Sequence record: NC_042013.1
Direction: 5' to 3' (one strand)
DNA: 64,000 nucleotides
Position 1 is the first letter of the stretch, and every line of letters starts with the position of its first letter. Under the pieces are notes generated by a model. The model saw only the letters and a list, made by a program, of their open reading frames with translations, was not told the origin of the DNA and searched no databases. The translations under genes were made by a program, and so were the position numbers. Positions 1 to 64,000 of the stretch are shown here, one piece after another.

Positions 1-1
1 T

Positions 2-241
2 GAATCCGGTCAACCAGAAGGTATGGGAATCATTTTCTATAACGACGAGCCGGTGGCAAGTTTCGAGGTTGAGGTATATAGCGATCTTACTATTACCGGA
101 TGGTTTGATAAAAAATACCACCAACTTTTTTATGTTTCAGTTCGTGATTCGATGATGCCTGTCTATCAAGAACCGAACGTGATTAGTATCAATGAAACAG
201 TTGCCATAGATGATTCAACGTCTACTATGAAAGGTAGTTGA
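2..241 (+). CDS. hypothetical protein, 5'-truncated by window edge
   Basis: Frame is open from base 2 through the track ORF 23..241. Confidence 0.5.
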   Translation, partial: ESGQPEGMGIIFYNDEPVASFEVEVYSDLTITGWFDKKYHQLFYVSVRDSMMPVYQEPNVISINETVAIDDSTSTMKGS

Positions 242-739
242 CGTTTTATTGACATCAAAAAGATACCACGCACAGTTGTCTTTTCCAGACATGTTCGTGG
301 TTTCGTCCCATTTCATTCGGCCAATTGCAACTATCTCTTTGAGATATTTGTCGATAATTGGTGCTGACGATACATTGAACAACCAATCGCTATCAAATAA
401 AAACCACGTTGGTACAAATTCGGCATAATGTGAAATCAATGGATGAAGTAATTTTCTATCCCAAGGCGGATTTGAAATGCAATAGTCTACGCCTATAAAA
501 TCATCAGCGGTATAATCAAACGCGTCACGTTGAATGATATCCTCCCGTTGTGGTTCAATATCTGTCATACCAACGCATTTCAAAAACGTCAATTGATCAA
601 CTAAGTCCCCACGACCAGCAAACGGTTCAATGTATGTTGAACGTTCTTTAATATGCGGTTCTAAGGCTTTACCTGCACGCAAATCAAAGGTGCGGTAATA
701 ATCTCGTGGCTTACGCTCAAAATCTGATCTTTTTCCCAT
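215..739 (-). CDS. DNA amino (N6-adenine/N4-cytosine) methyltransferase
   Basis: SAM-binding motif I EPFAGRGDL, catalytic motif IV SNPPW; start set at MGKRSDF. Confidence 0.85.
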   Translation of the reverse strand: MGKRSDFERKPRDYYRTFDLRAGKALEPHIKERSTYIEPFAGRGDLVDQLTFLKCVGMTDIEPQREDIIQRDAFDYTADDFIGVDYCISNPPWDRKLLHPLISHYAEFVPTWFLFDSDWLFNVSSAPIIDKYLKEIVAIGRMKWDETTNMSGKDNCAWYLFDVNKTSTTFHSRR

Positions 740-790
740 AATGTTTTTCTCTATTGACTTTATGTTACTATAATATATGATATAAATTGG

Positions 791-1258
791 ATGCAATATA
801 AAAGGACGCCGTTCGTGATTTATGATCTAACAGACGATATTAAGACTATGCTTATTTTAAATAATATAAACTCAGAAAAGATGATTACTGAGTACGCGGA
901 AAATTATGAAAAAAAGGTATCCAACATAAATCATGGAGTAATTTTCTTTCAAGACAAACTATTTCCTAATAAAGTACATTCTGCCTTTTCTATGAACAAT
1001 TCGTATGATGGATTCACAAAGTACCCTATTACATTTGAATGGGAAATGGGAGACATGGTGGTTAGTTTAGTAACTACCTCAATAAGCACCACCCCGTTTG
1101 TTGGAGAAAGTCTTCAGTCAAATATGGACACTAAAAAACATCGTTATATGGTGGATATTAGCCTCGACGGTGACGTGAATTTAACATTTCGATTTCCATC
1201 ACCAGATGAAAGAAACGTGTTTCTTGATTTCATTAATAGTAACACTGTAGAATTTTAA
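791..1258 (+). CDS. hypothetical protein, paralogue family A
   Basis: N-term LTDDIKTML and C-term DISLDGDVNLTFRFPS resemble the next two ORFs. Confidence 0.65.
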   Translation: MQYKRTPFVIYDLTDDIKTMLILNNINSEKMITEYAENYEKKVSNINHGVIFFQDKLFPNKVHSAFSMNNSYDGFTKYPITFEWEMGDMVVSLVTTSISTTPFVGESLQSNMDTKKHRYMVDISLDGDVNLTFRFPSPDERNVFLDFINSNTVEF

Positions 1259-1268
1259 AGAGATATCG

Positions 1269-1751
1269 ATGTTATATAGCTTAAAAGACGATTCGAACAA
1301 ATTAATGTTTATGTTCCAACCTTGGTGGAAATATATGGAGGAAATTTCATATGTGCACGGGGAATCGTACAAAGATATAGATTACGAATATTTTTTACTA
1401 TTTGTGGAAAAAGAAAATTTCAAAAAAGACGTATTTTTTGAAACATTTCTCCCATATATTAAAAATATTAGTTATATGCTTAGTAGTAATAAAACGGCTA
1501 ATAAGAAAACGATAAAGTCAGTTTTGCAAGAAATGGACACCATAGAAACAGCAGATTACAATATCCTACCAGTCGTAATATCATATAATGAGACCTTATA
1601 CGAAAACGAGGAGTCGTATACTGGCCGGGGGGATTTTTGTATCGATATTCTTTCGACAGAAGGGGCCGAGGAGTTCGCCTTTAGATTTGAAACCGAACAA
1701 AGTCGTCAACAGTTGATTGATGAATTGTCAAAAATTGGAATGGAGTTTTGA
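1269..1751 (+). CDS. hypothetical protein, paralogue family A
   Basis: LKDDSNKL...IDILSTEG..FAFRFETE. Confidence 0.65.
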   Translation: MLYSLKDDSNKLMFMFQPWWKYMEEISYVHGESYKDIDYEYFLLFVEKENFKKDVFFETFLPYIKNISYMLSSNKTANKKTIKSVLQEMDTIETADYNILPVVISYNETLYENEESYTGRGDFCIDILSTEGAEEFAFRFETEQSRQQLIDELSKIGMEF

Positions 1752-1752
1752 T

Positions 1753-2253
1753 ATGCTGTTTCGCATGAAACGAGACGAAGATTATTTGCAAATGATCATG
1801 ACGTCTTACTTCTCTCAATACAACAGTACGTTACAATACTATTATGCATTGTATGATATTCATGATATTAGAAAACATCTTAATATTTTGAGGTTCCCTA
1901 TTTCTAATAAAAATTTTAATAAAATAGGGGAATGTCTGTTTCCATATCAAAAAAATCTCACTTTTTGGCAAGATGCAATCGATCCCCAACATTCGGAAGT
2001 GTCTTTTATTAAATTAATGTCCAAACTAGAACCTTTTTATATAGATGAAGATTTTGGACTAATTGCGTTTATTAGTAACGTGAACTCAGAAATATTCTCA
2101 TCCGAGGATACTACCTATGCAGGTGGAAGCCATACTATCGATATTATTAGTTTGGATAGTAGAGGGGACACTTATGAACATGCCACTTTTCGTTTTGAAA
2201 CTGATGAGGAGGCTGAGAAGTTATATGAAAATCTTGAGAAAACGTTTAGCTAA
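1753..2253 (+). CDS. hypothetical protein, paralogue family A
   Basis: IDIISLDSRG...ATFRFETDE; start set at MLFRMK, just after the upstream stop. Confidence 0.65.
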   Translation: MLFRMKRDEDYLQMIMTSYFSQYNSTLQYYYALYDIHDIRKHLNILRFPISNKNFNKIGECLFPYQKNLTFWQDAIDPQHSEVSFIKLMSKLEPFYIDEDFGLIAFISNVNSEIFSSEDTTYAGGSHTIDIISLDSRGDTYEHATFRFETDEEAEKLYENLEKTFS

Positions 2254-2264
2254 AAAGGTACAAT

Positions 2265-3005
2265 ATGTATAAGGTTTTTACTGAGAAAAATGGGGTAGGC
2301 ACTTTGTTGTTTGATTTTTCCTTTGTAAAGGATGATAATAAAACACGGGCGTTAATATTGAAAAATAGAGCTAATGATTATCTTATAGGGAAAACGTCTA
2401 TTTTAGATATCAGTGATATAGGTCATCACACTTTCACTGTTACAATTCCAGCAGGAACAAAAGTATATTTTGAGGTTCAGGATTTCGATTGTTATTTATA
2501 TCCGTTGGATCAACCAGATGTTTCTTTTGAACGTGTGCATGTTGATTTATACGATTATAATAAAAATTTCGCGATTGACTCTCATAGAGGGATGGTACTT
2601 GGTTCAGAAACAAAAATTAAAATAGTCAACGATGTTAATATAAAATCACCTTGTTATACCAGCAGCGAGGAAAACGACGCTATATTTGAGGAATTCGCGG
2701 AGATCGCAAAAATAGAGCTTGAGAAGGGTCTCGACAATTTGCGCAAATCATCCTTTAAAGAATTAAATCGCGTGTTGTCAGGAATTAAAGGCGGGATGTA
2801 TTCTTTTGATGATGTTAAACATATTGGGTTTGATATGTTAACGCTTGATAAAAAAGAAATAGAATTGAGTAGGTTGTTTGGATCATCCGCTAATGGAGAA
2901 ATTTTTACATATTGGAGTGAGTTGTTTTTTGATAGCAATAATGACAGTATTGTGTTAGATATCCCTAATGACGAGGTAAGGTTTGAATTGGTGGATCATG
3001 TATAA
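2265..3005 (+). CDS. hypothetical protein (tandem paralogue of 2998..3669)
   Basis: Shares MYK...GVGT and IP(A/K)GTKVYFE with the next ORF; SD AAGG. Confidence 0.7.
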   Translation: MYKVFTEKNGVGTLLFDFSFVKDDNKTRALILKNRANDYLIGKTSILDISDIGHHTFTVTIPAGTKVYFEVQDFDCYLYPLDQPDVSFERVHVDLYDYNKNFAIDSHRGMVLGSETKIKIVNDVNIKSPCYTSSEENDAIFEEFAEIAKIELEKGLDNLRKSSFKELNRVLSGIKGGMYSFDDVKHIGFDMLTLDKKEIELSRLFGSSANGEIFTYWSELFFDSNNDSIVLDIPNDEVRFELVDHV

Positions 3006-3669
3006 ATTAGATTTTTCTGAAGAAGGTGTTGGAACCACCTTAAATGATATGATTGTAAAACCATCCGTTAGAAAATGGCATACAACGTCACGCGTCGTTA
3101 TACCCAAAGGAACCAAAGTTTATTTTGAACGCCATAATGGAAGTTCAAACCGTCAATTTGTTAGTAAAATCATTCCGTTAGATTCAGAACTTAAAACAAC
3201 AGAATATACGCTTGGTATGGTTTCTACTGGAGGGATTCGTACGGCATCTGGTGTGGTTCTGGTTGGATTGACGAGGTATAAAATTGTAAATGAGGTATAT
3301 GGAATGTCTAACGATGTTCCTTATACGGATACCCCTGAAAATAACAAAATTTTAAAAGATTTTGAGGATAGATCAAAAGCCAGTATTGAAAAATGGCAAC
3401 AATATATGACAAAAATGTATTTTGAAGAAATAGAAGAAGATATTTCCAAAATACGTAGTGGGACGGTTGGTAAAGATTTGTATGAATATCCCCTTCCGCC
3501 ATGTCCACCCATGAAAGAGAATTTAAGATTTAAAGCGGATTTGCGAGATTATGAATTTATATGGGATTTTAATCTGGATGGAATGTTTAAGACAATATCA
3601 GAAAACTATATAAAAGTAGAGGGTGAACCTGACATATATGTGGAGATTGTAGATGATACCTTTGTCTGA
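2998..3669 (+). CDS. hypothetical protein (tandem paralogue of 2265..3005)
   Basis: MYKLDFSEEGVGT...IPKGTKVYFE. Confidence 0.7.
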   Translation: MYKLDFSEEGVGTTLNDMIVKPSVRKWHTTSRVVIPKGTKVYFERHNGSSNRQFVSKIIPLDSELKTTEYTLGMVSTGGIRTASGVVLVGLTRYKIVNEVYGMSNDVPYTDTPENNKILKDFEDRSKASIEKWQQYMTKMYFEEIEEDISKIRSGTVGKDLYEYPLPPCPPMKENLRFKADLRDYEFIWDFNLDGMFKTISENYIKVEGEPDIYVEIVDDTFV

Positions 3670-4075
3670 TGATAATAAACTAATTTACCTGCTTGGTTCT
3701 AAAGATTTCGATGATACATATAATTTTCATATGAAAAATAATATGGACGGATGCTTTAATGTATCAGAATATGTTTTTCATACTGACTATGACGATTTTA
3801 ATTTCGGATATCTGGAATCTGTTTTTAGTTATCATATGCATAATAATTGTCCAGTTTCACCGTTCATTGTTAACGATGAAAAATTTGTATTATTATTAAC
3901 ATTTGATGTTAAATTTAATACAGCAATGCCGGTTAAACACGGTTATGAGGTTGTTGGGTCTGATGAACGTAGAATGTTTATAATTTTTGACACAAAAGAA
4001 GAATATGAATACCAACTAGAAATTATTAAAAGCTACCTTAAAAAACCATTTGACATTGAAGACGAGGTTGTATAA
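3653..4075 (+). CDS. hypothetical protein, family A-like
   Basis: N-term LSDDNKLIYL, C-term FIIFDTKEE. Confidence 0.6.
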   Translation: MIPLSDDNKLIYLLGSKDFDDTYNFHMKNNMDGCFNVSEYVFHTDYDDFNFGYLESVFSYHMHNNCPVSPFIVNDEKFVLLLTFDVKFNTAMPVKHGYEVVGSDERRMFIIFDTKEEYEYQLEIIKSYLKKPFDIEDEVV

Positions 4076-4078
4076 TAT
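4050..4078 (+). promoter_or_regulatory. sigma70-type promoter for the lipoprotein and tRNA(UCA)
   Basis: TTGACA-17 nt-TAATAT. Confidence 0.6.
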
Positions 4079-4106
4079 GTATTCATAACAAGAGGAAAGG
4101 AAAATT

Positions 4107-4325
4107 ATGAAGAACGTAATTCTTGCAATTATCGGAACGGTTGTTCTTTCTTCTTGTACTGTTTATGTAGACGGCGTTGAACCAGTATATGATCACCGTG
4201 TTTACGTAAACCGCTATGAATACCGTCCTTATGTTAATCGTGAGTATGGTCCGCGTTATGGTTCTTATGGTAATCCGTATCAGCGTCGTTATTTTGAACG
4301 TTGCGGATACCATTGCGTTCGATAA
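4107..4325 (+). CDS. small Tyr/Arg-rich lipoprotein
   Basis: Signal peptide with lipobox LSSC; SD AAGGA. Confidence 0.7.
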   Translation: MKNVILAIIGTVVLSSCTVYVDGVEPVYDHRVYVNRYEYRPYVNREYGPRYGSYGNPYQRRYFERCGYHCVR

Positions 4326-4332
4326 CAAATAT

Positions 4333-4407
4333 GGGAGTGTGGCTGACTGGTAAAGCAGATGCCTTCAAAACATTGAGATGCGGGTTCGATTCCTGTCACT
4401 CCCACCA
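4333..4407 (+). tRNA. tRNA with UCA anticodon (opal-suppressor / Trp-like, atypical)
   Basis: Acceptor GGGAGTG/CACTCCC, D arm, loop CT-TCA-AA (TCA 4365-4367), T loop TTCGATT, encoded CCA; C31xA39 mismatch. Confidence 0.85.
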
Positions 4408-4426
4408 TTTATTCAGGTAAATCAAA

Positions 4427-4966
4427 ATGGAAATGTATCATTTAAAACATCAATCTAAAGGATTTGTGAAACAAAACGGAACCTTTGGTAGTGATGATCG
4501 CCTTTATAAAACCCCGAAAAAAGTTTCGTGGGCGGCGAAGATACATTATGCCAATACTTTCAAATATGCAACTTGTCGTGTTCGCTTTCGTGATCTTATC
4601 GACACTGTCTTGGTTGACGCGAATTCCAACGTGATTAGCCAACAAAAGCCGTCCGTTGAAATTCTTCGACAAATAGCATTTACATATGGATATTTTAGTC
4701 CTAATCAAATATCTGCGTATGATGTTTATAACTATGCGAAAAATGTTTTAGGCGTTGTTGTAGACGAGTACCTGTATAGTAGAGAACCGTTGCATATAAA
4801 CGCAGACCCCGGTGACTATTATTCTCAAAACGGGTATCGATTTTTTAAAAATGACGAGGATGCCCTTATGACATCTCTCGCTAATCCTTCTGTTGAACTT
4901 TTTAAAATTTCAACAATAATAGATACAGTTGATAATTACATACTAAGGGAGCTTGAAGGTGTTTGA
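4427..4966 (+). CDS. hypothetical protein
   Basis: 179-aa ORF in operon; C-term FFKNDEDAL motif. Confidence 0.65.
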   Translation: MEMYHLKHQSKGFVKQNGTFGSDDRLYKTPKKVSWAAKIHYANTFKYATCRVRFRDLIDTVLVDANSNVISQQKPSVEILRQIAFTYGYFSPNQISAYDVYNYAKNVLGVVVDEYLYSREPLHINADPGDYYSQNGYRFFKNDEDALMTSLANPSVELFKISTIIDTVDNYILRELEGV

Positions 4967-5261
4967 TGTACTGGTGTCCGAGGGTGTGTTTCTTAAAAAC
5001 ACCTATTATAGAGTTTCATTTCTCTTAACAACTACGTATAACAAAATGGAAGAATTTAAAAAACTTCGTTCACGTTTCGAGGACGAAATGACCGACATGA
5101 TTGGCGAAAAAATAGCATTTACCGAAATAGATACGTATGACTTGAATACGTCACGATCAGCAACGTGGTTTAGGATTGGCGGTACTTATTATTTTACAAA
5201 TAAAGAATACGCGGTCCACGCCAATTTTATAGCAGGGATTATCAAAAATGAATTTAGCTGA
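4953..5261 (+). CDS. hypothetical protein
   Basis: ORF in tightly packed operon. Confidence 0.6.
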   Translation: MKVFDVLVSEGVFLKNTYYRVSFLLTTTYNKMEEFKKLRSRFEDEMTDMIGEKIAFTEIDTYDLNTSRSATWFRIGGTYYFTNKEYAVHANFIAGIIKNEFS

Positions 5262-5661
5262 TTTTTACATTGATGATTTTGTAGTATTTGACGCACCGAG
5301 TCTTACTAAAGAAACGGTTGTAGGATATATTGAGGAAAACATTTTATCAAAACTTTTTTCCGAGTGGGAACTGGTAGAATTGAATGAGATGTTTGAAGTT
5401 CAAGAAAGCGACCGTATAGTTGAGTGGCATAATGATTCCAAATGGGGAATGAATGTAACGTTCTTATATTATATGTCAGATATGTCTCCTGAAGTTGGTG
5501 GATCGATTAGTATCAGAAATGGTGTTGATGAAACAAAAATTTATCCAAAAAAAGGTACATTGATAATGATGAGCCAAAAGAAACATGTTGAACACAAGGC
5601 AGAATATGCTAAAGTGAAAAGACATATGTTCAATATTGATTTTGATGTGAAAGGTTATTAA
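5248..5661 (+). CDS. 2OG-Fe(II) oxygenase superfamily protein
   Basis: WHND (HxD), LYY...GG, YPKKGTLI, distal H and R of the jelly-roll. Confidence 0.8.
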   Translation: MNLADFYIDDFVVFDAPSLTKETVVGYIEENILSKLFSEWELVELNEMFEVQESDRIVEWHNDSKWGMNVTFLYYMSDMSPEVGGSISIRNGVDETKIYPKKGTLIMMSQKKHVEHKAEYAKVKRHMFNIDFDVKGY

Positions 5662-5662
5662 T

Positions 5663-5905
5663 ATGAAAACGGTTGGTACACCATCTAAAAGATTTAAAGG
5701 GTATCATTACTTCTTCGGTGTGAAAGACGATCTTCTTGACTGGTTCAAGGAATCCGATTTTAATATGGGCGAGGTTGATACGCTTGATAACTTCAAACCT
5801 AATGATGAGGACTTGGTTCTTGTTAAAGATGGTAACATGTATATTATTAAAGAAGAGCATGTACCTACCATTATTCTTAAATCGGTGGATGTTGTTGTAG
5901 AATGA
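5663..5905 (+). CDS. hypothetical protein
   Basis: Operon packing. Confidence 0.55.
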   Translation: MKTVGTPSKRFKGYHYFFGVKDDLLDWFKESDFNMGEVDTLDNFKPNDEDLVLVKDGNMYIIKEEHVPTIILKSVDVVVE

Positions 5906-6150
5906 CGGTAAAACTATCGGATAATATGTTTGCAAAAAATTTTCCATATCTTGTGGAAACTACTAAAGATGTATCGGAAAGTATTTTGGAATCAATCGAT
6001 TCTGGAATAGAACTTAATGAATTCTGGCGTATTAATGCAAACGCAGACGATTATATGTGGATGTATTATTATAACACGTTATCCGGTGAATACATCTATA
6101 TGTTTAAATCTAAGGATGATGCTCTTATTGCGTCAATGTATGCGTCTTGA
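5902..6150 (+). CDS. hypothetical protein
   Basis: ATGA overlap; C-term MFKSKDDAL motif. Confidence 0.6.
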   Translation: MTVKLSDNMFAKNFPYLVETTKDVSESILESIDSGIELNEFWRINANADDYMWMYYYNTLSGEYIYMFKSKDDALIASMYAS

Positions 6151-6359
6151 ATTTTAATAAAGATGATTTCACGATAGATTTGTCTTTTGAAACTGCTGAC
6201 AAAATAATTGACGTTGGGATGTACTTAACAATGACGGTTGATTATACGATTAGTTGGTCTGTTCATTCTAAAAAGATATATTGTTACAGTGAGGACGCTC
6301 TATTAGAATGTGTGTTGAAATTGTCAGGAGGCATTGACAATATTCCAGAAATAGGTTAA
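6147..6359 (+). CDS. hypothetical protein
   Basis: Overlapping start/stop. Confidence 0.5.
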   Translation: MNFNKDDFTIDLSFETADKIIDVGMYLTMTVDYTISWSVHSKKIYCYSEDALLECVLKLSGGIDNIPEIG

Positions 6360-6362
6360 ACA
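6334..6362 (+). promoter_or_regulatory. sigma70-type promoter
   Basis: TTGACA-17 nt-TAAACA; spacer resembles that of the 11163 promoter. Confidence 0.45.
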
Positions 6363-6395
6363 TAAATCATCGAAACGCATTTATAGGAGATAAAA

Positions 6396-6602
6396 ATGAT
6401 CGTAGCTTCTTCTCATTTCACCCGTAACGGCAACACCTTTGAAGCCTACCTCGGTGATCTTCCGTTTACCACACGTGAGGAATCCGAATATGTTTTTGTA
6501 GAAGTTGAAAAGCATCGCATTCCGTTTAAGCGAGTTTATGGTGACACTTTCGTGTCAATTGACGCACGTTTTGAGGATGTAAAACTTCGGATTATCTCCT
6601 AA
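6396..6602 (+). CDS. hypothetical protein
   Basis: SD AGGAG, own promoter. Confidence 0.65.
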   Translation: MIVASSHFTRNGNTFEAYLGDLPFTTREESEYVFVEVEKHRIPFKRVYGDTFVSIDARFEDVKLRIIS

Positions 6603-6925
6603 TGATATCTGATCAGGATAATACTTTCCTGATTTTGTCAGGAAAGTATTATATTTTTGATATTGGGGTAAAGGCGGTTGGACATTGGAAGCTTCGAGGT
6701 ATATATTATGTTGATAAATCCAGTACTACTGGAAAATATATCTTAGAATTGTTCGAAGATGACGTTACTTATTCCATCGATGATTCTAACAACATAATTG
6801 TATCAATATATCAGCTTGGTGAACTTAATTATTTGTGTGCCTTTGACATGGACGATTATCGTCAGGATGATTTGCAAGTATCTATAAGTAAAATATGGGA
6901 AACCGTGTTTAATGATATCAGATGA
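6602..6925 (+). CDS. hypothetical protein, family A-like
   Basis: MISDQDNTFLIL, shared with the next ORF. Confidence 0.6.
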   Translation: MISDQDNTFLILSGKYYIFDIGVKAVGHWKLRGIYYVDKSSTTGKYILELFEDDVTYSIDDSNNIIVSIYQLGELNYLCAFDMDDYRQDDLQVSISKIWETVFNDIR

Positions 6926-7292
6926 CGATAAACTATATCTCATATTGAAAGACGATCTACAGCACGTTGAACAATTTTGCAACGAGTATTTTGATTATGC
7001 TGGATTGTTTTATGTTGATCGCAAAGACGAGATATACACATCAATTGTTGATAGAACGGGTACGGATAATTTAGTTACCTCAGCCGATGGGGAACCTGTT
7101 TGCGGGGTATATATTAGAAAGTATGACAAATCATTCTTTATAAAAATGTCTCGCGTGGAAGATGAGATGCATATGATAAATTCTCTTTTTTATTATATCC
7201 GTTTAAACGATGACGTTGACCTTAGCGATAAAACGCATATTAATATTGATATGCTTGGTTCATTTGACGCTAGTTCGGGGGATTTATTTTGA
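6912..7292 (+). CDS. hypothetical protein, family A-like
   Basis: MISDDDKLYLIL. Confidence 0.6.
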   Translation: MISDDDKLYLILKDDLQHVEQFCNEYFDYAGLFYVDRKDEIYTSIVDRTGTDNLVTSADGEPVCGVYIRKYDKSFFIKMSRVEDEMHMINSLFYYIRLNDDVDLSDKTHINIDMLGSFDASSGDLF

Positions 7293-7498
7293 ACAACATA
7301 ATGATTATGGAACGAGTACGTTATAATTCATTAATGGGTAGCAACCGTTACTTATCATCAATGATGATGCTTGATCTATTTCTGATAAAAGAGGAAGATG
7401 GCACGTATACCGTTATGAAATCACGATATAGTGACTTATGGCCGAACGACCGTGTAGATCGTATTAAAGTTATGGAATTCTTGTTTCTAAATCAGTAA
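7289..7498 (+). CDS. hypothetical protein
   Basis: Overlapping start/stop. Confidence 0.5.
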   Translation: MNNIMIMERVRYNSLMGSNRYLSSMMMLDLFLIKEEDGTYTVMKSRYSDLWPNDRVDRIKVMEFLFLNQ

Positions 7499-7767
7499 CG
7501 ATTAGAATCTTTTTCGCATTTGTGCCATTTCATTTCATACATTTCTTGATCAATCTTTCCATAGCAAATACCTTCTTGATCAAGACGCTTGGCAACAACA
7601 TCTCGAGACTCACACGCAAGTTCAACAACTGGATTGTCATCGCCAACAGTTCCGCGACAAATAGAGTTATACGCCGCATATTGACCAAGGAAATTTTCTA
7701 CTTTTGCAGAAAATGCGTAAGCAGGAGTAGAAATAAGAACTATTGAAATAGCTATGATAGATTTCAT
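7492..7767 (-). CDS. secreted Cys-containing protein
   Basis: Signal peptide ending AYA, 4 Cys, SD AAGGAGG. Confidence 0.7.
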   Translation of the reverse strand: MKSIIAISIVLISTPAYAFSAKVENFLGQYAAYNSICRGTVGDDNPVVELACESRDVVAKRLDQEGICYGKIDQEMYEMKWHKCEKDSNRY

Positions 7768-7821
7768 TATAACCTCCTTGGTTAAATCATAAAATCCATC
7801 ATAGCTTATTTTTTTAAAAAG

Positions 7822-8724
7822 TCAAGAGAGTATTCCGCCAACTTTACTCATAACTTTGTTTGCACCATTGGTCATTAGACCGCCAATGATAGATTGCAAA
7901 CAAGGATCATTTGGTAAAAATGACATTAGTGCTGCAAGACCCATCTTTGCCATATTCAACATACCCATTACGAAATTCATAATTTCTTGTTGAATTTTAG
8001 CAAGAATCTGTTGTGCCATTTGCATAAGCTGTGCCATAGCTTGCTGAATCATTGCCATAGCTTGCTGAACCATTCCTTTAAGGTTGTTCAACGCACCCAT
8101 AAGCTGACCAAGAAGTTGCTGACCTGCCTGAAGTAATGACCCTAAGAAATCACCAAATGGAATACAAGGCGAGCCACCTCCAGCGCCGCCGAGACCGGTT
8201 CCTTGACCTAAGCCGTTAACAGCAGAATTATTACCGATGGAGTTTTGAATCATTCCAACCATAGAAGGGAAATTAGCAATAATTCTATCTGTGTGTTCAT
8301 GATATTGGTCTAAAATGTTTCCAACTGTTCCAATATCAGTGCTTAAGCCGGGATAGTTATTATTCCAATTTTCAAGATCAATGATTTGGCCCGGTGTTGG
8401 ATTTCTACCGTCGCCGGGTGTACCTTGGTTGATTATTTCTTGATATCTGTCATCAATTTCTTTAGCGACTTCCTCGAGTTCTGTTTTAATCGCATCAACC
8501 TCACACGCACGCGGGTTGTATAAAACTCCGGTGTACGGATTGTTAGTTGGCATGCTTGTAAACACATCTTGAAAATCTGTTATAACACCAGCATCAGGTT
8601 CATTGTCCATTAGCTTGTATAGGGATACTGTTGTATCATCTAAAGATGGGTTATAAACAGGGCTATCAAGAAGACTCGCTGTGTATACGCCATCAAGGGG
8701 ATTTACATCCACATTCTCTGCCAT
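7822..8724 (-). CDS. probable virion/baseplate-associated protein
   Basis: In late operon; Gly-rich linker and long Q/M/L amphipathic helical C-term. Confidence 0.5.
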   Translation of the reverse strand: MAENVDVNPLDGVYTASLLDSPVYNPSLDDTTVSLYKLMDNEPDAGVITDFQDVFTSMPTNNPYTGVLYNPRACEVDAIKTELEEVAKEIDDRYQEIINQGTPGDGRNPTPGQIIDLENWNNNYPGLSTDIGTVGNILDQYHEHTDRIIANFPSMVGMIQNSIGNNSAVNGLGQGTGLGGAGGGSPCIPFGDFLGSLLQAGQQLLGQLMGALNNLKGMVQQAMAMIQQAMAQLMQMAQQILAKIQQEIMNFVMGMLNMAKMGLAALMSFLPNDPCLQSIIGGLMTNGANKVMSKVGGILS

Positions 8725-9061
8725 CTATATGCTCCAGACCACAATCGCATCCAGATTCGTGATCGCAACAATCACAGTCGTGCGAGTGGATTTCTATGTT
8801 TTGTTCGATTGCACCATTGCTATTTAGATAAATGTTACCGTCTTCTTGACCGTTCCATTTACCACTTGTAATAGTAATATCTTTTAAAGATGAAAATGTC
8901 ACGTTGCCTTCAAAATGAATATCTATATCACTATGAACAGTGATTTTTCCATTTTCATCAACGCTTGTCCAAAATGGTAAGAAAGAATTCTTACCACTCT
9001 GAACTGAATTGGTAGACGGGGTTTTAAACCCGTCTATAATTTTTTTGATTGCTTTAATCAT
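8693..9061 (-). CDS. short spike-like beta-helix protein with His/Cys-rich tail
   Basis: Alternating beta repeats ending IYLN, then HSH and 7 Cys. Confidence 0.45.
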   Translation of the reverse strand: MIKAIKKIIDGFKTPSTNSVQSGKNSFLPFWTSVDENGKITVHSDIDIHFEGNVTFSSLKDITITSGKWNGQEDGNIYLNSNGAIEQNIEIHSHDCDCCDHESGCDCGLEHIDGRECGCKSP

Positions 9062-9414
9062 CCACGACCACCTCGTGACGCATTAAGAATTTCGGGAACC
9101 GCGCCAGCAGCACTTGTATGTGATGGGTCATTGGTGACCTGAGCATAGTGGGTTGCCACGTCTTTACTAACTTCGCTATATGCAATGATAGCGGACTTGC
9201 GAATAGGAATTCGTTTCGTTTCAGGTGCACCAATAATCCAAGGAGCAAATGCTACCATTCCCTGACCGGATTGTTCATCAGGAATCATAACCATCAAAAG
9301 AGGAGTCTTTACGAGAAGCTCGTCTGTAGATGCGTCAACCGCGTGCGCCACAACCTCTTCGCCGGTAATGATCTTAAGGGTTACTACTTTGTTAACTAAA
9401 TTTGATAAATCCAT
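9058..9414 (-). CDS. Sm/SH3-like beta-barrel protein
   Basis: VVTLKIITGEEVVA pattern; SD AAGGA; late promoter upstream. Confidence 0.55.
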   Translation of the reverse strand: MDLSNLVNKVVTLKIITGEEVVAHAVDASTDELLVKTPLLMVMIPDEQSGQGMVAFAPWIIGAPETKRIPIRKSAIIAYSEVSKDVATHYAQVTNDPSHTSAAGAVPEILNASRGGRG

Positions 9415-9439
9415 TGTACGTGTCCTTTTATGGTAAGTG

Positions 9440-9445
9440 TATTTA
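9440..9445 (-). promoter_or_regulatory. T4-type late promoter core TAAATA
   Basis: TAAATA about 25 nt upstream of 9414. Confidence 0.55.
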
Positions 9446-9470
9446 GAATACCATAAAAGGTGGTAGTTTA

Positions 9471-9797
9471 TCAATAAAACATATGCGTAAATTTCAAAGG
9501 AAACGGCACAAAGGTGTCACTTTCACTTGTATAAATGGTAATGTCAATTAGACCAGAGTAGTTCTTTTTATCATTAACGATGCCGTGGACAAATATCGAG
9601 AACACAAATAGCTCGTCAAGATTTTCGCAGTATTCAACCACCTCTTTGATTTGATCAGCGGTTCCCGCCATCTTAATAGATGCGGTGAACTTGTTATAAA
9701 GAAGACAAGGGCTTTTATATTCAAACTTTGCCTTATCCTCGACCGTCGATTCGTAAACTATCATTTTTATTCTCCTATTTTGTGTATAGTATGACAC
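9471..9797 (-). CDS. hypothetical protein
   Basis: 108-aa ORF. Confidence 0.55.
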   Translation of the reverse strand: MSYYTQNRRIKMIVYESTVEDKAKFEYKSPCLLYNKFTASIKMAGTADQIKEVVEYCENLDELFVFSIFVHGIVNDKKNYSGLIDITIYTSESDTFVPFPLKFTHMFY

Positions 9798-9916
9798 ATT
9801 GATAGTAGATAGTCAAGTGGTCTTAAAAATGACGATCCGGTATTCCTTAAACGCATAACTTTTAGGCATATTTTTATGATAAGTAATAGTGGTATGCAAA
9901 TTTGGAGATACTTACA

Positions 9917-10066
9917 ATGTTAAGAGTTATGAATTATTGGATGAAAAGAAATACTGAAAATCGTGCGATTCGCGAATTGCATCGTATGACTGACCGTGAA
10001 TTGTTTGATATTGGCATTCCGCGTCATAGCATCGAACAAATTATTAGACATTCATCTGAAACTTGA
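9917..10066 (+). CDS. DUF1127 (YjiS-like) small protein, 49 aa, absent from ORF track
   Basis: MLRVMNYWMKRNTENRAIRELHRMTDRELFDIGIPRHSIEQIIRHSSET; SD GGAG; R..R.L..(L/M).D..L.DIGI.R motif. Confidence 0.85.
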   Translation: MLRVMNYWMKRNTENRAIRELHRMTDRELFDIGIPRHSIEQIIRHSSET

Positions 10067-10093
10067 GTACAATATGCCCCTTAACAGGGGCAT

Positions 10094-10360
10094 TTGTTTA
10101 TGTTGTATAAAACACATCCGTATATGATTATGATCGGTGTAGACACGCCGCATTCATATTTTTTTACTAAGTACAAAATATGGCATATTTCTGATTTCGA
10201 AAATCTTAACAACAAGATAATGGAATTTGAACCCGGCACAGTGTATTTTTCTTGGAGGAATAGAACTGCCCGTATATCAGACGACGAGATTGTTGTTGGT
10301 CCTGTTATATTTTTCAAGAATGAAGTTGATAAATTAACGTTCGTTCTTAGTTGTTTATAA
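10094..10360 (+). CDS. hypothetical protein
   Basis: C-term FFKNEVDKLTFVL motif. Confidence 0.55.
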   Translation: MFMLYKTHPYMIMIGVDTPHSYFFTKYKIWHISDFENLNNKIMEFEPGTVYFSWRNRTARISDDEIVVGPVIFFKNEVDKLTFVLSCL

Positions 10361-10372
10361 GGAAATGGCACG

Positions 10373-11161
10373 ATGGGCGTGAATTGGTATATTGATAAAA
10401 ATATTATAGATGAAAAATACGGAACCTCAAAACTGATCGAGGCTATTGATCTTCTTAAGCAAAATCCAATAGTAGTTGAGAAGCCATATACCAGCATTAA
10501 GACAGATAATGATTCACCCGGTATCATTTATGGAACCGTGCAATTTTGTAGTACATTTGGTTCAAACGTTTGTCCCGGCGTATTTGGTTACTTTGACATG
10601 GATGTAACGCGATACTATCCACGATACGGTGATTATTTGTTGAATTCAGAATACATTTGTCTTCCATACGGTTCATTGCGTCATAGTAAGAATATGATTT
10701 TTGATGTGTTTGGAGACGAAATTTTTATCAGACCAAACTCTGGAAAGAAAGTATTTACAGGGTTTACTATACATAGAGATGATTTCGATTTTGAAATCAA
10801 AGCACTTCAACACACCTCCCATATATATCTGGATACTCTTTGTGTTATCTCTTCGTCAAAAGTGTTCGGTAAAGAGTATCGTTTTTTTGTAAGCGACGGT
10901 GATATTGTAACGTATTCGTCTTATTCTTGGAACAAAGACGAGCCATACACATATGATGCACCCAAAGAAATGCTGGATACTGTAATTGAAATAGCTAACA
11001 ATGATTTTAGACCGGCTGATATATTTGTTGTTGATATGACAATGTATCAAGGAAAACCAAAAATAATTGAAATAAATTCGGCGTCATCATCTGGTTTATA
11101 TGGTTGCGACATTTTTGAATTTGTTAATGCTATGGGTAAATCAGCTATCCGCGAATATTGA
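10373..11161 (+). CDS. ATP-grasp domain protein (DUF4343/R2K-like)
   Basis: FIRPNSGKK, EYRFFV, FVVDM, IIEINSASSSGLY. Confidence 0.8.
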   Translation: MGVNWYIDKNIIDEKYGTSKLIEAIDLLKQNPIVVEKPYTSIKTDNDSPGIIYGTVQFCSTFGSNVCPGVFGYFDMDVTRYYPRYGDYLLNSEYICLPYGSLRHSKNMIFDVFGDEIFIRPNSGKKVFTGFTIHRDDFDFEIKALQHTSHIYLDTLCVISSSKVFGKEYRFFVSDGDIVTYSSYSWNKDEPYTYDAPKEMLDTVIEIANNDFRPADIFVVDMTMYQGKPKIIEINSASSSGLYGCDIFEFVNAMGKSAIREY

Positions 11162-11162
11162 G

Positions 11163-11212
11163 TTGACATTATTCCAAATTCAGTTTAAGCTTTTTTCAAA
11201 TGAAAGGAGCTT
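11163..11212 (+). promoter_or_regulatory. sigma70 promoter overlapping an SD-sequestering hairpin
   Basis: TTGACA-17-TAAGCT; 11187-11197 pairs with 11202-11212 (GAAAGGAGCTT), two G-U pairs. Confidence 0.7.
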
Positions 11213-11217
11213 TACGA

Positions 11218-11718
11218 ATGGTAACAAAATTTTCTGGAAAAATTTCTGGTCACTTGTTTGAAAAGTATAACGGCGACACTGTTCGTATTGAATCTTGGTA
11301 TTCGCGATTTACCAAAGTTCGCCGTGCCAAATTGTTGTTCCTTTCTGGTTGTCAGGGACACCGTTGTGCGATTTGTTCTGTAAAGACGTGGCATCCATCA
11401 TTTGGCGAACGTGGCCCGCATAAGCGTCGTGCTACCCTTGAACATGTTATTGCACAAGCAAATGGTGGTGGAGAACATCTAAGCAATCTTCTTATGACTT
11501 GTTTGGATTGCAATTCCCGCCGAGGTGATGGTGATATTTTTCTGTACGAATCTGTACTTAGATTTCTACCCCGCGAGAAGACTCGTTCTCCTGAACAAAT
11601 TGCAAAGAAACAAAATCGAAATGATCTGTTTATTTTGAACACTGCATATATGTGCGCGACGAATAAAAATATTTCGGTTATGATCGATTATTTTATTGAC
11701 CGGTTACGCACAGTTTGA
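11218..11718 (+). CDS. HNH endonuclease
   Basis: CAIC...TLEHVIAQANGG...NLLMTCLDCNSRRG. Confidence 0.85.
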   Translation: MVTKFSGKISGHLFEKYNGDTVRIESWYSRFTKVRRAKLLFLSGCQGHRCAICSVKTWHPSFGERGPHKRRATLEHVIAQANGGGEHLSNLLMTCLDCNSRRGDGDIFLYESVLRFLPREKTRSPEQIAKKQNRNDLFILNTAYMCATNKNISVMIDYFIDRLRTV

Positions 11719-11780
11719 TATAAAGGTTTTGTTAGCCGGGAATTGGAACAAACAATTCCTTAATAAAACTCTAATCCAAA

Positions 11781-11969
11781 ATGGATTTTTACATGACTGA
11801 AGAAAAGAAAGTTTCCATCAATCTCTGGTATGACGCATATAGCAAGCGTACGTCCGAAGGTTCCCTCAGTTCAATTTCGGTTTTTTATGACCGTTTTGAA
11901 AAGACCCCCCTTGAGGAAATTGATGAAGATCGGGACCGTCTCCTGCATCTTGTCAAGATTGGTGTATAA
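11781..11969 (+). CDS. hypothetical protein
   Basis: 62-aa ORF followed by terminator. Confidence 0.5.
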   Translation: MDFYMTEEKKVSINLWYDAYSKRTSEGSLSSISVFYDRFEKTPLEEIDEDRDRLLHLVKIGV

Positions 11970-11970
11970 T

Positions 11971-11998
11971 AAAAAGGGCGCTTAAAGCGCCCTTTTTT
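11971..11998. terminator. bidirectional intrinsic terminator
   Basis: AAAAAGGGCGC-TTAAA-GCGCCCTTTTTT between convergent genes. Confidence 0.85.
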
Positions 11999-12396
11999 CA
12001 TGGATGAGTTTTATATGGTAACTGGAAGTGTGGTCCATCCTTAAATGTCTTCCAATCTCCACCCCATTCAATAGGGACGTGAAGTTCTTTTGCTGCCTGC
12101 TTCATAGCATCTGAAATCATTTTGTAATATTTCATATCCCAACTAACAGATGTTCCAATATACGCGACAACGTCAACGGCTTTAGAGAAGCCATCTTTTC
12201 CCGGTATATGACGTGAATTCAAGGTGGTTGTTGCACCTTCAGCCAATAGTTTCTTCTGTTCGGTTAACGTTCTCACGCCGCACGTAATACCGAAATCGAC
12301 CTCAGTGATTTGAATAGCTCTTTTAACCACTTTTACTAAATCAGGATGAACACCTGAAAGACGGTCAAGGCTTCGTTTGCTTAGATTGTATCCCAT
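11998..12396 (-). CDS. endolysin, peptidase M15 (L-Ala-D-Glu peptidase, T5-like)
   Basis: SRH...AVD and DGPHFQL zinc motifs. Confidence 0.9.
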   Translation of the reverse strand: MGYNLSKRSLDRLSGVHPDLVKVVKRAIQITEVDFGITCGVRTLTEQKKLLAEGATTTLNSRHIPGKDGFSKAVDVVAYIGTSVSWDMKYYKMISDAMKQAAKELHVPIEWGGDWKTFKDGPHFQLPYKTHP

Positions 12397-12399
12397 GAG

Positions 12400-12436
12400 A
12401 AATACCTCCGAAAAAGTTAATCTTCGAAGGTATTTA
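12400..12436 (-). promoter_or_regulatory. late promoter embedded in SD-occluding hairpin of the endolysin
   Basis: TAAATA at 12431-12436; 13-bp stem 12400-12412/12423-12435 covers GGAGG. Confidence 0.8.
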
Positions 12437-12459
12437 TTGGATATTTATATATTTTTGAT

Positions 12460-12786
12460 TTAGGCCAGAATGTCCTTTGCCATAACGAACTGTGCCGTCA
12501 CAATGTCGTCTTCGTCATCAAACACCATATTAACAACATAGTGCTTGTCAAGAATGAGACCCTCATCCTTAACGTCCTTGAACGAAATCTGTTCACCCTC
12601 ATTAACTGGCGGAACGAACATAGAACGCAGAGCAACGCGGACCAGCTTATAATTAACAATTTCACGGTCCTTGAGGAGTTTAACATATTCCTTTCGAAGG
12701 AAAATATTTTCTGCAAGATCAACACCGCGATGCTTTTCGTCAGTAGTAAACCAACGGTCAAACGGGATACGAAGGGCATTTTCCAT
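12460..12786 (-). CDS. hypothetical protein
   Basis: SD AAGGAGAG. Confidence 0.65.
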   Translation of the reverse strand: MENALRIPFDRWFTTDEKHRGVDLAENIFLRKEYVKLLKDREIVNYKLVRVALRSMFVPPVNEGEQISFKDVKDEGLILDKHYVVNMVFDDEDDIVTAQFVMAKDILA

Positions 12787-12826
12787 AATATTCTCTCCTT
12801 TTCAATTTCAACAATGCAACTTAACT

Positions 12827-13405
12827 TTAGTTTAGTTCGATGTCAATATATTCTAGTTCATTCAGGCAAATAAATCTGGTTCCATTGATGATGTAATCAA
12901 ACGACTTATGATAATGACCAAAGAACCAAACTTTAGGCTGATGCTCTTCAAAAAGCGCCTGTAACGTTTGCTGCGTGCGCGTGTGGCGATGATCGAAGTA
13001 CCCAAGCAAATACGCCTGCGCTTCAATAGGAGCATCGTGTGTGAACATATATGACGGCTTGGTATCGATATATTTTCCACCAATGTCATACAATTCAATG
13101 TTGGAGAGTTCTTCATCCTCCCACCAATCAACGTCCTTAGTTCTCATATGAATATCGGTTGAACGTGCGCCGCCAATAAAGAACATACCATTCTCAAAAT
13201 GACCATCTGGAATCCAGTTTGGATGTTCTTTGCACTTTGCTGGATCATCGTGATTGCCGCGAATAAATCGATCTTTTTTGTCCATTGGGGGGATATCGCC
13301 AAACCCTACGCCAAAATCACCAACTTGAATTGTTGGATGATTTACGTTGATAACTTCTCGATATTTTTCGTCTTTGCCATGACGATCACCAATTACCCGT
13401 AGCAT
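12827..13405 (-). CDS. calcineurin-like metallophosphoesterase
   Basis: GDRHG, VGDFG, RGNHD, THDAP, FGHYH. Confidence 0.9.
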   Translation of the reverse strand: MLRVIGDRHGKDEKYREVINVNHPTIQVGDFGVGFGDIPPMDKKDRFIRGNHDDPAKCKEHPNWIPDGHFENGMFFIGGARSTDIHMRTKDVDWWEDEELSNIELYDIGGKYIDTKPSYMFTHDAPIEAQAYLLGYFDHRHTRTQQTLQALFEEHQPKVWFFGHYHKSFDYIINGTRFICLNELEYIDIELN

Positions 13406-13536
13406 AATCAAACTCCATTTGAATTAATCATTCTGGTAGTTTATTTGTATTTACAAAAATGTCAACAGATAAATACCGTTACCTTGAACTAAACCCTCAA
13501 GATAATTTCAACATCCAATTAAGTTAGGATAACACT

Positions 13537-14271
13537 ATGACTACTATCTCACGCTACGACTGTCTCTTGACGACTATAAATTACGGCAAATCACCAACGG
13601 TTGATGATTTAATTACCGATTCTGAAAAAATTTATCAATATCTTAATCAGTTAGGCGAAACTCGCTCCATTAGAGATTTTTATCAATCTCTGCCCTCTAT
13701 TACCCATTATAAATTTCAAGAAGAAACCCTTACGCAGATAGATGGTGACTATCATAAAAATTATCTAATCACAGGACGCCAAGTTGGATCGTCTACTATC
13801 GGTGCAATATTTGCATTGCATCGCGCCGTTAACAAAGGTGATAACGTTTATATCGTATGCGCAAATGCCGCAGCTTGTAGTAACTTGGAAAGCTTGGTGA
13901 GTAATTTATATTCTCACATTTCAGAAAGTTACAACGGACATTCTATTAATCATTATAAGGGAGGCGGAAACATACATTTTGTTAGTTCGTCACATAGTAT
14001 ACCAAATGGTTCGGTGATTATTATAAACGATCTTACAAATGTGAGATATGCTGATTTTTCGGCAATGTCTGATTCAATCAATAAGTCTAAGAAATTTCTT
14101 GCTTATGGATGCTTGTCAAAGGATGATAACAACCCAATCAATCAACGTTTAACGTGCGGCGAAAAGGACACCTTTGATAAAATCCTACCTTCTCACTTAA
14201 GAGTTGATACCTCCAAGATCAGAAATACGGTTGATCCTGAAACTTTCAAAAGAGAATACTGTGAATTTTAA
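13537..14271 (+). CDS. degenerate terminase-large-subunit ATPase paralogue (no nuclease domain)
   Basis: RQVGSSTIGAIFALH vs T4 gp17 RQLGKTTVVAIFLAH; YKFQ Q-motif; ends TFKREYCEF. Confidence 0.7.
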   Translation: MTTISRYDCLLTTINYGKSPTVDDLITDSEKIYQYLNQLGETRSIRDFYQSLPSITHYKFQEETLTQIDGDYHKNYLITGRQVGSSTIGAIFALHRAVNKGDNVYIVCANAAACSNLESLVSNLYSHISESYNGHSINHYKGGGNIHFVSSSHSIPNGSVIIINDLTNVRYADFSAMSDSINKSKKFLAYGCLSKDDNNPINQRLTCGEKDTFDKILPSHLRVDTSKIRNTVDPETFKREYCEF

Positions 14272-14277
14272 AAATAA

Positions 14278-14299
14278 AAAGCCCCTTTTTAGGGGCTTT
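14278..14299. terminator. bidirectional terminator
   Basis: AAAGCCCCT-TTTT-AGGGGCTTT. Confidence 0.8.
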
Positions 14300-14693
14300 G
14301 TTTTGTCTTATTATGGATATTTTTCCAGTTCAAAATAACATCTTTGTATACCGCCGAATGAGAAAATGTCCATTCGTACATATCGTCTTGTTTTTCAAAG
14401 CCAGTCTCGTATCGAAGGCGCATAATGGTATATTGTTTTGCTTGTGCTTCCAGCCAAGCCGTAAATGAATCATAATCAGTTACGTCACGAGAAATTTTAT
14501 ATGAATCAGTTGGTAATTCGCCATTTAGCAATTCCGCAACAGTGTACATTCCACGTGCAATCAATGCCTCATTAATATCAATCTCAGATGCCTCGGTAAA
14601 AACTTTTTCAGCATCAGTTACGTTTGGATCAGTTGTACCATCTACATAGACCCATGCACCATCATTTTTATATCGCCATCCAACGTGAATCAT
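14289..14693 (-). CDS. hypothetical protein
   Basis: SD GAGGA. Confidence 0.65.
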   Translation of the reverse strand: MIHVGWRYKNDGAWVYVDGTTDPNVTDAEKVFTEASEIDINEALIARGMYTVAELLNGELPTDSYKISRDVTDYDSFTAWLEAQAKQYTIMRLRYETGFEKQDDMYEWTFSHSAVYKDVILNWKNIHNKTKQSP

Positions 14694-14702
14694 TTTAAAT
14701 CC

Positions 14703-15335
14703 TCAGCAACTTACAGTGCGCTTTTCAAAATCTTCTTGCGCGAATTTTTTGGCTTGTTCGTAAGATGTATAATATTCTTGAAAATAGATAGATTGACTAT
14801 CCTCAAGTTGTAAAATAACATCAAATTTGTTCTTACTCAAATGACGTACAACATACGTCATAAAAGAATTCGGGCGCGCTCGAATATCATGACCGGGTTC
14901 ACCACCATCGCTGTCCCATACCAATTCTTTTGATAGTGACTTGATAATTTCGTCCTTAATAATCACGAACTCAGCAATCGTTTCAGCATTGCGAACTCGC
15001 TCGATGATGTTTTCGTCTGGATTATATCTCTTTATGAATTTTTTTGCTTTAATATCATAAAACTCACCGTTCAACATTTTGAAAATGTAACCTTTACGAA
15101 TATCAATATAGCCGTCTATACCAGAAACAATAAGATCATCGTCTTCATTAATAGAAATTACGATATAATACTTATCATCGATGACCATAGCATTTTCATA
15201 AGGGGCAACCTCAATATACCCGAGAATAATATCCTCATTTGGGACGTTCGTAAAAAACAAATCCCATTCCCTTTTAGAATATCGAATACCGGCTGCAAGT
15301 TTCGAAGATTCATCAAATTCACGAATTAATGTCAT
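14703..15335 (-). CDS. hypothetical protein (paralogue of 15335..15667 plus extra C-term)
   Basis: GY(I/V)EVAPYE shared. Confidence 0.7.
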   Translation of the reverse strand: MTLIREFDESSKLAAGIRYSKREWDLFFTNVPNEDIILGYIEVAPYENAMVIDDKYYIVISINEDDDLIVSGIDGYIDIRKGYIFKMLNGEFYDIKAKKFIKRYNPDENIIERVRNAETIAEFVIIKDEIIKSLSKELVWDSDGGEPGHDIRARPNSFMTYVVRHLSKNKFDVILQLEDSQSIYFQEYYTSYEQAKKFAQEDFEKRTVSC

Positions 15336-15667
15336 TATTGTCCCTCACTGGTATCGGCAACGAAGAGTTCGTTCTCTACATCAAAAATTTCACCTTGAAG
15401 CATTCTAAATACAATATCATTGCTAATATTAATGACGCCATTGGCATCTGCGGCATATAGACTACAAGAGTTATTATGTGATAAAACAGTTACTACGATA
15501 TAATGTTTGCCATCAACGCGTAATGCAAATTCATAAGGTGCGACCTCGACGTACCCTATGATATAATCATCTCCGGTAACTCCAAAAAAAATTTCATATG
15601 ACTCTTTCGACAATGATAACAATGCTTGAATCTTTATACTGTCATCAAATTGTCGAACAGTTACCAT
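15335..15667 (-). CDS. hypothetical protein
   Basis: GYVEVAPYE shared with neighbour. Confidence 0.7.
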   Translation of the reverse strand: MVTVRQFDDSIKIQALLSLSKESYEIFFGVTGDDYIIGYVEVAPYEFALRVDGKHYIVVTVLSHNNSCSLYAADANGVINISNDIVFRMLQGEIFDVENELFVADTSEGQ

Positions 15668-15687
15668 TTCATTTTGCCTTTTAATGA

Positions 15688-16158
15688 CTAAGAATATTCT
15701 ATTTCGGTATCGATTGTAATAGGCCGAATTACATATTTCAAATCGATACGTGACGAGATTTTTTCATAATCGTCTTTCGTCAATTCATACGTATCGTATT
15801 TTTTCTTAACACGTTCATATTCTTGTTTGATAATTTCAAGACGAGAAACATTATATTCTTCCAACTTATTTCTAAGTTCATTATATTGAGAATATTCCGG
15901 TTCGGTTTGCATAATTATTTTATCGATATGGGTATTATAAAACCCAATCAATTCATTTTGCATTTCTTTAAAAGAATTTTCAGGTTCTTTCATTTCAGCC
16001 GAAATCAAAACCAGTTCGATGTATGTTTCTTTGGAATGTTCAAAATATTCCATCAAAATAGAACCAAGTGCCTCTGACGCCTTGGCCTCGGAGGAATAAA
16101 CACCAACTATTTTTGGAGAAAGATAACTTTCGTATGCTGTTTCCTCAAGAATGAACAT
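15688..16158 (-). CDS. hypothetical coiled-coil protein
   Basis: Start set at MFILEE. Confidence 0.6.
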   Translation of the reverse strand: MFILEETAYESYLSPKIVGVYSSEAKASEALGSILMEYFEHSKETYIELVLISAEMKEPENSFKEMQNELIGFYNTHIDKIIMQTEPEYSQYNELRNKLEEYNVSRLEIIKQEYERVKKKYDTYELTKDDYEKISSRIDLKYVIRPITIDTEIEYS

Positions 16159-16385
16159 TAGGAAACCTTCCGAAGGCAATGTTCGGTCATCGTAATGGCG
16201 GATACGGTGATTTCCGTATCCTTTACGATTTCGTAAGTATGTGGTTCATCAAGGCTGATGATATAAAAAGCCATTTCGGCAAAAACAGACGAAACACCAA
16301 CAACGGTGGCCTGTTTACCATCCAATGTTGAGTCGTTAGTCGAATGAATTTCAACGCGATCATTCATTTCAAATGTAAGTGCCAT
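16158..16385 (-). CDS. small SH3/KOW-like protein
   Basis: DRVEI...GKQATVVG...YIISLD. Confidence 0.5.
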   Translation of the reverse strand: MALTFEMNDRVEIHSTNDSTLDGKQATVVGVSSVFAEMAFYIISLDEPHTYEIVKDTEITVSAITMTEHCLRKVS

Positions 16386-16396
16386 TATATAACCTT

Positions 16397-16615
16397 TCAC
16401 CAAAATCTAAACGGGTCTTTTTTGAATGTCGGTATACAATCATACCGATAAACAGTGTTGTTCTTTAATTCATAATTTAATTCAGTCTGCTTGTCAACAC
16501 ACTCTGGCAAACTATCAAAACGAATTGTTTCACGTTGTAATGACAATGGTATGTCCATTGGATGACCACTTACATTCACCAAAATTAAAATTGCACCAAC
16601 TACATCAACGCTCAT
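16397..16615 (-). CDS. hypothetical protein
   Basis: Operon packing. Confidence 0.55.
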   Translation of the reverse strand: MSVDVVGAILILVNVSGHPMDIPLSLQRETIRFDSLPECVDKQTELNYELKNNTVYRYDCIPTFKKDPFRFW

Positions 16616-16938
16616 ATCAAGTCCTTTAAAATCTCTGGTAGTTTTCTATGAAATAATATTTCTATCAATTGTTCTTGTTTTACATATTTGATATTATAAC
16701 GTTCCCCATCCGTAAGCTCTACTACCCAACGTCCAGAGGTTGCGTGGGTAATTCGTAAAATTTGTGGATGAATATCGAATTTCATGTTGGCTGGAAATAA
16801 ATCAGATATATCGACTGATATTAGATCATACCCATATGTGAATGATTCATTACTATCAATAGTAAAATTATGAACATTAGGATAACCCAATAGTTGGGTC
16901 CAAACATTCAAATAGTATTCGTTCGATTGTATTTTCAT
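16612..16938 (-). CDS. hypothetical protein (paralogue of 16877..17239)
   Basis: D(I/L)S...P...MKFDI.P...RI shared. Confidence 0.55.
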   Translation of the reverse strand: MKIQSNEYYLNVWTQLLGYPNVHNFTIDSNESFTYGYDLISVDISDLFPANMKFDIHPQILRITHATSGRWVVELTDGERYNIKYVKQEQLIEILFHRKLPEILKDLI

Positions 16939-17239
16939 TAAAATCACCATGATAAGCAACATATTCATATTTGTTATAATAACAGCTAACGTAGCCCTCA
17001 GGCGATATATGTATTCTATTAAAAATTGGATTAATGTCAAATTTCATCACCCAATCTGGATGTATCTCAGAAAGGTCATAAACATAATAACTTCCACCAT
17101 TAACACGCACGTAAAATCTATAATCGCATTCATTTGGTAAGTTATTGTTAAAGTCTCTCCATTTAAAAGACCAATGTGGTAACAATTCCGCATTTGGCGG
17201 AATTATGATTATTTGACAATGTTGTTCCCAAATTTTCAT
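16877..17239 (-). CDS. hypothetical protein
   Basis: MKFDINP motif shared with neighbour. Confidence 0.55.
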   Translation of the reverse strand: MKIWEQHCQIIIIPPNAELLPHWSFKWRDFNNNLPNECDYRFYVRVNGGSYYVYDLSEIHPDWVMKFDINPIFNRIHISPEGYVSCYYNKYEYVAYHGDFNENTIERILFECLDPTIGLS

Positions 17240-17485
17240 TTCATTCCAAACATTCAGTTGACTTTTTTAAATACTAAGGTAAACTGGTGACAAGTTAACA
17301 AAGAGGAGATTTCAAATGTATTGCACTTGTCGCGATTGTAAAGCAATGAAACGTAAAGGTAAGGTTCTTGGTTCTGTACTTCTTAAACACCTCGGTCCAC
17401 GTGCCTATCACGTTTCTGCTTATGTTGATTATCCTAAATTTGCCAAGGGGCGCGTTCGTAAAGAGAAGAACACGCCTCTTGACGA

Positions 17486-17953
17486 TCAATAAACAATCTT
17501 ATTGACATCCTCCAAACTTGCAAAGAAACGAAGTCTGTTTTTCTTTGTAATATTTGGTAGCTTGTTAATATTAAACGTAAGGGATGAAAAATCGTTCATA
17601 CCCTTACGAATATAAATCCGGTCAATTGTAAGTTCAGTTCCTAATGGCAACGTTACGGGGTATTCAATTTCAGTACGGGTTATTTCATAACCATCCCATA
17701 AACTCTTGCGTTTAGACCGTTCCTCTGGAGAAAGTTGTTCATACTCTTCCATCGCGTTTTTCAAGTATTGCTTTTCTTTTTTTACCTCAATTTCTATTGC
17801 TTTTTCGTGTTCTTTAACCAAACGCTCATTAGTTTCAGAATCGACCATCAAATCCCATAGCGAAGTATTGCGATACTCTTTCATCAACATGAAAGTCCAA
17901 TCACTCGCCAACGTGAATTTAAATCCAACTTCAGGTATATTAAAAAACATCAT
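17486..17953 (-). CDS. hypothetical phage protein
   Basis: TLPLGTELTIDRIYIRKG. Confidence 0.7.
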   Translation of the reverse strand: MMFFNIPEVGFKFTLASDWTFMLMKEYRNTSLWDLMVDSETNERLVKEHEKAIEIEVKKEKQYLKNAMEEYEQLSPEERSKRKSLWDGYEITRTEIEYPVTLPLGTELTIDRIYIRKGMNDFSSLTFNINKLPNITKKNRLRFFASLEDVNKIVY

Positions 17954-17987
17954 TTACTCCACTTGAAATAACTATTGTATCACGCGA

Positions 17988-18104
17988 TCATTTCTTTTTC
18001 AATGGCCGTATTTTACGAGAAAGCCAGAATGCAATAGAAATGGCGACAGGCGCTAAAAACAGCGGTATTAACACGGTAGCCATCGTATACAATTCTTCTA
18101 ACAT
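17988..18104 (-). CDS. small single-TM protein (38 aa)
   Basis: MLEELYTMATVLIPLFLAPVAISIAFWLSRKIRPLKKK. Confidence 0.45.
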   Translation of the reverse strand: MLEELYTMATVLIPLFLAPVAISIAFWLSRKIRPLKKK

Positions 18105-18106
18105 AA

Positions 18107-18415
18107 TTAGTCCGTTTCTACTGGATTAAACCACGGGCGCGTAATATCACGTTCCGCTTGTACCGTTGTTAGCCCCTTAGCAATAAGAATGCCTTGGATG
18201 AACCCAACCCATCGCGAAAATTTATCCACGGAAAATCCAGTTCCCGTATAAGGAACAATCTTTTTTTCTAATTCTTTACACATCCACAACAGATGATTCA
18301 AACAAGTAGGATCACCATTTTCAATTACGGTATTGTTTACCGGCTTTGCATTTTTAGACTCCAAAAGTTCAACGTATCTTTTTACTGCTTTTAGGGTTCC
18401 TAATTCGATTGACAT
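18107..18415 (-). CDS. hypothetical phage protein
   Basis: KFSRWVGFIQG...ERDITRP. Confidence 0.7.
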   Translation of the reverse strand: MSIELGTLKAVKRYVELLESKNAKPVNNTVIENGDPTCLNHLLWMCKELEKKIVPYTGTGFSVDKFSRWVGFIQGILIAKGLTTVQAERDITRPWFNPVETD

Positions 18416-18507
18416 TGTTTTACCTTTATGATATTTCATTGTAATTAACCAAGTGTTGATTTTATCAAATTACTGGTTATATTTTCAATTTAAAAAAAGG
18501 TAACCGC

Positions 18508-18873
18508 ATGGTACATTTTGTAAACGATAAAGAAAAAGAAACATATGAACGTCTTTCTAATATGACAGAAAGCGACCGACTTGATCATCTTAAAAAGAAC
18601 GACGATGATCTTAAGGTATGGAACTCCTATTACATCCGTAGAAATTGGCCCGATAATGTCAGACCTATGCTATGGGACGACTTTGAGAGAGTTGAGAGTC
18701 TTGGGATTAATGTTGATACCAATGAGGTTGTCGTTATGCCAACAGTTGACAAAAGCGAACGCATTGTTTTTGAGAATAACAAATCACCACTTCTTAGCGG
18801 CTTCATATGGGGTATCGCAGTAGTTGTCGTGGCAGGTGGAACCCTGAGTATTCTTGATTATTTCTTGAATTAA
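18508..18873 (+). CDS. C-terminally membrane-anchored protein
   Basis: Hydrophobic C-term helix. Confidence 0.6.
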   Translation: MVHFVNDKEKETYERLSNMTESDRLDHLKKNDDDLKVWNSYYIRRNWPDNVRPMLWDDFERVESLGINVDTNEVVVMPTVDKSERIVFENNKSPLLSGFIWGIAVVVVAGGTLSILDYFLN

Positions 18874-18884
18874 ATGAGTTTTAC

Positions 18885-19016
18885 ATGGATCAGCATGAAT
18901 TAAACGAGCGAATGAAAGCCCAAGACCGCAGGGCGACACGGGACTTTTTTATAATGATTGGCCTTATCTTACTTCTAATAGGAGTATGGCTTGGTGTTTT
19001 TTATAACATAAGTTAA
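18885..19016 (+). CDS. small single-TM protein (43 aa)
   Basis: MDQHELNERMKAQDRRATRDFFIMIGLILLLIGVWLGVFYNIS. Confidence 0.45.
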   Translation: MDQHELNERMKAQDRRATRDFFIMIGLILLLIGVWLGVFYNIS

Positions 19017-19381
19017 AGTTTGCCGTGTTCAAGATATATTCCCGCGAGGTTTTTATCACGCGGGACATACAATATGTTTGCCTTAACTTTTGAACGAATA
19101 CGATCAGCTTCCGTTTTAAAAAGATTAAATTCATCTTTTTTTATTTTCCAAGTACCCATTGCCTGATTAACAACAAGCTTGCTATCCCCATAGATGGTTA
19201 CGTTGGTATATCCTTTTTCCTCGCAATGTAGAAGCGCGTCTATCAACGCAGACCATTCAGCCACGTTGTTAGTTCCCATTCCGAAGTTTCGTCTGTCGTA
19301 AACCTCTTTGCCGTTTACAACATAACACGTTTCCATCATACCGGGGTTTGGGTTACAACCACCATCAAAATATATAATCAT
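19013..19381 (-). CDS. ribonuclease HI-family protein
   Basis: YFDGG..PNPG, TNNVAEWSAL, GDSKLVVNQ, VPRDKN. Confidence 0.9.
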   Translation of the reverse strand: MIIYFDGGCNPNPGMMETCYVVNGKEVYDRRNFGMGTNNVAEWSALIDALLHCEEKGYTNVTIYGDSKLVVNQAMGTWKIKKDEFNLFKTEADRIRSKVKANILYVPRDKNLAGIYLEHGKL

Positions 19382-19405
19382 AATAGCCTCGTTTGATTAC
19401 AAGGC

Positions 19406-19411
19406 TATTTA
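19406..19411 (-). promoter_or_regulatory. late promoter core TAAATA
   Basis: 25 nt upstream of RNase H start. Confidence 0.45.
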
Positions 19412-19423
19412 GTTGTTTATTTT

Positions 19424-19852
19424 TTACTTGTAGTCATTCGTGGTTGTAGGAATATTTGCTCTAACTTCCTTCAACGGGCCGATGATATAAAATCTTTCTG
19501 AAGGATAGGCTGCTGCAACTTGCCGTGCGACCTCAATCGCTTCTTCCTCTGTAGAATATCCTCGAGATTTCAAAAATACCCCATCACGCTTTCGAACGAT
19601 CTCAAACCAATTATTTTCGTTCGCGGACATCGTTAGAGACTTGGTAAGAAATTCAAACCCGTCGACATTCTCAACTGGTTCAGGTACAGACTCCCTGATA
19701 TTAAGGCGCGCAATAATAGAGTCGAGTTTGTTGTGTAGTTTCACACTGTCATTAAACAGATATTCATTTCTAGCTTTGATAGATGAAATATTACCAGTTA
19801 GGATTTCCATCGTACGTGTCATACGATTCATAAAATCTTTAAGACCAAACAT
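19424..19852 (-). CDS. hypothetical protein
   Basis: 142-aa ORF with SD. Confidence 0.65.
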   Translation of the reverse strand: MFGLKDFMNRMTRTMEILTGNISSIKARNEYLFNDSVKLHNKLDSIIARLNIRESVPEPVENVDGFEFLTKSLTMSANENNWFEIVRKRDGVFLKSRGYSTEEEAIEVARQVAAAYPSERFYIIGPLKEVRANIPTTTNDYK

Positions 19853-19865
19853 TTATTAATCCTTT

Positions 19866-20051
19866 TTAAAATTTGACGGTAGGATACTTTGCCTCAATAT
19901 CGGCAATCTGTTTCTTTGCAAACATAAGGGTGTTTACACTACCAACTTTTTCGGCAAGGTCAACCATTCGTTTCCAACGATAGTACGAATCGACGTCGTA
20001 TGCCCACGTACGGTTGTCTGACTGATTTTTATATTCACGCACGTCGAACAT
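19866..20051 (-). CDS. hypothetical protein
   Basis: SD GGAGG. Confidence 0.65.
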   Translation of the reverse strand: MFDVREYKNQSDNRTWAYDVDSYYRWKRMVDLAEKVGSVNTLMFAKKQIADIEAKYPTVKF

Positions 20052-20247
20052 GTTGCACCTCCGTTAATTATAAAACTAGAATGATTTGAAGATGTATTCA
20101 AAAATGGCAATCAAACCACAATACGTAACCAGATTCCCAAATTCAGATGGTACGTGCGGGAAGATAATTGCAATTCTGTCGTCCATTTGAATAACTCCTT
20201 TTTGTTTCATATTCAATAGTTATACATCGAACTATAAAAATGTCAAC

Positions 20248-20275
20248 AAAAAAACCAGCCTTTCGGCTGGTTTTT
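20248..20275 (-). terminator. intrinsic terminator closing the tRNA/ncRNA operon
   Basis: CCAGCC-GAAA-GGCTGG plus U tract on minus strand. Confidence 0.85.
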
Positions 20276-20338
20276 CAAAGCAAGGAGTGCTAATCGGGTT
20301 TTTTCTATTCCAAAGATAACCAAAAAGCTTCGGCTTTG
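20276..20338 (-). ncRNA. 63-nt repeated small-RNA element, copy 1
   Basis: CAAAGCCGAAGCTTTTTGGTTATCTT-variable-ATTAGCACTCCTTGCTTTG; second copy at 40642..40705. Confidence 0.65.
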
Positions 20339-20341
20339 TAG

Positions 20342-20426
20342 CGTTACAGATGGCATTCGAAGCCAAACCATCCCCACCATCAAAGTGCTATCGTATGCCG
20401 GTCTTCTACGATAGTGGTCTGTAACG
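20342..20426 (-). ncRNA. tRNA-like structured RNA abutting tRNA-Cys
   Basis: 9-bp closing stem CGTTACAGA/TCTGTAACG, T arm TGGC-TTCGAAT-GCCA, 8-bp internal hairpin. Confidence 0.7.
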
Positions 20427-20502
20427 TGGAGGCGCGGGTCAGGGTCGAACTGACATAAATCTCCTTTGCAGGGAGCTACCTAACCATTCGGTGCACCGCG
20501 CC
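20427..20502 (-). tRNA. tRNA-Cys (GCA)
   Basis: GGCGCGG/CCGCGCC acceptor, loop CT-GCA-AA, U73, encoded CCA. Confidence 0.95.
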
Positions 20503-20511
20503 AATGAAGGT

Positions 20512-20553
20512 AATGTACTATATAACGACATTACCTGTCAACTACTATTTATA
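20512..20553 (-). promoter_or_regulatory. tandem late (TATAAATA) and sigma70 (TTGACA-18-TACATT) promoters
   Basis: TATAAATA 20546-20553; TTGACA 20536-20541; TACATT 20512-20517. Confidence 0.65.
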
Positions 20554-20857
20554 AAAATTTTACAAGAGAACCAGATGGTGGATTAGGCTCGACGTCATTT
20601 CCTGCCATATTAATGCAGTTGACCATATGGGCAATGCAAGAAAGAATAGCAATGTGGCGCTTATAAGCCTCGCTGGCGGTGTTTCTATTAAAGGTACGTG
20701 GTAGCTTCTTCAGTGACTGCAATCGATCAAGAGTAGCCTCTACGTCAAGCATACGGCGTTTTTTAGAACGCTTACGGCTTTCTTGTTCTTCTTGTGCTCG
20801 AAATTCCAGAGTACGGCGTCTTGCTTCGAGTAGTGCTTGGATATTTTCTACTTCCAT
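20549..20857 (-). CDS. hypothetical basic protein
   Basis: Start set at MEVENIQ; SD AGGA. Confidence 0.55.
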   Translation of the reverse strand: MEVENIQALLEARRRTLEFRAQEEQESRKRSKKRRMLDVEATLDRLQSLKKLPRTFNRNTASEAYKRHIAILSCIAHMVNCINMAGNDVEPNPPSGSLVKFL

Positions 20858-20873
20858 TATTATCTTCCTTGTT

Positions 20874-21218
20874 TCAAATGTTGATGTATTTTGCCAAATC
20901 AGAACTGATCTTTTCAATATTTTCTTTTGTTTTTTCTTTATTTTTTATGTAATCGTTTTGGCGTGTTGTGTACATGGCGTCTGATTTCTTTGCAAAATCA
21001 CGATGTGACGATTGACATACCGACCACGCAACATTCGCCTCACGCGCATTCTGTAACGCGTACTTCTCGATTAGCTTTGCCATTTCGGTTGCAAAGAAAA
21101 ATGCACGCAAACCACCGGGATAATCATCCGGCATTCGTTTTTCTAGATCGGTCATCTTATCTAATTCACTTGGATGAATGGACCACATCCTATAAGCCAA
21201 GTCGTCTACGTCCTTCAT
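20874..21218 (-). CDS. hypothetical protein
   Basis: Operon packing. Confidence 0.55.
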   Translation of the reverse strand: MKDVDDLAYRMWSIHPSELDKMTDLEKRMPDDYPGGLRAFFFATEMAKLIEKYALQNAREANVAWSVCQSSHRDFAKKSDAMYTTRQNDYIKNKEKTKENIEKISSDLAKYINI

Positions 21219-21516
21219 TTTCAATATACTCCAATGTTTCAAGTAGCGTTGTTACAGGAATTTCAGATGTAAGTTCGGATTTATACTCAACTGTATCTCT
21301 TACCTCTACATCACCAGCAAAGCGACGATCAATATAAATCGTACTACCCTCGTATAATAAATGTTCAGGACAGGAAATCCATTTTTTAGTCAAATGGTGA
21401 ATAGCTAAAATTATCAATTCGTCTACGGTGAGGTTTATATCATATACTGAAACGGTATCACCACCCTCGTAAATATGGCGAAGCATCAGGTCGTATTCTG
21501 GAGTGTATTTGTTCAT
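21190..21516 (-). CDS. hypothetical protein
   Basis: 108-aa ORF. Confidence 0.55.
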   Translation of the reverse strand: MNKYTPEYDLMLRHIYEGGDTVSVYDINLTVDELIILAIHHLTKKWISCPEHLLYEGSTIYIDRRFAGDVEVRDTVEYKSELTSEIPVTTLLETLEYIENEGRRRLGL

Positions 21517-21520
21517 TGAA

Positions 21521-21561
21521 AAAGCCTTGATTTACGTTTTACCGTAACATATCAAGGCTTT
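21521..21561 (-). terminator. long hairpin / terminator
   Basis: 11-bp IR AAAGCCTTGAT/ATCAAGGCTTT with an inner TTACG/CGTAA stem, followed by U tract. Confidence 0.6.
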
Positions 21562-21566
21562 AAAAA

Positions 21567-22331
21567 TCAATTTACTTTTTCAAGGATCAACTGAATATGA
21601 GTGTTATCCTGAAGATCAATGTTGAAATCTTCTCTCACCTTTTTCCTGACGTACGGCAGAGTGTAATGATGAAACAATACTGGTTCAAAATTACGTGGAA
21701 TCATTCGAAGCATCGCCTCGAGATTGATCGGAAGATAATTTTCATTAACTTCTCGGTCCCAATTATCGGTATATCGATATTTCAAAAGAAAATGAATAAG
21801 AGGCCAGTTTTGATCAATTTTACCGTGGAGGTGTTCAAATTCACGTAGCTTTGTTTCCTCAAATATTTTACGAACTTTGAGTACATTGTTAGTGTCACTT
21901 TGACGAACCGATGTTTCCGAAAGCATCATGTCTCGTATACAAATATAATCAAAGTTATCAAACACATTACTCCAAAATGTTTTGATATCATTCGGAGAAC
22001 CATACGAATAAACTTCGTGGATCAAGCTGTTACAAACAACCGCCTTTTTACCGGTAAGTGTATCCAGATATTTTTTCAATTCTTTGAAATCGGTGAAGAT
22101 TTTTGCATACGGTGCCTTTTGACGGGCAAGGTTTGCCTGTTCTTCAGAAATATCAAAGCCGATATAGGTCCATTCTGGAAACAGATGATATAGGAATGCG
22201 ATAGTTGTCCCATCAGCACATCCATAATCAACGATAATAGACGCGTCAATTTTGTCGGCAAAGAAAATCTTATCGATCATCGACTTTGCCATTTCCGAAT
22301 TGTAAAGCTGAATGTTGTTAAAATCGATCAT
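21567..22331 (-). CDS. class I SAM-dependent methyltransferase
   Basis: IVDYGCADG motif I, GFDIS motif II. Confidence 0.8.
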   Translation of the reverse strand: MIDFNNIQLYNSEMAKSMIDKIFFADKIDASIIVDYGCADGTTIAFLYHLFPEWTYIGFDISEEQANLARQKAPYAKIFTDFKELKKYLDTLTGKKAVVCNSLIHEVYSYGSPNDIKTFWSNVFDNFDYICIRDMMLSETSVRQSDTNNVLKVRKIFEETKLREFEHLHGKIDQNWPLIHFLLKYRYTDNWDREVNENYLPINLEAMLRMIPRNFEPVLFHHYTLPYVRKKVREDFNIDLQDNTHIQLILEKVN

Positions 22332-22376
22332 TGCTCGTCCCCATTGAAATTAAATGGATCATAGCATTTAATCGTA

Positions 22377-22658
22377 TTATGTCAACTGAAATTTCAAAAT
22401 ATTAATCATCCCCTTATAATCGATGGTTATATGATTATATAAGTGATGTTTAAAACTTCCGCTAAATCGGATTTCCTTTTTGTATATTTCAATAATCAAA
22501 TATTTTATGTAATTATCCTCGGGAATGACAAATGGAAACAAGTCAGTAAAACTACCCGTATATTCTTCAAAAACAACACCAGACTTATTCATATATTGAA
22601 TAGTATAGTTATCATCTCTATAATCATTACCGGCTTTTAATACTATTCTGGCGTGCAT
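22377..22658 (-). CDS. hypothetical protein
   Basis: SD GAGGA. Confidence 0.6.
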   Translation of the reverse strand: MHARIVLKAGNDYRDDNYTIQYMNKSGVVFEEYTGSFTDLFPFVIPEDNYIKYLIIEIYKKEIRFSGSFKHHLYNHITIDYKGMINILKFQLT

Positions 22659-23188
22659 CTATATTCCTCAAAATCATCAAATTCTAAAAAATCTTTTAAA
22701 ATAATGTTTGTATCAATAACTCTCTTAACGAAACCTGCAAGAATTAATGTAAGGGAGTCAGCTTCATTGACAAGCATTGCACCGGGGAGCATTGGAATAT
22801 CATTGTCTTTACAATATTGTTCTAATCCATCCTCAGTTTCGCGCTTTGGATAGATATAATATCGTTTTGTTTTTAATTCTTTAAAAAAGACATCAGCAAC
22901 AACATTATTTTTCATCATTCTTACGTTCGCCATTGGATCAATTTTATTGATTACCATTTGGCGAAGTGTTGTCGTCGTTATCAATGGTGTATTTTGGATA
23001 GATACCCTGTCACCGAAATACACCCTAATGTCTTTGCATTCTTTTAAAAAATATAATCCGGTATACACTATTTTAGAACGTATCTCTTTTAGAGTATGAT
23101 TACTAATAAAAACGCGGGTTGCCGCCTTTTTAATGGCTGTTGAATCATACATATAGTTCTGCTTAGCAACTGGATCATATAAAAACAT
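22643..23188 (-). CDS. hypothetical protein
   Basis: 181-aa ORF; SD GGGAG. Confidence 0.65.
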   Translation of the reverse strand: MFLYDPVAKQNYMYDSTAIKKAATRVFISNHTLKEIRSKIVYTGLYFLKECKDIRVYFGDRVSIQNTPLITTTTLRQMVINKIDPMANVRMMKNNVVADVFFKELKTKRYYIYPKRETEDGLEQYCKDNDIPMLPGAMLVNEADSLTLILAGFVKRVIDTNIILKDFLEFDDFEEYRCTPE

Positions 23189-23694
23189 TACAATCTCCCG
23201 AGACTTTTAGCATAACTCTCTACTGTTGCTACAATATCAATGTTGAAATACTTATGCGAACTTATCATCATCGCAAACTGTAATGCAGTAGATTCGTCCT
23301 CGAGGAGAATTATACCCTCGGGTGCCACTGTATATGGCGGTAATGAATCAAAAAATTCACCAACCCTATATGCCAATGTATGGCTTGTAAGAACAATTGC
23401 GGCGCAATCTGGATTGCGGTTAAGGTAGTTGTCAAATTTTTCAGAAATCATAGATGCCTCGGTACGTCTGGTCATACCGTTTTTAAAAATCCATCTATTC
23501 ATTGCGGCGTCTGTTATAGGATGGCGCTTGTCTTTAGAATCATATATATAAGCTGTTTCTACTTCAGTTATATAAGTAACCTCACGATCAAGGTGATTTT
23601 TGAAAATATCCCACATTGGAAATGTGAGCTTTTCAGTTCCCCACTTTCCATCATAATAATATTTTCCATCTTGCCGTTTGATATAGAAATTCAT
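23188..23694 (-). CDS. hypothetical protein
   Basis: TAATG overlap; EDESTALQFAM motif. Confidence 0.65.
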   Translation of the reverse strand: MNFYIKRQDGKYYYDGKWGTEKLTFPMWDIFKNHLDREVTYITEVETAYIYDSKDKRHPITDAAMNRWIFKNGMTRRTEASMISEKFDNYLNRNPDCAAIVLTSHTLAYRVGEFFDSLPPYTVAPEGIILLEDESTALQFAMMISSHKYFNIDIVATVESYAKSLGRL

Positions 23695-24026
23695 CTATAT
23701 GCCTCTCTAATTTTTTCAAAAACAGAATTATAGTCGTCTGTATAATTATACAACTCATTAGAAACAGTCAAATCACGATTATGAAATTCTTGAACGTACG
23801 CATCAAAATATTTTGGATTATAATATGCATACGTTTCGCCATCGATGTCCAATGATGCATTAAACAGAGTGTCAGTTTTACCATTGTACACGATATAAGC
23901 GCCCACAGAATCATCAACAAATTCAGCATCGTAATATCTGGCATCTGGCCAACAACTCCATAAAAACTCGGTTGAACGGCTTAGTTTGTAATCAATTGCT
24001 CGCAAAAAATCATTTAGTTTTGACAT
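23691..24026 (-). CDS. hypothetical phage protein
   Basis: MSKLNDFLRAIDYK..STEFLWSCW. Confidence 0.65.
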   Translation of the reverse strand: MSKLNDFLRAIDYKLSRSTEFLWSCWPDARYYDAEFVDDSVGAYIVYNGKTDTLFNASLDIDGETYAYYNPKYFDAYVQEFHNRDLTVSNELYNYTDDYNSVFEKIREAYR

Positions 24027-24273
24027 TCTTATCACCAGACATAAATTTAAGAATAAATGCTGCTTCCATATCCTCATTCATAATGAGAGTGTTTGATGGC
24101 ATAGGATCACGCCAGTCGTCCTCAAATATATCTTCTGCAATTTGTTTCCATCCAGCAGAATTCTCATCTAACCAATCCGAGACCTCTTTTGGAAGTCTCG
24201 GTTTGTATGTGTTAAACATGAAACCACCCGCATTATAATATGTATAAAACGGGGCTTTCCACAAATCAATCAA
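24010..24273 (-). CDS. hypothetical protein
   Basis: EVSDWLDEN...AAFILKF. Confidence 0.6.
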   Translation of the reverse strand: MIDLWKAPFYTYYNAGGFMFNTYKPRLPKEVSDWLDENSAGWKQIAEDIFEDDWRDPMPSNTLIMNEDMEAAFILKFMSGDKNVKTK

Positions 24274-24749
24274 AATCTAAACTCCACACCGGTTGTAAAG
24301 ATATGATCGTCACCACCCTTTGAGATACCATCCTGATAACGATAACGAATATCAAAATCTACCGTTGGTGTATAATGAATCTTAGTTCCAACGCCGATAG
24401 CGTAAATGGAACGATCTACGTCACCCCATTCATAACCAACACCTGCGTGAACGTATGGCTTAAATACACCGAGTTCGTTGCCGACAAGAACGCTACCAAG
24501 AACGCGGTCTGACTGCTTTTCGTCAATGATACGTTCATATCGTCCGTCAAGAGTAATATTCGGCGTTACGTCATAACCAACTGCCGCACCGAGTGAAACA
24601 TCGCCGTCAGCACTAATGTTCGCATTACCACCGATATACCACATAGTTTCAGGTGCTGGTACAACCATTTCAACTGGTTCCAGAGTTAAATCTGCTGCAA
24701 ATGCAGAGATAGGAAGGAAGAAGATGCTGGATAGAAGAATAGCTTTCAT
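24270..24749 (-). CDS. outer-membrane 8-stranded beta-barrel (Omp25/RopB-like)
   Basis: Signal peptide then AADL..P..WYIG, alternating beta strands, PYVHAGVGY, terminal Phe. Confidence 0.85.
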   Translation of the reverse strand: MKAILLSSIFFLPISAFAADLTLEPVEMVVPAPETMWYIGGNANISADGDVSLGAAVGYDVTPNITLDGRYERIIDEKQSDRVLGSVLVGNELGVFKPYVHAGVGYEWGDVDRSIYAIGVGTKIHYTPTVDFDIRYRYQDGISKGGDDHIFTTGVEFRF

Positions 24750-24760
24750 TTGTTGTTTCC

Positions 24761-25120
24761 TTATATTGTAAATTCAGATGGTGGTTCCCCATAATGGTCC
24801 TCGACCATTTTGCGGATGTTATCGTATGTTTTCATTACTTCAAAGCAAGAGTTACATTCAATTTCGATAATTGGTTTTGACGGAAAATGTAAACATATAC
24901 GCCACGGAGTCCAATAACTCCATCCTCTACGCGGTTTAACCAATGGCATCCCAACCAGTTTTCTAAAGAAATTTTTCACGGGAAATTTGTCAATTTTACT
25001 CCCATGAAATTTTCTTCCGCCATCTTTAATTTCAACAACCGTTATCCCTTCAATGTTGATCAACGGAATGAATGTATCACTTGAAGAAATTTTAAGAATA
25101 CGAAACGGGTTATTTGTCAT
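24761..25120 (-). CDS. hypothetical protein (paralogue of 25110..25442)
   Basis: FP..NFFRKL..M...KP.R...YW shared. Confidence 0.7.
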   Translation of the reverse strand: MTNNPFRILKISSSDTFIPLINIEGITVVEIKDGGRKFHGSKIDKFPVKNFFRKLVGMPLVKPRRGWSYWTPWRICLHFPSKPIIEIECNSCFEVMKTYDNIRKMVEDHYGEPPSEFTI

Positions 25121-25442
25121 TTAGCGCATTCCTAATAGTATCATATGCCTCTTTTGCTTCAGCATAAGTATTAAATGAATGGTTATGATTTGTTTCATCA
25201 TTATAATGAATGATTAATAGTGGGTTAATCCAATAGTTACTATTTCTTACTGGCTTTTTAGTTTTCATAAAAAGAAGTTTACGAAAAAAGTTTGACAGCG
25301 GAAATGTCTTAATACGTGGAGTATCGTATACTCTGCGTCCAGAAACAATAGAAATGTTATTAATATTTTCTGGAAATACTTTAAACGCCTGCGTAAATTT
25401 TCCTATTCGTTGATCAATAACGATGAATTTCTTATTTTCCAT
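25110..25442 (-). CDS. hypothetical protein
   Basis: NFFRKL motif; start MENKK. Confidence 0.7.
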   Translation of the reverse strand: MENKKFIVIDQRIGKFTQAFKVFPENINNISIVSGRRVYDTPRIKTFPLSNFFRKLLFMKTKKPVRNSNYWINPLLIIHYNDETNHNHSFNTYAEAKEAYDTIRNALNDK

Positions 25443-25598
25443 TTTTTCCCTCTCGGTATACAAACAATTACTAGACACAAAAAATATGAAAACAGTATAG
25501 CAAATTCGATAGTTAGGGTCAATACGAAACAACCGCAAAAAATCTTAAACCATAAGAAAACAATTTTCCAAACGTCATCTGCATCCGTTTGTTTTTTA

Positions 25599-26027
25599 CT
25601 AGGCATTATTTTTGCCTGTTAATTCCCTGATAACAATGAGTTCTTTGCGAAGGTCAACAATCTGCATCTTAGTGTCATTACAATCAACACCAAGGAAACA
25701 TTGACGATTGCCAAGTCTTTCAAGATGGTCCAAGCGTTCCAATATATCTTGTTCCAGTTCATTCGATCTATCATTAGTGATAATATTAAAATCGAACTCT
25801 GGTGCCTCCCCCTCATTGCTATGAAATTCTTCAAATCTCTGAGTTACGTAGTCTTTTGCAGTTATAATACTTTTTACAAATCTCATTTTTCCATGAAATT
25901 TTTCATAGTACAACGGCTTGATCTCGTTTAGAAAAATAGGATATACCCCATTCAAATAAAGGATAACTGCAAAATTTTTACGCCGTTTTCGTTTACGAAA
26001 AATACGCAACCCACGAGTTGTGATCAT
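25599..26027 (-). CDS. hypothetical protein
   Basis: 142-aa ORF. Confidence 0.6.
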   Translation of the reverse strand: MITTRGLRIFRKRKRRKNFAVILYLNGVYPIFLNEIKPLYYEKFHGKMRFVKSIITAKDYVTQRFEEFHSNEGEAPEFDFNIITNDRSNELEQDILERLDHLERLGNRQCFLGVDCNDTKMQIVDLRKELIVIRELTGKNNA

Positions 26028-26218
26028 TTATCAATGTCCTGTAGCGTTACCCCATAGGGGCCGGTTGTTACCAAATGCTTGATGATGTCGATAGTATCAT
26101 CAACAACTTTTACATCATTCAGCAAACCATTATCCTCCATACGATTTTTTAATTTGTTTAAACGTTCAATGGTGTCAAGGATTGTTTCTTCCTCGCCAAT
26201 GGTGGTTTTGTTATGCAT
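26024..26218 (-). CDS. hypothetical protein
   Basis: ATGA overlap. Confidence 0.55.
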   Translation of the reverse strand: MHNKTTIGEEETILDTIERLNKLKNRMEDNGLLNDVKVVDDTIDIIKHLVTTGPYGVTLQDIDK

Positions 26219-26496
26219 TCTTTTTTCTCTTCTATTACATCATTGTTAATCAGCAGGTTATATAACCACGCCGAATAATATTTACCAAACATAAGATTAA
26301 TTTCAATGTTTTCAATATGTTGGCGGCGATATCTTGCTACCCTCCCATAGTTTTCATTGTAATGATGTTCACCGAAATGTTCATCTATCCCGGTTGATAC
26401 GCTATCACCCAATTTGTCAATGACATACCGAATGGTGGCGTCCTTGAAAGGAAACCACCAAGTAGAATTATAAATTTTTTGATATGGTGTCAGCAT
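26158..26496 (-). CDS. hypothetical protein
   Basis: 112-aa ORF. Confidence 0.5.
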   Translation of the reverse strand: MLTPYQKIYNSTWWFPFKDATIRYVIDKLGDSVSTGIDEHFGEHHYNENYGRVARYRRQHIENIEINLMFGKYYSAWLYNLLINNDVIEEKKECITKPPLARKKQSLTPLNV

Positions 26497-26753
26497 CCAA
26501 GATAATCCATGACAATCTGACGGTCCTCATCGGTAACTACCAGATGTTTATCATCAAACGATGTTGGCTTGTAATCTACCTCGCCACTAAGAACAATCTC
26601 ACGAAGACGTTCTTTGTTTACATTAAAGAAATCATCCGATTCAATCTGTTCTTTCATAATAGCGTCATTTGCCATAACGTGGTGCATATGAAGAAAAGTC
26701 ATAACGATCTCCTTTAATTGTTTCGATGAAATGGTTATATCCCATCGAAACAA
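26490..26753 (-). CDS. hypothetical protein
   Basis: 87-aa ORF. Confidence 0.55.
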   Translation of the reverse strand: MFRWDITISSKQLKEIVMTFLHMHHVMANDAIMKEQIESDDFFNVNKERLREIVLSGEVDYKPTSFDDKHLVVTDEDRQIVMDYLGC

Positions 26754-26766
26754 TTAAGTCAAGAGT

Positions 26767-27225
26767 TTATTCCTTAGGCGCGGTTACTTTAGCGATTTCA
26801 CGCTGAATGATTTCGTTGGCAAGCTTTCGGTCAAGAGAATTGCCAAATTTTTCACCAAGCGCTTTCATAAGAACGCCGATAGCCTTTTTCGGTTCAGACA
26901 GCGTTGGGAGAATTCCAACCACTACTGCTTGAATAGATTCAGCCGAAGCCTGTTCAGGGAGAATAGAATTCAGAAAATGAACCTCCTCTCCAGTGCGCAC
27001 ATAAGCGTCCGTATCTTCCTTCAAGAGGTTTAGTGTTTCTTCAGACTTTTTCAGTGCCTGACGAACCGCCTTAATAGCATCATCATCAGTTACTTCCGGC
27101 TTAAGAGCATCGCGCTCTTTTGCAAAATCATTTGCACGAGAAAGAACCATCTGCGCAAATGGTGCCAATTCTGAACGTTCCTTGCGAAGACGTAGAGTTT
27201 CAGACTTCAGTTTTTCAATAGACAT
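26767..27225 (-). CDS. GatB/YqeY domain protein
   Basis: All-helical; VTDDDAIKAVRQ..KK..E, E...L...LPEQ.S..I, G.LMK.L. Confidence 0.8.
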   Translation of the reverse strand: MSIEKLKSETLRLRKERSELAPFAQMVLSRANDFAKERDALKPEVTDDDAIKAVRQALKKSEETLNLLKEDTDAYVRTGEEVHFLNSILPEQASAESIQAVVVGILPTLSEPKKAIGVLMKALGEKFGNSLDRKLANEIIQREIAKVTAPKE

Positions 27226-27249
27226 TTTACTTTCCTTTTTCGTGTTTTA

Positions 27250-27636
27250 TCAGAGATTGGTCACGTCAACGATTTTGATATTTTTAGAAATCTTACCATA
27301 AACCTTAATTAGATGTTTGTAAACCGTTTCCGCTGATTTTTTAGTTGAAAAAAGTTTGGCTTCTGAAACGTCCTCAACAAATTCGTGAATCGGTTTAGAG
27401 AAATCAACAACTTTTTTCTTTCGCTTTTTTTCTTCCTCTATGTCGTCATTTAATTGTTTTATTCTTCTGTCATAATGACTTAATGTTAAAGGTTTTTTTC
27501 TACTCTTTTTCAATGACGCACGTAGACGCTTGATATGCTCGAGATTGTTGATCAAATCGTCGGTTTTATCTTTATCGACGTATACCGTTGGTGAAACGCC
27601 TTTAAACCATAATTTTTCAATTTTAATCGCGAACAT
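27250..27636 (-). CDS. hypothetical basic protein
   Basis: 128-aa ORF. Confidence 0.6.
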   Translation of the reverse strand: MFAIKIEKLWFKGVSPTVYVDKDKTDDLINNLEHIKRLRASLKKSRKKPLTLSHYDRRIKQLNDDIEEEKKRKKKVVDFSKPIHEFVEDVSEAKLFSTKKSAETVYKHLIKVYGKISKNIKIVDVTNL

Positions 27637-28075
27637 ATGGTACTTTCCCTATTGTCATATGCGGATGATGGCTTGTTCTTACGCCAAACTCATCACGAAT
27701 TGTATGTAGCATATCACACTTAACTCGAAGATACAAGAAGGTGTCTTCGGAGTATGCGGTAGGGTTATTGGTAATACCCACGTCAACCGAATATTGAAAT
27801 TTTACAATTTGGCCGTGGTATTTTTTCCAAAGATGCATTTTATCAGCTTTAGGTTTTTCACCTCGGATAACACTGATGTGTGCACCCCACGATTGCTTGA
27901 TAATAGGGTCATCATAAACTTTGAATGGATTAAAATGAGTATTCGCGAGTCTACGATAGTAGGACGCAATGTTTTCGTCCACCTCAATAACGCACCACCA
28001 CTCATTTCTTGTTTTCAAACCGGTTCTTTTCGGATCATAAATGATCTTACCAGTTCCTTCAAATTCAAAGTTCAT
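27623..28075 (-). CDS. 2H phosphoesterase family protein
   Basis: Two H-x-[ST]-h motifs: HISV and HMTI. Confidence 0.75.
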   Translation of the reverse strand: MNFEFEGTGKIIYDPKRTGLKTRNEWWCVIEVDENIASYYRRLANTHFNPFKVYDDPIIKQSWGAHISVIRGEKPKADKMHLWKKYHGQIVKFQYSVDVGITNNPTAYSEDTFLYLRVKCDMLHTIRDEFGVRTSHHPHMTIGKVPYVRD

Positions 28076-28437
28076 AGTAACTCCATCAACTCCTTATAGG
28101 CATAATACACTATATCTTTTCCAGAAAACCTGCCACGGTCCATTGCCAATCGGAAAATAATATCACGCTTAGGATGATTTGTCATTCCAAATTCTTCCTC
28201 GATATCGTGACGAAAATTGTCCTCAAGATTTTGACAAGCCTCGTTGTATTTCGAAAGATCATCTTGAAACTGTTCAACGTCTTTATGATATTGCTTCATG
28301 ATCTTTTCATAATAAGCAATATTTTCAACGTTATTAAAAGATGGCTTCATTGGTTCCAGCGGTCGAGCAGGGACGCCACGATGCGACCTATAATGACCAT
28401 CACGGGCTTTTTCGATAACTGACTTAACCATTGGCAT
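28072..28437 (-). CDS. hypothetical protein
   Basis: 121-aa ORF. Confidence 0.6.
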   Translation of the reverse strand: MPMVKSVIEKARDGHYRSHRGVPARPLEPMKPSFNNVENIAYYEKIMKQYHKDVEQFQDDLSKYNEACQNLEDNFRHDIEEEFGMTNHPKRDIIFRLAMDRGRFSGKDIVYYAYKELMELL

Positions 28438-28645
28438 TAGCCTCTTCAGTTGCCTTCTGATTCAGCCAATTACGGGCCTCAAGCTTACCAAAAAACCAAG
28501 GCTGTTGGGAAACCATCGCGTTAGCATTACGCCATTGATATTTGTTATTGAGGGGATGGTTAGTCCTGCAAGAATGAAGAGCATTGAGTGTTTCAGCAGT
28601 ATGAATAAGCTGACAAATTTGATCAAGGCGTTCGTTATCAGTCAT
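28424..28645 (-). CDS. hypothetical protein
   Basis: SD AAGGAG, own promoter. Confidence 0.65.
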   Translation of the reverse strand: MTDNERLDQICQLIHTAETLNALHSCRTNHPLNNKYQWRNANAMVSQQPWFFGKLEARNWLNQKATEEANANG

Positions 28646-28706
28646 ATGCTAATCTCCTTTGATTAATTGATTATCTGGAGATTAGCATATCTTATAATAA
28701 TGTCAA
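28644..28706 (-). promoter_or_regulatory. sigma70 promoter whose -10 lies in a 14-bp anti-SD/anti-AUG stem
   Basis: TTGACA-16-TAATCT; 28644-28657 pairs with 28677-28690. Confidence 0.75.
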
Positions 28707-28709
28707 CTC

Positions 28710-29117
28710 TTATTTCCAGTTAACACGAACACCATATTTACCGGGCATCGCGTGACATGCCGCAGCTTTCTTCGGATTGTTACCAACTTTATTAACACAA
28801 AGTTTTAAATGACGAAGACCGTATTTTAGACCAGCGTTGCAACTGTTTAGAGCACCCTCTGAATCTTTGTAACCCAATGCCTTTGCCGATTGTTTAGAAA
28901 CTTGCAATGGTCCGTGGTAACGTGGATTTCCCGGTTTACAACGAAATCCCGATTCTTTCTTAGCGACGTGTAATATAACCTCGCGTGGAATACCATATTC
29001 GGCGGCTTTATGAAGAATGATATCTTTTTCAGAACGCGGAATAGATGCTTGTGTTGTGGTTGAAGTTGTTGCACACCCCGTCAATACGACGAGAAATAAA
29101 ATAAGTAAAAATTTCAT
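28710..29117 (-). CDS. lipoprotein with lytic transglycosylase (SLT) domain
   Basis: Lipobox LTGC; AKKESGF (catalytic Glu), GPLQV. Confidence 0.8.
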   Translation of the reverse strand: MKFLLILFLVVLTGCATTSTTTQASIPRSEKDIILHKAAEYGIPREVILHVAKKESGFRCKPGNPRYHGPLQVSKQSAKALGYKDSEGALNSCNAGLKYGLRHLKLCVNKVGNNPKKAAACHAMPGKYGVRVNWK

Positions 29118-29127
29118 ATTTGTTTCC

Positions 29128-29514
29128 TTAATGAGACCAATGGCGTGACGGACCAATGTCGACGTGATACATACCGGGTTTACGGCGATATGTACCGTAT
29201 CCTCCGATTTCTGGAATATTTTTGAAAATATGGATCATTTTTGAACGTGAAACGTTAAAGACACGAAAGTCAACGGCTTTGCACGTGGCGTGCATAGACC
29301 TTTTTGATCCTTTTCTAAAACCAGACGTTATGATGACGTTTTGCCGAAGTTTATGCTGAACCTTCTTGATGATGGTTATCAGTTTTTTAGGGAAACAAGA
29401 AATTTGAACATTCTTGTGTTGAACTACGAGTCGGTCTAATTGTGACGCGTGTGTAATTCCTACTGCTGCTATATTGATACTCAATGTGAGCAAGACGAGT
29501 TTAAAAATCGCCAT
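29128..29514 (-). CDS. secreted peptidase M15A (YcbK/DUF882-like)
   Basis: Signal peptide; TSGFR, SMH, AVD, HVDIGP. Confidence 0.8.
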   Translation of the reverse strand: MAIFKLVLLTLSINIAAVGITHASQLDRLVVQHKNVQISCFPKKLITIIKKVQHKLRQNVIITSGFRKGSKRSMHATCKAVDFRVFNVSRSKMIHIFKNIPEIGGYGTYRRKPGMYHVDIGPSRHWSH

Positions 29515-29702
29515 TGGGCTGTATTCCTTTCTAATAGGATATTGTTATATCCTGTTATGAGGCAGACAAGCTTACTGGTGTTTCAGTATATTAAGCTTTA
29601 TACGGGACGTTGTTCACATCCCTTACCTTCGTTTAAAATTAAATTAATTCAGGATTGAATTAATTTGATATGGCGTATCCATATCTTTCAACTAAGTAGT
29701 CG

Positions 29703-29732
29703 AAAAAATACAAGGGCGATTAAGCCCTTGTA
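29703..29732 (-). terminator. intrinsic terminator
   Basis: TACAAGGGC/GCCCTTGTA plus U6 on minus strand. Confidence 0.75.
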
Positions 29733-29752
29733 GCAGTCATAAGGTATTTACC

Positions 29753-30271
29753 TTATAGTACCATAATGAAACCAAAAACGAGTGCGGTAAAAAGAGATAT
29801 CGCAAACATCATAACCATATACATATATGTTGTTTCATTAATCTTCTTTTGGATTTCATCACTGAAATCCGACTTATCCTTTAACAAATCGTCAAAGAAA
29901 ACTTGCTTATCAGCACTAAATTCATCAAGTGCTATTTCATAAAAATCATTTATACCGTCTATCACAAACCAACGATATTTTGGATTTTCATTATAAAATT
30001 TCTTAAGTTCGTTATATACGTTTTTATAATTTTGTTTTTCTGTTTCTTCGAGAATCACTTTAACACGATTTCGAATATTTGGATATGGTTGTGAACTTTC
30101 GACTCCAAGTGTAACAAACGCCGTATCTTTAGACATTGCGTGCGATGCACAGTAAGCCAGAATTATAAATGCAAAACCAAAGGCTAACAATATCCTCACT
30201 GTTGATGCCGTATGTTTACACTTTTTCGAAGGTGGTTGTTCCTTCATTCCAAACATATTCAACTCCCCCAA
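29753..30271 (-). CDS. two-TM membrane protein (start uncertain)
   Basis: Hydrophobic helices at both ends. Confidence 0.55.
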   Translation of the reverse strand: MGELNMFGMKEQPPSKKCKHTASTVRILLAFGFAFIILAYCASHAMSKDTAFVTLGVESSQPYPNIRNRVKVILEETEKQNYKNVYNELKKFYNENPKYRWFVIDGINDFYEIALDEFSADKQVFFDDLLKDKSDFSDEIQKKINETTYMYMVMMFAISLFTALVFGFIMVL

Positions 30272-30521
30272 GTTTTACAGATTTGATGTTTTTAAGGTCC
30301 ACATTACGATATCCAGACTTTTCAACGTCATATACCGTAAATAGACCCTTTTCTTCAGGAGAATACGTCTGCCCTACGCCCTTAAGACCTTCCGTTACGC
30401 CGCGCTTGCAACGCATGGTTCGGAGTTCTCCGGTAGAACGCTTTGTAAATGTAACTTCGAATTCCTCGCCCTTGTTGGCAAACTCTTTAAATTCCATAAG
30501 ATTCATTTTATATCTCTCCAT
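30216..30521 (-). CDS. SH3/Sm-like beta-barrel protein (WYL_2/DUF2693-like)
   Basis: FEVTFTKRSTGELRTM..VYDVEKSGYRN. Confidence 0.7.
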   Translation of the reverse strand: MERYKMNLMEFKEFANKGEEFEVTFTKRSTGELRTMRCKRGVTEGLKGVGQTYSPEEKGLFTVYDVEKSGYRNVDLKNIKSVKLGGVEYVWNEGTTTFEKV

Positions 30522-30535
30522 TTTTACATTTCGGA

Positions 30536-30694
30536 TTATACGATATTTCCAGCGAATAGTCCAGCTAAAATTAAAATAACAGATAGACCAGCCAAATAAT
30601 CTGCAATGGCAGGTGTTTCTTGGTTTCTATAATACAACATCATACCCATTGATGTTGCAAGCATAGCAAGCCCGATTACGGTTACATAAATCAT
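30536..30694 (-). CDS. small two-TM protein (52 aa)
   Basis: MIYVTVIGLAMLATSMGMMLYY...LAGLSVILILAGLFAGNIV. Confidence 0.5.
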   Translation of the reverse strand: MIYVTVIGLAMLATSMGMMLYYRNQETPAIADYLAGLSVILILAGLFAGNIV

Positions 30695-30828
30695 TAAATG
30701 GTATCCTCTTTTGAAAAGATTTTCCTGTACATAAAGATAGCAATCCCAAGACAGATACCAACAAGAAAGGTGATGCCAAAAAATTGAATAAGAACAGTTT
30801 CAAATGATGTCATATTTTATTCCTTAAG

Positions 30829-31098
30829 TTAAAGTTTCAATCCCCAAGTTAGGCTATATTCTTCTTTAGTCAATTCTAGGGGAACAGTCAATGTACCGTC
30901 GCCATTGATTTTTTGAATATAAAATGTAACTTTTGGATAAAACAACACTGATACTACAAAATGACCGTCCTTCTTAAAACGGACACCGGTTTCGATGCCA
31001 TACTTTTGTTCAGTCTTTGTTAGCTTAGATGTTAGTTTGGAATCGTTTAACATCTCCACCGTCGCTTTTGTGTGGCCTTTTGGGGTATACTTGTCCAT
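30829..31098 (-). CDS. hypothetical protein
   Basis: SD AAGGAG; start MDKYTP. Confidence 0.6.
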   Translation of the reverse strand: MDKYTPKGHTKATVEMLNDSKLTSKLTKTEQKYGIETGVRFKKDGHFVVSVLFYPKVTFYIQKINGDGTLTVPLELTKEEYSLTWGLKL

Positions 31099-31162
31099 TC
31101 GCCGTCTCCTTAAAAGTATCTTAAAATAAAAAGGCCCGTCTATGTAACGGGCCTTGGTTGCT

Positions 31163-31705
31163 TTAGAATTTAATTCCCGTGTCAATTCCAGTCTTATACG
31201 TTTCTGACGTATGTTGGGAAATAATCGGCTTATACTTGGCTAGATCGATCTTCGGATATCCGGCAAAACCAAGCCACAAACCTGACCAGAAATATTCCAG
31301 ATTATTCTGATAAATCTGTACCTTACTGATAAGAAACTTCTGTTCGTTTTCAAAATCCTTTCGGCCAGCCTCGATAGAGTTCGAAACCTTTAGGTACAAT
31401 TCAGGAGAAAGCTGTGCAGGATATGCTTCCGTAAACGCCTGAAGGAGTGCATTTGAACCACCTGCACCAAAACGTCCCTCAATACCCTGCTTGATTACGT
31501 CCTGAACAGCTTCTTTGTATTGCTTGGCAACACCCATCTGCTCAACAACACGAAGGGAGAGAGAACTCAGAACGTTCTGGTTTTGGTCATACTGCGCCTT
31601 GATATCATTCTCAAGGCGAACACCGAGATTTTTATATGTGACATATTGCATAAACAGGAAACCTGCGGCCAATACGACAATACCAATAGAAATAAGCCAC
31701 TTCAT
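31163..31705 (-). CDS. LemA-like membrane-anchored helical protein
   Basis: N-term TM, helical body, IEAGRKDF. Confidence 0.6.
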   Translation of the reverse strand: MKWLISIGIVVLAAGFLFMQYVTYKNLGVRLENDIKAQYDQNQNVLSSLSLRVVEQMGVAKQYKEAVQDVIKQGIEGRFGAGGSNALLQAFTEAYPAQLSPELYLKVSNSIEAGRKDFENEQKFLISKVQIYQNNLEYFWSGLWLGFAGYPKIDLAKYKPIISQHTSETYKTGIDTGIKF

Positions 31706-31757
31706 TTTTTAGTCCTTTCATTAAGTTTCGATACGTTTTTTGTATAAAAAATTGATA

Positions 31758-32903
31758 TCACTTTATAATTCTAATGTCAACCTTGCAGAAAAATATCAAC
31801 AAAGAAATACTTAGAATTACGCTTAGGATAAATCCAGATACAATAAGCCAAGTTGGAACCGGAATAGCATTTTTAAGATATTCAAATTCTTTCATAGACC
31901 TACGTTCAAACGAATTCATGCCAATTGTTTCTACATTTTTGATCAATGTCGAATATTCAATAGGCTTACCCATTCCACCAATAATGGAGTCGCGAAGTTC
32001 AATATCAAACAAGCTTTTTTTACTCCAAGAAAAAACGTTTGCCCATTTGATGTTATTATTATCAAGGCCAATGATTGCAACCGCATCATTTTTCTTGAAA
32101 CCATACCACTTCTTACGAATAGCATAGGCAATATTGTCGCCATATTGGTTAGCATCAACCAATACAAGAACAAAATTCATTTGTCTTTCTGGACCAAGCT
32201 TTTTGAGAACAACAGAAATGTCATTATTAAGTGTTTCTGGATACGTGACGTTACCAATGGGGACAACACGATCAACTTTGATCTTATCATAAATTTTAAT
32301 AGGGTATGAGGGAATAACGTTAGAATACTGTTCTTCAACAACCCCATCCTCATGATAAAGATTTTCAGATGCGGCACGCACCCAATTGCTATAAGGTTGC
32401 ATACTTGACGCCGGATCGCCAACCTTCTTTTCCGTGTATTTTGGAGGTTCATTAACCCCCTGACGATCAACACGTTTGATTTCAAAATCATATTTCACGT
32501 TAGTCCAAACGAAATAGCGACGTTCCCAATCGAAAACATAATTATACTCTGTCGTATAGATGGGAGTGCACGTGGTATTACCTTTATCATCGGTTGAACA
32601 CATTTCACCGGACTTTACGGTACGTGTACGATGTTCAGTGCAAAAATCATCTTGATAGCTTTGCCATCCGATAGGACATCCTCTGGTGATTGCTTGTTTT
32701 CGAACAATCTCACCGTTCCACAATTCATAATCATCTGCACTGGAATATCGTCCAGCATACCATACACCGGATACGATGAAGGCCGTTCCTACAAAAAGAA
32801 GAACCCCCTCGGTAATCGATACTGAATGGGAAAGCATTGTGACCGCAAAAATAGCAACAGTTAGCGGTACAAGAAAGATTAACAGAAGGGTAATGTCCAC
32901 CAC
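31758..32903 (-). CDS. membrane protein, partner of LemA-like (TPM-like periplasmic region)
   Basis: 2 N-term TM, Cys-containing periplasmic region, C-term TM; GTG start after AAGGAG. Confidence 0.6.
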   Translation of the reverse strand: MVDITLLLIFLVPLTVAIFAVTMLSHSVSITEGVLLFVGTAFIVSGVWYAGRYSSADDYELWNGEIVRKQAITRGCPIGWQSYQDDFCTEHRTRTVKSGEMCSTDDKGNTTCTPIYTTEYNYVFDWERRYFVWTNVKYDFEIKRVDRQGVNEPPKYTEKKVGDPASSMQPYSNWVRAASENLYHEDGVVEEQYSNVIPSYPIKIYDKIKVDRVVPIGNVTYPETLNNDISVVLKKLGPERQMNFVLVLVDANQYGDNIAYAIRKKWYGFKKNDAVAIIGLDNNNIKWANVFSWSKKSLFDIELRDSIIGGMGKPIEYSTLIKNVETIGMNSFERRSMKEFEYLKNAIPVPTWLIVSGFILSVILSISLLIFFCKVDIRIIK

Positions 32904-32957
32904 GATCTCCTTAATTAGAATAATTATCGTGATGGATATCACACCTCATAAAATAAA

Positions 32958-33395
32958 TCAACTGATATTATAGACCGTAAAAGAAACATCAAAACGTTGT
33001 TCGATTATATATAAAAGAGGTTTAACCTCATCTTCCCAAGATAATCCACCAAGACCGGTCCCTATACGTGGAATAGCAATTGTCTTAATAGATGGATGAT
33101 CAGTAATAAAGGACACTATAGACGCCGCTATTGCCTCCAGCGATGCATATACACCACCATTACCGTATGCCTCTTGTGTAAAGAAATTTATGATATGTTT
33201 ATTATTTGAAAAAACTACTTGGTACGTACCAATAATGTCTTGTTTTTTACAATATTCAGCGTATTCCCTGAAGACGGTAGGATGTGATGAGGCAACAAGT
33301 TTTGCAATTCCTTTGCCCATTTTGCCTTTACAGTTGACGCCGTGGCCGATATATTCTTCTTTAGCCGATAAAAGATTTCCTTTAATTTCAATCAT
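32958..33395 (-). CDS. macrodomain (ADP-ribose hydrolase, T4 tk.4-like)
   Basis: GNLL, HGVNC.G.MGKGIA, IAIPRIGTGLGGLSW. Confidence 0.9.
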   Translation of the reverse strand: MIEIKGNLLSAKEEYIGHGVNCKGKMGKGIAKLVASSHPTVFREYAEYCKKQDIIGTYQVVFSNNKHIINFFTQEAYGNGGVYASLEAIAASIVSFITDHPSIKTIAIPRIGTGLGGLSWEDEVKPLLYIIEQRFDVSFTVYNIS

Positions 33396-33453
33396 CTTTA
33401 ATCTTCCATTAAGGTTTATAGGTGACTATGATTATACACGAAAGGAGGTTCAC

Positions 33454-33747
33454 ATGATACATTTAGTTTCTCTTTACATAGAAATGGCTGAAAAATTAAA
33501 AGATGCTCATAAGAATAATGGCGACATCGTGTTATATCGCCATTTGATTAATCGTATTAATGAGAAATTTTTTGATCTTGTTGAGGAAGAATTCGGAATC
33601 TCATTTACTCCAAAATCAAGAGATTTGCTTTGGTATATAAATGAAAATGAGCAGGCCGGTTTCTTCCTCATTAGGTTCAAGGATGTCTTAAATCGTCTTG
33701 TAACGTCCAAGCATGTCGATGGTTTCCTTGACTGCACGACCTGTTGA
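33454..33747 (+). CDS. hypothetical protein, counter-oriented
   Basis: Strong SD AAGGAGG before ATG 33454. Confidence 0.5.
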   Translation: MIHLVSLYIEMAEKLKDAHKNNGDIVLYRHLINRINEKFFDLVEEEFGISFTPKSRDLLWYINENEQAGFFLIRFKDVLNRLVTSKHVDGFLDCTTC

Positions 33748-34479
33748 GATTTCACCCTTGATTTTGGTAACGAGTTCGTCGGTTGCGACATTTGGTGGTA
33801 AGAACCAAACACGGTTCACACCATCCCATTGACAACCATTAACTTTGAGAATGTCTTTTTCCGAAAAAGCAGTCCCCTCAAAATTAACTCGGAATTGTTC
33901 TTCAAACGTATTTGTTAGAAGTTCCTCGAGGTTCCCATCAAGAGAAAGAATTCTAAGCAACGCAAGGCAATCTTCTTCTGCACGATGGGCATTGAACCAG
34001 AAACCATATTTGAATGCGATATAGTCGAGAGACCTGCTTGTAAAGAATTTTGATTGCCAATCAATATCGGTAATAGAGCATCCCCATACCATATCAGCTA
34101 AATGGAAATCCTTTTCGAGGTAAGAACGATCAAACTTAGCATTATGTGAAATTACAATCATTGAATCACGCAAGATAGGATCAAGCTGACCCTTCTGAAT
34201 AGCGTGGCCCTCAACCATCTCATTTGTAATTCCATTGTACTTAGTTGTCTCTTCTGGAATTGGAAAACTTGGCTGGTTTAAAAGAGTGATAGGTGAATCA
34301 ATATCGGTGATTTCGAATTTGTCATTGAAATAAAAATGCAATGCAGTAAATTCAACGATTTCGTCATCAGGACCAATACCGGTCGTTTCGGTATCAATGA
34401 TAGTACCTTTATTATCGTTTTCTGAGCGACCTACTAATTCAATAGCGGGCAAATATTTAATGATTTTGTCTTCGTTCAT
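33688..34479 (-). CDS. DEDDh 3'-5' exonuclease (DnaQ/epsilon-like)
   Basis: IDTETTG, SHNAKFD, HRAEEDC. Confidence 0.9.
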   Translation of the reverse strand: MNEDKIIKYLPAIELVGRSENDNKGTIIDTETTGIGPDDEIVEFTALHFYFNDKFEITDIDSPITLLNQPSFPIPEETTKYNGITNEMVEGHAIQKGQLDPILRDSMIVISHNAKFDRSYLEKDFHLADMVWGCSITDIDWQSKFFTSRSLDYIAFKYGFWFNAHRAEEDCLALLRILSLDGNLEELLTNTFEEQFRVNFEGTAFSEKDILKVNGCQWDGVNRVWFLPPNVATDELVTKIKGEISTGRAVKETIDMLGRYKTI

Positions 34480-34535
34480 TGGGTTAATCCTTATTAATTT
34501 AACCCATCATATCACGCACGTTATTTCATTTTCAA
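34480..34535 (-). promoter_or_regulatory. promoter adjoining an RBS-blocking hairpin
   Basis: TTGAAA-18-TATGAT, then 8-bp stem TGGGTTAA/TTAACCCA with SD in loop, directly before ATG. Confidence 0.55.
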
Positions 34536-35116
34536 TTTTTAATTATAAAAAGCTTTGTATGTGCAGCATCTGCTTTATTACGACTCCATCCCCTCTTTTC
34601 TTCTATCCAATCGAAAAGATTTCCGCCATCAAAAGTTTCAATATTACCACCCTCATAATATTGAATGGTTTTGCCCATGCTATTAGCCTTGTCCATTAGA
34701 CGATACCACATTGTTCTACCTTTTTCAGATTGAACGATATCTGAAATAACACCGGTATGTGAAGGTAATATATAATCAAAGAACGTCTTAAAAACTATAT
34801 TGTTAGGCGTATTTCCTTTGCTACGCCATATCATTGCTTGAGTAACATAATCACCAGACAATTTAAAATGTGTAGGATATTCCAATTCACATAAGAAGGA
34901 AGTAAGGCCGGTTTCCTTGTCGATCACCATATAATTTTCATTAGAATTAAGGATGAAAAGATATTTGTCAGTTTCTTCCAAAACATCATAACCGGCATTC
35001 ATAACAGATTTTGTAAAAGATTTATTAGATTCCAGTCTGTCAAGATGTGTAGAAAAATCAGAAATGAGACGCGGCATCTCTGTTAAAGTATGTTCTAAAA
35101 GATCGATTAGTCTCAT
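34532..35116 (-). CDS. hypothetical late protein
   Basis: TAAATA at 35138-35143; N-term MRLIDLLE..L.EMP. Confidence 0.65.
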   Translation of the reverse strand: MRLIDLLEHTLTEMPRLISDFSTHLDRLESNKSFTKSVMNAGYDVLEETDKYLFILNSNENYMVIDKETGLTSFLCELEYPTHFKLSGDYVTQAMIWRSKGNTPNNIVFKTFFDYILPSHTGVISDIVQSEKGRTMWYRLMDKANSMGKTIQYYEGGNIETFDGGNLFDWIEEKRGWSRNKADAAHTKLFIIKN

Positions 35117-35140
35117 GGTAAATATCTCCTATGGAAATAT

Positions 35141-35677
35141 TTACCATTTTTTATTAACATCATATACACCAGAAACCATATCGTCTCTAACCCGTGTAAT
35201 GACCTCGCCAAGCCAGTTAGTGCCTTTCCAGTTAGATGGATTATTTAGAACATTTTTAGGAGTCTTCATACCGAGTTTAATCCCCCAAATATCGTCATAG
35301 GGAGAAGCCTCAACAAACAAATCAGCCGTTTCATTCATTATTGTATTCTTCATATAATCGTTATGTAAAAATTTATGATAGATACCAATATACATTACAT
35401 CACGAGATACTGCATCCCATTCTACACGATTGAAATTTTTAACCTCACGTCCAAACTGTTTCTGTTCAGATGGTTCTCTGGTAGTCATTATGTTATTAAG
35501 CTGAACAAAATCGTTAAACAACAATGCCTTATGAAACATCATATACTGTTCACTGGTATCAAATTCTAAAACATCATTAGATACAGTAAAGCCGTTATTA
35601 AATTTTATGATTGGGGCAGAATATTTCATTCCGAACCAGTTACTGTAAACACCACCATAAAAAAATTTGTATTTCAT
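35141..35677 (-). CDS. NADAR (YbiA-like) hydrolase
   Basis: SEQYMMFHKA, GREVKNF, VEASPYDDIWG, GTNWLG. Confidence 0.9.
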   Translation of the reverse strand: MKYKFFYGGVYSNWFGMKYSAPIIKFNNGFTVSNDVLEFDTSEQYMMFHKALLFNDFVQLNNIMTTREPSEQKQFGREVKNFNRVEWDAVSRDVMYIGIYHKFLHNDYMKNTIMNETADLFVEASPYDDIWGIKLGMKTPKNVLNNPSNWKGTNWLGEVITRVRDDMVSGVYDVNKKW

Positions 35678-35798
35678 TGTGTATACCTTTATTTTGATGC
35701 TATAGATAATTTCATTATACTTGACATTGATTCTGAATTGTATATGTTTTATGCAACTTTTTATAGTTGATTTTCGTTGATAAGTAGGAGGTATCAAA

Positions 35799-35882
35799 AT
35801 GACCAAAATTCTATCTTATAGTGTTGACGTGATTGCGACGATCCTAGCTGTTAGCTTCGTTCTTTATACGTTAACGTTTTAA
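35799..35882 (+). CDS. 27-aa hydrophobic micropeptide
   Basis: SD TAGGAGGT; MTKILSYSVDVIATILAVSFVLYTLTF. Confidence 0.5.
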   Translation: MTKILSYSVDVIATILAVSFVLYTLTF

Positions 35883-36271
35883 TTTCCAATAGCCATTACA
35901 TCAATAACCGTGCCAGCAGGGGCGTGGGTAAGAATATAAACCAACAATACACCGGTTGTTGTTGATGTATTGGCACGGCCAGTTATAGTAGTATTGGTAA
36001 CGGACGTTACAGAAGCATACACTGCCCCTCCTTGCGTATCAGTACCTCTGCCAGTTACAAATACTTTTGGAGGATTGGTAAATGTTCCCGCTGGAATATT
36101 AACAGTGAATAATCCGGTTGATCCAGTAACGGTTGCTTGACCGGACCAAATCGTAGGCATCGTTACGTTTTGCCATTTTTGGCTTGTAGAGTTGTATCGA
36201 AGATATTGTCCATTGGACGGACTTGTAATTAAAAAGTCAAATAGCTGTTTTATTTTGATACGAAGTGCCAT
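35879..36271 (-). CDS. virion fibre/lectin-like beta protein
   Basis: Thr/Gly-rich, FTNPPKVFVT, terminal MAIG. Confidence 0.6.
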   Translation of the reverse strand: MALRIKIKQLFDFLITSPSNGQYLRYNSTSQKWQNVTMPTIWSGQATVTGSTGLFTVNIPAGTFTNPPKVFVTGRGTDTQGGAVYASVTSVTNTTITGRANTSTTTGVLLVYILTHAPAGTVIDVMAIGN

Positions 36272-36340
36272 CAACTAATTCCGAAATCCGAGTTATTATT
36301 GTTCGATACAATACAAAAAGAAAATCGGTTTGTCAAATAA

Positions 36341-36367
36341 TAATGGCGAGAATTAATCTCGCCATTA
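36341..36367 (-). terminator. hairpin terminator
   Basis: 11-bp IR TAATGGCGAGA/TCTCGCCATTA. Confidence 0.7.
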
Positions 36368-36396
36368 AAGTTTATCCAAGTATATCTTAATAAAGA

Positions 36397-37113
36397 TTAA
36401 GAAGCTACAGGGAAATATTCGAATACAACAGAGTCCGTTGCGTCAAGAGCAAAGCCTGCACCTGCTGCTGACCAAGTAATAACCTTACCTGCAACGGTGT
36501 AAGCGCCTGTGCCGTTAGCGATAACCATTGAGTTAACGATAAGACGGTTAGGACGGGTTGTGTCAACATCGAACGTAGAATTAGGAAGGGTATTTGCACC
36601 GGTTGGTACAAGAATGTCCTGAACGAGTGATGTTGGAATTTCTGGTGTTGGAATGATAGGATCATTCACAACATAACGGCTTTCGATACCAACGATAGAG
36701 TCTGTAGGTAGCTGATCAAAACCGAACTTGTAGATTGCTGCAAACTTAAGGGTTTCAGCAGCGGTTGCTTCATATGCGGTTTCAACACCAGCGATAAGAA
36801 CGAAAAGGTTAGCGGTGTATGCGCCAGCCGCTTCAGTGATACGTGCGTAAACTTCGTTACCTTCTGCATCACCGATCTTAAGACCATTTTCATCATAAAC
36901 GTTTGCAATGTTGTTACCAGTAGTTACAACACCGATACCGTTAGCGGTAGACACCTGAAGAGGAACTTCCGTGCCATTATCACCAGCAGTTTCAAGAGCA
37001 GTTGTAAGTGCAGCAGTTACGTCAATTGTATCCTCTCCAATTGTAGTATCCGCGTCGAAGAATACTAGACCTGCAAGTACCTTCTGAATCTGTTTGGACT
37101 TAACTTTTACCAT
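36397..37113 (-). CDS. probable virion structural/decoration protein
   Basis: Late promoter TAAATA 37174-37179; acidic Ala/Thr/Gly-rich; K.KQ(I/L) start shared with 35879 gene. Confidence 0.6.
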   Translation of the reverse strand: MVKVKSKQIQKVLAGLVFFDADTTIGEDTIDVTAALTTALETAGDNGTEVPLQVSTANGIGVVTTGNNIANVYDENGLKIGDAEGNEVYARITEAAGAYTANLFVLIAGVETAYEATAAETLKFAAIYKFGFDQLPTDSIVGIESRYVVNDPIIPTPEIPTSLVQDILVPTGANTLPNSTFDVDTTRPNRLIVNSMVIANGTGAYTVAGKVITWSAAGAGFALDATDSVVFEYFPVAS

Positions 37114-37204
37114 AATATTACACCTCAAAATAACATCAAAGTCACCATGACTTTAAAAATGTTTATACAACTATATTTACCATAATTGAGGGGTAAGATG
37201 TCAT

Positions 37205-37232
37205 AAAAAAAGGTGGGAACACCCACCTTTTT
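37205..37232 (-). terminator. clpP terminator
   Basis: AAGGTGGG/CCCACCTT with A/T tracts on both sides. Confidence 0.8.
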
Positions 37233-37254
37233 ATTTTTTTATTCTTTTTTATTA

Positions 37255-37869
37255 TTAAGCCTTAATATCTGCGCGGTTTGCAATAATCTGATCACAAAGA
37301 CCGTATTCAAGTGCTTCTTCTGCGCTCATGAAATTATCGCGTTCCATATCAACAATCATCTGTTCATAGGTCTTACCCTTACTGTTATGCTTTACATAAA
37401 TCTCAGTAAGGTTCTTCTTCATCTTCAGGATTTCCTGTGCCTGAATCTGAATATCTGTTGCCTGACCACGTGCACCACCAGATGGCTGATGGATCATATG
37501 GCGAGCCTGAGGAAGCATATAACGGTGACCGGGAGCGCCAGCATTTGCCAAGAACGAACCCATCGAACAAGCCTGACCCATAACAACGGTGTAAACCGGG
37601 CAGGAAACGAATTGCATTGTATCATAAATGCTCATACCCGCTGTGACGACACCACCGGGAGAATTAATATACATATAAATAGGCTTCTTATTGTCCTCAG
37701 CCTCGAGAAACAGAAGCTGTGCGCAAATAGAAGTAGCCATATTATCCTCAACCGCATCGGTAAGGAACACAATACGTTCCTTGAGCATACGCGAGAAAAT
37801 ATCAAAAGACCGTTCGCCTCGCGAGGTCTGCTCAATTACCATTGGGATGAGTGCATTAGTAGTCGTCAT
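37255..37869 (-). CDS. clpP: ATP-dependent Clp protease proteolytic subunit
   Basis: [33 protein letters not shown] (Ser), MIHQP (His), ERDNFM (Asp). Confidence 0.97.
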
Positions 37870-37904
37870 TCATAAATCTCCTTTATGTGTTATTAACAAG
37901 AGCA

Positions 37905-37931
37905 ACATACCCGATTTAACGGGTATGTCAA
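37905..37931 (-). promoter_or_regulatory. clpP promoter with a 9-bp inverted repeat in the spacer
   Basis: TTGACA-16-TATGTT; ACATACCCG-N6-CGGGTATGT. Confidence 0.55.
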
Positions 37932-37940
37932 TTCAAAAAA

Positions 37941-39065
37941 TCAGAAAACAAATGATTTATTAGCTTTCATAATTTGAATTTCAACCGTGTACTGATCATT
38001 TTCCAGAACAACATTCTTACCATTTACACCACGAACATTGTTTTGATAAAAATGAATAGAGTTGTTATTATTCGGTGTTGAATCGTCTTCAATACCAAAA
38101 TCCTCGGCAGAAATAGATGTACTATTAGAACCGGACGAGTTGATAGGAGTATCCGTTTTAAACGAAATACTAATAGAACAATATTCATCCGTTATATCGA
38201 TAGGGTATCCGCTAGATACAACACCATTGGTATACTGAATTGGCATATTCGTTGTTTTATCAAAAATGCTTACCAATTTATAAACGGCACGTTCATTCAT
38301 AAACTTTTTAACATTAAGATGCTTGATAACCTGTGCAGGGGTTTCATCAAAACGATTAACCTCCTCGACAACCGCTTGAATGATATCGAAATTCATAGTC
38401 GCATAATCACGACCAAGGGCAACGATATCTTCGATGTATTCAGTTTTGGTGATGAGGTTAATTTCGCAATACTCGCGAATAGTTGCCTCGTCAATATTAT
38501 CATAATGATAATGATAATAAATTCTACCGGGACGGTTTAGCAAAAATGGAGAAATCGATCCAACGCTATTGGAAGTAAAAACGAACATTTTCTTAATCGA
38601 ATTCAGGCCGTCAAAAAGATTAAGAAGTTTTTCTTGATCATTGTTACGGAACACTTTTTCAAATTCGTCAAAAACCAAAAGAGATTCCGACAATTCAGAA
38701 AGGAACGTAACCAGTTTTTCCACATCAACGCCATTTGAAACGATGATTGTAGGAAGACCAGCCCTTCTAAATTCGCTTGAAATTAGCTTACAGAGCATTG
38801 TTTTTCCAGAACCCTTCGTTCCAGTCAACAAAATACCAGTACTGTTGCCCCTATCGTTATAGGTAGTCATAATACGCGTTACGCGATGTATTGGATTTGT
38901 ACCATAAATTTTGGATGGTACTACCATATCCTCCGTCTCGGTAAGAAACAGACCCTGTTGGTCTTGTTGTACCACAAATGTTTTTGGTGGAAGATTTGTA
39001 ATAATAGATTGGCTATTACCAACCGGTCTAAAAACGTTACCAACGCGTGTAAATGCAGTCGTCAT
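37941..39065 (-). CDS. AAA+ ATPase
   Basis: Walker A GTKGSGKT, Walker B VFDEFEK, NRPGR arginine finger. Confidence 0.9.
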   Translation of the reverse strand: MTTAFTRVGNVFRPVGNSQSIITNLPPKTFVVQQDQQGLFLTETEDMVVPSKIYGTNPIHRVTRIMTTYNDRGNSTGILLTGTKGSGKTMLCKLISSEFRRAGLPTIIVSNGVDVEKLVTFLSELSESLLVFDEFEKVFRNNDQEKLLNLFDGLNSIKKMFVFTSNSVGSISPFLLNRPGRIYYHYHYDNIDEATIREYCEINLITKTEYIEDIVALGRDYATMNFDIIQAVVEEVNRFDETPAQVIKHLNVKKFMNERAVYKLVSIFDKTTNMPIQYTNGVVSSGYPIDITDEYCSISISFKTDTPINSSGSNSTSISAEDFGIEDDSTPNNNNSIHFYQNNVRGVNGKNVVLENDQYTVEIQIMKANKSFVF

Positions 39066-39068
39066 TAT

Positions 39069-39120
39069 TAACTCCTTTGTTATCGTATGATTAGTAACAA
39101 AGGAGTTATGGATTTGTCAA
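39069..39120 (-). promoter_or_regulatory. promoter containing a 14-bp anti-SD arm
   Basis: TTGACA 39115-39120; 39069-39082 pairs perfectly with 39095-39108, covering AAGGAG. Confidence 0.75.
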
Positions 39121-39123
39121 CCG

Positions 39124-39534
39124 TTATTCACAAATAATTTTAGTGGCGCATTCTGGTCCAAAACCAGATTCAATACTGGATGGGACCGTAAGGCGGCGAG
39201 CGCATCGTGCACACTTCCCCTCGTGATAAAATTCCATGTTTGCAGGAATACGAGTTTGACCATAAACGCGATCAAACATCCAACCGAAAGAAACCGTGCG
39301 AACATCCGTTACCGGATAATTTTTATTGGATGGGGTAAACTTACCATCTTTAATGAAGCCAATATATGCAAAAAAGCTATTCGATTCCGCGAACATTACG
39401 CCAACGAACCAAACGTCGTTTTCTTTATGTTTACGAACACGGTAGGTGTAACGCGTTTCCTTACCTTTAACGGTAAAAATAGCGTTACCACCAAGGATGA
39501 ATGTTTTAGCAAGTTCGGCGTTCTGAATTTGCAT
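39124..39534 (-). CDS. DUF6011-like zinc-ribbon protein
   Basis: CARCARRLTVPSSIESGFGPEC. Confidence 0.75.
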   Translation of the reverse strand: MQIQNAELAKTFILGGNAIFTVKGKETRYTYRVRKHKENDVWFVGVMFAESNSFFAYIGFIKDGKFTPSNKNYPVTDVRTVSFGWMFDRVYGQTRIPANMEFYHEGKCARCARRLTVPSSIESGFGPECATKIICE

Positions 39535-39601
39535 GATAATCTCCTTTACCGTTTCGATGATATAGTTATACATCATCAAAAAATAAAGTCAACACTTTAT
39601 T

Positions 39602-39931
39602 TCACAAATATCCTACGTTATCTGCAACCAGTGCGAATAAAGATGCACCGGATTCGTGTTTCTCAAACCAGCACCCGCCATTCGAATCGGACCAATAAAA
39701 TTTCTTAACCTGACCGTCAATATTGATGGCTTCAACATTAATGGTTTTCATACCATCAAACCATCCATCACGTTTCATTTCAAGTTTGGAAATAACAGAG
39801 AAACCACGTTCCTCGAGAACAAATATATTTCGTTCTGCGGCTTGGCGATGAATTTCAATGTAATCGTCTGGAAGACCATATCCTTGACGAAATAGATGCA
39901 TATCTTTCTTAAGTTTTGCCATATCAATCAT
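39602..39931 (-). CDS. hypothetical protein
   Basis: SD TAAGGAG. Confidence 0.65.
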   Translation of the reverse strand: MIDMAKLKKDMHLFRQGYGLPDDYIEIHRQAAERNIFVLEERGFSVISKLEMKRDGWFDGMKTINVEAINIDGQVKKFYWSDSNGGCWFEKHESGASLFALVADNVGYL

Positions 39932-39936
39932 GAAAA

Positions 39937-39991
39937 AATCTCCTTAAACGTTTCGATTTAAGGAGATTATCACAATCAGAAATAATGTCAA
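39937..39991 (-). promoter_or_regulatory. sigma70 promoter whose -10 lies in a 12-bp anti-SD stem
   Basis: TTGACA-16-TAATCT; 39937-39948 pairs with 39957-39968. Confidence 0.75.
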
Positions 39992-39997
39992 CTATTA

Positions 39998-40465
39998 TTA
40001 AAGTAGTTTTAGATCGCCAGTAATTGGTTCTAGATTTTTATCGATATCAGGACCAATAGCCATTGCTGTCCACGTTGGAACACCTTTGAATTCCGTTTTT
40101 CCAGCATCTTGAATGGCACTTACAAGCAAACCAGCCTCAATTGCTTTTCGTTCAATTTCAAAGAATTCTTCCTCAGAATCAACAGAGACGCAAATCTTCG
40201 TAAATGGACCACGTAGCCATCTTTTGACACGGTAATCATCGCCATACTTGATATAAGTAAGCTGGCTTGCATGAGAAACTTGTGCAGCAATTTTGCCTTT
40301 TCTCATATTCAAATCTTTTCTAACTACGATGATTTGTTTGTAATAAAGATTTCTAAATCGGTCTAAAAACGCATCGATCTTTTCAAAAACGAGATTACCG
40401 ATATGATAAAATCCGATGAGCATCAAAACCATCATAGAAAATTTAATCAATCCGTCAATGTCCAT
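39998..40465 (-). CDS. pth2: peptidyl-tRNA hydrolase, Pth2 type, with N-terminal hydrophobic extension
   Basis: VVRKDLNMRKGKIAAQVSHA, DAGKTE, TAMAIGP, ITGDLKLL. Confidence 0.93.
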   Translation of the reverse strand: MDIDGLIKFSMMVLMLIGFYHIGNLVFEKIDAFLDRFRNLYYKQIIVVRKDLNMRKGKIAAQVSHASQLTYIKYGDDYRVKRWLRGPFTKICVSVDSEEEFFEIERKAIEAGLLVSAIQDAGKTEFKGVPTWTAMAIGPDIDKNLEPITGDLKLL

Positions 40466-40606
40466 TTCAACCTCACATATTATTTCTAATCAAACCGTAA
40501 ACGTACAAGCACGCGGCAATTATCATAAACGAATATGCTACGATATCCATATTGTTTAAGATTAAATCATCAATGTTGTATAAAAAATTCATTAAAGCTA
40601 CCTATC

Positions 40607-40632
40607 AAAAAATAGCCGCATTAAGCGGCTAT
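40607..40632 (-). terminator. intrinsic terminator after repeat copy 2
   Basis: TAGCCGC/GCGGCTA plus U tract. Confidence 0.8.
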
Positions 40633-40641
40633 CTAAAAAAT

Positions 40642-40705
40642 CAAAGCAAGGTTTGTTAATTGGATGTTTCATAAGCAATAAGATAACCAAAAAACTTCGG
40701 CTTTG
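40642..40705 (-). ncRNA. 64-nt repeated small-RNA element, copy 2
   Basis: 25/26 identity at the 5' end and 16/19 at the 3' end with 20276..20338. Confidence 0.65.
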
Positions 40706-40722
40706 AAATTACATATTACCCG

Positions 40723-41019
40723 TTAAAGGGTAGTATTGTCAATAATTTTATATCGAATAATGTCATTTTCTGAACCATAATGATCCCAAGGAACCTCATT
40801 TGATCTTACGATGATAGGGGTATCATTTCCACGCCGCACAATCATCACCGTTTTTCCACTAACGTTAGCAGGATAATTAGACGTATCACAACCACACCAC
40901 CAGCGCCAGCCGTCCTCGGCTTCTCTCGTCAACTTTAGAATATATTCGGCCAAAGCATTTGCGGACGAGGAGTTAATATCGTTTGCAATTTCATTAATTT
41001 TTTTATTTAAGTAGTCCAT
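40723..41019 (-). CDS. hypothetical protein
   Basis: C-term W.H.GSENDIIRYK. Confidence 0.6.
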   Translation of the reverse strand: MDYLNKKINEIANDINSSSANALAEYILKLTREAEDGWRWWCGCDTSNYPANVSGKTVMIVRRGNDTPIIVRSNEVPWDHYGSENDIIRYKIIDNTTL

Positions 41020-41467
41020 TGTATTCCTTTTGGTAGAGAGCATCGATGGTGATTACAGGTGTTTCTTTCATGTTTTCGCAAATTTCACTAAGGGTATTTT
41101 GAAGTGTAGCAATACCGCTACTATCAAGAGGTCTAGATGTGTTGTTAATCTCATATGCTATAGCATAAATGGCCGCTTGGAATTCCTCAATTGATCGACC
41201 GGTTTGATCAATATAACTCTTTCCGATGTCAATCATGACATCATATGAAACTTTTGTTCCAGTGGACATTTTATAGTCACCCTGCGAAACAAAATAACGA
41301 TTCATTTCATAGTAATAAACCACACAAGATGCAATTCTTACAAATCCATATGTAGATTTAGTTGGAACGACCTCATTTGCTTGAAGAGAAACCGGTTCTT
41401 GTAGAACGGATAGTGCATAAGATGGTGTGGAGGCCAACAAGCACATTAGAAATGAAATCGCCTTCAT
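41003..41467 (-). CDS. secreted protein
   Basis: Signal peptide ending SYA. Confidence 0.65.
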   Translation of the reverse strand: MKAISFLMCLLASTPSYALSVLQEPVSLQANEVVPTKSTYGFVRIASCVVYYYEMNRYFVSQGDYKMSTGTKVSYDVMIDIGKSYIDQTGRSIEEFQAAIYAIAYEINNTSRPLDSSGIATLQNTLSEICENMKETPVITIDALYQKEYNGLLK

Positions 41468-41476
41468 TATGTCTCC

Positions 41477-41830
41477 TCATCGGTAATGGGTGAATTTAAC
41501 CCATTTGAATTCTTTGTCATAAGATGTTGGATACATAATATCTACTTTCAACATTATGTCAAGTTTTTCTTGTTCAGTCAGATTAAAGTTGAACACTTTA
41601 TTGTTGAAATAGGTAATGTCTTGATACACGTGTGATTTGTAGAATAGCTTTCCTAAAAATACATATTCCGCACCCATCCCGTCACCAATAACAGAGATGT
41701 CATCAATAGCTACGATTTTGTTATCATATGCCGAATCGTAATAATCATCAAAATGTTCCATAATTTCATATGGCCTTGGATAATCCAACATTGTACCAAA
41801 GCCAACATAATTATTAGTTTGAACTGACAT
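41477..41830 (-). CDS. hypothetical protein
   Basis: 117-aa ORF. Confidence 0.6.
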   Translation of the reverse strand: MSVQTNNYVGFGTMLDYPRPYEIMEHFDDYYDSAYDNKIVAIDDISVIGDGMGAEYVFLGKLFYKSHVYQDITYFNNKVFNFNLTEQEKLDIMLKVDIMYPTSYDKEFKWVKFTHYR

Positions 41831-41833
41831 TAT

Positions 41834-42127
41834 CTAATCCTTATAAACTGTTTCTGAATAATTCTTTTTCCATTTTTCACATTTACGAATCATAATTTCG
41901 TCAATTTCAGCAATAGTGATATCAGGTTTATGAATAAAGATCATATCCAATGCACAAGCAATAATATCGATAGATTCGCCAACAATACCGTCTTCGTTTT
42001 CATCATTAACGTATTCGACCTCAACGTCCAATTCTTTAACTTCGCCTTTTAGATGCTTAAGAATAGATTTGATGTTTCTATTGTTTTTGATTTCGGTAGA
42101 ATATTTCTTAACGATTTCATCGATCAT
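41834..42127 (-). CDS. MazG-like NTP pyrophosphohydrolase
   Basis: GEVKEL...GESIDII acidic helical motif. Confidence 0.65.
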   Translation of the reverse strand: MIDEIVKKYSTEIKNNRNIKSILKHLKGEVKELDVEVEYVNDENEDGIVGESIDIIACALDMIFIHKPDITIAEIDEIMIRKCEKWKKNYSETVYKD

Positions 42128-42450
42128 TTATGCAATTCCTTTAGCATTTCTGTATATGTCATTTCTATATCGGTAGTTGAAAGATATTCTCCCCCAACGG
42201 TATATATATTTTTCACCCGATCAATGTGAATGTAAAACACATCTTGAGTAGGCTCATTTACGTCGACCGGTAAAAAATCATAATGATTGGTGGATAATTT
42301 TATATAATACCCACACATATATCTCCATATAATTCCACCATATTTGGTAAAATGTTGCTGATGATCTTTTGTTATCCAGTTATTGGAATTAGACAGGTAG
42401 TTCCAGTCATCTGAACCAAAATCAACTTTAAGACAAGTGATATTAGGCAT
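42124..42450 (-). CDS. hypothetical protein
   Basis: ATGA overlap. Confidence 0.55.
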   Translation of the reverse strand: MPNITCLKVDFGSDDWNYLSNSNNWITKDHQQHFTKYGGIIWRYMCGYYIKLSTNHYDFLPVDVNEPTQDVFYIHIDRVKNIYTVGGEYLSTTDIEMTYTEMLKELHK

Positions 42451-42463
42451 GCGGCGATTCCTT

Positions 42464-42733
42464 TTACGGAATCCATCTCGTCTTTTCTGGATTTTCTGTA
42501 TAACCTCTATAAATGAGATTTTCTGTCAGCCTTTCATATTCGTCGGTCGTAACTTTCAACATAACCGCGATATTACCAGACCATAGATTGGGATTACTAT
42601 TATAAAGTTCGATCATCCCATTAGTTTTTTCAATCCACCGTGATTCTTTTTCCTCATCGGTCATTTCTGGTTCATAGACCAAAATGTAATTGTAATATGC
42701 ATTTTGCCAATCGGTAATAATCTTATTTGTCAT
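42464..42733 (-). CDS. hypothetical protein
   Basis: SD AAGGTGG. Confidence 0.55.
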   Translation of the reverse strand: MTNKIITDWQNAYYNYILVYEPEMTDEEKESRWIEKTNGMIELYNSNPNLWSGNIAVMLKVTTDEYERLTENLIYRGYTENPEKTRWIP

Positions 42734-42817
42734 GTATGCCACCTTTCATATTTCCATATAACTATTATCAAAATGTCAGGGGTTAGTCAATCTAAAAAGT
42801 ATGAGTTAATGATATGA

Positions 42818-42823
42818 TAAATA
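42818..42823 (+). promoter_or_regulatory. late promoter core TAAATA
   Basis: 30 nt upstream of gp26. Confidence 0.6.
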
Positions 42824-42853
42824 ATCGTACAACGATAAACTATAGGTTTAATT

Positions 42854-43696
42854 ATGACAAATCCAAACAACCCATTGTCCCAATATTTCCGCATTCCCGG
42901 CATGCACGTTGAACTTCCAAGTAAAGGAAATTTCAATGATCCTTCGGAGTTCAAGCGTAGTATGAACGGTGATTTTGAGGTGTTCCCGATGACGGCTGCT
43001 GATGAAACCTACGCCAAGAATCCAGATGGGTTGCTAAACGGGCATTCAATCGAACGTATTCTTAAAAGTTGCGTACCCGGTGTAGCAGACCCTAAGAAAC
43101 TTCCGACGCAAGATGTCGACTACTTACTCTTAGCTATCAAAAAATGTAGTTATGGTCGTGAATTAAAGTTAGAGGTTAGCTGTCCTAAGTGCAACAAGGA
43201 ACACGCGTTTTCTTGTGATATCGATGAATTGCTATCGGATGTAAAGCCATTTGAAGAATCATATGAGGTTCGTATTTCCGATGAAATGGTTATTAATTTA
43301 CGTCCATATACCTATGAGTCATCTACTAAATTAAATATGGCTGCGTTTGAGGAAGCTAAATTATTTGCTTCTGTTTTAGATGTTGAATTTACCGAAGAAC
43401 AGAAAGGTGAATTGTTTTCAAATAGTCTCGAGCGTATTACTGACCTTAACCTTGAACGATTGGCAGATTGTGTAATATCTGTTTCAGTGCCGAATGGTGT
43501 TGTTACAGACTATGAAAATATCAAGGAATTTATTAAGAATACAGACCGTGTTACTATTAACAAAATTAAAGAAGTATTAAAAACTTCGGCGGATTGTGGC
43601 CTTAATAAAAAGATAGATGTTACTTGTCCGACAGAAGGCTGTGGCCATGAATATCAAACTGATCTTATTTTTGATCCAGCACATTTTTTCGCATGA
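42854..43696 (+). CDS. gp26: baseplate hub subunit (T4 gp26-like)
   Basis: LPSKG, PMTAADE, D.DYLLLAI...SYG, CPKC and C-term CPTEGC. Confidence 0.85.
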   Translation: MTNPNNPLSQYFRIPGMHVELPSKGNFNDPSEFKRSMNGDFEVFPMTAADETYAKNPDGLLNGHSIERILKSCVPGVADPKKLPTQDVDYLLLAIKKCSYGRELKLEVSCPKCNKEHAFSCDIDELLSDVKPFEESYEVRISDEMVINLRPYTYESSTKLNMAAFEEAKLFASVLDVEFTEEQKGELFSNSLERITDLNLERLADCVISVSVPNGVVTDYENIKEFIKNTDRVTINKIKEVLKTSADCGLNKKIDVTCPTEGCGHEYQTDLIFDPAHFFA

Positions 43697-43920
43697 GGCT
43701 CTTTGTACTAGAACCGGAGGAAATTCCGGTTCTATTGAAAACGATGGAAACAGAACAAAGAGCCATCATAGATCAAGTTATTGAAATAAGTTGGTATATG
43801 CGAGGCGGCGTTGGCCGTGAGGAAGCTTGGACATTAAGTCCATATGAACGATCAAAAATAGTAAAAATGATCGACAAAAAAATCGAGAGTATAAATAAAA
43901 CAGGTATACCAATTTTGTAA
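43693..43920 (+). CDS. gp51: baseplate hub assembly protein (T4 gp51-like)
   Basis: ISWYMRGG...LSPYER; position after gp26. Confidence 0.7.
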   Translation: MRLFVLEPEEIPVLLKTMETEQRAIIDQVIEISWYMRGGVGREEAWTLSPYERSKIVKMIDKKIESINKTGIPIL

Positions 43921-43931
43921 GGTAAAATAAA

Positions 43932-44426
43932 ATGACTTCGAAGAGTAAGGGAAATACTTTTGAAAGAAAAATTTCAAAACTTCTTTCAGAACGTTTTTCT
44001 GAACATACCGGAATTGAACAAGCGTTTCGTAGAAACATAGATTCCGGTAGTTTTTTTGGCGGATCGAACCAACGCAGAACGGCGACACATAATCTCGAAA
44101 CGGCGTGTTTCGGTGATATCATTTGCCCATCTGATTTCAAATACAGCATCGAATGCAAACATTACAAGTCCCCGCCAAGCTTTAAAATGGTTATTCAAGA
44201 GAATATAAAGCAATGGGATACTTGGCTTGAACAGGCCAAACAGGACAGCGCTAATTCTAATAAAGAAATGCTGGTAATCGTTAAGTACAACGGAATTGAT
44301 GAAATTGTAATTACAGACTTAGAGGTTCCTTTGAAACCATTATATGTTTACAAAGGATATAAGGTATATCTTTTAGAGACATACCTTACTCTTGATAATT
44401 CTTATTTCTTTATGCAAGTTCCTTGA
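43932..44426 (+). CDS. Holliday junction resolvase-like PD-(D/E)xK nuclease
   Basis: KGNTFER, GDI, IECK. Confidence 0.8.
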   Translation: MTSKSKGNTFERKISKLLSERFSEHTGIEQAFRRNIDSGSFFGGSNQRRTATHNLETACFGDIICPSDFKYSIECKHYKSPPSFKMVIQENIKQWDTWLEQAKQDSANSNKEMLVIVKYNGIDEIVITDLEVPLKPLYVYKGYKVYLLETYLTLDNSYFFMQVP

Positions 44427-44748
44427 ACGGAATATCCGCGTCGTGGATTTCGATTTTAGTAATCCGATCCACGATTGGAAGGTATTCCTCATTCAATCGA
44501 ATCTGAAATACAGGTTTTGTATCGATCAGATATACCTCAAACTTACCGTGAGGGAAATCTGGAATCATATAATCTTCAGAATGAAGACCTAGCTTGGTGG
44601 TTAGAAGTTCCTCGAATTCATCCTTGAAATCAAGATTTGCGATAACGTCATTTGTCATCTTGAAAATGATACGAGCTTTATGCTCCGAATAGTAGGTTTC
44701 CAAATCCCACCCATTGTGATCCTGCTTATTAAGATTTACGATTTCCAT
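44410..44748 (-). CDS. hypothetical protein
   Basis: SD AAGGAG. Confidence 0.65.
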   Translation of the reverse strand: MEIVNLNKQDHNGWDLETYYSEHKARIIFKMTNDVIANLDFKDEFEELLTTKLGLHSEDYMIPDFPHGKFEVYLIDTKPVFQIRLNEEYLPIVDRITKIEIHDADIPFKELA

Positions 44749-44807
44749 ATGGTTACACTCCTTTCAATTAGAATGTAACCATATATCATCTTTGGAAATT
44801 TTGTCAA
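44747..44807 (-). promoter_or_regulatory. promoter overlapping an 11-bp start-codon-blocking stem
   Basis: TTGACA 44802-44807; 44747-44757 pairs with 44774-44784. Confidence 0.7.
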
Positions 44808-46579
44808 TCCTCGTTATCGATATAACTCGTAAAGTCGTTTTCTTTTTGTGCATAGATTATTCTATCAACCCTATTAGTCAGAATGTCTTTATGCGAAATC
44901 AAGAAAATATCTTTATTATGTTCACGAACGAATGACTTTAGTACGTCAAGTGCTGCTTCTGTTCCGGCATTATCCATACCAGAGTCTACCAACTCATCAA
45001 TGATCATAACGTTTAGTTTACCATACATAATTTCCCAACAATCTCTAAATGCCCACGTCAATGATAGAATCAAACGATTTTGTTCGCCGTTCGACAACTG
45101 TTCAAAATCGTATTCCCTACCGTGCTTAATGATGTCAACACTCAAGTCATTACGGAAAATAACCTCGTGGGGCAAATTAAGCTTTTCAAGATATACACCA
45201 AGGCGAGTATTCAAAAATGCAATATTTTGATCTATAATCTTCTTACGAATAAATGAATCTTTACTCGTTAACAGTTTTAGCAAGAAATCCTGATGTTCTT
45301 TGATCTCTGTAAGATTGTTAATCATATCATATGACAATTCCTGAAGACCGTTAGTTGCCAACGTTTCTATTTGTTCAATATACGGGTTAACGGTTTCTTC
45401 CTCACGGGTTATGTCTTTTTGCATCGTGTCTATTTTGTTTTTCTGATTGATAGCTTCCTCAATAGATGAATAAACACACGCCGGAACATCACCAATTTTT
45501 AAAATATCATCTGCAATGATTTTTGCGGCATTTTCATATACATCAATCTCACCAACGATTTCGTCTGAACGTTCAGTAATTGAAATCAAATTAGAACCAA
45601 GATCGTTTAGCATTTGTTCATTAATGTTGTCGTGAATATCTTGACCGCAAGCATGGCATTTATGGTCTTGTGCCATTTGAATCTTTTCAACCAGCATATC
45701 GGATTGTGATTTTAAAGACGCCTGTTCACGAATTAAGCTTTTGAGTTGTTTTTCAATTAAAGCATATTCACCTGAAAGGCGATTTAATTCCTGCTGCTTT
45801 TTATGGCTTTCTATTTCTGCCTCGATATCGAATGTAGAAATCTGAAGAAGCTTTTCGGTTAAAGTAGCAACTCTTTTTGAATGCTCTCTATCCCATAGAT
45901 TCTTTTTCGCTTTCAAACCATTAATAGCACTTTCAACGCGTTCATTACTAGACTTAATAGTAGATATTCTGACATCTTCGGCTTTGATTTCATCTTTAAC
46001 AACTTTGATGTTTTGACGAAGGGTATCCGCTTTTCTTGAAAGTTGCGTAATACTAATTAATTCTTCGATGATTTCACGTTGCGCTGCTGCACCTAATGAC
46101 AAAAACGGTGTTGTTCTTGTATGAAGAGCAACAATATGCTTGAAAAGAGTATGTGACATTCCAACGACTTTTTCAATTTCGTTTTGTGTCCATTTGCTTT
46201 CACCGAGTGATTCATCTACATCAGGTGCGTTGATTTCGGTATTATTAACCGTATATTTCATGTAATTTGGTTTGCGGCCACGCTCGACACGATATTCAAC
46301 CCCATTCTTTTCAAATTCAATAATAACAACCATATCTTTCTGATTGATATTATTAATTAGATTGTCTTTTTTAATCTGTGAAAGGGGAGTTCCGAACAAA
46401 CCAAAAGATACCGCCTGAATGCCTGTAGATTTTCCTGCACCGTTACGGCTGTCAGCATCACTTTGATCTAAGTTGTTACCTAGCATTAGTGTCAAGTCGA
46501 TGTTATTGAAACGCAAAGTCTGTGGAACATTACCAACAGACAAAAAGTTTTTCATAGTTACTTGTTTGATTTTAATCAT
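44804..46579 (-). CDS. gp46: recombination endonuclease ATPase subunit (Rad50/SbcC-like)
   Basis: NGAGKST, zinc hook CHACG, LSNGE signature, IIDE. Confidence 0.95.
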   Translation of the reverse strand: MIKIKQVTMKNFLSVGNVPQTLRFNNIDLTLMLGNNLDQSDADSRNGAGKSTGIQAVSFGLFGTPLSQIKKDNLINNINQKDMVVIIEFEKNGVEYRVERGRKPNYMKYTVNNTEINAPDVDESLGESKWTQNEIEKVVGMSHTLFKHIVALHTRTTPFLSLGAAAQREIIEELISITQLSRKADTLRQNIKVVKDEIKAEDVRISTIKSSNERVESAINGLKAKKNLWDREHSKRVATLTEKLLQISTFDIEAEIESHKKQQELNRLSGEYALIEKQLKSLIREQASLKSQSDMLVEKIQMAQDHKCHACGQDIHDNINEQMLNDLGSNLISITERSDEIVGEIDVYENAAKIIADDILKIGDVPACVYSSIEEAINQKNKIDTMQKDITREEETVNPYIEQIETLATNGLQELSYDMINNLTEIKEHQDFLLKLLTSKDSFIRKKIIDQNIAFLNTRLGVYLEKLNLPHEVIFRNDLSVDIIKHGREYDFEQLSNGEQNRLILSLTWAFRDCWEIMYGKLNVMIIDELVDSGMDNAGTEAALDVLKSFVREHNKDIFLISHKDILTNRVDRIIYAQKENDFTSYIDNED

Positions 46580-46624
46580 TAGTTACACCATAAGTTCATT
46601 AGGTATAATCTAACATTTTAACAT

Positions 46625-47011
46625 TTACGATTTCAATAAAAATGTATTGATTTTTTTAGTTTCGTATTCAATTTCGCCTTTGATAAGGTGTTGTAACGGA
46701 ATAGACTCGTCACAATAATTGCGAATAATTATGGACACCCGCTTGTTAACGGTGTGTACCAAAAACCGATGATCGCCGGTATCACGGTCCTCAACATCTT
46801 GAGAATTAAAAATTATTTTTGATGTTTCATTAGGCGAATACATTTCATTTAATAATGTAGCCATATCAATACAGTGGTGATCTATTAGGCGAACATAATC
46901 AATACACAACGTCTCATAGGAGTGATTGAAATATTCCAACGTTTTAATGCTGGCATATCTCAACACTCCTAATAGATAGTTTTCATCGAAATTATCTTCA
47001 AATACGCTCAT
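46625..47011 (-). CDS. hypothetical protein
   Basis: Between gp47 and gp46. Confidence 0.6.
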   Translation of the reverse strand: MSVFEDNFDENYLLGVLRYASIKTLEYFNHSYETLCIDYVRLIDHHCIDMATLLNEMYSPNETSKIIFNSQDVEDRDTGDHRFLVHTVNKRVSIIIRNYCDESIPLQHLIKGEIEYETKKINTFLLKS

Positions 47012-48030
47012 AGGTCCGAAAAAAGTTTGATTAACACGTCCGTTTTCATGGTTTTGCTTTCAATACTTTTTAACCCATCAATAACGATTTGGTCAATAGA
47101 CAAAACGTCAATATTTTGATCAGAAAAATCATGATCATTAGTATCGCGTATACCGCTGGTTATATCAAACTTGCGGGCTTTAAATTGCGCAATAAATGTA
47201 TCCTTGATGAAATGAATTTCTTCATAATTCAAATCAATGTCGGTTGCTATTTTAGCATAGCTTTGTTCTGGCAATTTCCCAAGAGGATCATCTAACAATT
47301 CTGTTAATGACATCGTTCTGTAACGAGGACCATCAAAATCAACAAATCTTGGTTCTTGACCCCATTCGAGGATCATAAATCCGCGCTCGTCGTCCCACGC
47401 GTCCGCATATGTATGTGGAAACGGTGATCCAACATAACATACTTTTTTACGTACTTGGCGTTTGTGGAAGTGACCTGTAAACGTCATATACACTACCTCA
47501 TCAAAGTGATCTGCGGACAATCCACCGTGATCAGGCATTTCAACCATAGCATTCATTTGGAAATGTGGTAATTCAAAATGACCAAAGACGTAACTTTTTC
47601 CCTTAACGCGATCTTTGATAGTAGTCCAATCTTCATTCACCAACCAAGGACAGAATAGGCAGTTTCCTACCTCCAAAAAGTCATTGATAATGACAATGTT
47701 ATCAAGGGAGTCGCCTACTATGATACTATTAACATCGCGTCGGTCTTTGTAATATATGTCGTGGTTTCCCATAATCATATATACTTTATCGAAGTTGTCA
47801 TTTAGTTTCTTTAAATTTTCAATGGAATATTTCAAAGTTGAAACGTGGAGTGACTGGCGATTGTCATGCCAGTCACCGAGGAAGATGATTGTATCAACTC
47901 CCTCTTTCTTGCATTCGGCAATGAAAAAATCAATAAAATTGTTACAATCTTCATTGAACAATCGTTCGTTATTTTTCTTACCAAAATGGATATCGGCAAA
48001 CACCGCTGCCTTTTCGAATAGATTAATCAT
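47008..48030 (-). CDS. gp47: recombination endonuclease nuclease subunit (Mre11/SbcD-like)
   Basis: ADIHFG, LGDWHD, GNHD, GHFH. Confidence 0.95.
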   Translation of the reverse strand: MINLFEKAAVFADIHFGKKNNERLFNEDCNNFIDFFIAECKKEGVDTIIFLGDWHDNRQSLHVSTLKYSIENLKKLNDNFDKVYMIMGNHDIYYKDRRDVNSIIVGDSLDNIVIINDFLEVGNCLFCPWLVNEDWTTIKDRVKGKSYVFGHFELPHFQMNAMVEMPDHGGLSADHFDEVVYMTFTGHFHKRQVRKKVCYVGSPFPHTYADAWDDERGFMILEWGQEPRFVDFDGPRYRTMSLTELLDDPLGKLPEQSYAKIATDIDLNYEEIHFIKDTFIAQFKARKFDITSGIRDTNDHDFSDQNIDVLSIDQIVIDGLKSIESKTMKTDVLIKLFSDL

Positions 48031-48090
48031 AGCATACCTTTTTATGTTTCTATTCAAGCTATCATATCGAATTTTACGGTTTCAATATTT

Positions 48091-48924
48091 TTATAGGTGC
48101 CAATCATCCATTGCACGTGCATGTGACGGGCGATGCCCATCTCTCATCAACAATTCGTCTCGAATAAGCTGATTTTTCTTTTCCTCGTGCAAAATTCGAA
48201 GAAATGAGTTTTTCATCGTTGACGTATAATAAGCAAACGGGTTTTGACTTTTGCTTTCTTCGAATTTCAAACCAGCGTGTGAAAGTTGAATAAGAGCTTG
48301 TGCTTGCATTTCTTCAAGGTAGCTATAACCTCTCCAGTTTGGTTTCTGTCCATACTTGTCAACAAGTTTAAGATACATCGCACCCAAACGATCAGTTGTA
48401 CGCCCGTGTGTTACACAAAATTCACCATTCTCTAATGCATTTCGCCAATGCGATCTACCGACCTCACGCAGCACCAGTTCATTTGCATCAAAATCTTCGG
48501 TGTTTTCAATGTCAGTTTCGATAACATAATGCTTGTATGGAGCGAAATTTAGTGTATGATGGAAATCCTTTTCCTTTTTGGGATTGCCACGAAGTTCGTG
48601 TTCCTCGAGGCGAGGAATATGTTCATATGTCATAATACGAACGACCATACCATTAATCGGTATCGTTTTAGGATCGGTTGCCTCAAAGTCTGGAATGACT
48701 TTAACTTTGTGGGTTTTCTTATATTCCTCGCGTATTTTACGATCAAGACGCATAGCCTTGGTTACGCGAGTTGCATTGATGAGTTCTGTGGTTAATAACG
48801 ACCTGTCTGCAATGATTATATCATAATTTGCATATTGCGGTTCGGTGTAGTATGAATACGTGTTCTTGCTTAGATGAATCTCTTTGAGCAATTCACGGTT
48901 GGATAGAAAATTTACTTTTGCCAT
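48091..48924 (-). CDS. gp55: late-transcription sigma factor
   Basis: NWRGYSY.EEM, KF...KSQNPFAYYT...F.R.L.EEKK; upstream of 47-46 as in T4. Confidence 0.9.
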   Translation of the reverse strand: MAKVNFLSNRELLKEIHLSKNTYSYYTEPQYANYDIIIADRSLLTTELINATRVTKAMRLDRKIREEYKKTHKVKVIPDFEATDPKTIPINGMVVRIMTYEHIPRLEEHELRGNPKKEKDFHHTLNFAPYKHYVIETDIENTEDFDANELVLREVGRSHWRNALENGEFCVTHGRTTDRLGAMYLKLVDKYGQKPNWRGYSYLEEMQAQALIQLSHAGLKFEESKSQNPFAYYTSTMKNSFLRILHEEKKNQLIRDELLMRDGHRPSHARAMDDWHL

Positions 48925-49009
48925 TGGTAGTTCCTAAAAATCTGTTTACATTTTTAATATAAACATTTTTAACTAAAATTGCAATTAAATTAGTAGTTAA
49001 TTTGTCAAC

Positions 49010-49015
49010 TAAATA
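49010..49015 (+). promoter_or_regulatory. late promoter core TAAATA
   Basis: Heads the baseplate operon. Confidence 0.6.
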
Positions 49016-49031
49016 TTTGAAAGGACAAAAT

Positions 49032-49586
49032 ATGGATATCGTTATAGGTTCTGGACGTTTTAATCCTCCTACTGATGGTCATTACAAATTGTTCAAAATG
49101 ATTGAAAACACAGCTATATCTGACGGTGTGCGCGGTGAAGTATTTATAGTTGACGGTATAGGAAGTTCACAAGATGTTGGTAAAAATCCATTATCAATAT
49201 CTGAAAGGCAAAAAATCATTAAGAGATGGGTTCCATCTTTGCGGGTTGATTTTGTAAATTCTGCATATGATTTATTCGATGTTTTAGACGTTCAAAATAA
49301 GAATGTTACTAAATGGTTTATCGGAAAAGATCGTGAAAAAAGTTACAAAAGTCTTTTAAAGCAAATGAATTCCATGCATATAGAATTGATGATTTTGGAA
49401 AGAACCGATGAAGATGTTTCAGCAACCAAAGCTCGTCAATTCGCAATTGAAGGTGACATTGAACAGTTTTGTAAAATGATGCCTACTATAAATACCCTCG
49501 AAGATAACTTGTCAGTTATTAACCTTATTCGGGGTAAAAACAACTTATGTCATATGACCTTAAAACATTTACCATTGTTGAAGTAG
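49032..49586 (+). CDS. cytidylyltransferase-like (HIGH) nucleotidyltransferase
   Basis: GRFNPPTDGH, KNPLS, VSATKAR. Confidence 0.85.
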   Translation: MDIVIGSGRFNPPTDGHYKLFKMIENTAISDGVRGEVFIVDGIGSSQDVGKNPLSISERQKIIKRWVPSLRVDFVNSAYDLFDVLDVQNKNVTKWFIGKDREKSYKSLLKQMNSMHIELMILERTDEDVSATKARQFAIEGDIEQFCKMMPTINTLEDNLSVINLIRGKNNLCHMTLKHLPLLK

Positions 49587-50953
49587 GCGAGGATTCGTGG
49601 GGCATTCAATATACTGGTGGACCTCTTGAGCGTGGTTTTGCGTCATACGAAGACGCATTGTATACTGCCAATCAAGCAGCAATTAATTACCATTCCACCG
49701 ACACTGACGCGGTTCCGAGAAATCTTGATCAAGCTATTTTAAAAGCGCAAGAAGCTCGAGACAATTATATCACTTTCATTAGCGAAAATCCATCAGCTAC
49801 GGAAGAAGAAAAAAACGAGGAAATAGCAAAAATTGCTGCCGCCGAGGCATACGTAAGTGAATATCAATTACAACTTGATACAGCACGTTTACAAGCAACC
49901 GCGAAAGATAGTTTCGAAAATCAAAGCATCGATATTGCTATTGCAAATGCAGATGCTCGTCGCTCGGAATTGTCACAGGCGGCGGCGAACTTACGATCTT
50001 CAAGTGACGCTACTCCTGAACAAATACAGGCCGCAGACCAATCTGCGTTTGAGGCCGAGCTATATTACCAATCCCTTATAAAAGAAGAACAGTCCGCTAT
50101 AGATGTTGCTAACCCTACCGCCTTTGGTCTTGGTAGCTTGTTTTCAAGCGTTTCATCATCTATAGGAAATGTTTTTAATGGTGCAAATAATGCATTAGGA
50201 AATTTAACAAATCCGCTTAATGGATTGCTAAGCAATGTAACTTCCGGCCTTGGAAATCTATCTGGTGGTTTGGGTAGTGTTAATAGTAATTCGACAGGTG
50301 GAACCGCTGTTTCTGGAAATGTTGTATACGATAGTGCAACTGGAGGTATGACTAATACCGTTTCCGACCAACGTGTTAGACTTACTCCTAAACCGTCACA
50401 ACGTGGAATGTTGTCTGGTGTTCTGGCTCCATTGGCTACAACGTCTGGTTTGGTATTTCCTTATACTCCTACTATTACTTACCAAGCGGGTGTCGCATAT
50501 AATAAAATCGATGTTGTTCACACGAACCAAGATTGGAACGTGTATAAAAACACCGAATCCATTGCCCTTGATATTAATGGCACTTTCACCGCACAGAATG
50601 AAACTGAAGCAGCATATTTTCTAGCGGCTATTCATTTCCTTCGTGCTTTGACCAAAATGCATTTTGGTGATAGTAGCGAAAACAAAGGTCTCCCACCACC
50701 GCAAGTTTTGTTGGATGGTTACGGGACACATATGTTCAATTCCCTATCTGTTATAGTTGTAAATTATAGCGTTGATCTTAATCCTAATGTTGATTACGTC
50801 GCGGTCAGGGGTGACGGTGGTACTTCGTGGGTTCCTGCTGTTGCTGATTTAAGAGTTAACGTAATTGTTCAGCAGACACCTAAACAAGCAAGATCATTCA
50901 ATTGGGAAAGTTTCGCTACAGGCGAGTTAATGTCTAACGGAGGTTGGCTATGA
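49547..50953 (+). CDS. baseplate/tail-tube initiator (gp48/gp54-like, CIS tube N-term domain) with helical N-extension
   Basis: FPYTPTI, GTFTAQN, GLPPP..LL.GYG..MF. Confidence 0.7.
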   Translation: MSYDLKTFTIVEVGEDSWGIQYTGGPLERGFASYEDALYTANQAAINYHSTDTDAVPRNLDQAILKAQEARDNYITFISENPSATEEEKNEEIAKIAAAEAYVSEYQLQLDTARLQATAKDSFENQSIDIAIANADARRSELSQAAANLRSSSDATPEQIQAADQSAFEAELYYQSLIKEEQSAIDVANPTAFGLGSLFSSVSSSIGNVFNGANNALGNLTNPLNGLLSNVTSGLGNLSGGLGSVNSNSTGGTAVSGNVVYDSATGGMTNTVSDQRVRLTPKPSQRGMLSGVLAPLATTSGLVFPYTPTITYQAGVAYNKIDVVHTNQDWNVYKNTESIALDINGTFTAQNETEAAYFLAAIHFLRALTKMHFGDSSENKGLPPPQVLLDGYGTHMFNSLSVIVVNYSVDLNPNVDYVAVRGDGGTSWVPAVADLRVNVIVQQTPKQARSFNWESFATGELMSNGGWL

Positions 50954-51264
50954 CAGAAGTTAAATATCGTAGTGGTTCGCCATATGCGGCAACCCCGCAG
51001 ACGAGTTGGTATCTCGAGAATTTGGTGTTGCGCCAGATTGATCGTGCACCGTCTGATAAAAAAATAACATTACATCCAAAATATGAAAACCGTCCTTATA
51101 ATCTTTCATATGATTTATACGGAACAAGAGATTTTTGGTGGGTTTTTATGGTGCTAAATATCGATATCATTCGTGATCCAATTTACGATTTCAAAGCTGG
51201 AATCGAAATTTACGTTCCAACAAGGGAACGTGTATTAGGTAACACTGGACAGGCAAGAAATTAA
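50950..51264 (+). CDS. gp53: baseplate wedge subunit (gp53-like, LysM fold)
   Basis: RP..LSYDLYG...WWVF...N. Confidence 0.8.
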   Translation: MTEVKYRSGSPYAATPQTSWYLENLVLRQIDRAPSDKKITLHPKYENRPYNLSYDLYGTRDFWWVFMVLNIDIIRDPIYDFKAGIEIYVPTRERVLGNTGQARN

Positions 51265-53255
51265 TGGCAAGACTTTCATCATCACAAAAAGTTTTACTTA
51301 GTAACAATTATGTGGATATCGCACGACCTACGTCAGCAACTGGAGAACTAAGCGGAGCAGGTGCTGTGACGATGGGGCAAACTGCCGCTCAAGTAGCATC
51401 AGATATTGGTGCGGCAGAAAATCCTCTATCTGCAATAGAACAACCTTCATATCATTGGAAATTTTATGTAACTCCTGATATTTCGCGTTCAGGTGGTAGT
51501 ACGGAAGGTAACGTTTCTCAAAGTGTTATTCTTGGTTCTGTAAATGCTTCACAATGTATTATTACCGAGACAGGTGTAACTACGTTTAACCTTTTCGATA
51601 TGGAACTTGACACTATAACAGGTCCAAACTTCTTATCAAGAAATGCGGGTGGTCAAAAATTTACATTTAAAATTTCAGAGCCATATGGATGTACGTTGCC
51701 AGATAAAATGTATCTTGCTGCGAAGTCTGTAGGCGTTCGTAACTTTATGAAATGTCCTTATCATTTAAGTGTTGACTTTTTAGGTTATGATCCAGTGTCA
51801 GGCGCTCCGGTTAGACCGATTGAAAAATCGTGGGTTTGGAGAATCATGATTACCAAACTTACTACTAAATTTGATGAAACCGGATCGATCCATACATTTG
51901 AAGCAATTGGTTATAATGAACTTGGAAACCAAGATCAGTTCAGTTTGGTAGACGTTCCAATGAACGTTGATATTGCCAATGAAACAGGTAAAGTCGGTGA
52001 TATCTTAAAGAAACTGCAAGATAAGATCAATGAAAACATTGCAAAACGTTCTAACGTAAAAGGCGGTGGAACTGTACCATATAAGATCGTTATTAAAGAT
52101 GAGCCTTATGACGCATCCGTTGGTGCTTCAGTTTCATCACCATTCGAACATAAAATTATTCGTAATGAAAAATTCAAAGATTCATCTCGTAACCAAGAAA
52201 AAATGCAAATTTCACGTGGTACTGATATCGCTAAAATCATCGACTATTTGATGGGAAAAAGCGAAGATGCTACGAAAATGATCAACCCTGCAAATGACGC
52301 GGAAAAAATGGATGCGGCGGCGAAACCACAATCTGCTATCCATAGAGTTGATTGTGAGGTTACAAATGACAATTTCGACCTTAAAACAAATGAATACATT
52401 AGAACTATCACGTTTACCGTCCGTGGAACAGTTAACGTTCGCGCTGTAGGTTCCGCTAAAATTGAATCTGATGCTGCGGCTAATGGTGGTGCAGATAAAT
52501 TACAATACGCGCTATCCAATCTTCTGTTAAAAAAGCAGTATGATTATTTGTTTACTGGTACAAACACAGAGGTTATAAACTTAGACATAAACTTTAATTT
52601 CATGTTTAACGTTGCGGCTTCAATGTATGACGGTCATATTTTCTCTGATATGGCTTCCGGTGGTAGAGAACACGACGAAGTTCATTTCCCACGCCAAACA
52701 GAGAATACCAACTTTATTCCTCGTGATGACGGTACAGTTGTTGGAGGTATGGGTTTTAGTCCCGGCAACGGTTACGCTGAAGATTTGGAATTTTCCAACT
52801 CCCTATTGCCAATGAGCTTTATGCAGGATGGTAAAGACCCTCGTTATAATATCGCTCCAAGCGTTGAAAGTACCAACCTACGTAGTGGTTCGGTATACGC
52901 GATGATTCTAAATCAGCTTTATGGGACGTTTGACGGAAACTTGCAAAACATCGAACTTGAAATTCGCGGAGACCCTTATTGGCTTGGGCTAACAAATACA
53001 GAAAGCCCAAGTTCTAAAAGTTCTGAAATAGTTCCTAACTTTATAAATGGCGAGCATATGTTCCTTCTGAAGTTTTTCATACCTCAGGGTATCGATGATG
53101 AAGGACAACCGATTCTTCGCTTAACAGATATGTATAGTGGATTTTATGCGGTTATGCGTGTTGTTAGTAAATTTAGCGGCGGAAAGTTTACACAAACACT
53201 TATTAGTACAAGAATACCTGTTATGTCCGTTACTAAATTACTTGGTGGTCAGTAA
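51264..53255 (+). CDS. baseplate hub protein (gp27-like)
   Basis: Position between gp53 and gp5; LEIRGDPYWL, FSGGKFTQ.L. Confidence 0.7.
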   Translation: MARLSSSQKVLLSNNYVDIARPTSATGELSGAGAVTMGQTAAQVASDIGAAENPLSAIEQPSYHWKFYVTPDISRSGGSTEGNVSQSVILGSVNASQCIITETGVTTFNLFDMELDTITGPNFLSRNAGGQKFTFKISEPYGCTLPDKMYLAAKSVGVRNFMKCPYHLSVDFLGYDPVSGAPVRPIEKSWVWRIMITKLTTKFDETGSIHTFEAIGYNELGNQDQFSLVDVPMNVDIANETGKVGDILKKLQDKINENIAKRSNVKGGGTVPYKIVIKDEPYDASVGASVSSPFEHKIIRNEKFKDSSRNQEKMQISRGTDIAKIIDYLMGKSEDATKMINPANDAEKMDAAAKPQSAIHRVDCEVTNDNFDLKTNEYIRTITFTVRGTVNVRAVGSAKIESDAAANGGADKLQYALSNLLLKKQYDYLFTGTNTEVINLDINFNFMFNVAASMYDGHIFSDMASGGREHDEVHFPRQTENTNFIPRDDGTVVGGMGFSPGNGYAEDLEFSNSLLPMSFMQDGKDPRYNIAPSVESTNLRSGSVYAMILNQLYGTFDGNLQNIELEIRGDPYWLGLTNTESPSSKSSEIVPNFINGEHMFLLKFFIPQGIDDEGQPILRLTDMYSGFYAVMRVVSKFSGGKFTQTLISTRIPVMSVTKLLGGQ

Positions 53256-53323
53256 TTAATTAATTGTATTTAAACAGCTTAAAATGTTAATATTTAATAT
53301 TACAAAAAAGTCAAGGAATAATT

Positions 53324-55921
53324 ATGGCTAGAGCAACAGACGGTTATAATCGTTCAGTGGACACGCCATCTGGTTATACACAGCAACCAGATGGCCGTGC
53401 AACATTGTTTGATCAAACATATATCGGCTTCGTTAGAAAATCAGAAGATGAAATTCGTATGGGGCGACTTAAAGTATGGATTCCCGATCTTGGCGGCGAC
53501 TCTGACGTTGAGGACACTTGGTACACAGTTAACTATTGTTCACCATTTGCTGGCGCAACACCTATTGCAAAATATGATAATCAAGACCCTAGTCGTCATC
53601 CAGACGGAAATAAACGCGATGGAAAGACTATGGAGGATACGCAAATATCATACGGTTTCTGGATGGTTCCACCTGACATGGATACCGAAGTTATTGTTAT
53701 GTTTATTAATGGCGATCCAAACAAAGGTATTTGGATTGGATGTTTATATAAACAGTATATGAATCATATGGTTCCCGGTATTCCCCGTAACAATTCATTC
53801 CAAGACGGGGAAAGTGGTGAATTACCTCCTGTTGTTGAATACAATAAACGTTCTGATATCGGTAATAACGATGACCCTACTCGTGCGCGTTATGATCCTC
53901 TTCATTACGGTCTTAAAATGCAAGGTCTTTATACCGACCCACAGCGCGGTCCAGCATCATCCGGTGCTCGACGTGAATCGCCATCAAAAGTTTTTGGGTT
54001 CCTAACTCCTGATGGTTCTCAAATTTATGCGGACGATCTTGAATGTAACCAGTTCATTCGTCTTAGAACAAAATCTGGAGTGCAGGTACTCATTCACGAA
54101 ACCGATGGTTACATATATATGAACTCCAAGAGAGGTAACTCGTGGTTACAGATTTCTGACGATGGGATTGATATGTACTCAACCAAGGGTGTAAACTTAC
54201 ACTCAACAGGTGGTTACAATTTCCATACCGATAAAGATTACAATCTTCATATTGGTGGTAACTTCAACGTTTTTACCGAAGGTGACTTTAAGGTTTCTAC
54301 TGTTGGCAACGTCGACATGCTATCTGGTAAAGATATGCGTCAGGACGTTGGTGGTGCATTCCATAGCACTATCAAAGCTAACAGAAACATTAAGATTGAG
54401 GGTTCCGATAATTTAAAGATTACTGGTAATCAATCAATACATTCGGACAAAGTTGTTACTTTTAGCGGTGGTCAGTTGATTGTTTTGAAAGCTCCATCTA
54501 TCACACAAAATAATTCAGGTGATGCTAATCAACCAGAAGAACCAGCAACAGCGGAAGGTAAAGAACCAACCGATACTCCTGATCGTGAGTTGAAAGAAAC
54601 ATATCCCGGCGATGAACGCAAATCTATTACCGAGCGTATGCCTACTCACGAGCCTTTTGATCAACATGCAGACCAACCACCAGTAAACAAGGATGATCCT
54701 TCCGGTGCAGGAGCAACACAAGGCGATACCCCTGCAAGTGAAAAAGAAATTGCTGAACAAGAAAAAGAGAATGCAAATAAAACAGACGCGAGTGGTGGAA
54801 AAACGCAGGCTGCTCCAAACGAAAAGGGAACCAAACCTATGCTTGACCTTATCGGTAAAACCGAGGGGACCGACAAAGGTGACGGATATAATGAAACCCT
54901 TGCATATGGTAAGTTTACCGGTGGCGATGTTAATCTAACAGGTATGACACTTGGAGAAATTGACCGTTTGCAAACTAATATGCTTAATCATCCTGATAAT
55001 AACTGGAATTCGTCTGCGGTAGGTCGCTATCAGATTGTAAGAACAACTCTTCGTGGACTTAAGTCTGAAATGGGATATTCTGATAGTACTCTGTTTACTC
55101 CTGCGGTTCAAGATGCAATGGCAAACAAACTTCTTGAGCGCCGTGGTCTTAATAGCTGGCAAAATGGAAAAATTTCAGACGCACAGTTTATGAATAACTT
55201 GAGTAAGGAATGGGCATCACTTCCTAAATCAAACGGTAGAGGTACATACGCAGGTCAAGGTGTCGGGGCATCTGCTGGAACGGTGGTTCAGACATTGGAT
55301 CAAATGCGTGCTAACCCAGTATCAGTACAGTTCGAAGATGAACAATATGACACCGGGTTAGAAGATGCTGAACGCTCATCATATATGAACGTTGGTAAAG
55401 TAATTAACGGTACATCGGTTGGTACTTGCGTACTTACAGATAATTCCGGTACACTTATAACCAATGCGCACGTAGTCGGTGTTAAATCAACTATTGGAAC
55501 TACTTATGAAGTTCAAATTGGTAGGTCTTCACGAAGAGCTACTTTGATTCGAATTAATGCTGAGAAAGACATCGCGCAATTAAGACTCGTTGAATATAGC
55601 GATCTAGTTCCTATTACCACGGGCGGTGAAATGAAAGCCAATGATACCATATACAGTTTTGGATATGCTCTTGGTAAAACGTTTACTCGTATTGAAGCAG
55701 TATATACGGGTGAAAATAACCGTAAAAGTAAATATTCAGACCCCGGTGGGGAGTCAGATGGCCTTATTGTTTCAGGTCTTAGTGTTATGAAAACAATAGG
55801 CGTAGCTGGTTTGAAACCCGGTATGTCAGGTGGTCCTGTTCTTGATAAGTATGGTCGTCTAATAGGTATTAATGCCGCGACTATACCGGGACAAGCTGAA
55901 GCAAGATTTATACCATTATAA
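53324..55921 (+). CDS. gp5: baseplate central spike gp5-like: OB fold, beta-helix, lysozyme, trypsin-like protease
   Basis: GRLKVWIP/SPFAG/PPD OB fold; beta repeats; EG..GYN..AVGRYQ..EWASLP muramidase; TNAH/DIA/GMSGG triad. Confidence 0.9.
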   Translation: MARATDGYNRSVDTPSGYTQQPDGRATLFDQTYIGFVRKSEDEIRMGRLKVWIPDLGGDSDVEDTWYTVNYCSPFAGATPIAKYDNQDPSRHPDGNKRDGKTMEDTQISYGFWMVPPDMDTEVIVMFINGDPNKGIWIGCLYKQYMNHMVPGIPRNNSFQDGESGELPPVVEYNKRSDIGNNDDPTRARYDPLHYGLKMQGLYTDPQRGPASSGARRESPSKVFGFLTPDGSQIYADDLECNQFIRLRTKSGVQVLIHETDGYIYMNSKRGNSWLQISDDGIDMYSTKGVNLHSTGGYNFHTDKDYNLHIGGNFNVFTEGDFKVSTVGNVDMLSGKDMRQDVGGAFHSTIKANRNIKIEGSDNLKITGNQSIHSDKVVTFSGGQLIVLKAPSITQNNSGDANQPEEPATAEGKEPTDTPDRELKETYPGDERKSITERMPTHEPFDQHADQPPVNKDDPSGAGATQGDTPASEKEIAEQEKENANKTDASGGKTQAAPNEKGTKPMLDLIGKTEGTDKGDGYNETLAYGKFTGGDVNLTGMTLGEIDRLQTNMLNHPDNNWNSSAVGRYQIVRTTLRGLKSEMGYSDSTLFTPAVQDAMANKLLERRGLNSWQNGKISDAQFMNNLSKEWASLPKSNGRGTYAGQGVGASAGTVVQTLDQMRANPVSVQFEDEQYDTGLEDAERSSYMNVGKVINGTSVGTCVLTDNSGTLITNAHVVGVKSTIGTTYEVQIGRSSRRATLIRINAEKDIAQLRLVEYSDLVPITTGGEMKANDTIYSFGYALGKTFTRIEAVYTGENNRKSKYSDPGGESDGLIVSGLSVMKTIGVAGLKPGMSGGPVLDKYGRLIGINAATIPGQAEARFIPL

Positions 55922-55931
55922 GGATTATGAC

Positions 55932-56132
55932 ATGACAAATAAAGAAAAATTAGTATCAGACCTTATAGCAAGTAAGATTAACATTACGTCTTTCGAGTAC
56001 GAAATGGGTAAATTAGGCGTGCACGTTGTTAAGCCACAGGAGGCAGCGGTAGCTGCTTTCTATACGGATGAACGAAGATATTTTCCAACGGTAAACGAAT
56101 TTGATGTTGTTGTTGGGGGGTATTTCGGATGA
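55932..56132 (+). CDS. hypothetical protein
   Basis: SD AAGGA; between gp5 and tail lysozyme. Confidence 0.55.
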   Translation: MTNKEKLVSDLIASKINITSFEYEMGKLGVHVVKPQEAAVAAFYTDERRYFPTVNEFDVVVGGYFG

Positions 56133-56746
56133 GTTGCGATCCAAAAATGACGGGTGCTGGAAAATCATCCGGCAACTCATCTGGCTCTGGTGGTTCAGGT
56201 GGTTCAGAATCGAACGGAAGTGGCGGAAATAATGGATCAGGTGAAGGCGGTTCTAATGAGAAGTTAGCTAATGATACAACTGAGGCTAATATTAAGTTTA
56301 ATAAACAACGCGTAGACGAAATTACAGCAGAGATGCGAAAAAAAGGTTATAACGATATACAAATTGCGGCTGCACTTGGTCATTGGAAAAATGAATCTGG
56401 ATTTAGACTTGATGCTCTTAATAGAGGCGACGGTCGTGATGGTTCAGATTCCATTGGTCTTGCACAATGGAATAGTTCACGCGCTGCTGGACTTAAAAAT
56501 TACGCTGCTCAAAATGGATTACCCGTTAATTCTGTTGCAGCACAAGTTGGATGGTTCGATTATGAAATGAAAAATACTGAAAAAGGCGCTGGATATGCTT
56601 TTAAAAATGCGACTACAGTTGCTGAAGCAAGTTGGGCAATGAACAAGTATGAAAGATTTCAAGGTTATAACTCAACCACAAGTTCACAAACGATTAGTCG
56701 CTTGCAAAATTCGAATACCTTCTACTCGTATATAACCAAAAAATAG
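56129..56746 (+). CDS. phage tail lysozyme (Phage_lysozyme2-like) with N-terminal Gly/Ser linker
   Basis: AALGHWKNESG, SIGLAQW, AQVGWFDYEM. Confidence 0.8.
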   Translation: MSCDPKMTGAGKSSGNSSGSGGSGGSESNGSGGNNGSGEGGSNEKLANDTTEANIKFNKQRVDEITAEMRKKGYNDIQIAAALGHWKNESGFRLDALNRGDGRDGSDSIGLAQWNSSRAAGLKNYAAQNGLPVNSVAAQVGWFDYEMKNTEKGAGYAFKNATTVAEASWAMNKYERFQGYNSTTSSQTISRLQNSNTFYSYITKK

Positions 56747-56769
56747 CATAGCTATGTCAAATTTTAATC

Positions 56770-56798
56770 TTGACGTTGCTGTTTCAACCTGATACATT
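56770..56798 (+). promoter_or_regulatory. sigma70 promoter of candidate sRNA
   Basis: TTGACG-17-TACATT. Confidence 0.6.
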
Positions 56799-56885
56799 GG
56801 TGTCATCGATACTGAATACAACCGACTGCTTGATAGTTCGTGTGCTTAACCGGTTTGCTTCAACCGCGTATTCAGTATCGACACC
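56799..56885 (+). ncRNA. structured sRNA candidate with repeated UGCUU loops
   Basis: Perfect 14-bp closing helix 56806-56819/56868-56881, two inner hairpins. Confidence 0.65.
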
Positions 56886-56890
56886 CCCTC

Positions 56891-56942
56891 TTGACTCCAT
56901 ATACCAACCGAGATAATATCCCATATGAAGGAGATACATATG
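56891..56942 (+). promoter_or_regulatory. promoter plus start-codon hairpin
   Basis: TTGACT-17-TAATAT; CATATG-AAGGAGATA-CATATG. Confidence 0.6.
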
Positions 56943-57224
56943 TGGTATTTTAAACATGACGCAATTCCGAATACATTTATTGATCGTTATTTTTCAATAA
57001 GGGTTGATTCAATGTGGTGGTCTTATGAACACAACAAATTCGTAGAAACTATTGGGGACGTTGGTAAAAAAGGTGCTGCTTCATCAAAAAGCATTGGATC
57101 ATTCAAAGCCTTCAAGAGATTTTTGAGAAAGCATTCGTATCTTAAAGGAAAAACGGTATTGTTAGAATCGAGGTGGTCACATAATAACGTAGTTGCAAAA
57201 TGGATTGATCATGAAAATAGGTGA
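56940..57224 (+). CDS. hypothetical protein
   Basis: SD AAGGAG. Confidence 0.65.
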   Translation: MWYFKHDAIPNTFIDRYFSIRVDSMWWSYEHNKFVETIGDVGKKGAASSKSIGSFKAFKRFLRKHSYLKGKTVLLESRWSHNNVVAKWIDHENR

Positions 57225-57498
57225 AATGTATAAACACAGAAATGCTGTTATTCAAATTCACAGCATTCAAGAGGAAACTGTCAGCATTAAATTATTCTCC
57301 AATGAAATATATCTGGATACCGTAGTAAAGTCTGAGTTACTAGAAGACATAAATGATGGCTTTTATAAGCCTATGTCATCAACCGAAATCAAGTATTTCA
57401 TTGATGATAAAGTCGATTTTTACGAAAATGCTATTACCAAAAATTTCAAAAATTATAATAGCATCATAGAGACACTGAAATTATCAAGAAACCAGTGA
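57211..57498 (+). CDS. hypothetical protein
   Basis: Operon packing. Confidence 0.55.
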   Translation: MKIGEMYKHRNAVIQIHSIQEETVSIKLFSNEIYLDTVVKSELLEDINDGFYKPMSSTEIKYFIDDKVDFYENAITKNFKNYNSIIETLKLSRNQ

Positions 57499-58191
57499 TT
57501 TCATCAAATAATTATCCAACTCTTGATGTGTTGGGAATACAACCCCGTACATTCTTTGTAAGTTATAAATTTTATCGTTATTTATTACAGAGATAGGTTC
57601 AACTCGTAAAATTTTAAAGCTAGATCCTATCTGACCAACAGCATTAACATTCGGCCCTTTACACAAGTCCCACCAAGAACCCTGTGAATAAGTTATCACA
57701 TCATTTCCAGATGGAATTCCGTCGAGGATTTGAATTTTGTAAGGTTCATCTACAGTTGTGAAATATTCACGTAATTCGTCTCGATTGTTAACAAAACGTT
57801 TGAATTTAGCGTTACGTTCTACCAATTCTAACATCTTAGAGGTTACTTCATTTATACATATAAAGCCGTCATATTCAAAGTCATAGAAAAATTCAACATT
57901 TTCAGTGCAGCAATTTGCAGTTTTTAGGTCTGGATACAATAGCATAACGGCTTCAGACATAACTCGTGATGTTGAATTTCGCAAAGCTCTCGCAGCTATC
58001 GGATCATGTTTTGAGATATAGCGTATATGGGAATCTGATGTTATGGGGGTTGATAAATCAGACAATACGCCATTGATTTCGATGAGAATTATGTTCTCGT
58101 CAAAAATGTTCAAATGTTTAAGTATATCCTCGCCCGATGAATTGCGTGGATATGTAGTAATTGTACCGTTATCCAATGTCAACATTATCAT
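57484..58191 (-). CDS. stand-alone ThrRS N-terminal (TGS + editing) domain, catalytic His substituted
   Basis: FFYDF, YKIQILD, DLCKGP, LQRMYG align to ThrRS N1/N2; ends at TGA TAA where the catalytic core would begin. Confidence 0.85.
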   Translation of the reverse strand: MIMLTLDNGTITTYPRNSSGEDILKHLNIFDENIILIEINGVLSDLSTPITSDSHIRYISKHDPIAARALRNSTSRVMSEAVMLLYPDLKTANCCTENVEFFYDFEYDGFICINEVTSKMLELVERNAKFKRFVNNRDELREYFTTVDEPYKIQILDGIPSGNDVITYSQGSWWDLCKGPNVNAVGQIGSSFKILRVEPISVINNDKIYNLQRMYGVVFPTHQELDNYLMKSLVS

Positions 58192-58249
58192 CTTTTGTAC
58201 TCTTTGAAAAATAATACCTTATACTCTAATTTATCTCTTTAAAAGATAA

Positions 58250-58275
58250 AGGCCGGTTGCCCGGCCTCTTTTTTT
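58250..58275. terminator. intrinsic terminator
   Basis: AGGCCGG-TTGC-CCGGCCT plus T tract. Confidence 0.75.
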
Positions 58276-59065
58276 ATTTTTTCCAATTCGGAGGTGGTGT
58301 ACAACCAGTTAACGGGAAAGGATTAGGAAGGTTCCGTGAAATAGTTGGTTTTTTATCAAAAACAATACCAAGCTTCTCAAGGTTCTTACGCGAATCGTAA
58401 AAGAGAACTAGTGTATCTTTCTTAGCGCCCTTGTCAAAAGTATTTGTAGAAAAGTCAGAAGAAACACTTTCCCCCCACGTAACGCCTAGTTCATTACCAC
58501 TTGCTTCATATTCTTGAGTATTGCTTGATAAACTAGAAGACGCATTACCAACCAGCATATTATTCTGACAAGTAGAATACCAAATGGGATTTGTCCAAGG
58601 CTCATTCGGATATGATCGTTTCCAAGGATACGGATCAGTTACTGGAGGGGTATTGATATAGATATAGCGATCTACATATTTTACCTTTTCTTCTTTTACC
58701 AATTCCTCAAAAACCATCGCGCCGATGACGCCTACGTTTTTAGATTCGGTTCCAGCATATGATTTATCAATAGAATCGAACTTAAAACGTGCAGACTCAC
58801 TGTTCGAAACAACCCAACCCGGCACCATATAAGAACTATGTGGTTCAACTATAAACCCAATAGAATCTGGCCCTGCTGGTTTTCCGTCTGTTACGGATAA
58901 CCCATCAACGCTAACTACGAACAAAGATCGTTTATTGCTCCAGTTATAAAGTTTGATAGAGAATTCCGAACCTGCTCGACCCTCGATATAGGTTGCTTCA
59001 TTTAGCTTATATTCGGGAATTTTTTTATTCCCTACAATAATCTCCATCGTATACTTACTTGCCAT
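58274..59065 (-). CDS. hypothetical Ig-like beta protein
   Basis: VVSVDGLSV..G, NVGVIGAMVFEE. Confidence 0.7.
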   Translation of the reverse strand: MASKYTMEIIVGNKKIPEYKLNEATYIEGRAGSEFSIKLYNWSNKRSLFVVSVDGLSVTDGKPAGPDSIGFIVEPHSSYMVPGWVVSNSESARFKFDSIDKSYAGTESKNVGVIGAMVFEELVKEEKVKYVDRYIYINTPPVTDPYPWKRSYPNEPWTNPIWYSTCQNNMLVGNASSSLSSNTQEYEASGNELGVTWGESVSSDFSTNTFDKGAKKDTLVLFYDSRKNLEKLGIVFDKKPTISRNLPNPFPLTGCTPPPNWKK

Positions 59066-59735
59066 TTTCGTCTCCTTCATCAAAGAATGACTTGACGGAG
59101 CCTACAACACCAGCACTACGTATAGAACGATATGACATAGTAGCACTTGATAGGGTTGACATCATATTATCCATATTAGACGTGCTATACGTCATAGTCT
59201 GGCCTTTAGAAAGACCGAGTGATTGCCCGACAGACCACGCGTCTTGGTTCGCGCCTAGATATACAAAAGTCCAGCCATCTGCCGTCTTTTTTGATATAAT
59301 GTCCTTGATGGATTGCTGATTGTATTCCTTTGACATATTATCATGGCCATCAGTAATGATAACAATCAACGGATTTAAAACACCAAGATTTTCAACTTTA
59401 GCAATAGTAGAACCGATTGAGTCATATAGATTAGTCATACCATCCGGTTTATAAGTTTCATTCGTAAGGTCGCTAACTGAATTTAAATCTTTGTTAACGA
59501 AAATATCACGAACGGCATTTACAGACGGGCTAATATAGCTCGACGCTGAAAAAGTCGTCAAACTTACATTACATTTACCCTCTTGTTTCTTCTGTGTTGA
59601 AATGAATTCGTTGAAGCTACTAATTGTAGCCGCTTTTGACGAACCCATTGAACCGGTTTCATCAAGAATGATATGAATATAGGTATCTGAAGAGATAGGC
59701 GTGCTTCCGCCAGAGATAGCAGTTACTTTGGTCAT
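59055..59735 (-). CDS. von Willebrand factor A domain protein
   Basis: MIDAS-like LDETGSM, LYDSIG, IITDG. Confidence 0.9.
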   Translation of the reverse strand: MTKVTAISGGSTPISSDTYIHIILDETGSMGSSKAATISSFNEFISTQKKQEGKCNVSLTTFSASSYISPSVNAVRDIFVNKDLNSVSDLTNETYKPDGMTNLYDSIGSTIAKVENLGVLNPLIVIITDGHDNMSKEYNQQSIKDIISKKTADGWTFVYLGANQDAWSVGQSLGLSKGQTMTYSTSNMDNMMSTLSSATMSYRSIRSAGVVGSVKSFFDEGDENGK

Positions 59736-59749
59736 TTGATTTATCCTTT

Positions 59750-59829
59750 GAAGGTCTTACCTGCCCGAAAACTATCAGGACTTATCTGCCTTCCGCTTGA
59801 ATAACACCATTGTCATTCAAAGCTATTTA
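59750..59829 (-). promoter_or_regulatory. late promoter and structured, pseudo-symmetric 5' leader of the vWA gene
   Basis: TAAATA 59824-59829; 9-bp hairpin; stem with twin GGCAG(A/G)TAAG loops. Confidence 0.55.
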
Positions 59830-59834
59830 TGCAG

Positions 59835-59868
59835 AAAAGGGACAGCCCATTTCTGAACTGTCCCTTTA
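59835..59868. terminator. hairpin terminator
   Basis: AAAGGGACAG/CTGTCCCTTT. Confidence 0.75.
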
Positions 59869-59890
59869 TATCATAGTTAATTAGTAAAAG

Positions 59891-60193
59891 TCAATGTTTT
59901 TGTTTATCACATTTAAAATCGTTGAAACCGAAACTTTTTGCCAATGAAAGAACGTCATCTACCTTGATATCAGCAACTTCGGAGGTATACGTACCTGCAA
60001 CAGCCTTACCAGCAGATTCGATTTCAGAAATAATTTCGATTGCTTCTGCTTCAGTCTTGCCGAAAATATTAATCAGAACCGCACCTACGAATTCGAGAGG
60101 TGTCTTCTGATCATCATGCAAAAGAACGTCATATAGTGACGGTTCTGCGATTTCAACACGCTCAAGAACCATAGTATCGTTATAGGCCGTCAT
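59891..60193 (-). CDS. clpS: ClpS adaptor homologue, altered N-degron pocket
   Basis: YDVLLHDDQKTPLEFV, GKAVAGTYTSEVA; SD AAGGA. Confidence 0.85.
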   Translation of the reverse strand: MTAYNDTMVLERVEIAEPSLYDVLLHDDQKTPLEFVGAVLINIFGKTEAEAIEIISEIESAGKAVAGTYTSEVADIKVDDVLSLAKSFGFNDFKCDKQKH

Positions 60194-60252
60194 TAAGTTT
60201 CCTTTCATACTGTTGAATTTCATAAATGTTATAAAGAGTATAACGATCAATG

Positions 60253-60801
60253 TCAATAGGTATTCCAATGATTATCACAACGAGCCTCATATTCTCTTGT
60301 TGTTCCCAATTCAACTGAGCCGCCTTCCTGTGACACTTTATAAGTTTTTGATGCAGGATGGCCGCATACTGTGCAATTAGCCTTTAATTTAAAATGATCA
60401 TTTGCCATAGAACTTAACGCGGAAACAACAGGGAAAGGGTTTCCTTGCCAATCCATGTCCAATCCAGCAACAACCACCTCTATTCCCTTTTCGAGCATAG
60501 ATTTGATCCACGCAATCACATCACCATTAAAATTTTCACCATAGAAAAATTGTACCTCATCGAAAAATACAATAGTATTCCCGGTATTAATTATCTCTAC
60601 TGGTTCTCTAATACTGGTAGCAGTAGTTTTCAAACCATCGTGACTTACTATTTCCGTTGTAGAATATCTATCATCAAATTCTATTCGAAATACGTGTACA
60701 TCACGAAATGTACCATTTTTTGCCCAAAGTATTCTTTTCAATAGTTCGGACGTTTTTGAAGAAAACATCGGGCCGCTTATTGTTGTTAATTTACCGTACA
60801 T
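60253..60801 (-). CDS. tk: thymidine kinase
   Basis: GPMFSSKT, FDEVQF, AGLDMD, CTVC, YEARC. Confidence 0.95.
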   Translation of the reverse strand: MYGKLTTISGPMFSSKTSELLKRILWAKNGTFRDVHVFRIEFDDRYSTTEIVSHDGLKTTATSIREPVEIINTGNTIVFFDEVQFFYGENFNGDVIAWIKSMLEKGIEVVVAGLDMDWQGNPFPVVSALSSMANDHFKLKANCTVCGHPASKTYKVSQEGGSVELGTTREYEARCDNHWNTY

Positions 60802-60808
60802 CTAAAAA

Positions 60809-60855
60809 TCTCCAATAAAAATTTAATTATAAATCATTGGAGACTGTATATTCAA
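60809..60855 (-). promoter_or_regulatory. tk promoter with anti-SD arm in the spacer
   Basis: TTGAAT-18-TATAAT; TCTCCAAT 60809-60816 / ATTGGAGA 60836-60843. Confidence 0.65.
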
Positions 60856-60857
60856 AT

Positions 60858-60886
60858 AAAAAAAGGGTTGGAAAACCAACCCTTTT
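60858..60886 (-). terminator. hsp20 terminator
   Basis: AAAAGGGTTGG/CCAACCCTTTT. Confidence 0.85.
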
Positions 60887-60893
60887 CAATCCA

Positions 60894-61295
60894 TTAAAGG
60901 ATTTCAATTTTCCTTGGCTTAAGGGCCTCTGGTAATTCGCGATGCATTTTAACACGAAGAATACCATCCGCCAAATCAGCGCTATCTACTACAAGGTATT
61001 CAATGAGTTTGAAGTCTACCGTAAAATCACGCTTTGCAATTCCCTTGCGAACGTAATTAGGTTCCTTTTCATCCTCAGTTTTTTTACCGGTGATTGTCAA
61101 TTTTTCTGATTCAATAGAAACATCGATTTCATCACGTTTGAAACCAGCAACAGCAATATGGATTTCGTATGTATTTTCATCATCCGAAATAATGTCATAG
61201 GGAGGATATTTGACTTGATTGGTTGCCGCTCCATAGAGTTCTTCGATAAAACGAGCAGGGGAATAATCATAGTAGAAATTTGTAGGAAGTGTCAT
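60894..61295 (-). CDS. hsp20: small heat-shock protein Hsp20 (IbpA-like)
   Basis: YPPYDI, AVAGF, KGIAKRDF, DGIL. Confidence 0.95.
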   Translation of the reverse strand: MTLPTNFYYDYSPARFIEELYGAATNQVKYPPYDIISDDENTYEIHIAVAGFKRDEIDVSIESEKLTITGKKTEDEKEPNYVRKGIAKRDFTVDFKLIEYLVVDSADLADGILRVKMHRELPEALKPRKIEIL

Positions 61296-61356
61296 TGTTA
61301 ATCTCCAAAAAGCAAGATTGTTAAAATTAACGGACCTTTAATAAGCATCCGTTAAT
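61296..61356 (-). promoter_or_regulatory. ROSE-like RNA thermometer
   Basis: 5' 9-bp hairpin, then AAUCUUGCU-UUUU-GGAGAUU with bulged G opposite the SD. Confidence 0.7.
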
Positions 61357-61367
61357 CTTAGATAATG

Positions 61368-61982
61368 TCAGTACCCAACAATTTCAAGTCTTTGTTTCAA
61401 AAAATTTTTAAAAATCTCATTGATATCATATGATTCTTTAGAATGTAATTTCATTACTGGTTTATCAACGAGCACTTCTAAATTGTCGATTTTATACAAA
61501 TAGTCATCATCGTTTATTTGTTCTATTTTGTACGGAAGACCACCAATCAAATCAATACCTTCAATCATATTATAAATTCGAATCGTTTTATAAAAGTTTT
61601 CACGTTGATTAATATTATGATCAAGTTCATCAAAAACGCCAATTCTTTCGAAATTTGGCCCAAATGATGATATTTCATAATGATCATTTTTGATAAGGGA
61701 ATCATATGTTTTCCATACGATATAAAAATCGGTATCTCTAATAATTTTTTTGTTATCAATCAAACCGTCCAGTATTTTATGTTCATCTACAAATATTCCC
61801 AAAAAATGAACAGGTGGATCACTTTCATTAAAAGACATGAAATTAACAAAAGAATTCAAATGAACTTTATAATCTTCACGTATATAATCAAATTCTTCAG
61901 CGTAATTGGTATCACACAATAGGGTAGTTATCAGGCCGCCCTCGGTTAAAAACCCATACTTATCTGTTTCGAACATACTCAT
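61368..61982 (-). CDS. hypothetical protein (N-term paralogue of 61960..62559)
   Basis: MFETD..GFLTE.GL.T. Confidence 0.65.
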   Translation of the reverse strand: MSMFETDKYGFLTEGGLITTLLCDTNYAEEFDYIREDYKVHLNSFVNFMSFNESDPPVHFLGIFVDEHKILDGLIDNKKIIRDTDFYIVWKTYDSLIKNDHYEISSFGPNFERIGVFDELDHNINQRENFYKTIRIYNMIEGIDLIGGLPYKIEQINDDDYLYKIDNLEVLVDKPVMKLHSKESYDINEIFKNFLKQRLEIVGY

Positions 61983-62559
61983 ATGCCTTTTTTATGGTTC
62001 GTTTTACGTTTGAATGAGTTCCTGACATTAACGCAAACTCGGAAACTATCCAATTGTTTTTTGCGGTCCTTTTTCCAGAAAAAGCATACGTCGAATCAAT
62101 CGAGGACTGATACTCTGCTACTTGAGTAATAGTCCCAAGAGAAAATTCCATTTGACCCTTATTATCAGAAGTGTATTCGTGATATACCATCAATTCATGT
62201 AACGCACTAATATAAATCGATGTACAAATTTCGGCACGAGTTGGTTTTTTCCATTCATGCGTGGCATCCATAAAAATCATTCTCGACGCGTTTTTGACAT
62301 TAACATAAACAATCGATCCACGACGCTCAATGGGATATAAAGACACGTCATTTACGTTATATGCTCTAAAGTCAGAAATGATATTATCGTAATCAACAAA
62401 AATACCATGATATGAATAACGACCATCATAGTTTTGTTCGGATGTTACCTTATCCATACGGGTATTATCCTTCAAAAAATCTACAAATTTCGAATCCCTT
62501 AGAATAACAGTCATTAGACCATTTTCAGTTAAAAACCCATGACGATCTGTTTCGAACAT
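61960..62559 (-). CDS. hypothetical protein
   Basis: MFETDRHGFLTENGL. Confidence 0.65.
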   Translation of the reverse strand: MFETDRHGFLTENGLMTVILRDSKFVDFLKDNTRMDKVTSEQNYDGRYSYHGIFVDYDNIISDFRAYNVNDVSLYPIERRGSIVYVNVKNASRMIFMDATHEWKKPTRAEICTSIYISALHELMVYHEYTSDNKGQMEFSLGTITQVAEYQSSIDSTYAFSGKRTAKNNWIVSEFALMSGTHSNVKRTIKKAYEYVRNR

Positions 62560-62578
62560 ATTAAAATTCCCTAAAATA

Positions 62579-62602
62579 TTAAAGGGGCCTAAGCCCCTTT
62601 AA
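62579..62602. terminator. hairpin terminator
   Basis: TTAAAGGGGC/GCCCCTTTAA. Confidence 0.8.
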
Positions 62603-62603
62603 A

Positions 62604-62714
62604 TTACTTACCAACGGTGTCCTTGGTCTTGGAAACTGCGTCCTTAAACCACTGTGGGGAAGGGATAAGCCAACCAACAGCAACGCCAATAACCAATGCA
62701 ATTACATAACCCAT
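62604..62714 (-). CDS. 36-aa single-TM protein
   Basis: MGYVIALVIGVAVGWLIPSPQWFKDAVSKTKDTVGK; SD AAGGA. Confidence 0.6.
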   Translation of the reverse strand: MGYVIALVIGVAVGWLIPSPQWFKDAVSKTKDTVGK

Positions 62715-62715
62715 G

Positions 62716-62967
62716 TTAAATATCCTTCTTTAGTTTCTTGTTTCTACGAACTGCTTCATTACGCTTCTTACGACGAATTTGGCCTTTCGTTTCGTGGTAC
62801 TCATTTTGACGAAGGTCTTTGACAAGACCCTCTGACGAAACACGACGCTTCAAAGCTTTGATTGCTTTTTCCAAATTCGATTTCGCTTCGTTTTCATTAT
62901 TAGCTAGACGAACAGGGACTGTCAACCCTTTTTTGTTCAATCTATCGCCATAACTATGTGCACTCAT
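62716..62967 (-). CDS. rpsU: ribosomal protein bS21 homologue
   Basis: LEKAIKALKRR..SEG..K..R..EYHE....RRKKR.EA.RR. Confidence 0.85.
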   Translation of the reverse strand: MSAHSYGDRLNKKGLTVPVRLANNENEAKSNLEKAIKALKRRVSSEGLVKDLRQNEYHETKGQIRRKKRNEAVRRNKKLKKDI

Positions 62968-62999
62968 ATGTATATCCTTAATTTTTTTTATAATTGCCT

Positions 63000-63046
63000 T
63001 ATTTATACGAGATTCAACCTTTATTTGTCAATACCTATTGACAAAT
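63000..63046. promoter_or_regulatory. back-to-back TTGACA palindrome plus perfect late promoter TATAAATA toward bS21
   Basis: ATTTGTCAATA-CC-TATTGACAAAT 63023-63046; TATAAATA (minus) 63000-63007. Confidence 0.7.
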
Positions 63047-63114
63047 TTTAGGAAACCAGTAAAACTGAGGTGAAATTCATAATGTAGTATTATTTATCAT
63101 AAAAGGATGATTCC

Positions 63115-63402
63115 ATGTTCAAAACTGAAATCGAATTCAAAACTGAAAGTGATCGGGATGAATTTAACGCTCTCCTAGAAGCATATACGAACAAATACCA
63201 TGACGATGGAGTACACGATGAAATTCAGAAGCTCTCACGTGTATATGGATCAGACGATAACGTTCATTTTAATGGTAATTTTATCAATGAGGAAAACGCA
63301 ATTCCTGATTCGAGCAAAGACTGCATCATTATTGATGTTAATATTCCTAAAGCAACATCAGGTGATGCACTTCGTTTTGCTCTAATAAACCAGCTAACAT
63401 AA
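63115..63402 (+). CDS. hypothetical protein
   Basis: SD AAGGA. Confidence 0.6.
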   Translation: MFKTEIEFKTESDRDEFNALLEAYTNKYHDDGVHDEIQKLSRVYGSDDNVHFNGNFINEENAIPDSSKDCIIIDVNIPKATSGDALRFALINQLT

Positions 63403-63419
63403 AGACACAGATATCCATA

Positions 63420-63692
63420 AAAGGCATAAAGCATAATCCTTTATAAAATCTATATAGATTTTTAAGGAGTTGATAGTCAATAGCAAACGCTAACGCTTAC
63501 TTGCTATTGCTATCTTCAGGAAAACAAAACGCTTACGCTTATCTGTTTTCCTTTTTTTAAAATACTGAATATTAGATTTTTTGATAATTTTAATTATCTA
63601 TAAAGAATAAGAATATAATCTTTATATTCATAGATCAAGTTTTTATCCCCCCGCTATCAAAACGTAAAAAAAATATTTGATAGCAGGGGGAT
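63420..63692. other. AT-rich non-coding hairpin cluster (candidate replication origin)
   Basis: 18-bp palindrome, two hairpins with ACGCT(A/T)ACGCTTA loops, 17-bp IR. Confidence 0.45.
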
Positions 63693-63700
63693 TTTAATCT

Positions 63701-64000
63701 TTGACATTCATGAGTCGCGGTAGTAAACGAGAATATTCGTGGCGGTTGTCCTGTACCCTTCAAATTCTCGGAAAATCTGCATTTCTGCAACAACGGGTTT
63801 GTACGGCATTTGTACATTATATAGCGTCTGCTTTACTACGCAACACACGCTATACAGAAGTTTTCACTTTCGGAAAGAGCTTCTTCATTTCACTTGCCAT
63901 CAGCAAGGTGAATCTTTCATTATCTTACTAGGAGATAATACGGCGTTCCATCGTTTTAGGAAATCCTGCCTACGGGCCTAAAACGAACTACATTCCGGTC
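63701..64000 (+). ncRNA. candidate large structured RNA, truncated by window edge
   Basis: TTGACA-17-TAAACG promoter followed by at least 6 contiguous hairpins with plus-strand G-U pairs. Confidence 0.5.

Follow-up and report, generated by a model that had tools for sequence, protein, structure and literature searches.

Cells are known to have pseudoenzymes that derive from synthetases, mL39 for instance, and we know of none in phages. mL39 is a eukaryotic protein built into the ribosome; it derives from the N-terminal region of threonyl-tRNA synthetase (ThrRS) and puts the TGS and N2 domains, without the rest of the synthetase, to a non-enzymatic use. The ThrRS of Mycoplasma is a full-length enzyme with a degenerate editing site, and there the loss of the editing histidines is reportedly associated with the loss of editing. 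Some archaea have their ThrRS split into separate genes, and in both DTD and the archaeal ThrRS editing domain the catalysis does without protein side chains. In the bacterial enzymes the N1-N2 region (E. coli 1TJE/1QF6, S. aureus 1NYQ) carries an editing site with two motifs, HXXXH and CXGXH, which have been described as invariant across the ThrRS/AlaRS editing superfamily (PMC12003907). In E. coli ThrRS the C182 binds the 2'-OH of A76, and the catalytic water is activated by H73 (PMC12003907). Each of the four site residues is critical, and the editing kcat falls 7000-fold in H73A and 70-fold in H186A (PMC4041444). The same superfamily has free-standing members, AlaX and AlaRS-Ed, and AlaX proteins are genuine trans-editing enzymes which keep HXXXH and CXGXH, bind Zn, hydrolyse Ser/Gly-tRNA(Ala) and have no TGS domain (PMC12003907).

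The window analysed here is a stretch of 64,000 nucleotides that was recognised by identity as Atu_ph07, a jumbo phage of Agrobacterium. On its minus strand, at 57484..58191, the ORF list contains an ATG-started ORF of 235 amino acids, which is gp705 of Agrobacterium phage Atu_ph07 (RefSeq YP_009612370.1, annotated as 'threonyl-tRNA synthetase'). The coding sequence, 235 codons plus a TGA, is supported by the ORF list, the identity with Atu_ph07 and the homology to the ThrRS N-terminus. It ends with the tandem stops TGA-TAA at 57481..57486 (minus strand), as a first-pass annotation of this DNA had read, the TGA being at 57484-57486 and the TAA directly after it at 57481-57483. In the orthologues the TAA lies 0-3 codons past the TGA, and one of them (L004) reads GGA-TAA. 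Read-through to a longer product was ruled out, because the TAA abuts the TGA and there is no same-strand ORF downstream. The GC content of gp705 is 35%, compared with 37% for the phage, and its GC3 is also in line with the phage, so a recent horizontal acquisition was dismissed. gp705 is not on the list of virion proteins obtained by mass spectrometry for Atu_ph07.

The first-pass annotation had described this gene as a free-standing module made only of TGS and N2, and the alignments, Pfam and the predicted structure all bear this out, as gp705 covers just residues ~1-235 of ThrRS. It aligns to residues 10-232 of S. aureus ThrRS (E=1.4e-25), to residues 5-235 of E. coli ThrRS and to the E. 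coli N1-N2 crystal construct 1tje, and its identity to the bacterial N1-N2 regions is 26-30%. The phage ThrRS family phrog_18916 is matched at positions 1-234 of 643, and TIGR00418 at model positions 2-164 of 565 with 63 bits, which is below the equivalog cut-off of 383.65. Judging from these alignments, the likeness to the ThrRS N-terminus is homology and not chance. The only Pfam domain in gp705 is tRNA_SAD at amino acids 168-200, with 24.1 bits and thus barely over the cut-off of 24, and the Pfam TGS model does not fire on the gp705 sequence; the evidence for a TGS fold comes from the alignments to ThrRS and from the structure prediction.

AlphaFold2 predicted the fold of gp705 with high confidence (pLDDT 95.8, pTM 0.92). 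The best Foldseek matches of this model were ThrRS N-terminal regions (TMq 0.84-0.90, rmsd 2.1-2.3 A), 1tje among them with a TMq of 0.84, a TMt of 0.88 and an rmsd of 2.1. The next group was formed by mL39 chains (TMq 0.77-0.81, E about 1e-13), so the likeness to mL39 that had been pointed to at first pass is real at the level of the fold; with an identity of 18%, it is a resemblance by fold only. Matches to AlaX and AlaRS had E values of 1e-5 to 1e-8, with a TMq of about 0.5 for AlaX. The N1 or TGS-like beta-grasp domain (amino acids 1-62; 58006..58191, minus strand) aligns to ThrRS residues ~5-62 and has a pN/pS of 0.12; its model has strands at 2-5, 11-14, 34-39, 42-44 and 54-60 and a helix at 20-26, and Foldseek matched it to the isolated TGS domains 1wwt, 2kmm and 3hvz. 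The N2 domain, with the ThrRS/AlaRS editing-domain fold (amino acids 63-221; 57529..58005, minus strand), is supported by Pfam tRNA_SAD and Foldseek and has a pN/pS of 0.08-0.09. It is followed by a C-terminal helix (amino acids 222-235; 57487..57528, minus strand; helix 222-234 in the AlphaFold2 model), which by the alignment to E. coli ThrRS and the tblastn end point is the counterpart of the first part of the linker helix, the connection between N2 and the catalytic core in the full-length enzyme. This helix is the least constrained part of the protein (pN/pS 0.2-0.3 in three divergent pairs), and the homology to the ThrRS of the Sinorhizobium jumbo phage Phosso (PV764938) stops within it, at window position 57496.

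The class II catalytic core (tRNA-synt_2b) is absent from gp705, whose ORF stops at the equivalent of E. coli residue ~235. Absent too is the anticodon-binding domain (HGTP_anticodon), which is present in the Phosso ThrRS. A tblastn search of the window with the Phosso ThrRS gave nothing below an E of about 1 but gp705 itself, and when residues 237-640 of the same protein were searched against 50,697 phage records, 41 records matched and Atu_ph07 was not among them. Likewise, the supplement of the Atu_ph07 paper lists no other tRNA synthetase. Since neither the window nor the Atu_ph07 record has a catalytic core or an anticodon domain, we conclude from the domain content that gp705 is not a threonyl-tRNA synthetase (EC 6.1.1.3; TIGR00418) and that the GenBank/RefSeq name is wrong. 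The database annotation can now be corrected.

Regarding the editing site, our alignment of gp705 with E. coli thrS from NC_000913 gave the same replacements that had been noticed at first pass. RHSCAH of E. coli becomes RNSTSR (H73N, H77R), and DMCRGPH becomes DLCKGPN (H186N, with D180 and C182 kept); R72, Y104, D105, K156, G184 and P185 (E. coli numbering) are also kept. The NSTSR at amino acids 72-76 (57964..57978, minus strand), in the place of HXXXH (E. coli H73...H77), is invariant in all four members of the family, whereas of 141 relatives 98% have histidine at both places. The CKGPN at amino acids 177-181 (57649..57663, minus strand) stands for CXGXH (E. coli C182...H186), the Cys and the Gly being kept and the His replaced by Asn. 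Three of the four residues of the site are therefore replaced, and the resulting combination NRCN is unique among the 155 nearest relatives, 139 of which have HHCH. That these histidines matter for Ser-tRNA(Thr) editing, as the first-pass annotation had stated, agrees with the kcat values published for H73A and H186A, and the same values predict that gp705 would have lost deacylation.

The remodelling extends beyond the four residues. An NCC at amino acids 93-95 (57907..57915, minus strand), fixed in the family, replaces a near-universal I-G-P (E. coli 94-96); in the AlphaFold2 secondary structure it lies on a strand paired with the Y104 strand, from which we infer its position relative to the pocket. 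The GAYWxG hairpin of the ThrRS N-domain is lost. Of 51 conserved positions in ThrRS-N, the family has retained only 53-55%, the lowest fraction in 76 sequences (median 0.90, Phosso 0.86), and the altered positions are fixed within the family and not scattered. On the other side, Y104, K156, D180 and C182 are invariant in the family. They are invariant too in the full-length ThrRSs with degenerate histidines, P0066 (R-E-C-L) and P0118 (L-Q-C-L), so their retention in gp705 may be structural. These two proteins resemble gp705 in the lost histidines and the kept residues, but they are complete synthetases and have 71-73% of the conserved N-domain positions compared with 55%. Another comparison is offered by a bacterial TGS+N2 protein of 246 amino acids at the thrS locus (P0165/P0091; L010-L013), which like gp705 stands alone without a catalytic domain. 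However, it is cellular, has 27% identity to gp705, keeps HHCH and is strongly basic (pI 9.3, net +13), and because of these last two features it looks like a genuine trans-editing factor.

The origin of gp705 can be read by comparison with Phosso, which encodes a full-length ThrRS of 640 amino acids with all four Pfam domains and with RHSMAH and CLGPH intact. It lies at the syntenic position, behind the same sHSP-TK-ClpS-VWA-gp706 block as gp705, and the two proteins have 31% identity over amino acids 1-236. In the tree the gp705 family groups with the Phosso ThrRS (SH-aLRT 90), which is its nearest relative bar one metagenomic fragment, and the stem branch of the family is the longest of the tree (1.28). 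Part of this length may reflect a shift to an AT-rich genome; in the relative-rate test the gp705 lineage had 2-2.7 times more unique changes. Phosso has four tRNA-Thr genes, whereas tRNA-Thr was reported absent from Atu_ph07 (PMC6102473), a phage reported to encode tRNAs for all amino acids but Thr and Asn. From the complete enzyme at the syntenic position and the contrast in tRNA-Thr genes we conclude that gp705 is a truncated phage thrS that diverged fast and was then frozen by selection. According to this scheme, an ancestral full-length phage thrS, of the kind that persists in Phosso, was cut in the linker helix behind N2 and lost the catalytic and anticodon-binding domains, in a lineage that is reportedly also without tRNA-Thr. 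The remaining N1(TGS)-N2 module then evolved fast, with three of the four editing-site residues replaced and about half of the most conserved positions altered, and afterwards purifying selection has held it nearly constant as a folded, separately expressed, non-virion protein. Each of these steps is either shown or strongly supported.

Three metagenomic orthologues of gp705 were found, with 87-97% identity, the same end point and both NSTSR and CKGPN kept, and these four known members are what we call the gp705 family. All four ORFs are intact, with 233-236 amino acids and a stop position conserved within one codon. The dN/dS within the family is 0.034-0.071, with saturated dS (about 2), as low as that of neighbouring real genes; neutrality was rejected by a binomial test (p=7e-10 to 1e-40), and the constraint extends over both domains. 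The search of IMG/VR for further relatives returned only Atu_ph07 itself, the scan of JGI metagenomes returned no family members, and with HMMER against 1.84 billion representatives only the P0002 cluster was above 34% identity to gp705. P0004 (338 amino acids) was dismissed as a frameshifted or split bacterial thrS, and most of the short matches that seemed free-standing were fragments from contigs under 1 kb.

Upstream of gp705 there is an intergenic region (58192..58273, minus strand) that was analysed by terminator scan, folding (z=-3.8) and conservation. It contains, in order, the terminator hairpin of the preceding gene (58248-58269), an AT-rich stretch and an AAGAG 9-13 nt before the ATG, and it probably carries gp705's own promoter and ribosome-binding site, although no match to the sigma-70 consensus was found in it. 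The RNA fold detected there is merely the terminator hairpin. The region has 89% identity to L006 and 99% to L004, like other intergenic regions of the block; all of them are 85-95% conserved, and so a special upstream conservation was dismissed. A repeated promoter motif was dismissed as well, as the conserved 21-mer occurs once in the window. Rfam and ARAGORN gave no tRNA-like or regulatory RNA adjoining the gene, the only matches being two distant tRNAs. At the other end, a conserved ORF of 95 amino acids (57211..57498, plus strand) runs convergently and its 3'-end overlaps gp705 by 15 nt. It is supported by gene calls in L004, L006 and L007 and by a dN/dS of 0.09-0.2, and RefSeq gp704 is only its last 126 nt. 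This ORF is absent from the Phosso locus and marks the place where the synteny stops; as the remaining neighbours are common to Phosso, which has the full enzyme, it is the only gp705-specific neighbour. It matched neither Pfam nor PADLOC, and PADLOC gave no defence or anti-defence family for gp705 and its neighbours. Genes for the ribosome-directed proteins S21 and IF3 lie near gp705.

That gp705 is a functionless pseudogene, the leftover of a thrS whose 3' two-thirds went in a deletion or rearrangement, might be suspected from its being shorter than the syntenic Phosso gene, from the break of synteny exactly at its 3'-end and from the lost catalytic residues. It is also the most diverged gene of the block with respect to Phosso, with 31% identity compared with 40-56% for the neighbours. 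Nevertheless, the four orthologues are undamaged and share their ends despite a dS of about 2, the changes are fixed, the fold is predicted with high confidence and the upstream region is conserved as for the neighbouring genes. The frameshifts or random decay in homologues by which the first-pass annotation would have recognised a pseudogene were looked for and none was found. The dN/dS and the intact orthologues thus refute this explanation for practical purposes, and we consider it very improbable. Hardly any credit can be given to the idea that gp705 is half of a split ThrRS whose catalytic and anticodon partner is encoded elsewhere, like the crenarchaeal ThrRS-cat/ThrRS-ed. The archaeal split genes give it a precedent, but the tblastn searches and the supplement of the phage paper show no such partner, and the editing histidines of gp705 are gone.

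A protein with a function remains, and what this function is we can only infer. The first-pass annotation had suggested binding of the tRNA acceptor end, by which gp705 might shield tRNA from toxins, serve as a decoy, inhibit editing or bind ribosomes. The guess that we put first is that it binds the tRNA 3'-end without hydrolysis, and its main rival is protein or ribosome binding. We tentatively favour the first, an exapted remnant of a phage ThrRS. gp705 would no longer hydrolyse Ser-tRNA(Thr), because it is without the water-activating H73 and also without H77 and H186. As it keeps Y104, K156, D180 and also C182, whose E. coli counterpart binds the 2'-OH of A76, it would most likely still bind the 3' (aminoacyl-)adenosine end of a tRNA, probably host tRNA(Thr), and would act within a phage translation-takeover set that includes IF3, S21, peptidyl-tRNA hydrolases and the CCA-adding enzyme. 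In a full-length ThrRS most of the tRNA affinity and the identity recognition come from the domains that gp705 lost, and gp705 is not basic to compensate: it is acidic (pI 4.9, net -9), like the cis ThrRS N-domains, in contrast to the stand-alone bacterial protein described above. This speaks, if mildly, against a protein that binds RNA strongly by itself. Furthermore, the change of I-G-P to NCC beside the Y104 strand and the loss of GAYWxG might have closed the pocket or given it a new use instead of preserving an A76 site. The rival would be a scaffold without a role in tRNA, in which the N1-N2 fold is re-used as in mL39 and could dock, for example, on host ribosomes, host ThrRS or a phage partner through the ubiquitin-like TGS. 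The rank of mL39 just after the ThrRSs in the fold comparison, the lack of adaptation towards RNA binding, the heavy remodelling and later fixation of the editing site and its adjoining motifs, and the vicinity of S21 and IF3 agree with it. We nevertheless hold a scaffold to be rather unlikely, as the four pocket residues are still invariant, the identity to mL39 is low and no binding partner was identified among the neighbours, the 95-aa ORF being the sole specific one. More doubtful is that gp705 has remained an enzyme and works in trans as an aminoacyl-tRNA deacylase of altered chemistry or specificity, maybe with a substrate other than Ser-tRNA(Thr). Its catalysis would be substrate-assisted and would draw on C177, K152 and D175 and on the new Arg76 or Cys94/95. 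Strong selection has kept the fold and part of the pocket, the AlaX proteins edit in trans and other editing folds work without protein side chains; against this, H73A alone is enough to lower editing drastically, the two motifs are described as invariant in the superfamily, the loss of histidines in Mycoplasma ThrRS goes with the loss of editing and NRCN has no counterpart in the 155 relatives.

A more specific version of the tRNA 3'-end binder, which we regard as improbable, is that gp705 clamps the 3'-end of host (aminoacyl-)tRNA(Thr) without hydrolysis and thereby protects it or channels it to the ribosome; tRNA(Thr) would be the target as one of the two species that Atu_ph07 reportedly does not supply. 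If this were true, it would be the first case of a viral pseudoenzyme that derives from a synthetase and protects or hijacks tRNA; what it counters might be host toxins that attack the acceptor end, or the turnover of host tRNA in infection.

Compared with mL39, gp705 has the same TGS+N2 fold without a synthetase core and it also lacks the editing histidines, but its lower identity to mL39 than to the bacterial and phage ThrRSs (18% compared with 26-31%) points to an independent origin of the two. gp705 is thus a clear example from nature of a virus in which the editing domain of a synthetase has become something else, and the course of the conversion can be followed: a truncation at a domain boundary, a burst of change that removed the catalytic histidines and then tight purifying selection. 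Phosso, with a full ThrRS and four tRNA-Thr genes, and Atu_ph07, with a stump and no tRNA-Thr, provide a natural comparison for the translation genes of huge phages. If gp705 does bind without cleavage, it would be a ready-made substrate-trap variant for the study of the ThrRS editing site and, for the phage, a new tool for managing host tRNA.

The window is the final 64 kb of the genome of Agrobacterium phage Atu_ph07 (490,380 bp, Polybotosvirus), and window positions equal record positions minus 426,380. The product of gene 705 (gp705, YP_009612370.1) is labelled 'threonyl-tRNA synthetase' in RefSeq and GenBank, and the genome paper gives it as a RAST call under 'Translation' without any discussion (PMC6102473). 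In the ORF list it occupies 58191-57484 on the minus strand and encodes 235 aa, with a TGA stop and TAA directly after. Its matches are confined to the N-terminal third of ThrRS: residues 10-232 of the S. aureus enzyme (E=1.4e-25), residues 5-235 of the E. coli enzyme, whose N1-N2 crystal construct 1tje was also matched, positions 2-164 of the 565 of TIGR00418 and positions 1-234 of the 643 of the phage ThrRS family phrog_18916. With site numbers taken from E. coli thrS aligned with gp705, the substitutions are H73N, H77R and H186N, whereas R72, Y104, D105, K156, D180, C182, G184 and P185 are kept. The first-pass annotation had reported N-terminal ThrRS domains, changed histidines and a TGA-TAA end, and the ORF and alignment bear it out in all these details.

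By fold and descent gp705 is a ThrRS N1-N2 module, yet it is not a ThrRS. It lacks the defining catalytic core and anticodon domain, and scores 63 bits against the thrS equivalog model (cut-off 384). That the module is one half of a split synthetase is practically excluded, there being no core or anticodon match in the window or in Atu_ph07. Using the full-length ThrRS of the related Sinorhizobium jumbo phage Phosso (PV764938) in tblastn, the sole match in the window was 58191-57496 (aa 1-236), the rest having E>1; its catalytic and anticodon part matched 41 phage records, Atu_ph07 not being among them.

Regarding the origin of the module, Atu_ph07 and Phosso (469 kb) have in common a block encoding a small heat-shock protein (sHSP), thymidine kinase, ClpS, a VWA protein and a gp706 homologue, with 40-56% protein identity. 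After this block, in the same orientation, Phosso encodes a complete 640-aa ThrRS that has TGS, tRNA_SAD, class II core and anticodon-binding domains and an intact editing site (RHSMAH, CLGPH); gp705 is 31% identical to its residues 1-236. Synteny reaches precisely as far as the gp705 3' end; beyond it in Atu_ph07 lie convergent genes that the Phosso locus lacks. A tree of 76 N-domains places the gp705 family together with Phosso and a single metagenomic fragment (SH-aLRT 90), and the gp705 family has the longest branch (1.28 changes per site; median tip 0.37). In a Tajima-type relative-rate test, unique changes were 2-2.7 times higher in the gp705 lineage than in the Phosso copy with five of seven outgroups, the two remaining outgroups giving a smaller excess (p=3e-5 to 0.14 over all). 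The AT-rich composition of Atu_ph07 may lie behind part of this excess (GC of 35% in gp705, 37% in the window and 50-51% in Phosso).

In E. coli ThrRS, H73, H77 and H186 adjoin C182 and all four are critical for editing, the kcat dropping 7000-fold in H73A and 70-fold in H186A (PMC4041444). C182 binds the A76 2'-OH, H73 activates the catalytic water, and the HXXXH and CXGXH motifs have been described as superfamily-invariant (PMC12003907). gp705 keeps the substrate-binding Cys and has lost all three histidines, so that HXXXH is absent and CXGXH has become CXGXN; the module thus lacks what defines the superfamily's active editing enzymes. Therefore we infer from the sequence that canonical Ser-tRNA(Thr) hydrolysis has been lost, while part of the site holding the aminoacyl-adenosine may remain. 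Among the 155 nearest relatives in an exhaustive HMMER search, 139 have H-H-C-H at the four site positions, and N-R-C-N occurs in the gp705 family alone. This family retains 53-55% of the 51 positions conserved across 80% or more of the full-coverage relatives, the lowest value among 76 sequences (median 90%, Phosso 86%); two full-length ThrRSs with degenerate histidines retain 71-73%. The altered positions, given in E. coli numbering, are almost all fixed within the family (H73N, H77R, A80S, I-G-P to N-C-C, G101E, E121T, H186N and GAYWxG to PISVxN), and constraint has thus shifted rather than decayed.

A large protein collection yielded three further family members (233-236 aa; 97%, 88% and 87% identity to gp705), two orthologue contigs, of 492 kb and 51 kb, having the same neighbours as Atu_ph07. 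The same convergent ORF as in Atu_ph07 lies downstream of all three orthologues. The four proteins are intact, stop within one codon of one another and retain NSTSR, CKGPN and NCC. Pairwise dN/dS is 0.034-0.071 (dS up to ~2), as low as in the VWA gene, gp706 and the baseplate hub and below thymidine kinase in divergent pairs, and the substitutions depart from neutrality (p=7e-10 to 1e-40). Constraint extends over both domains, with pN/pS of 0.12 in TGS and 0.08-0.09 in N2, and is weaker in the C-terminal helix. Frameshifts or random decay among homologues, raised in the first-pass annotation as signs of a pseudogene, were thus not found, and with intact orthologues under purifying selection a pseudogene can effectively be discarded. 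The family comprises four sequences of one phage lineage: none of 1.84 billion representatives in the exhaustive HMMER search had between 34% and 87% identity to gp705, and IMG/VR and JGI contigs gave no additional members.

The predicted structure agrees with the TGS and N2 domains proposed earlier. The AlphaFold2 model (147-sequence alignment; mean pLDDT 95.8, pTM 0.92) has a beta-grasp N1, an alpha/beta N2 and a terminal helix at 222-234. In the PDB, Foldseek matched it best to N-terminal regions of ThrRSs (TMq 0.84-0.90, rmsd 2.1-2.3 A), next to mitoribosomal mL39 chains (TMq ~0.8, 18% identity) and then to AlaRS and AlaX (TMq ~0.5), with isolated TGS domains also among the matches. The viral structure library gave no match besides the model itself, and we found no paper describing gp705 or any phage counterpart.

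We also observed a free-standing 246-aa TGS+N2 protein in an uncultured bacterial lineage (L010-L013:6001-6741; contigs up to 558 kb). It has H-H-C-H intact, is strongly basic (pI 9.3), is encoded at the usual thrS position upstream of infC-rpmI-rplT and has no NCBIfam model. The protein has the appearance of a trans-editing factor of bacterial type that has not been described.

gp705 would act by binding, not by hydrolysis. Because C182, K156, D180 and Y104 are kept, we tentatively favour as its target the (aminoacyl-)tRNA 3' end, host tRNA(Thr) being the probable one. Against such binding, gp705 is acidic (pI 4.9, net -9), like the N-domains within full-length ThrRSs, whereas the free-standing bacterial protein with intact histidines is basic. 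Furthermore, N-C-C beside the Y104 strand may have reshaped the pocket. These points would suit the main rival, a scaffold for protein or ribosome binding similar to mL39, which gp705 would resemble in kind, as a synthetase-derived non-enzyme, and probably not by descent; we regard such a scaffold as possible, though rather unlikely. An altered yet active deacylase, which could use the retained Cys but would have to work with all three histidines gone, is more doubtful still.

A strong bidirectional terminator hairpin (58248-58269) lies upstream of gp705, and the AT-rich upstream spacer (82 nt) has a putative AAGAG ribosome-binding site and matches the most distant orthologous locus that covers it at 89% identity. 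The remaining intergenic regions of the block are similarly conserved (85-95%). Actually, all seven in window 56747-62715 show this identity between Atu_ph07 and the metagenomic relative L006, clearly above the coding DNA of most block genes (~67-86%, dS ~1-2), suggesting that regulatory signals here are dense and strongly constrained. Of the neighbours of gp705, 701 and 707 appear in the published mass-spectrometry list for the virion; 705 is absent from it and counts as a non-virion protein. A 95-aa ORF on the plus strand (57211-57498) has a 15-nt overlap with the gp705 3' end. All three relatives conserve this ORF (dN/dS 0.09-0.2), no family matches it, and its 3' end is probably what RefSeq calls gp704 (126 nt).

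Phosso has a 'histidyl-tRNA synthetase' (L015:4096-4686) that is only a 196-aa piece of class II catalytic core, which makes two truncated synthetase genes for this phage group; a tRNA-His lies close upstream with one small ORF between. Phosso also has an amber suppressor (anticodon CTA) annotated as tRNA-Pyl (L017:26731-26806). The Atu_ph07 window carries on the plus strand a tRNA with anticodon TCA (4333-4407; tRNA-SeC in ARAGORN), an opal suppressor, consistent with the back-up TAA found 0-3 codons past the TGA in every gp705 orthologue; metagenomic locus L004 has GGA for TGA.

The same Atu_ph07 region encodes homologues of S21, IF3, ClpX, ClpS and sHSP (L004:1448-1951, L004:3225-3476; window 62716-62967, minus strand), which together with the Phosso ribosome recycling factor, encoded just upstream of ThrRS (L002:4508-5080), make up a cluster for the takeover of translation and proteostasis. 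According to its published tRNA scan, Atu_ph07 has an opal suppressor and tRNAs for every amino acid but Thr and Asn (PMC6102473). Phosso has four tRNA-Thr genes (cgt, ggt and two tgt) and three tRNA-Asn genes (L017:8713-8862, 36178-36260 and 41179-41254), so that loss of tRNA-Thr and of the catalytic part of ThrRS coincide in this comparison of two phages. Therefore, the Atu_ph07 lineage seems to have dispensed with a threonine-charging pair of its own and retained the N-module.

Follow-up and report, generated by a model that had tools for sequence, protein, structure and literature searches.

The gene-free DNA at the end of the 64,000-nt stretch that we analyzed (the window) carries the larger part of a conserved structured element of ~460 nt, and we consider it probable, at roughly 0.6, that this element encodes a previously undescribed large structured non-coding RNA of Rhizobiaceae jumbo phages, expressed as its own unit from the minus strand. 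The element occupies window 63641-64000 plus positions 1 to ~97 of the deposited genome record, and its carriers are the Atu_ph07 lineage, Sinorhizobium phage Phosso and syntenic metagenomic phages. We demonstrate below that its copies share a common multi-helix fold, of about 15 helices including long-range ones, which is maintained by compensatory changes. In this respect the original prediction of a large structured RNA-type element, apparently undescribed, is supported, its structure being demonstrated by covariation in 11 homologs; the promoter, the start and the strand that it proposed are not supported.

Window position 64000 corresponds to position 490380 of record MF403008.1 (Agrobacterium phage Atu_ph07; circular, 490,380 bp), and the final 601 bases of the window are 100% identical to the end of the Atu_ph07 record. 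The element lies within an 841-nt gene-free gap that spans the record start (window 63403-64000 and record 1-243) and is bordered by a gene for a 95-aa hypothetical protein (63115-63402, plus strand) and the phage IF3 gene (record 244-747, minus strand), with genes for an S21 homolog (62716-62967, minus strand), ClpX, ClpS, HSP20 and thymidine kinase nearby. As had been predicted, the element is cut by the window edge, extending ~97 nt beyond it; because only these ~97 nt lie past the window end, the element is ~460 nt long and not GOLLD-sized. Its start had been placed at 63701, whereas conservation already begins at the hairpin at 63645-63692. The prediction had also stated that there is no credible ORF, and we agree: the longest are of 76-80 codons, those in the gap do not exceed 80 codons when read through the record junction, none is retained in position or frame among relatives, and we found no conserved reading frame across the family members.

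Several other observations concern this neighborhood. The 83-aa product of window 62716-62967 (minus strand), annotated in the deposited record as a “hypothetical protein”, has a ribosomal protein S21 Pfam domain, and together with IF3 beyond the window end this S21 homolog makes up a small translation-gene cluster. The 91% relative has an additional 75-aa ORF between IF3 and its terminator (L015-L018, 4518-4745). Near-identical strains (L005/L006/L009/L010, ~1390-2142) have a 250-aa ORF beside the topoisomerase large-subunit gene, with a faint-to-weak Pfam match to GIY-YIG endonucleases, that is missing in Atu_ph07 and may be a homing-endonuclease polymorphism. Near-identical copies of window 63403-64000 occur in honey, biofilm, tobacco, plant, lake-water, marine-sediment and bovine-gut metagenomes, and from this range the Atu_ph07 lineage seems widespread. 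Sequencing runs labelled as RNA also contain pieces of the element's region; the contigs from four such runs are few, low in depth and directionless, cover genes and gap alike, and derive in some cases from relatives.

We found 11 distinct copies of the element, using a covariance model and nhmmer, which gave E-values of 1e-73 to 1e-136 for the 10 copies other than that of the window. Two are paralogs within Atu_ph07, one belongs to a ~91% relative, one to Sinorhizobium phage Phosso and seven to metagenomic jumbo-phage contigs with the same gene order (L077, L078, L079/L080, L086, L087, L141 and the divergent L085). Lengths range from ~450 to 490 nt, and pairwise identity between groups falls to ~45%. 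A search with the IF3 protein led to Phosso, whose 682-nt gap is syntenic and alignable with the Atu gap, and a pattern scan identified paralog B of Atu_ph07 at ~record 383,216-383,690, outside the window, which is 73% identical overall to paralog A; the window itself holds no additional copy. Exact-protein look-ups yielded near-identical strains with contigs that cross the record junction (L005, L006, L013) and a relative lineage (L015-L021) with flanking proteins 83-85% identical to those of Atu_ph07. In this relative lineage the gap DNA is 90-92% identical, compared to 80-83% for the flanking DNA, and the element itself is 93.4% identical; that is, the element is better conserved than the adjacent genes, and 12 of the substitutions in the close relative form 6 compensated pairs.

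Other searches were made on a broader scale. IMG/VR locus searches by single protein returned nothing beyond the phage itself, and two patterns scanned in viral contigs gave chance matches plus paralog B. All 12 matches of a pattern scan of JGI metagenomes were chance matches in G+C-rich coding DNA, and none of the 52 matches of a pattern scan of 185,579 species genomes was confirmed by the covariance model. Similarly, neither an unfiltered covariance model nor a 10-sequence HMM detected a homolog in the syntenic gap of the more distant jumbo phages L081-L084, and a likeness seen there by eye finds no support in either. This gap, at the same place as the element, is a gene-free stretch of 560-575 nt (L081 12424-12998, L083 12408-12968) with a C-run/G-run hairpin, and it may hold a replaced or highly divergent element.

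The conservation of the fold was evident in three covariation tests. In the 3′ domain, aligned with the covariance model, 95% of cells were paired compared to 78% in shuffles (0/500), and 20 of 29 pairs had changed on both sides compared to 11.3 in shuffles (again 0/500). For a strand-symmetric test, limited to pairs predicted on both strands, 10 full-length copies were aligned simply with MAFFT; it comprised 75 pairs in 14 helices, of which 89.1% of cells were paired relative to 74.3% in shuffles; double changes were present in 45 of the 75 pairs, with 24.5 expected from shuffles (0/500), and slid controls, in which partners were moved by 1-3 columns, were paired at only 38-46%. The minus-sense set of 11 copies (70 pairs in 15 helices, long-range ones included) was 93.2% paired, compared to 76.6% in shuffles (0/500) and 36-46% in slid controls, with double changes in 41 of the 70 pairs. 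In each test none of the 500 shuffles matched the observed pairing, double-change counts or covariation score, and the slid controls overall gave 33-57% pairing against the 89-95% observed. As 11 related sequences represent perhaps 4-5 independent lineages, the shuffle statistics overstate significance, but the slid controls, together with the numerous different pair types found at single positions, make conservation of the fold hard to doubt. Compensatory changes thus keep the base pairs beyond what either shuffled or slid controls give.

Could such symmetry be a feature of the DNA alone, in the form of a packaging site, cruciforms or palindromes bound by proteins, or could a small gene have been missed? 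Inverted repeats are inherently symmetric, both strands of the element fold, and the deposited record begins here. However, long-range and nested pairings covary, loops and wobble pairs differ between the strands, the record start is accounted for by an exact repeat of 83 nt that is described below, and no ORF is retained in place or frame, so that we regard explanations of this type as very improbable.

All seven stems named in the original prediction are present in the minimum-free-energy fold of 63725-64000, whose plus-strand version (-70.5 kcal/mol, z -2.9) is more stable than 200 of 200 dinucleotide shuffles. We describe the parts of the element, which is defined by homology to 10 other copies and by covariation, in window coordinates, and all of its helices are assigned to the minus strand, the sense that we favor on evidence given below. 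The long terminal hairpin, P1 (63645-63692), occurs in 11/11 copies and its inner pairs covary; in the minus sense an invariant run of six G residues, followed by AUAA, pairs with a C/U run, and neither this arm nor the distance of P1 from the remainder of the element varies. The first of the predicted stems, at 63728-63770, is a helix (63728-34/63764-70) that encloses a sub-domain in the minimum-free-energy fold, and its arms read CGAGA/UCUCG in Atu, CGGAA/UUCCG in Phosso and CGGGA/UCCCG in L079. H3 (63778-63789) is a 4-bp hairpin with a GNRA tetraloop in the minus sense whose stem has six different sequences, with pairing kept in all. In H4 (63801-63820, predicted at 63800-63816) 5 of 6 pairs covary, and a T-A to C-G double change is present in the 91% relative. 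All eight pairs of H5 (63824-63853, predicted at 63820-63854) have changed on both sides, three adjacent pairs having changed together in the close relative, with a two-pair intermediate in L021.

The next predicted stem, 63856-63884, corresponds to a two-step hairpin, H6/H7 (63855-63887), that has covarying pairs and a 3x1 internal loop, and whose apical loop in Atu can be closed as C(GAAA)G in the minus sense. H8 (63894-63906, within the predicted 63889-63912) has a stem in which 4/4 pairs covary and a five-base loop, UGAUG in the minus sense and CAUCA in the plus sense, that is identical in 10 of 11 copies. The hairpin at 63919-63939 is specific to the Atu group: two A-T pairs have become G-C pairs in the 91% relative (AT/AT to GC/GC) and one pair is changed in copy B, while in the Phosso group the hairpin is missing here and L141 has a shorter, unrelated insertion. 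The last predicted stem falls within 63941-63997, where H9 (63941-45/63991-97) closes H10 (63951-60/63978-86) and an inner 4-bp hairpin; the inner five pairs of H10 covary and are paired in 100% of cells, and H9 is nearly invariant with one covarying pair.

From which strand would such an RNA be made? The original prediction asserted that the G-U pairs work only on the plus strand, a claim that did not survive, for the reverse complement of 63725-64000 also folds well (-73.2 kcal/mol, z -2.5), that is, equally well or better. As both strands fold stably, folding alone is uninformative on strand. Taking the other lines of evidence together, we think it likely that the RNA sense is the minus strand of the window, in which case the RNA would start beyond the window end and its 3′ three-quarters would lie inside the window. 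In the minus sense the H3 loop is GAAA in nine copies and GCAA in L141, with a 7-nt loop containing GUAA in L085, and the H4 loop is GCAA in three copies and GCGA in L141, whereas the plus sense would give H3 and H4 the loops UUUC, UUGC and UCGC rather than GNRA. Also, P1 is a continuous 11-bp helix in the minus sense, with 97.5% of cells paired and U-G opposite the invariant G run in 9/11 copies at one pair and 3/11 at another; in the plus sense these positions, and likewise positions in several other helices, become conserved A-C mismatches. When pairs were filtered by Watson-Crick covariation, a strand-neutral criterion, minus-type wobbles numbered 20-26 compared to 13-14 of the plus type. 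On a first, cruder alignment of 7 sequences a symmetric wobble count was even, 29 to 32; such counting favored neither strand on the early alignments and became informative only with more members and the loop motifs. A hairpin past the window end has an A-U to G-U to G-C series (Phosso, L077, L079), as read by eye from the alignment. The consensus energy is -144 kcal/mol for the minus and -126 kcal/mol for the plus sense, and each of the seven members tested is more stable in the minus sense by 8.5-22 kcal/mol. The minus-sense RNA would be purine-rich, with unpaired positions A-rich and C-poor. The region in L085 has its best promoter-like site (TTGACA-18-TATACT, 11/12) just upstream of the element in the minus sense, and the element there is co-directional with IF3 and S21 in that sense; for the Atu and Phosso groups, only weak or unclear promoters were seen in the minus sense.

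The opposite orientation had been proposed originally, as a plus-strand RNA from the promoter TTGACA-17-TAAACG that would start near 63737 and run out of the window. The letters are indeed there (TTGACA at 63702-63707 and, after 17 nt, TAAACG at 63725-63730, plus strand), but we judge this site not to be a promoter. Our sigma-70 criterion was TTGACA, 16-18 nt and TAnnnT with a position conserved in relatives, and the scan did not report the site because the final base of its -10 hexamer is not T; it is absent from paralog B and the Phosso group; and since homology begins at the hairpin at 63645-63692, it lies inside the conserved element. What, then, is in keeping with a plus-strand RNA? The listed stems do fold on that strand, a U-G in the inner hairpin of H10 that fits the plus sense only is kept in 8 copies, and L079 has plus-sense neighboring genes. 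Upstream of P1 the Atu group has a TATAAT-like box, in the same group a terminator-like T6 run (record 59-64) follows the most conserved block, and P1 with its T-rich tail is also terminator-like in the plus sense. Set against these are the loops and the A-C mismatches described above, the worse folding energy in 7/7 members tested, and a plus strand that is C-rich and G-poor, and we therefore hold the plus-strand RNA originally proposed to be unlikely.

On the minus-strand reading that we prefer, the RNA would be transcribed as a separate unit starting beyond the window end, at about record 70-100, and would end at the G-rich terminal hairpin P1 (63692-63645), whose invariant 3′ arm is G6-AUAA. 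There is no T-run after P1 in the minus sense. The resemblance of P1, alone among the helices, to an intrinsic terminator, a G+C-rich stem followed by a T-rich tail, is seen in the plus sense of the Atu group, and unlike an intrinsic terminator P1 has no T-run beside it on either strand in the Phosso group, L085 or L141, although its position and arm are kept. In six Phosso-type copies the 160 nt of minus-sense flank past P1 are C-rich and G-poor (C/G 2.0-2.5) and resemble a Rho loading region; the corresponding flank of the Atu group is ~90 nt of ~85% A+T. In the window this is the spacer at 63558-63640 (~85% A+T; the corresponding 100-nt bin of L005 has a G+C content of 0.15), between P1 and two plus-strand hairpins that flank the element at 63481-63557. 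The loops of these hairpins repeat ACGCT(A/T)ACGCTTA, and the second is followed by T7 and is terminator-like for the 95-aa gene; the repeated loop may be a protein- or RNA-binding site. A related loop, ACGCTAAAGCA, with a T-run is present at the matching place upstream of paralog B (L064 4070-4120). Elsewhere in the gap, the loop of a hairpin at record 96-102 varies among near-identical strains (AACAAA, AATAAA, AACAAT, AATAAT, GTTGTT, ATTCAT).

Divergent unannotated ORFs lie on either side of paralog B, with promoter-like sites arranged back to back. In the surrounding “gene-free” 2.2 kb (record 382156-384352; L064 3157-5353) there are at least five plausible ORFs, of 94-119 aa, that lack annotation. 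The longest exact match between the paralogs is a stretch of 83 nt that covers window 63986-64000 and continues to record 68, and which is identical to record 383570-383652. Because of this repeat many Logan/de Bruijn contigs, and the deposited record itself, break here, and it accounts for the recurrent assembly break in the Atu_ph07 lineage.

Does the element belong to an mRNA, either as the structured 3′ UTR of the IF3 unit or as the 5′ leader or attenuator of the next gene? In Atu_ph07 it lies directly downstream of IF3 in the minus sense, in the Phosso group it lies at the end of the IF3 gene block, and a possible 94-aa ORF follows paralog B in the minus sense. Nevertheless, a strong terminator separates IF3 from the element, the flanking genes vary among members and between the two paralogs, and the element of L085 has its own promoter-like site, and a cis-acting role of this kind seems to us improbable.

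To much the same degree we doubt that the element is a replication-origin module, in which a structured primer transcript would end in an invariant G run next to a stretch that melts easily or bears iterons, and the two Atu_ph07 copies would be two origins. ColE1 RNA II and the R-loop RNAs of T4 oriF and oriG are likewise structured transcripts of some hundred nucleotides with a G-rich part by an A+T-rich stretch, and origin primer transcripts can occur in more than one copy per phage genome. In keeping with this, in the Atu group the invariant G6 at the 3′ end of P1 (minus sense) is followed by the ~90 nt of 85% A+T and in the Phosso group by CTATT(T)GGTGGGAAA-like repeats, there are two element copies per Atu_ph07 genome, and the element is placed between gene blocks. 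Unlike those origin RNAs, however, the element has no skew signal, as there is no GC-skew turning point at it, and no common unwinding element, because the flank differs between the groups, A+T-rich in the Atu group but C-rich in the Phosso-type copies; nor is there a linked initiator gene. Moreover, a 450-nt GNRA-bearing fold kept over such divergence exceeds known primer RNAs, and we know of no origin primer RNA with an elaborate fold across distant relatives. The short direct repeats of the form CTATT(T)GGTGGGAAA, with variants, were seen beside P1 in L022 (11580-11760), L077-79, L086, L087 and L141.

If the element is an RNA of its own, is it one of those already known? We took membership of an Rfam 15 family to mean a score at or near the gathering threshold of its covariance model. 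At that threshold nothing in the window matched at the element, the window's only Rfam matches being tRNA genes elsewhere, at 4333-4404 (plus strand) and 20430-20502 (minus strand). When Phosso, L085 and the Atu gap read through the record junction were compared with Rfam at permissive thresholds, the only matches were sub-threshold ones to single hairpins, the best at 28 bits relative to a threshold of 54, and the GOLLD, ROOL, OLE, raiA, RNase P, 6S and SRP models gave no family match to the element. ARAGORN found no tRNA or tmRNA in L005 4400-5700. The original prediction had found no match by eye to tmRNA, RNase P or a group I/II intron, and Rfam and ARAGORN came back just as empty.

Individual candidates were considered as well. 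A group I/II intron was rejected as the element is intergenic, has no split ORF around it and matches no intron model. A minus-sense GAUGAG-stem-GA suggested a hammerhead ribozyme, which has an invariant CUGANGA ... GAAA core around three stems; here the U of CUGA is missing, the position of the third core purine is occupied by C in the Atu group and by A in the Phosso group, and no Rfam hammerhead match was obtained. A CsrA-type sponge was dropped since its GGA motifs are not conserved; to our knowledge, CsrA is mostly absent from these hosts. Likenesses to the P4 of RNase P and to h45 of 16S rRNA were also dropped, being by-eye resemblances only.

The element is closest in kind to the large ornate RNAs ROOL, GOLLD, OLE and raiA, which it resembles in its hundreds of nucleotides, many helices, GNRA-type loops and long-range pairs, in its lack of an ORF and in its conservation by covariation. 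It differs from them in that three diverse members match none of their Rfam models even at E<=5-10, in that it occurs in alpha-proteobacterial jumbo phages rather than in Firmicutes, rumen or lake sequences, and in that, unlike ROOL/GOLLD-type RNAs, it has no tRNA genes beside it in Atu_ph07. GOLLD and ROOL, which phages often carry, are reported to be still without a known function (PMC12286853). The candidates of an IMG/VR-wide screen are similar to the element in being intergenic in phages and found by homology and covariation, but as their motifs measure 29-151 nt, the element is about three times as long as the longest (PMC10690425); the main text of that report makes no mention of jumbo phages, Agrobacterium or rhizobia. 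The Atu_ph07 paper contains no mention of intergenic, non-coding, tmRNA or promoter, and the AP-J-162 jumbo-phage paper, which credits AP-J-162 with a single tmRNA and a single “misc RNA” and Atu_ph07 with neither, contains no mention of non-coding, ncRNA or intergenic. Literature searches on structured RNAs of jumbo phages found no description of the element. Apparently, then, it is a new family within a known kind, that of large ornate RNAs of the ROOL/GOLLD/OLE type.

The transcript would be expected to persist as a stable RNA, with its GNRA tetraloops making tertiary contacts, and our guess is that it serves as a trans-acting RNA scaffold or a component of an RNP made during infection. Judging from the gene neighborhood only, its role is possibly tied to the IF3 and S21 genes of the phage, as its steady location among these translation genes suggests a link to the takeover of translation, although paralog B sits elsewhere. 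That the element represents a new class of large phage RNA working with the phage's own translation factors, which could act on the ribosome or on RNA metabolism during takeover or could self-assemble into a ROOL/GOLLD-like RNA-only nanostructure, is a more tentative idea still, to which we give a low probability.

Few large structured RNAs combine strong covariation with the lack of a known function, and the earlier ones have each proved biochemically interesting, as ribozymes, RNP scaffolds or RNA cages. The element described here has a cultured, tractable pair of carriers, Atu_ph07 on A. tumefaciens C58 and Phosso on S. meliloti, in which expression, knock-out and structure are directly testable. 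It would be the first such class tied to alpha-proteobacterial jumbo phages, and the phages that carry it encode IF3, S21 and Clp components of their own as well as dozens of tRNAs.
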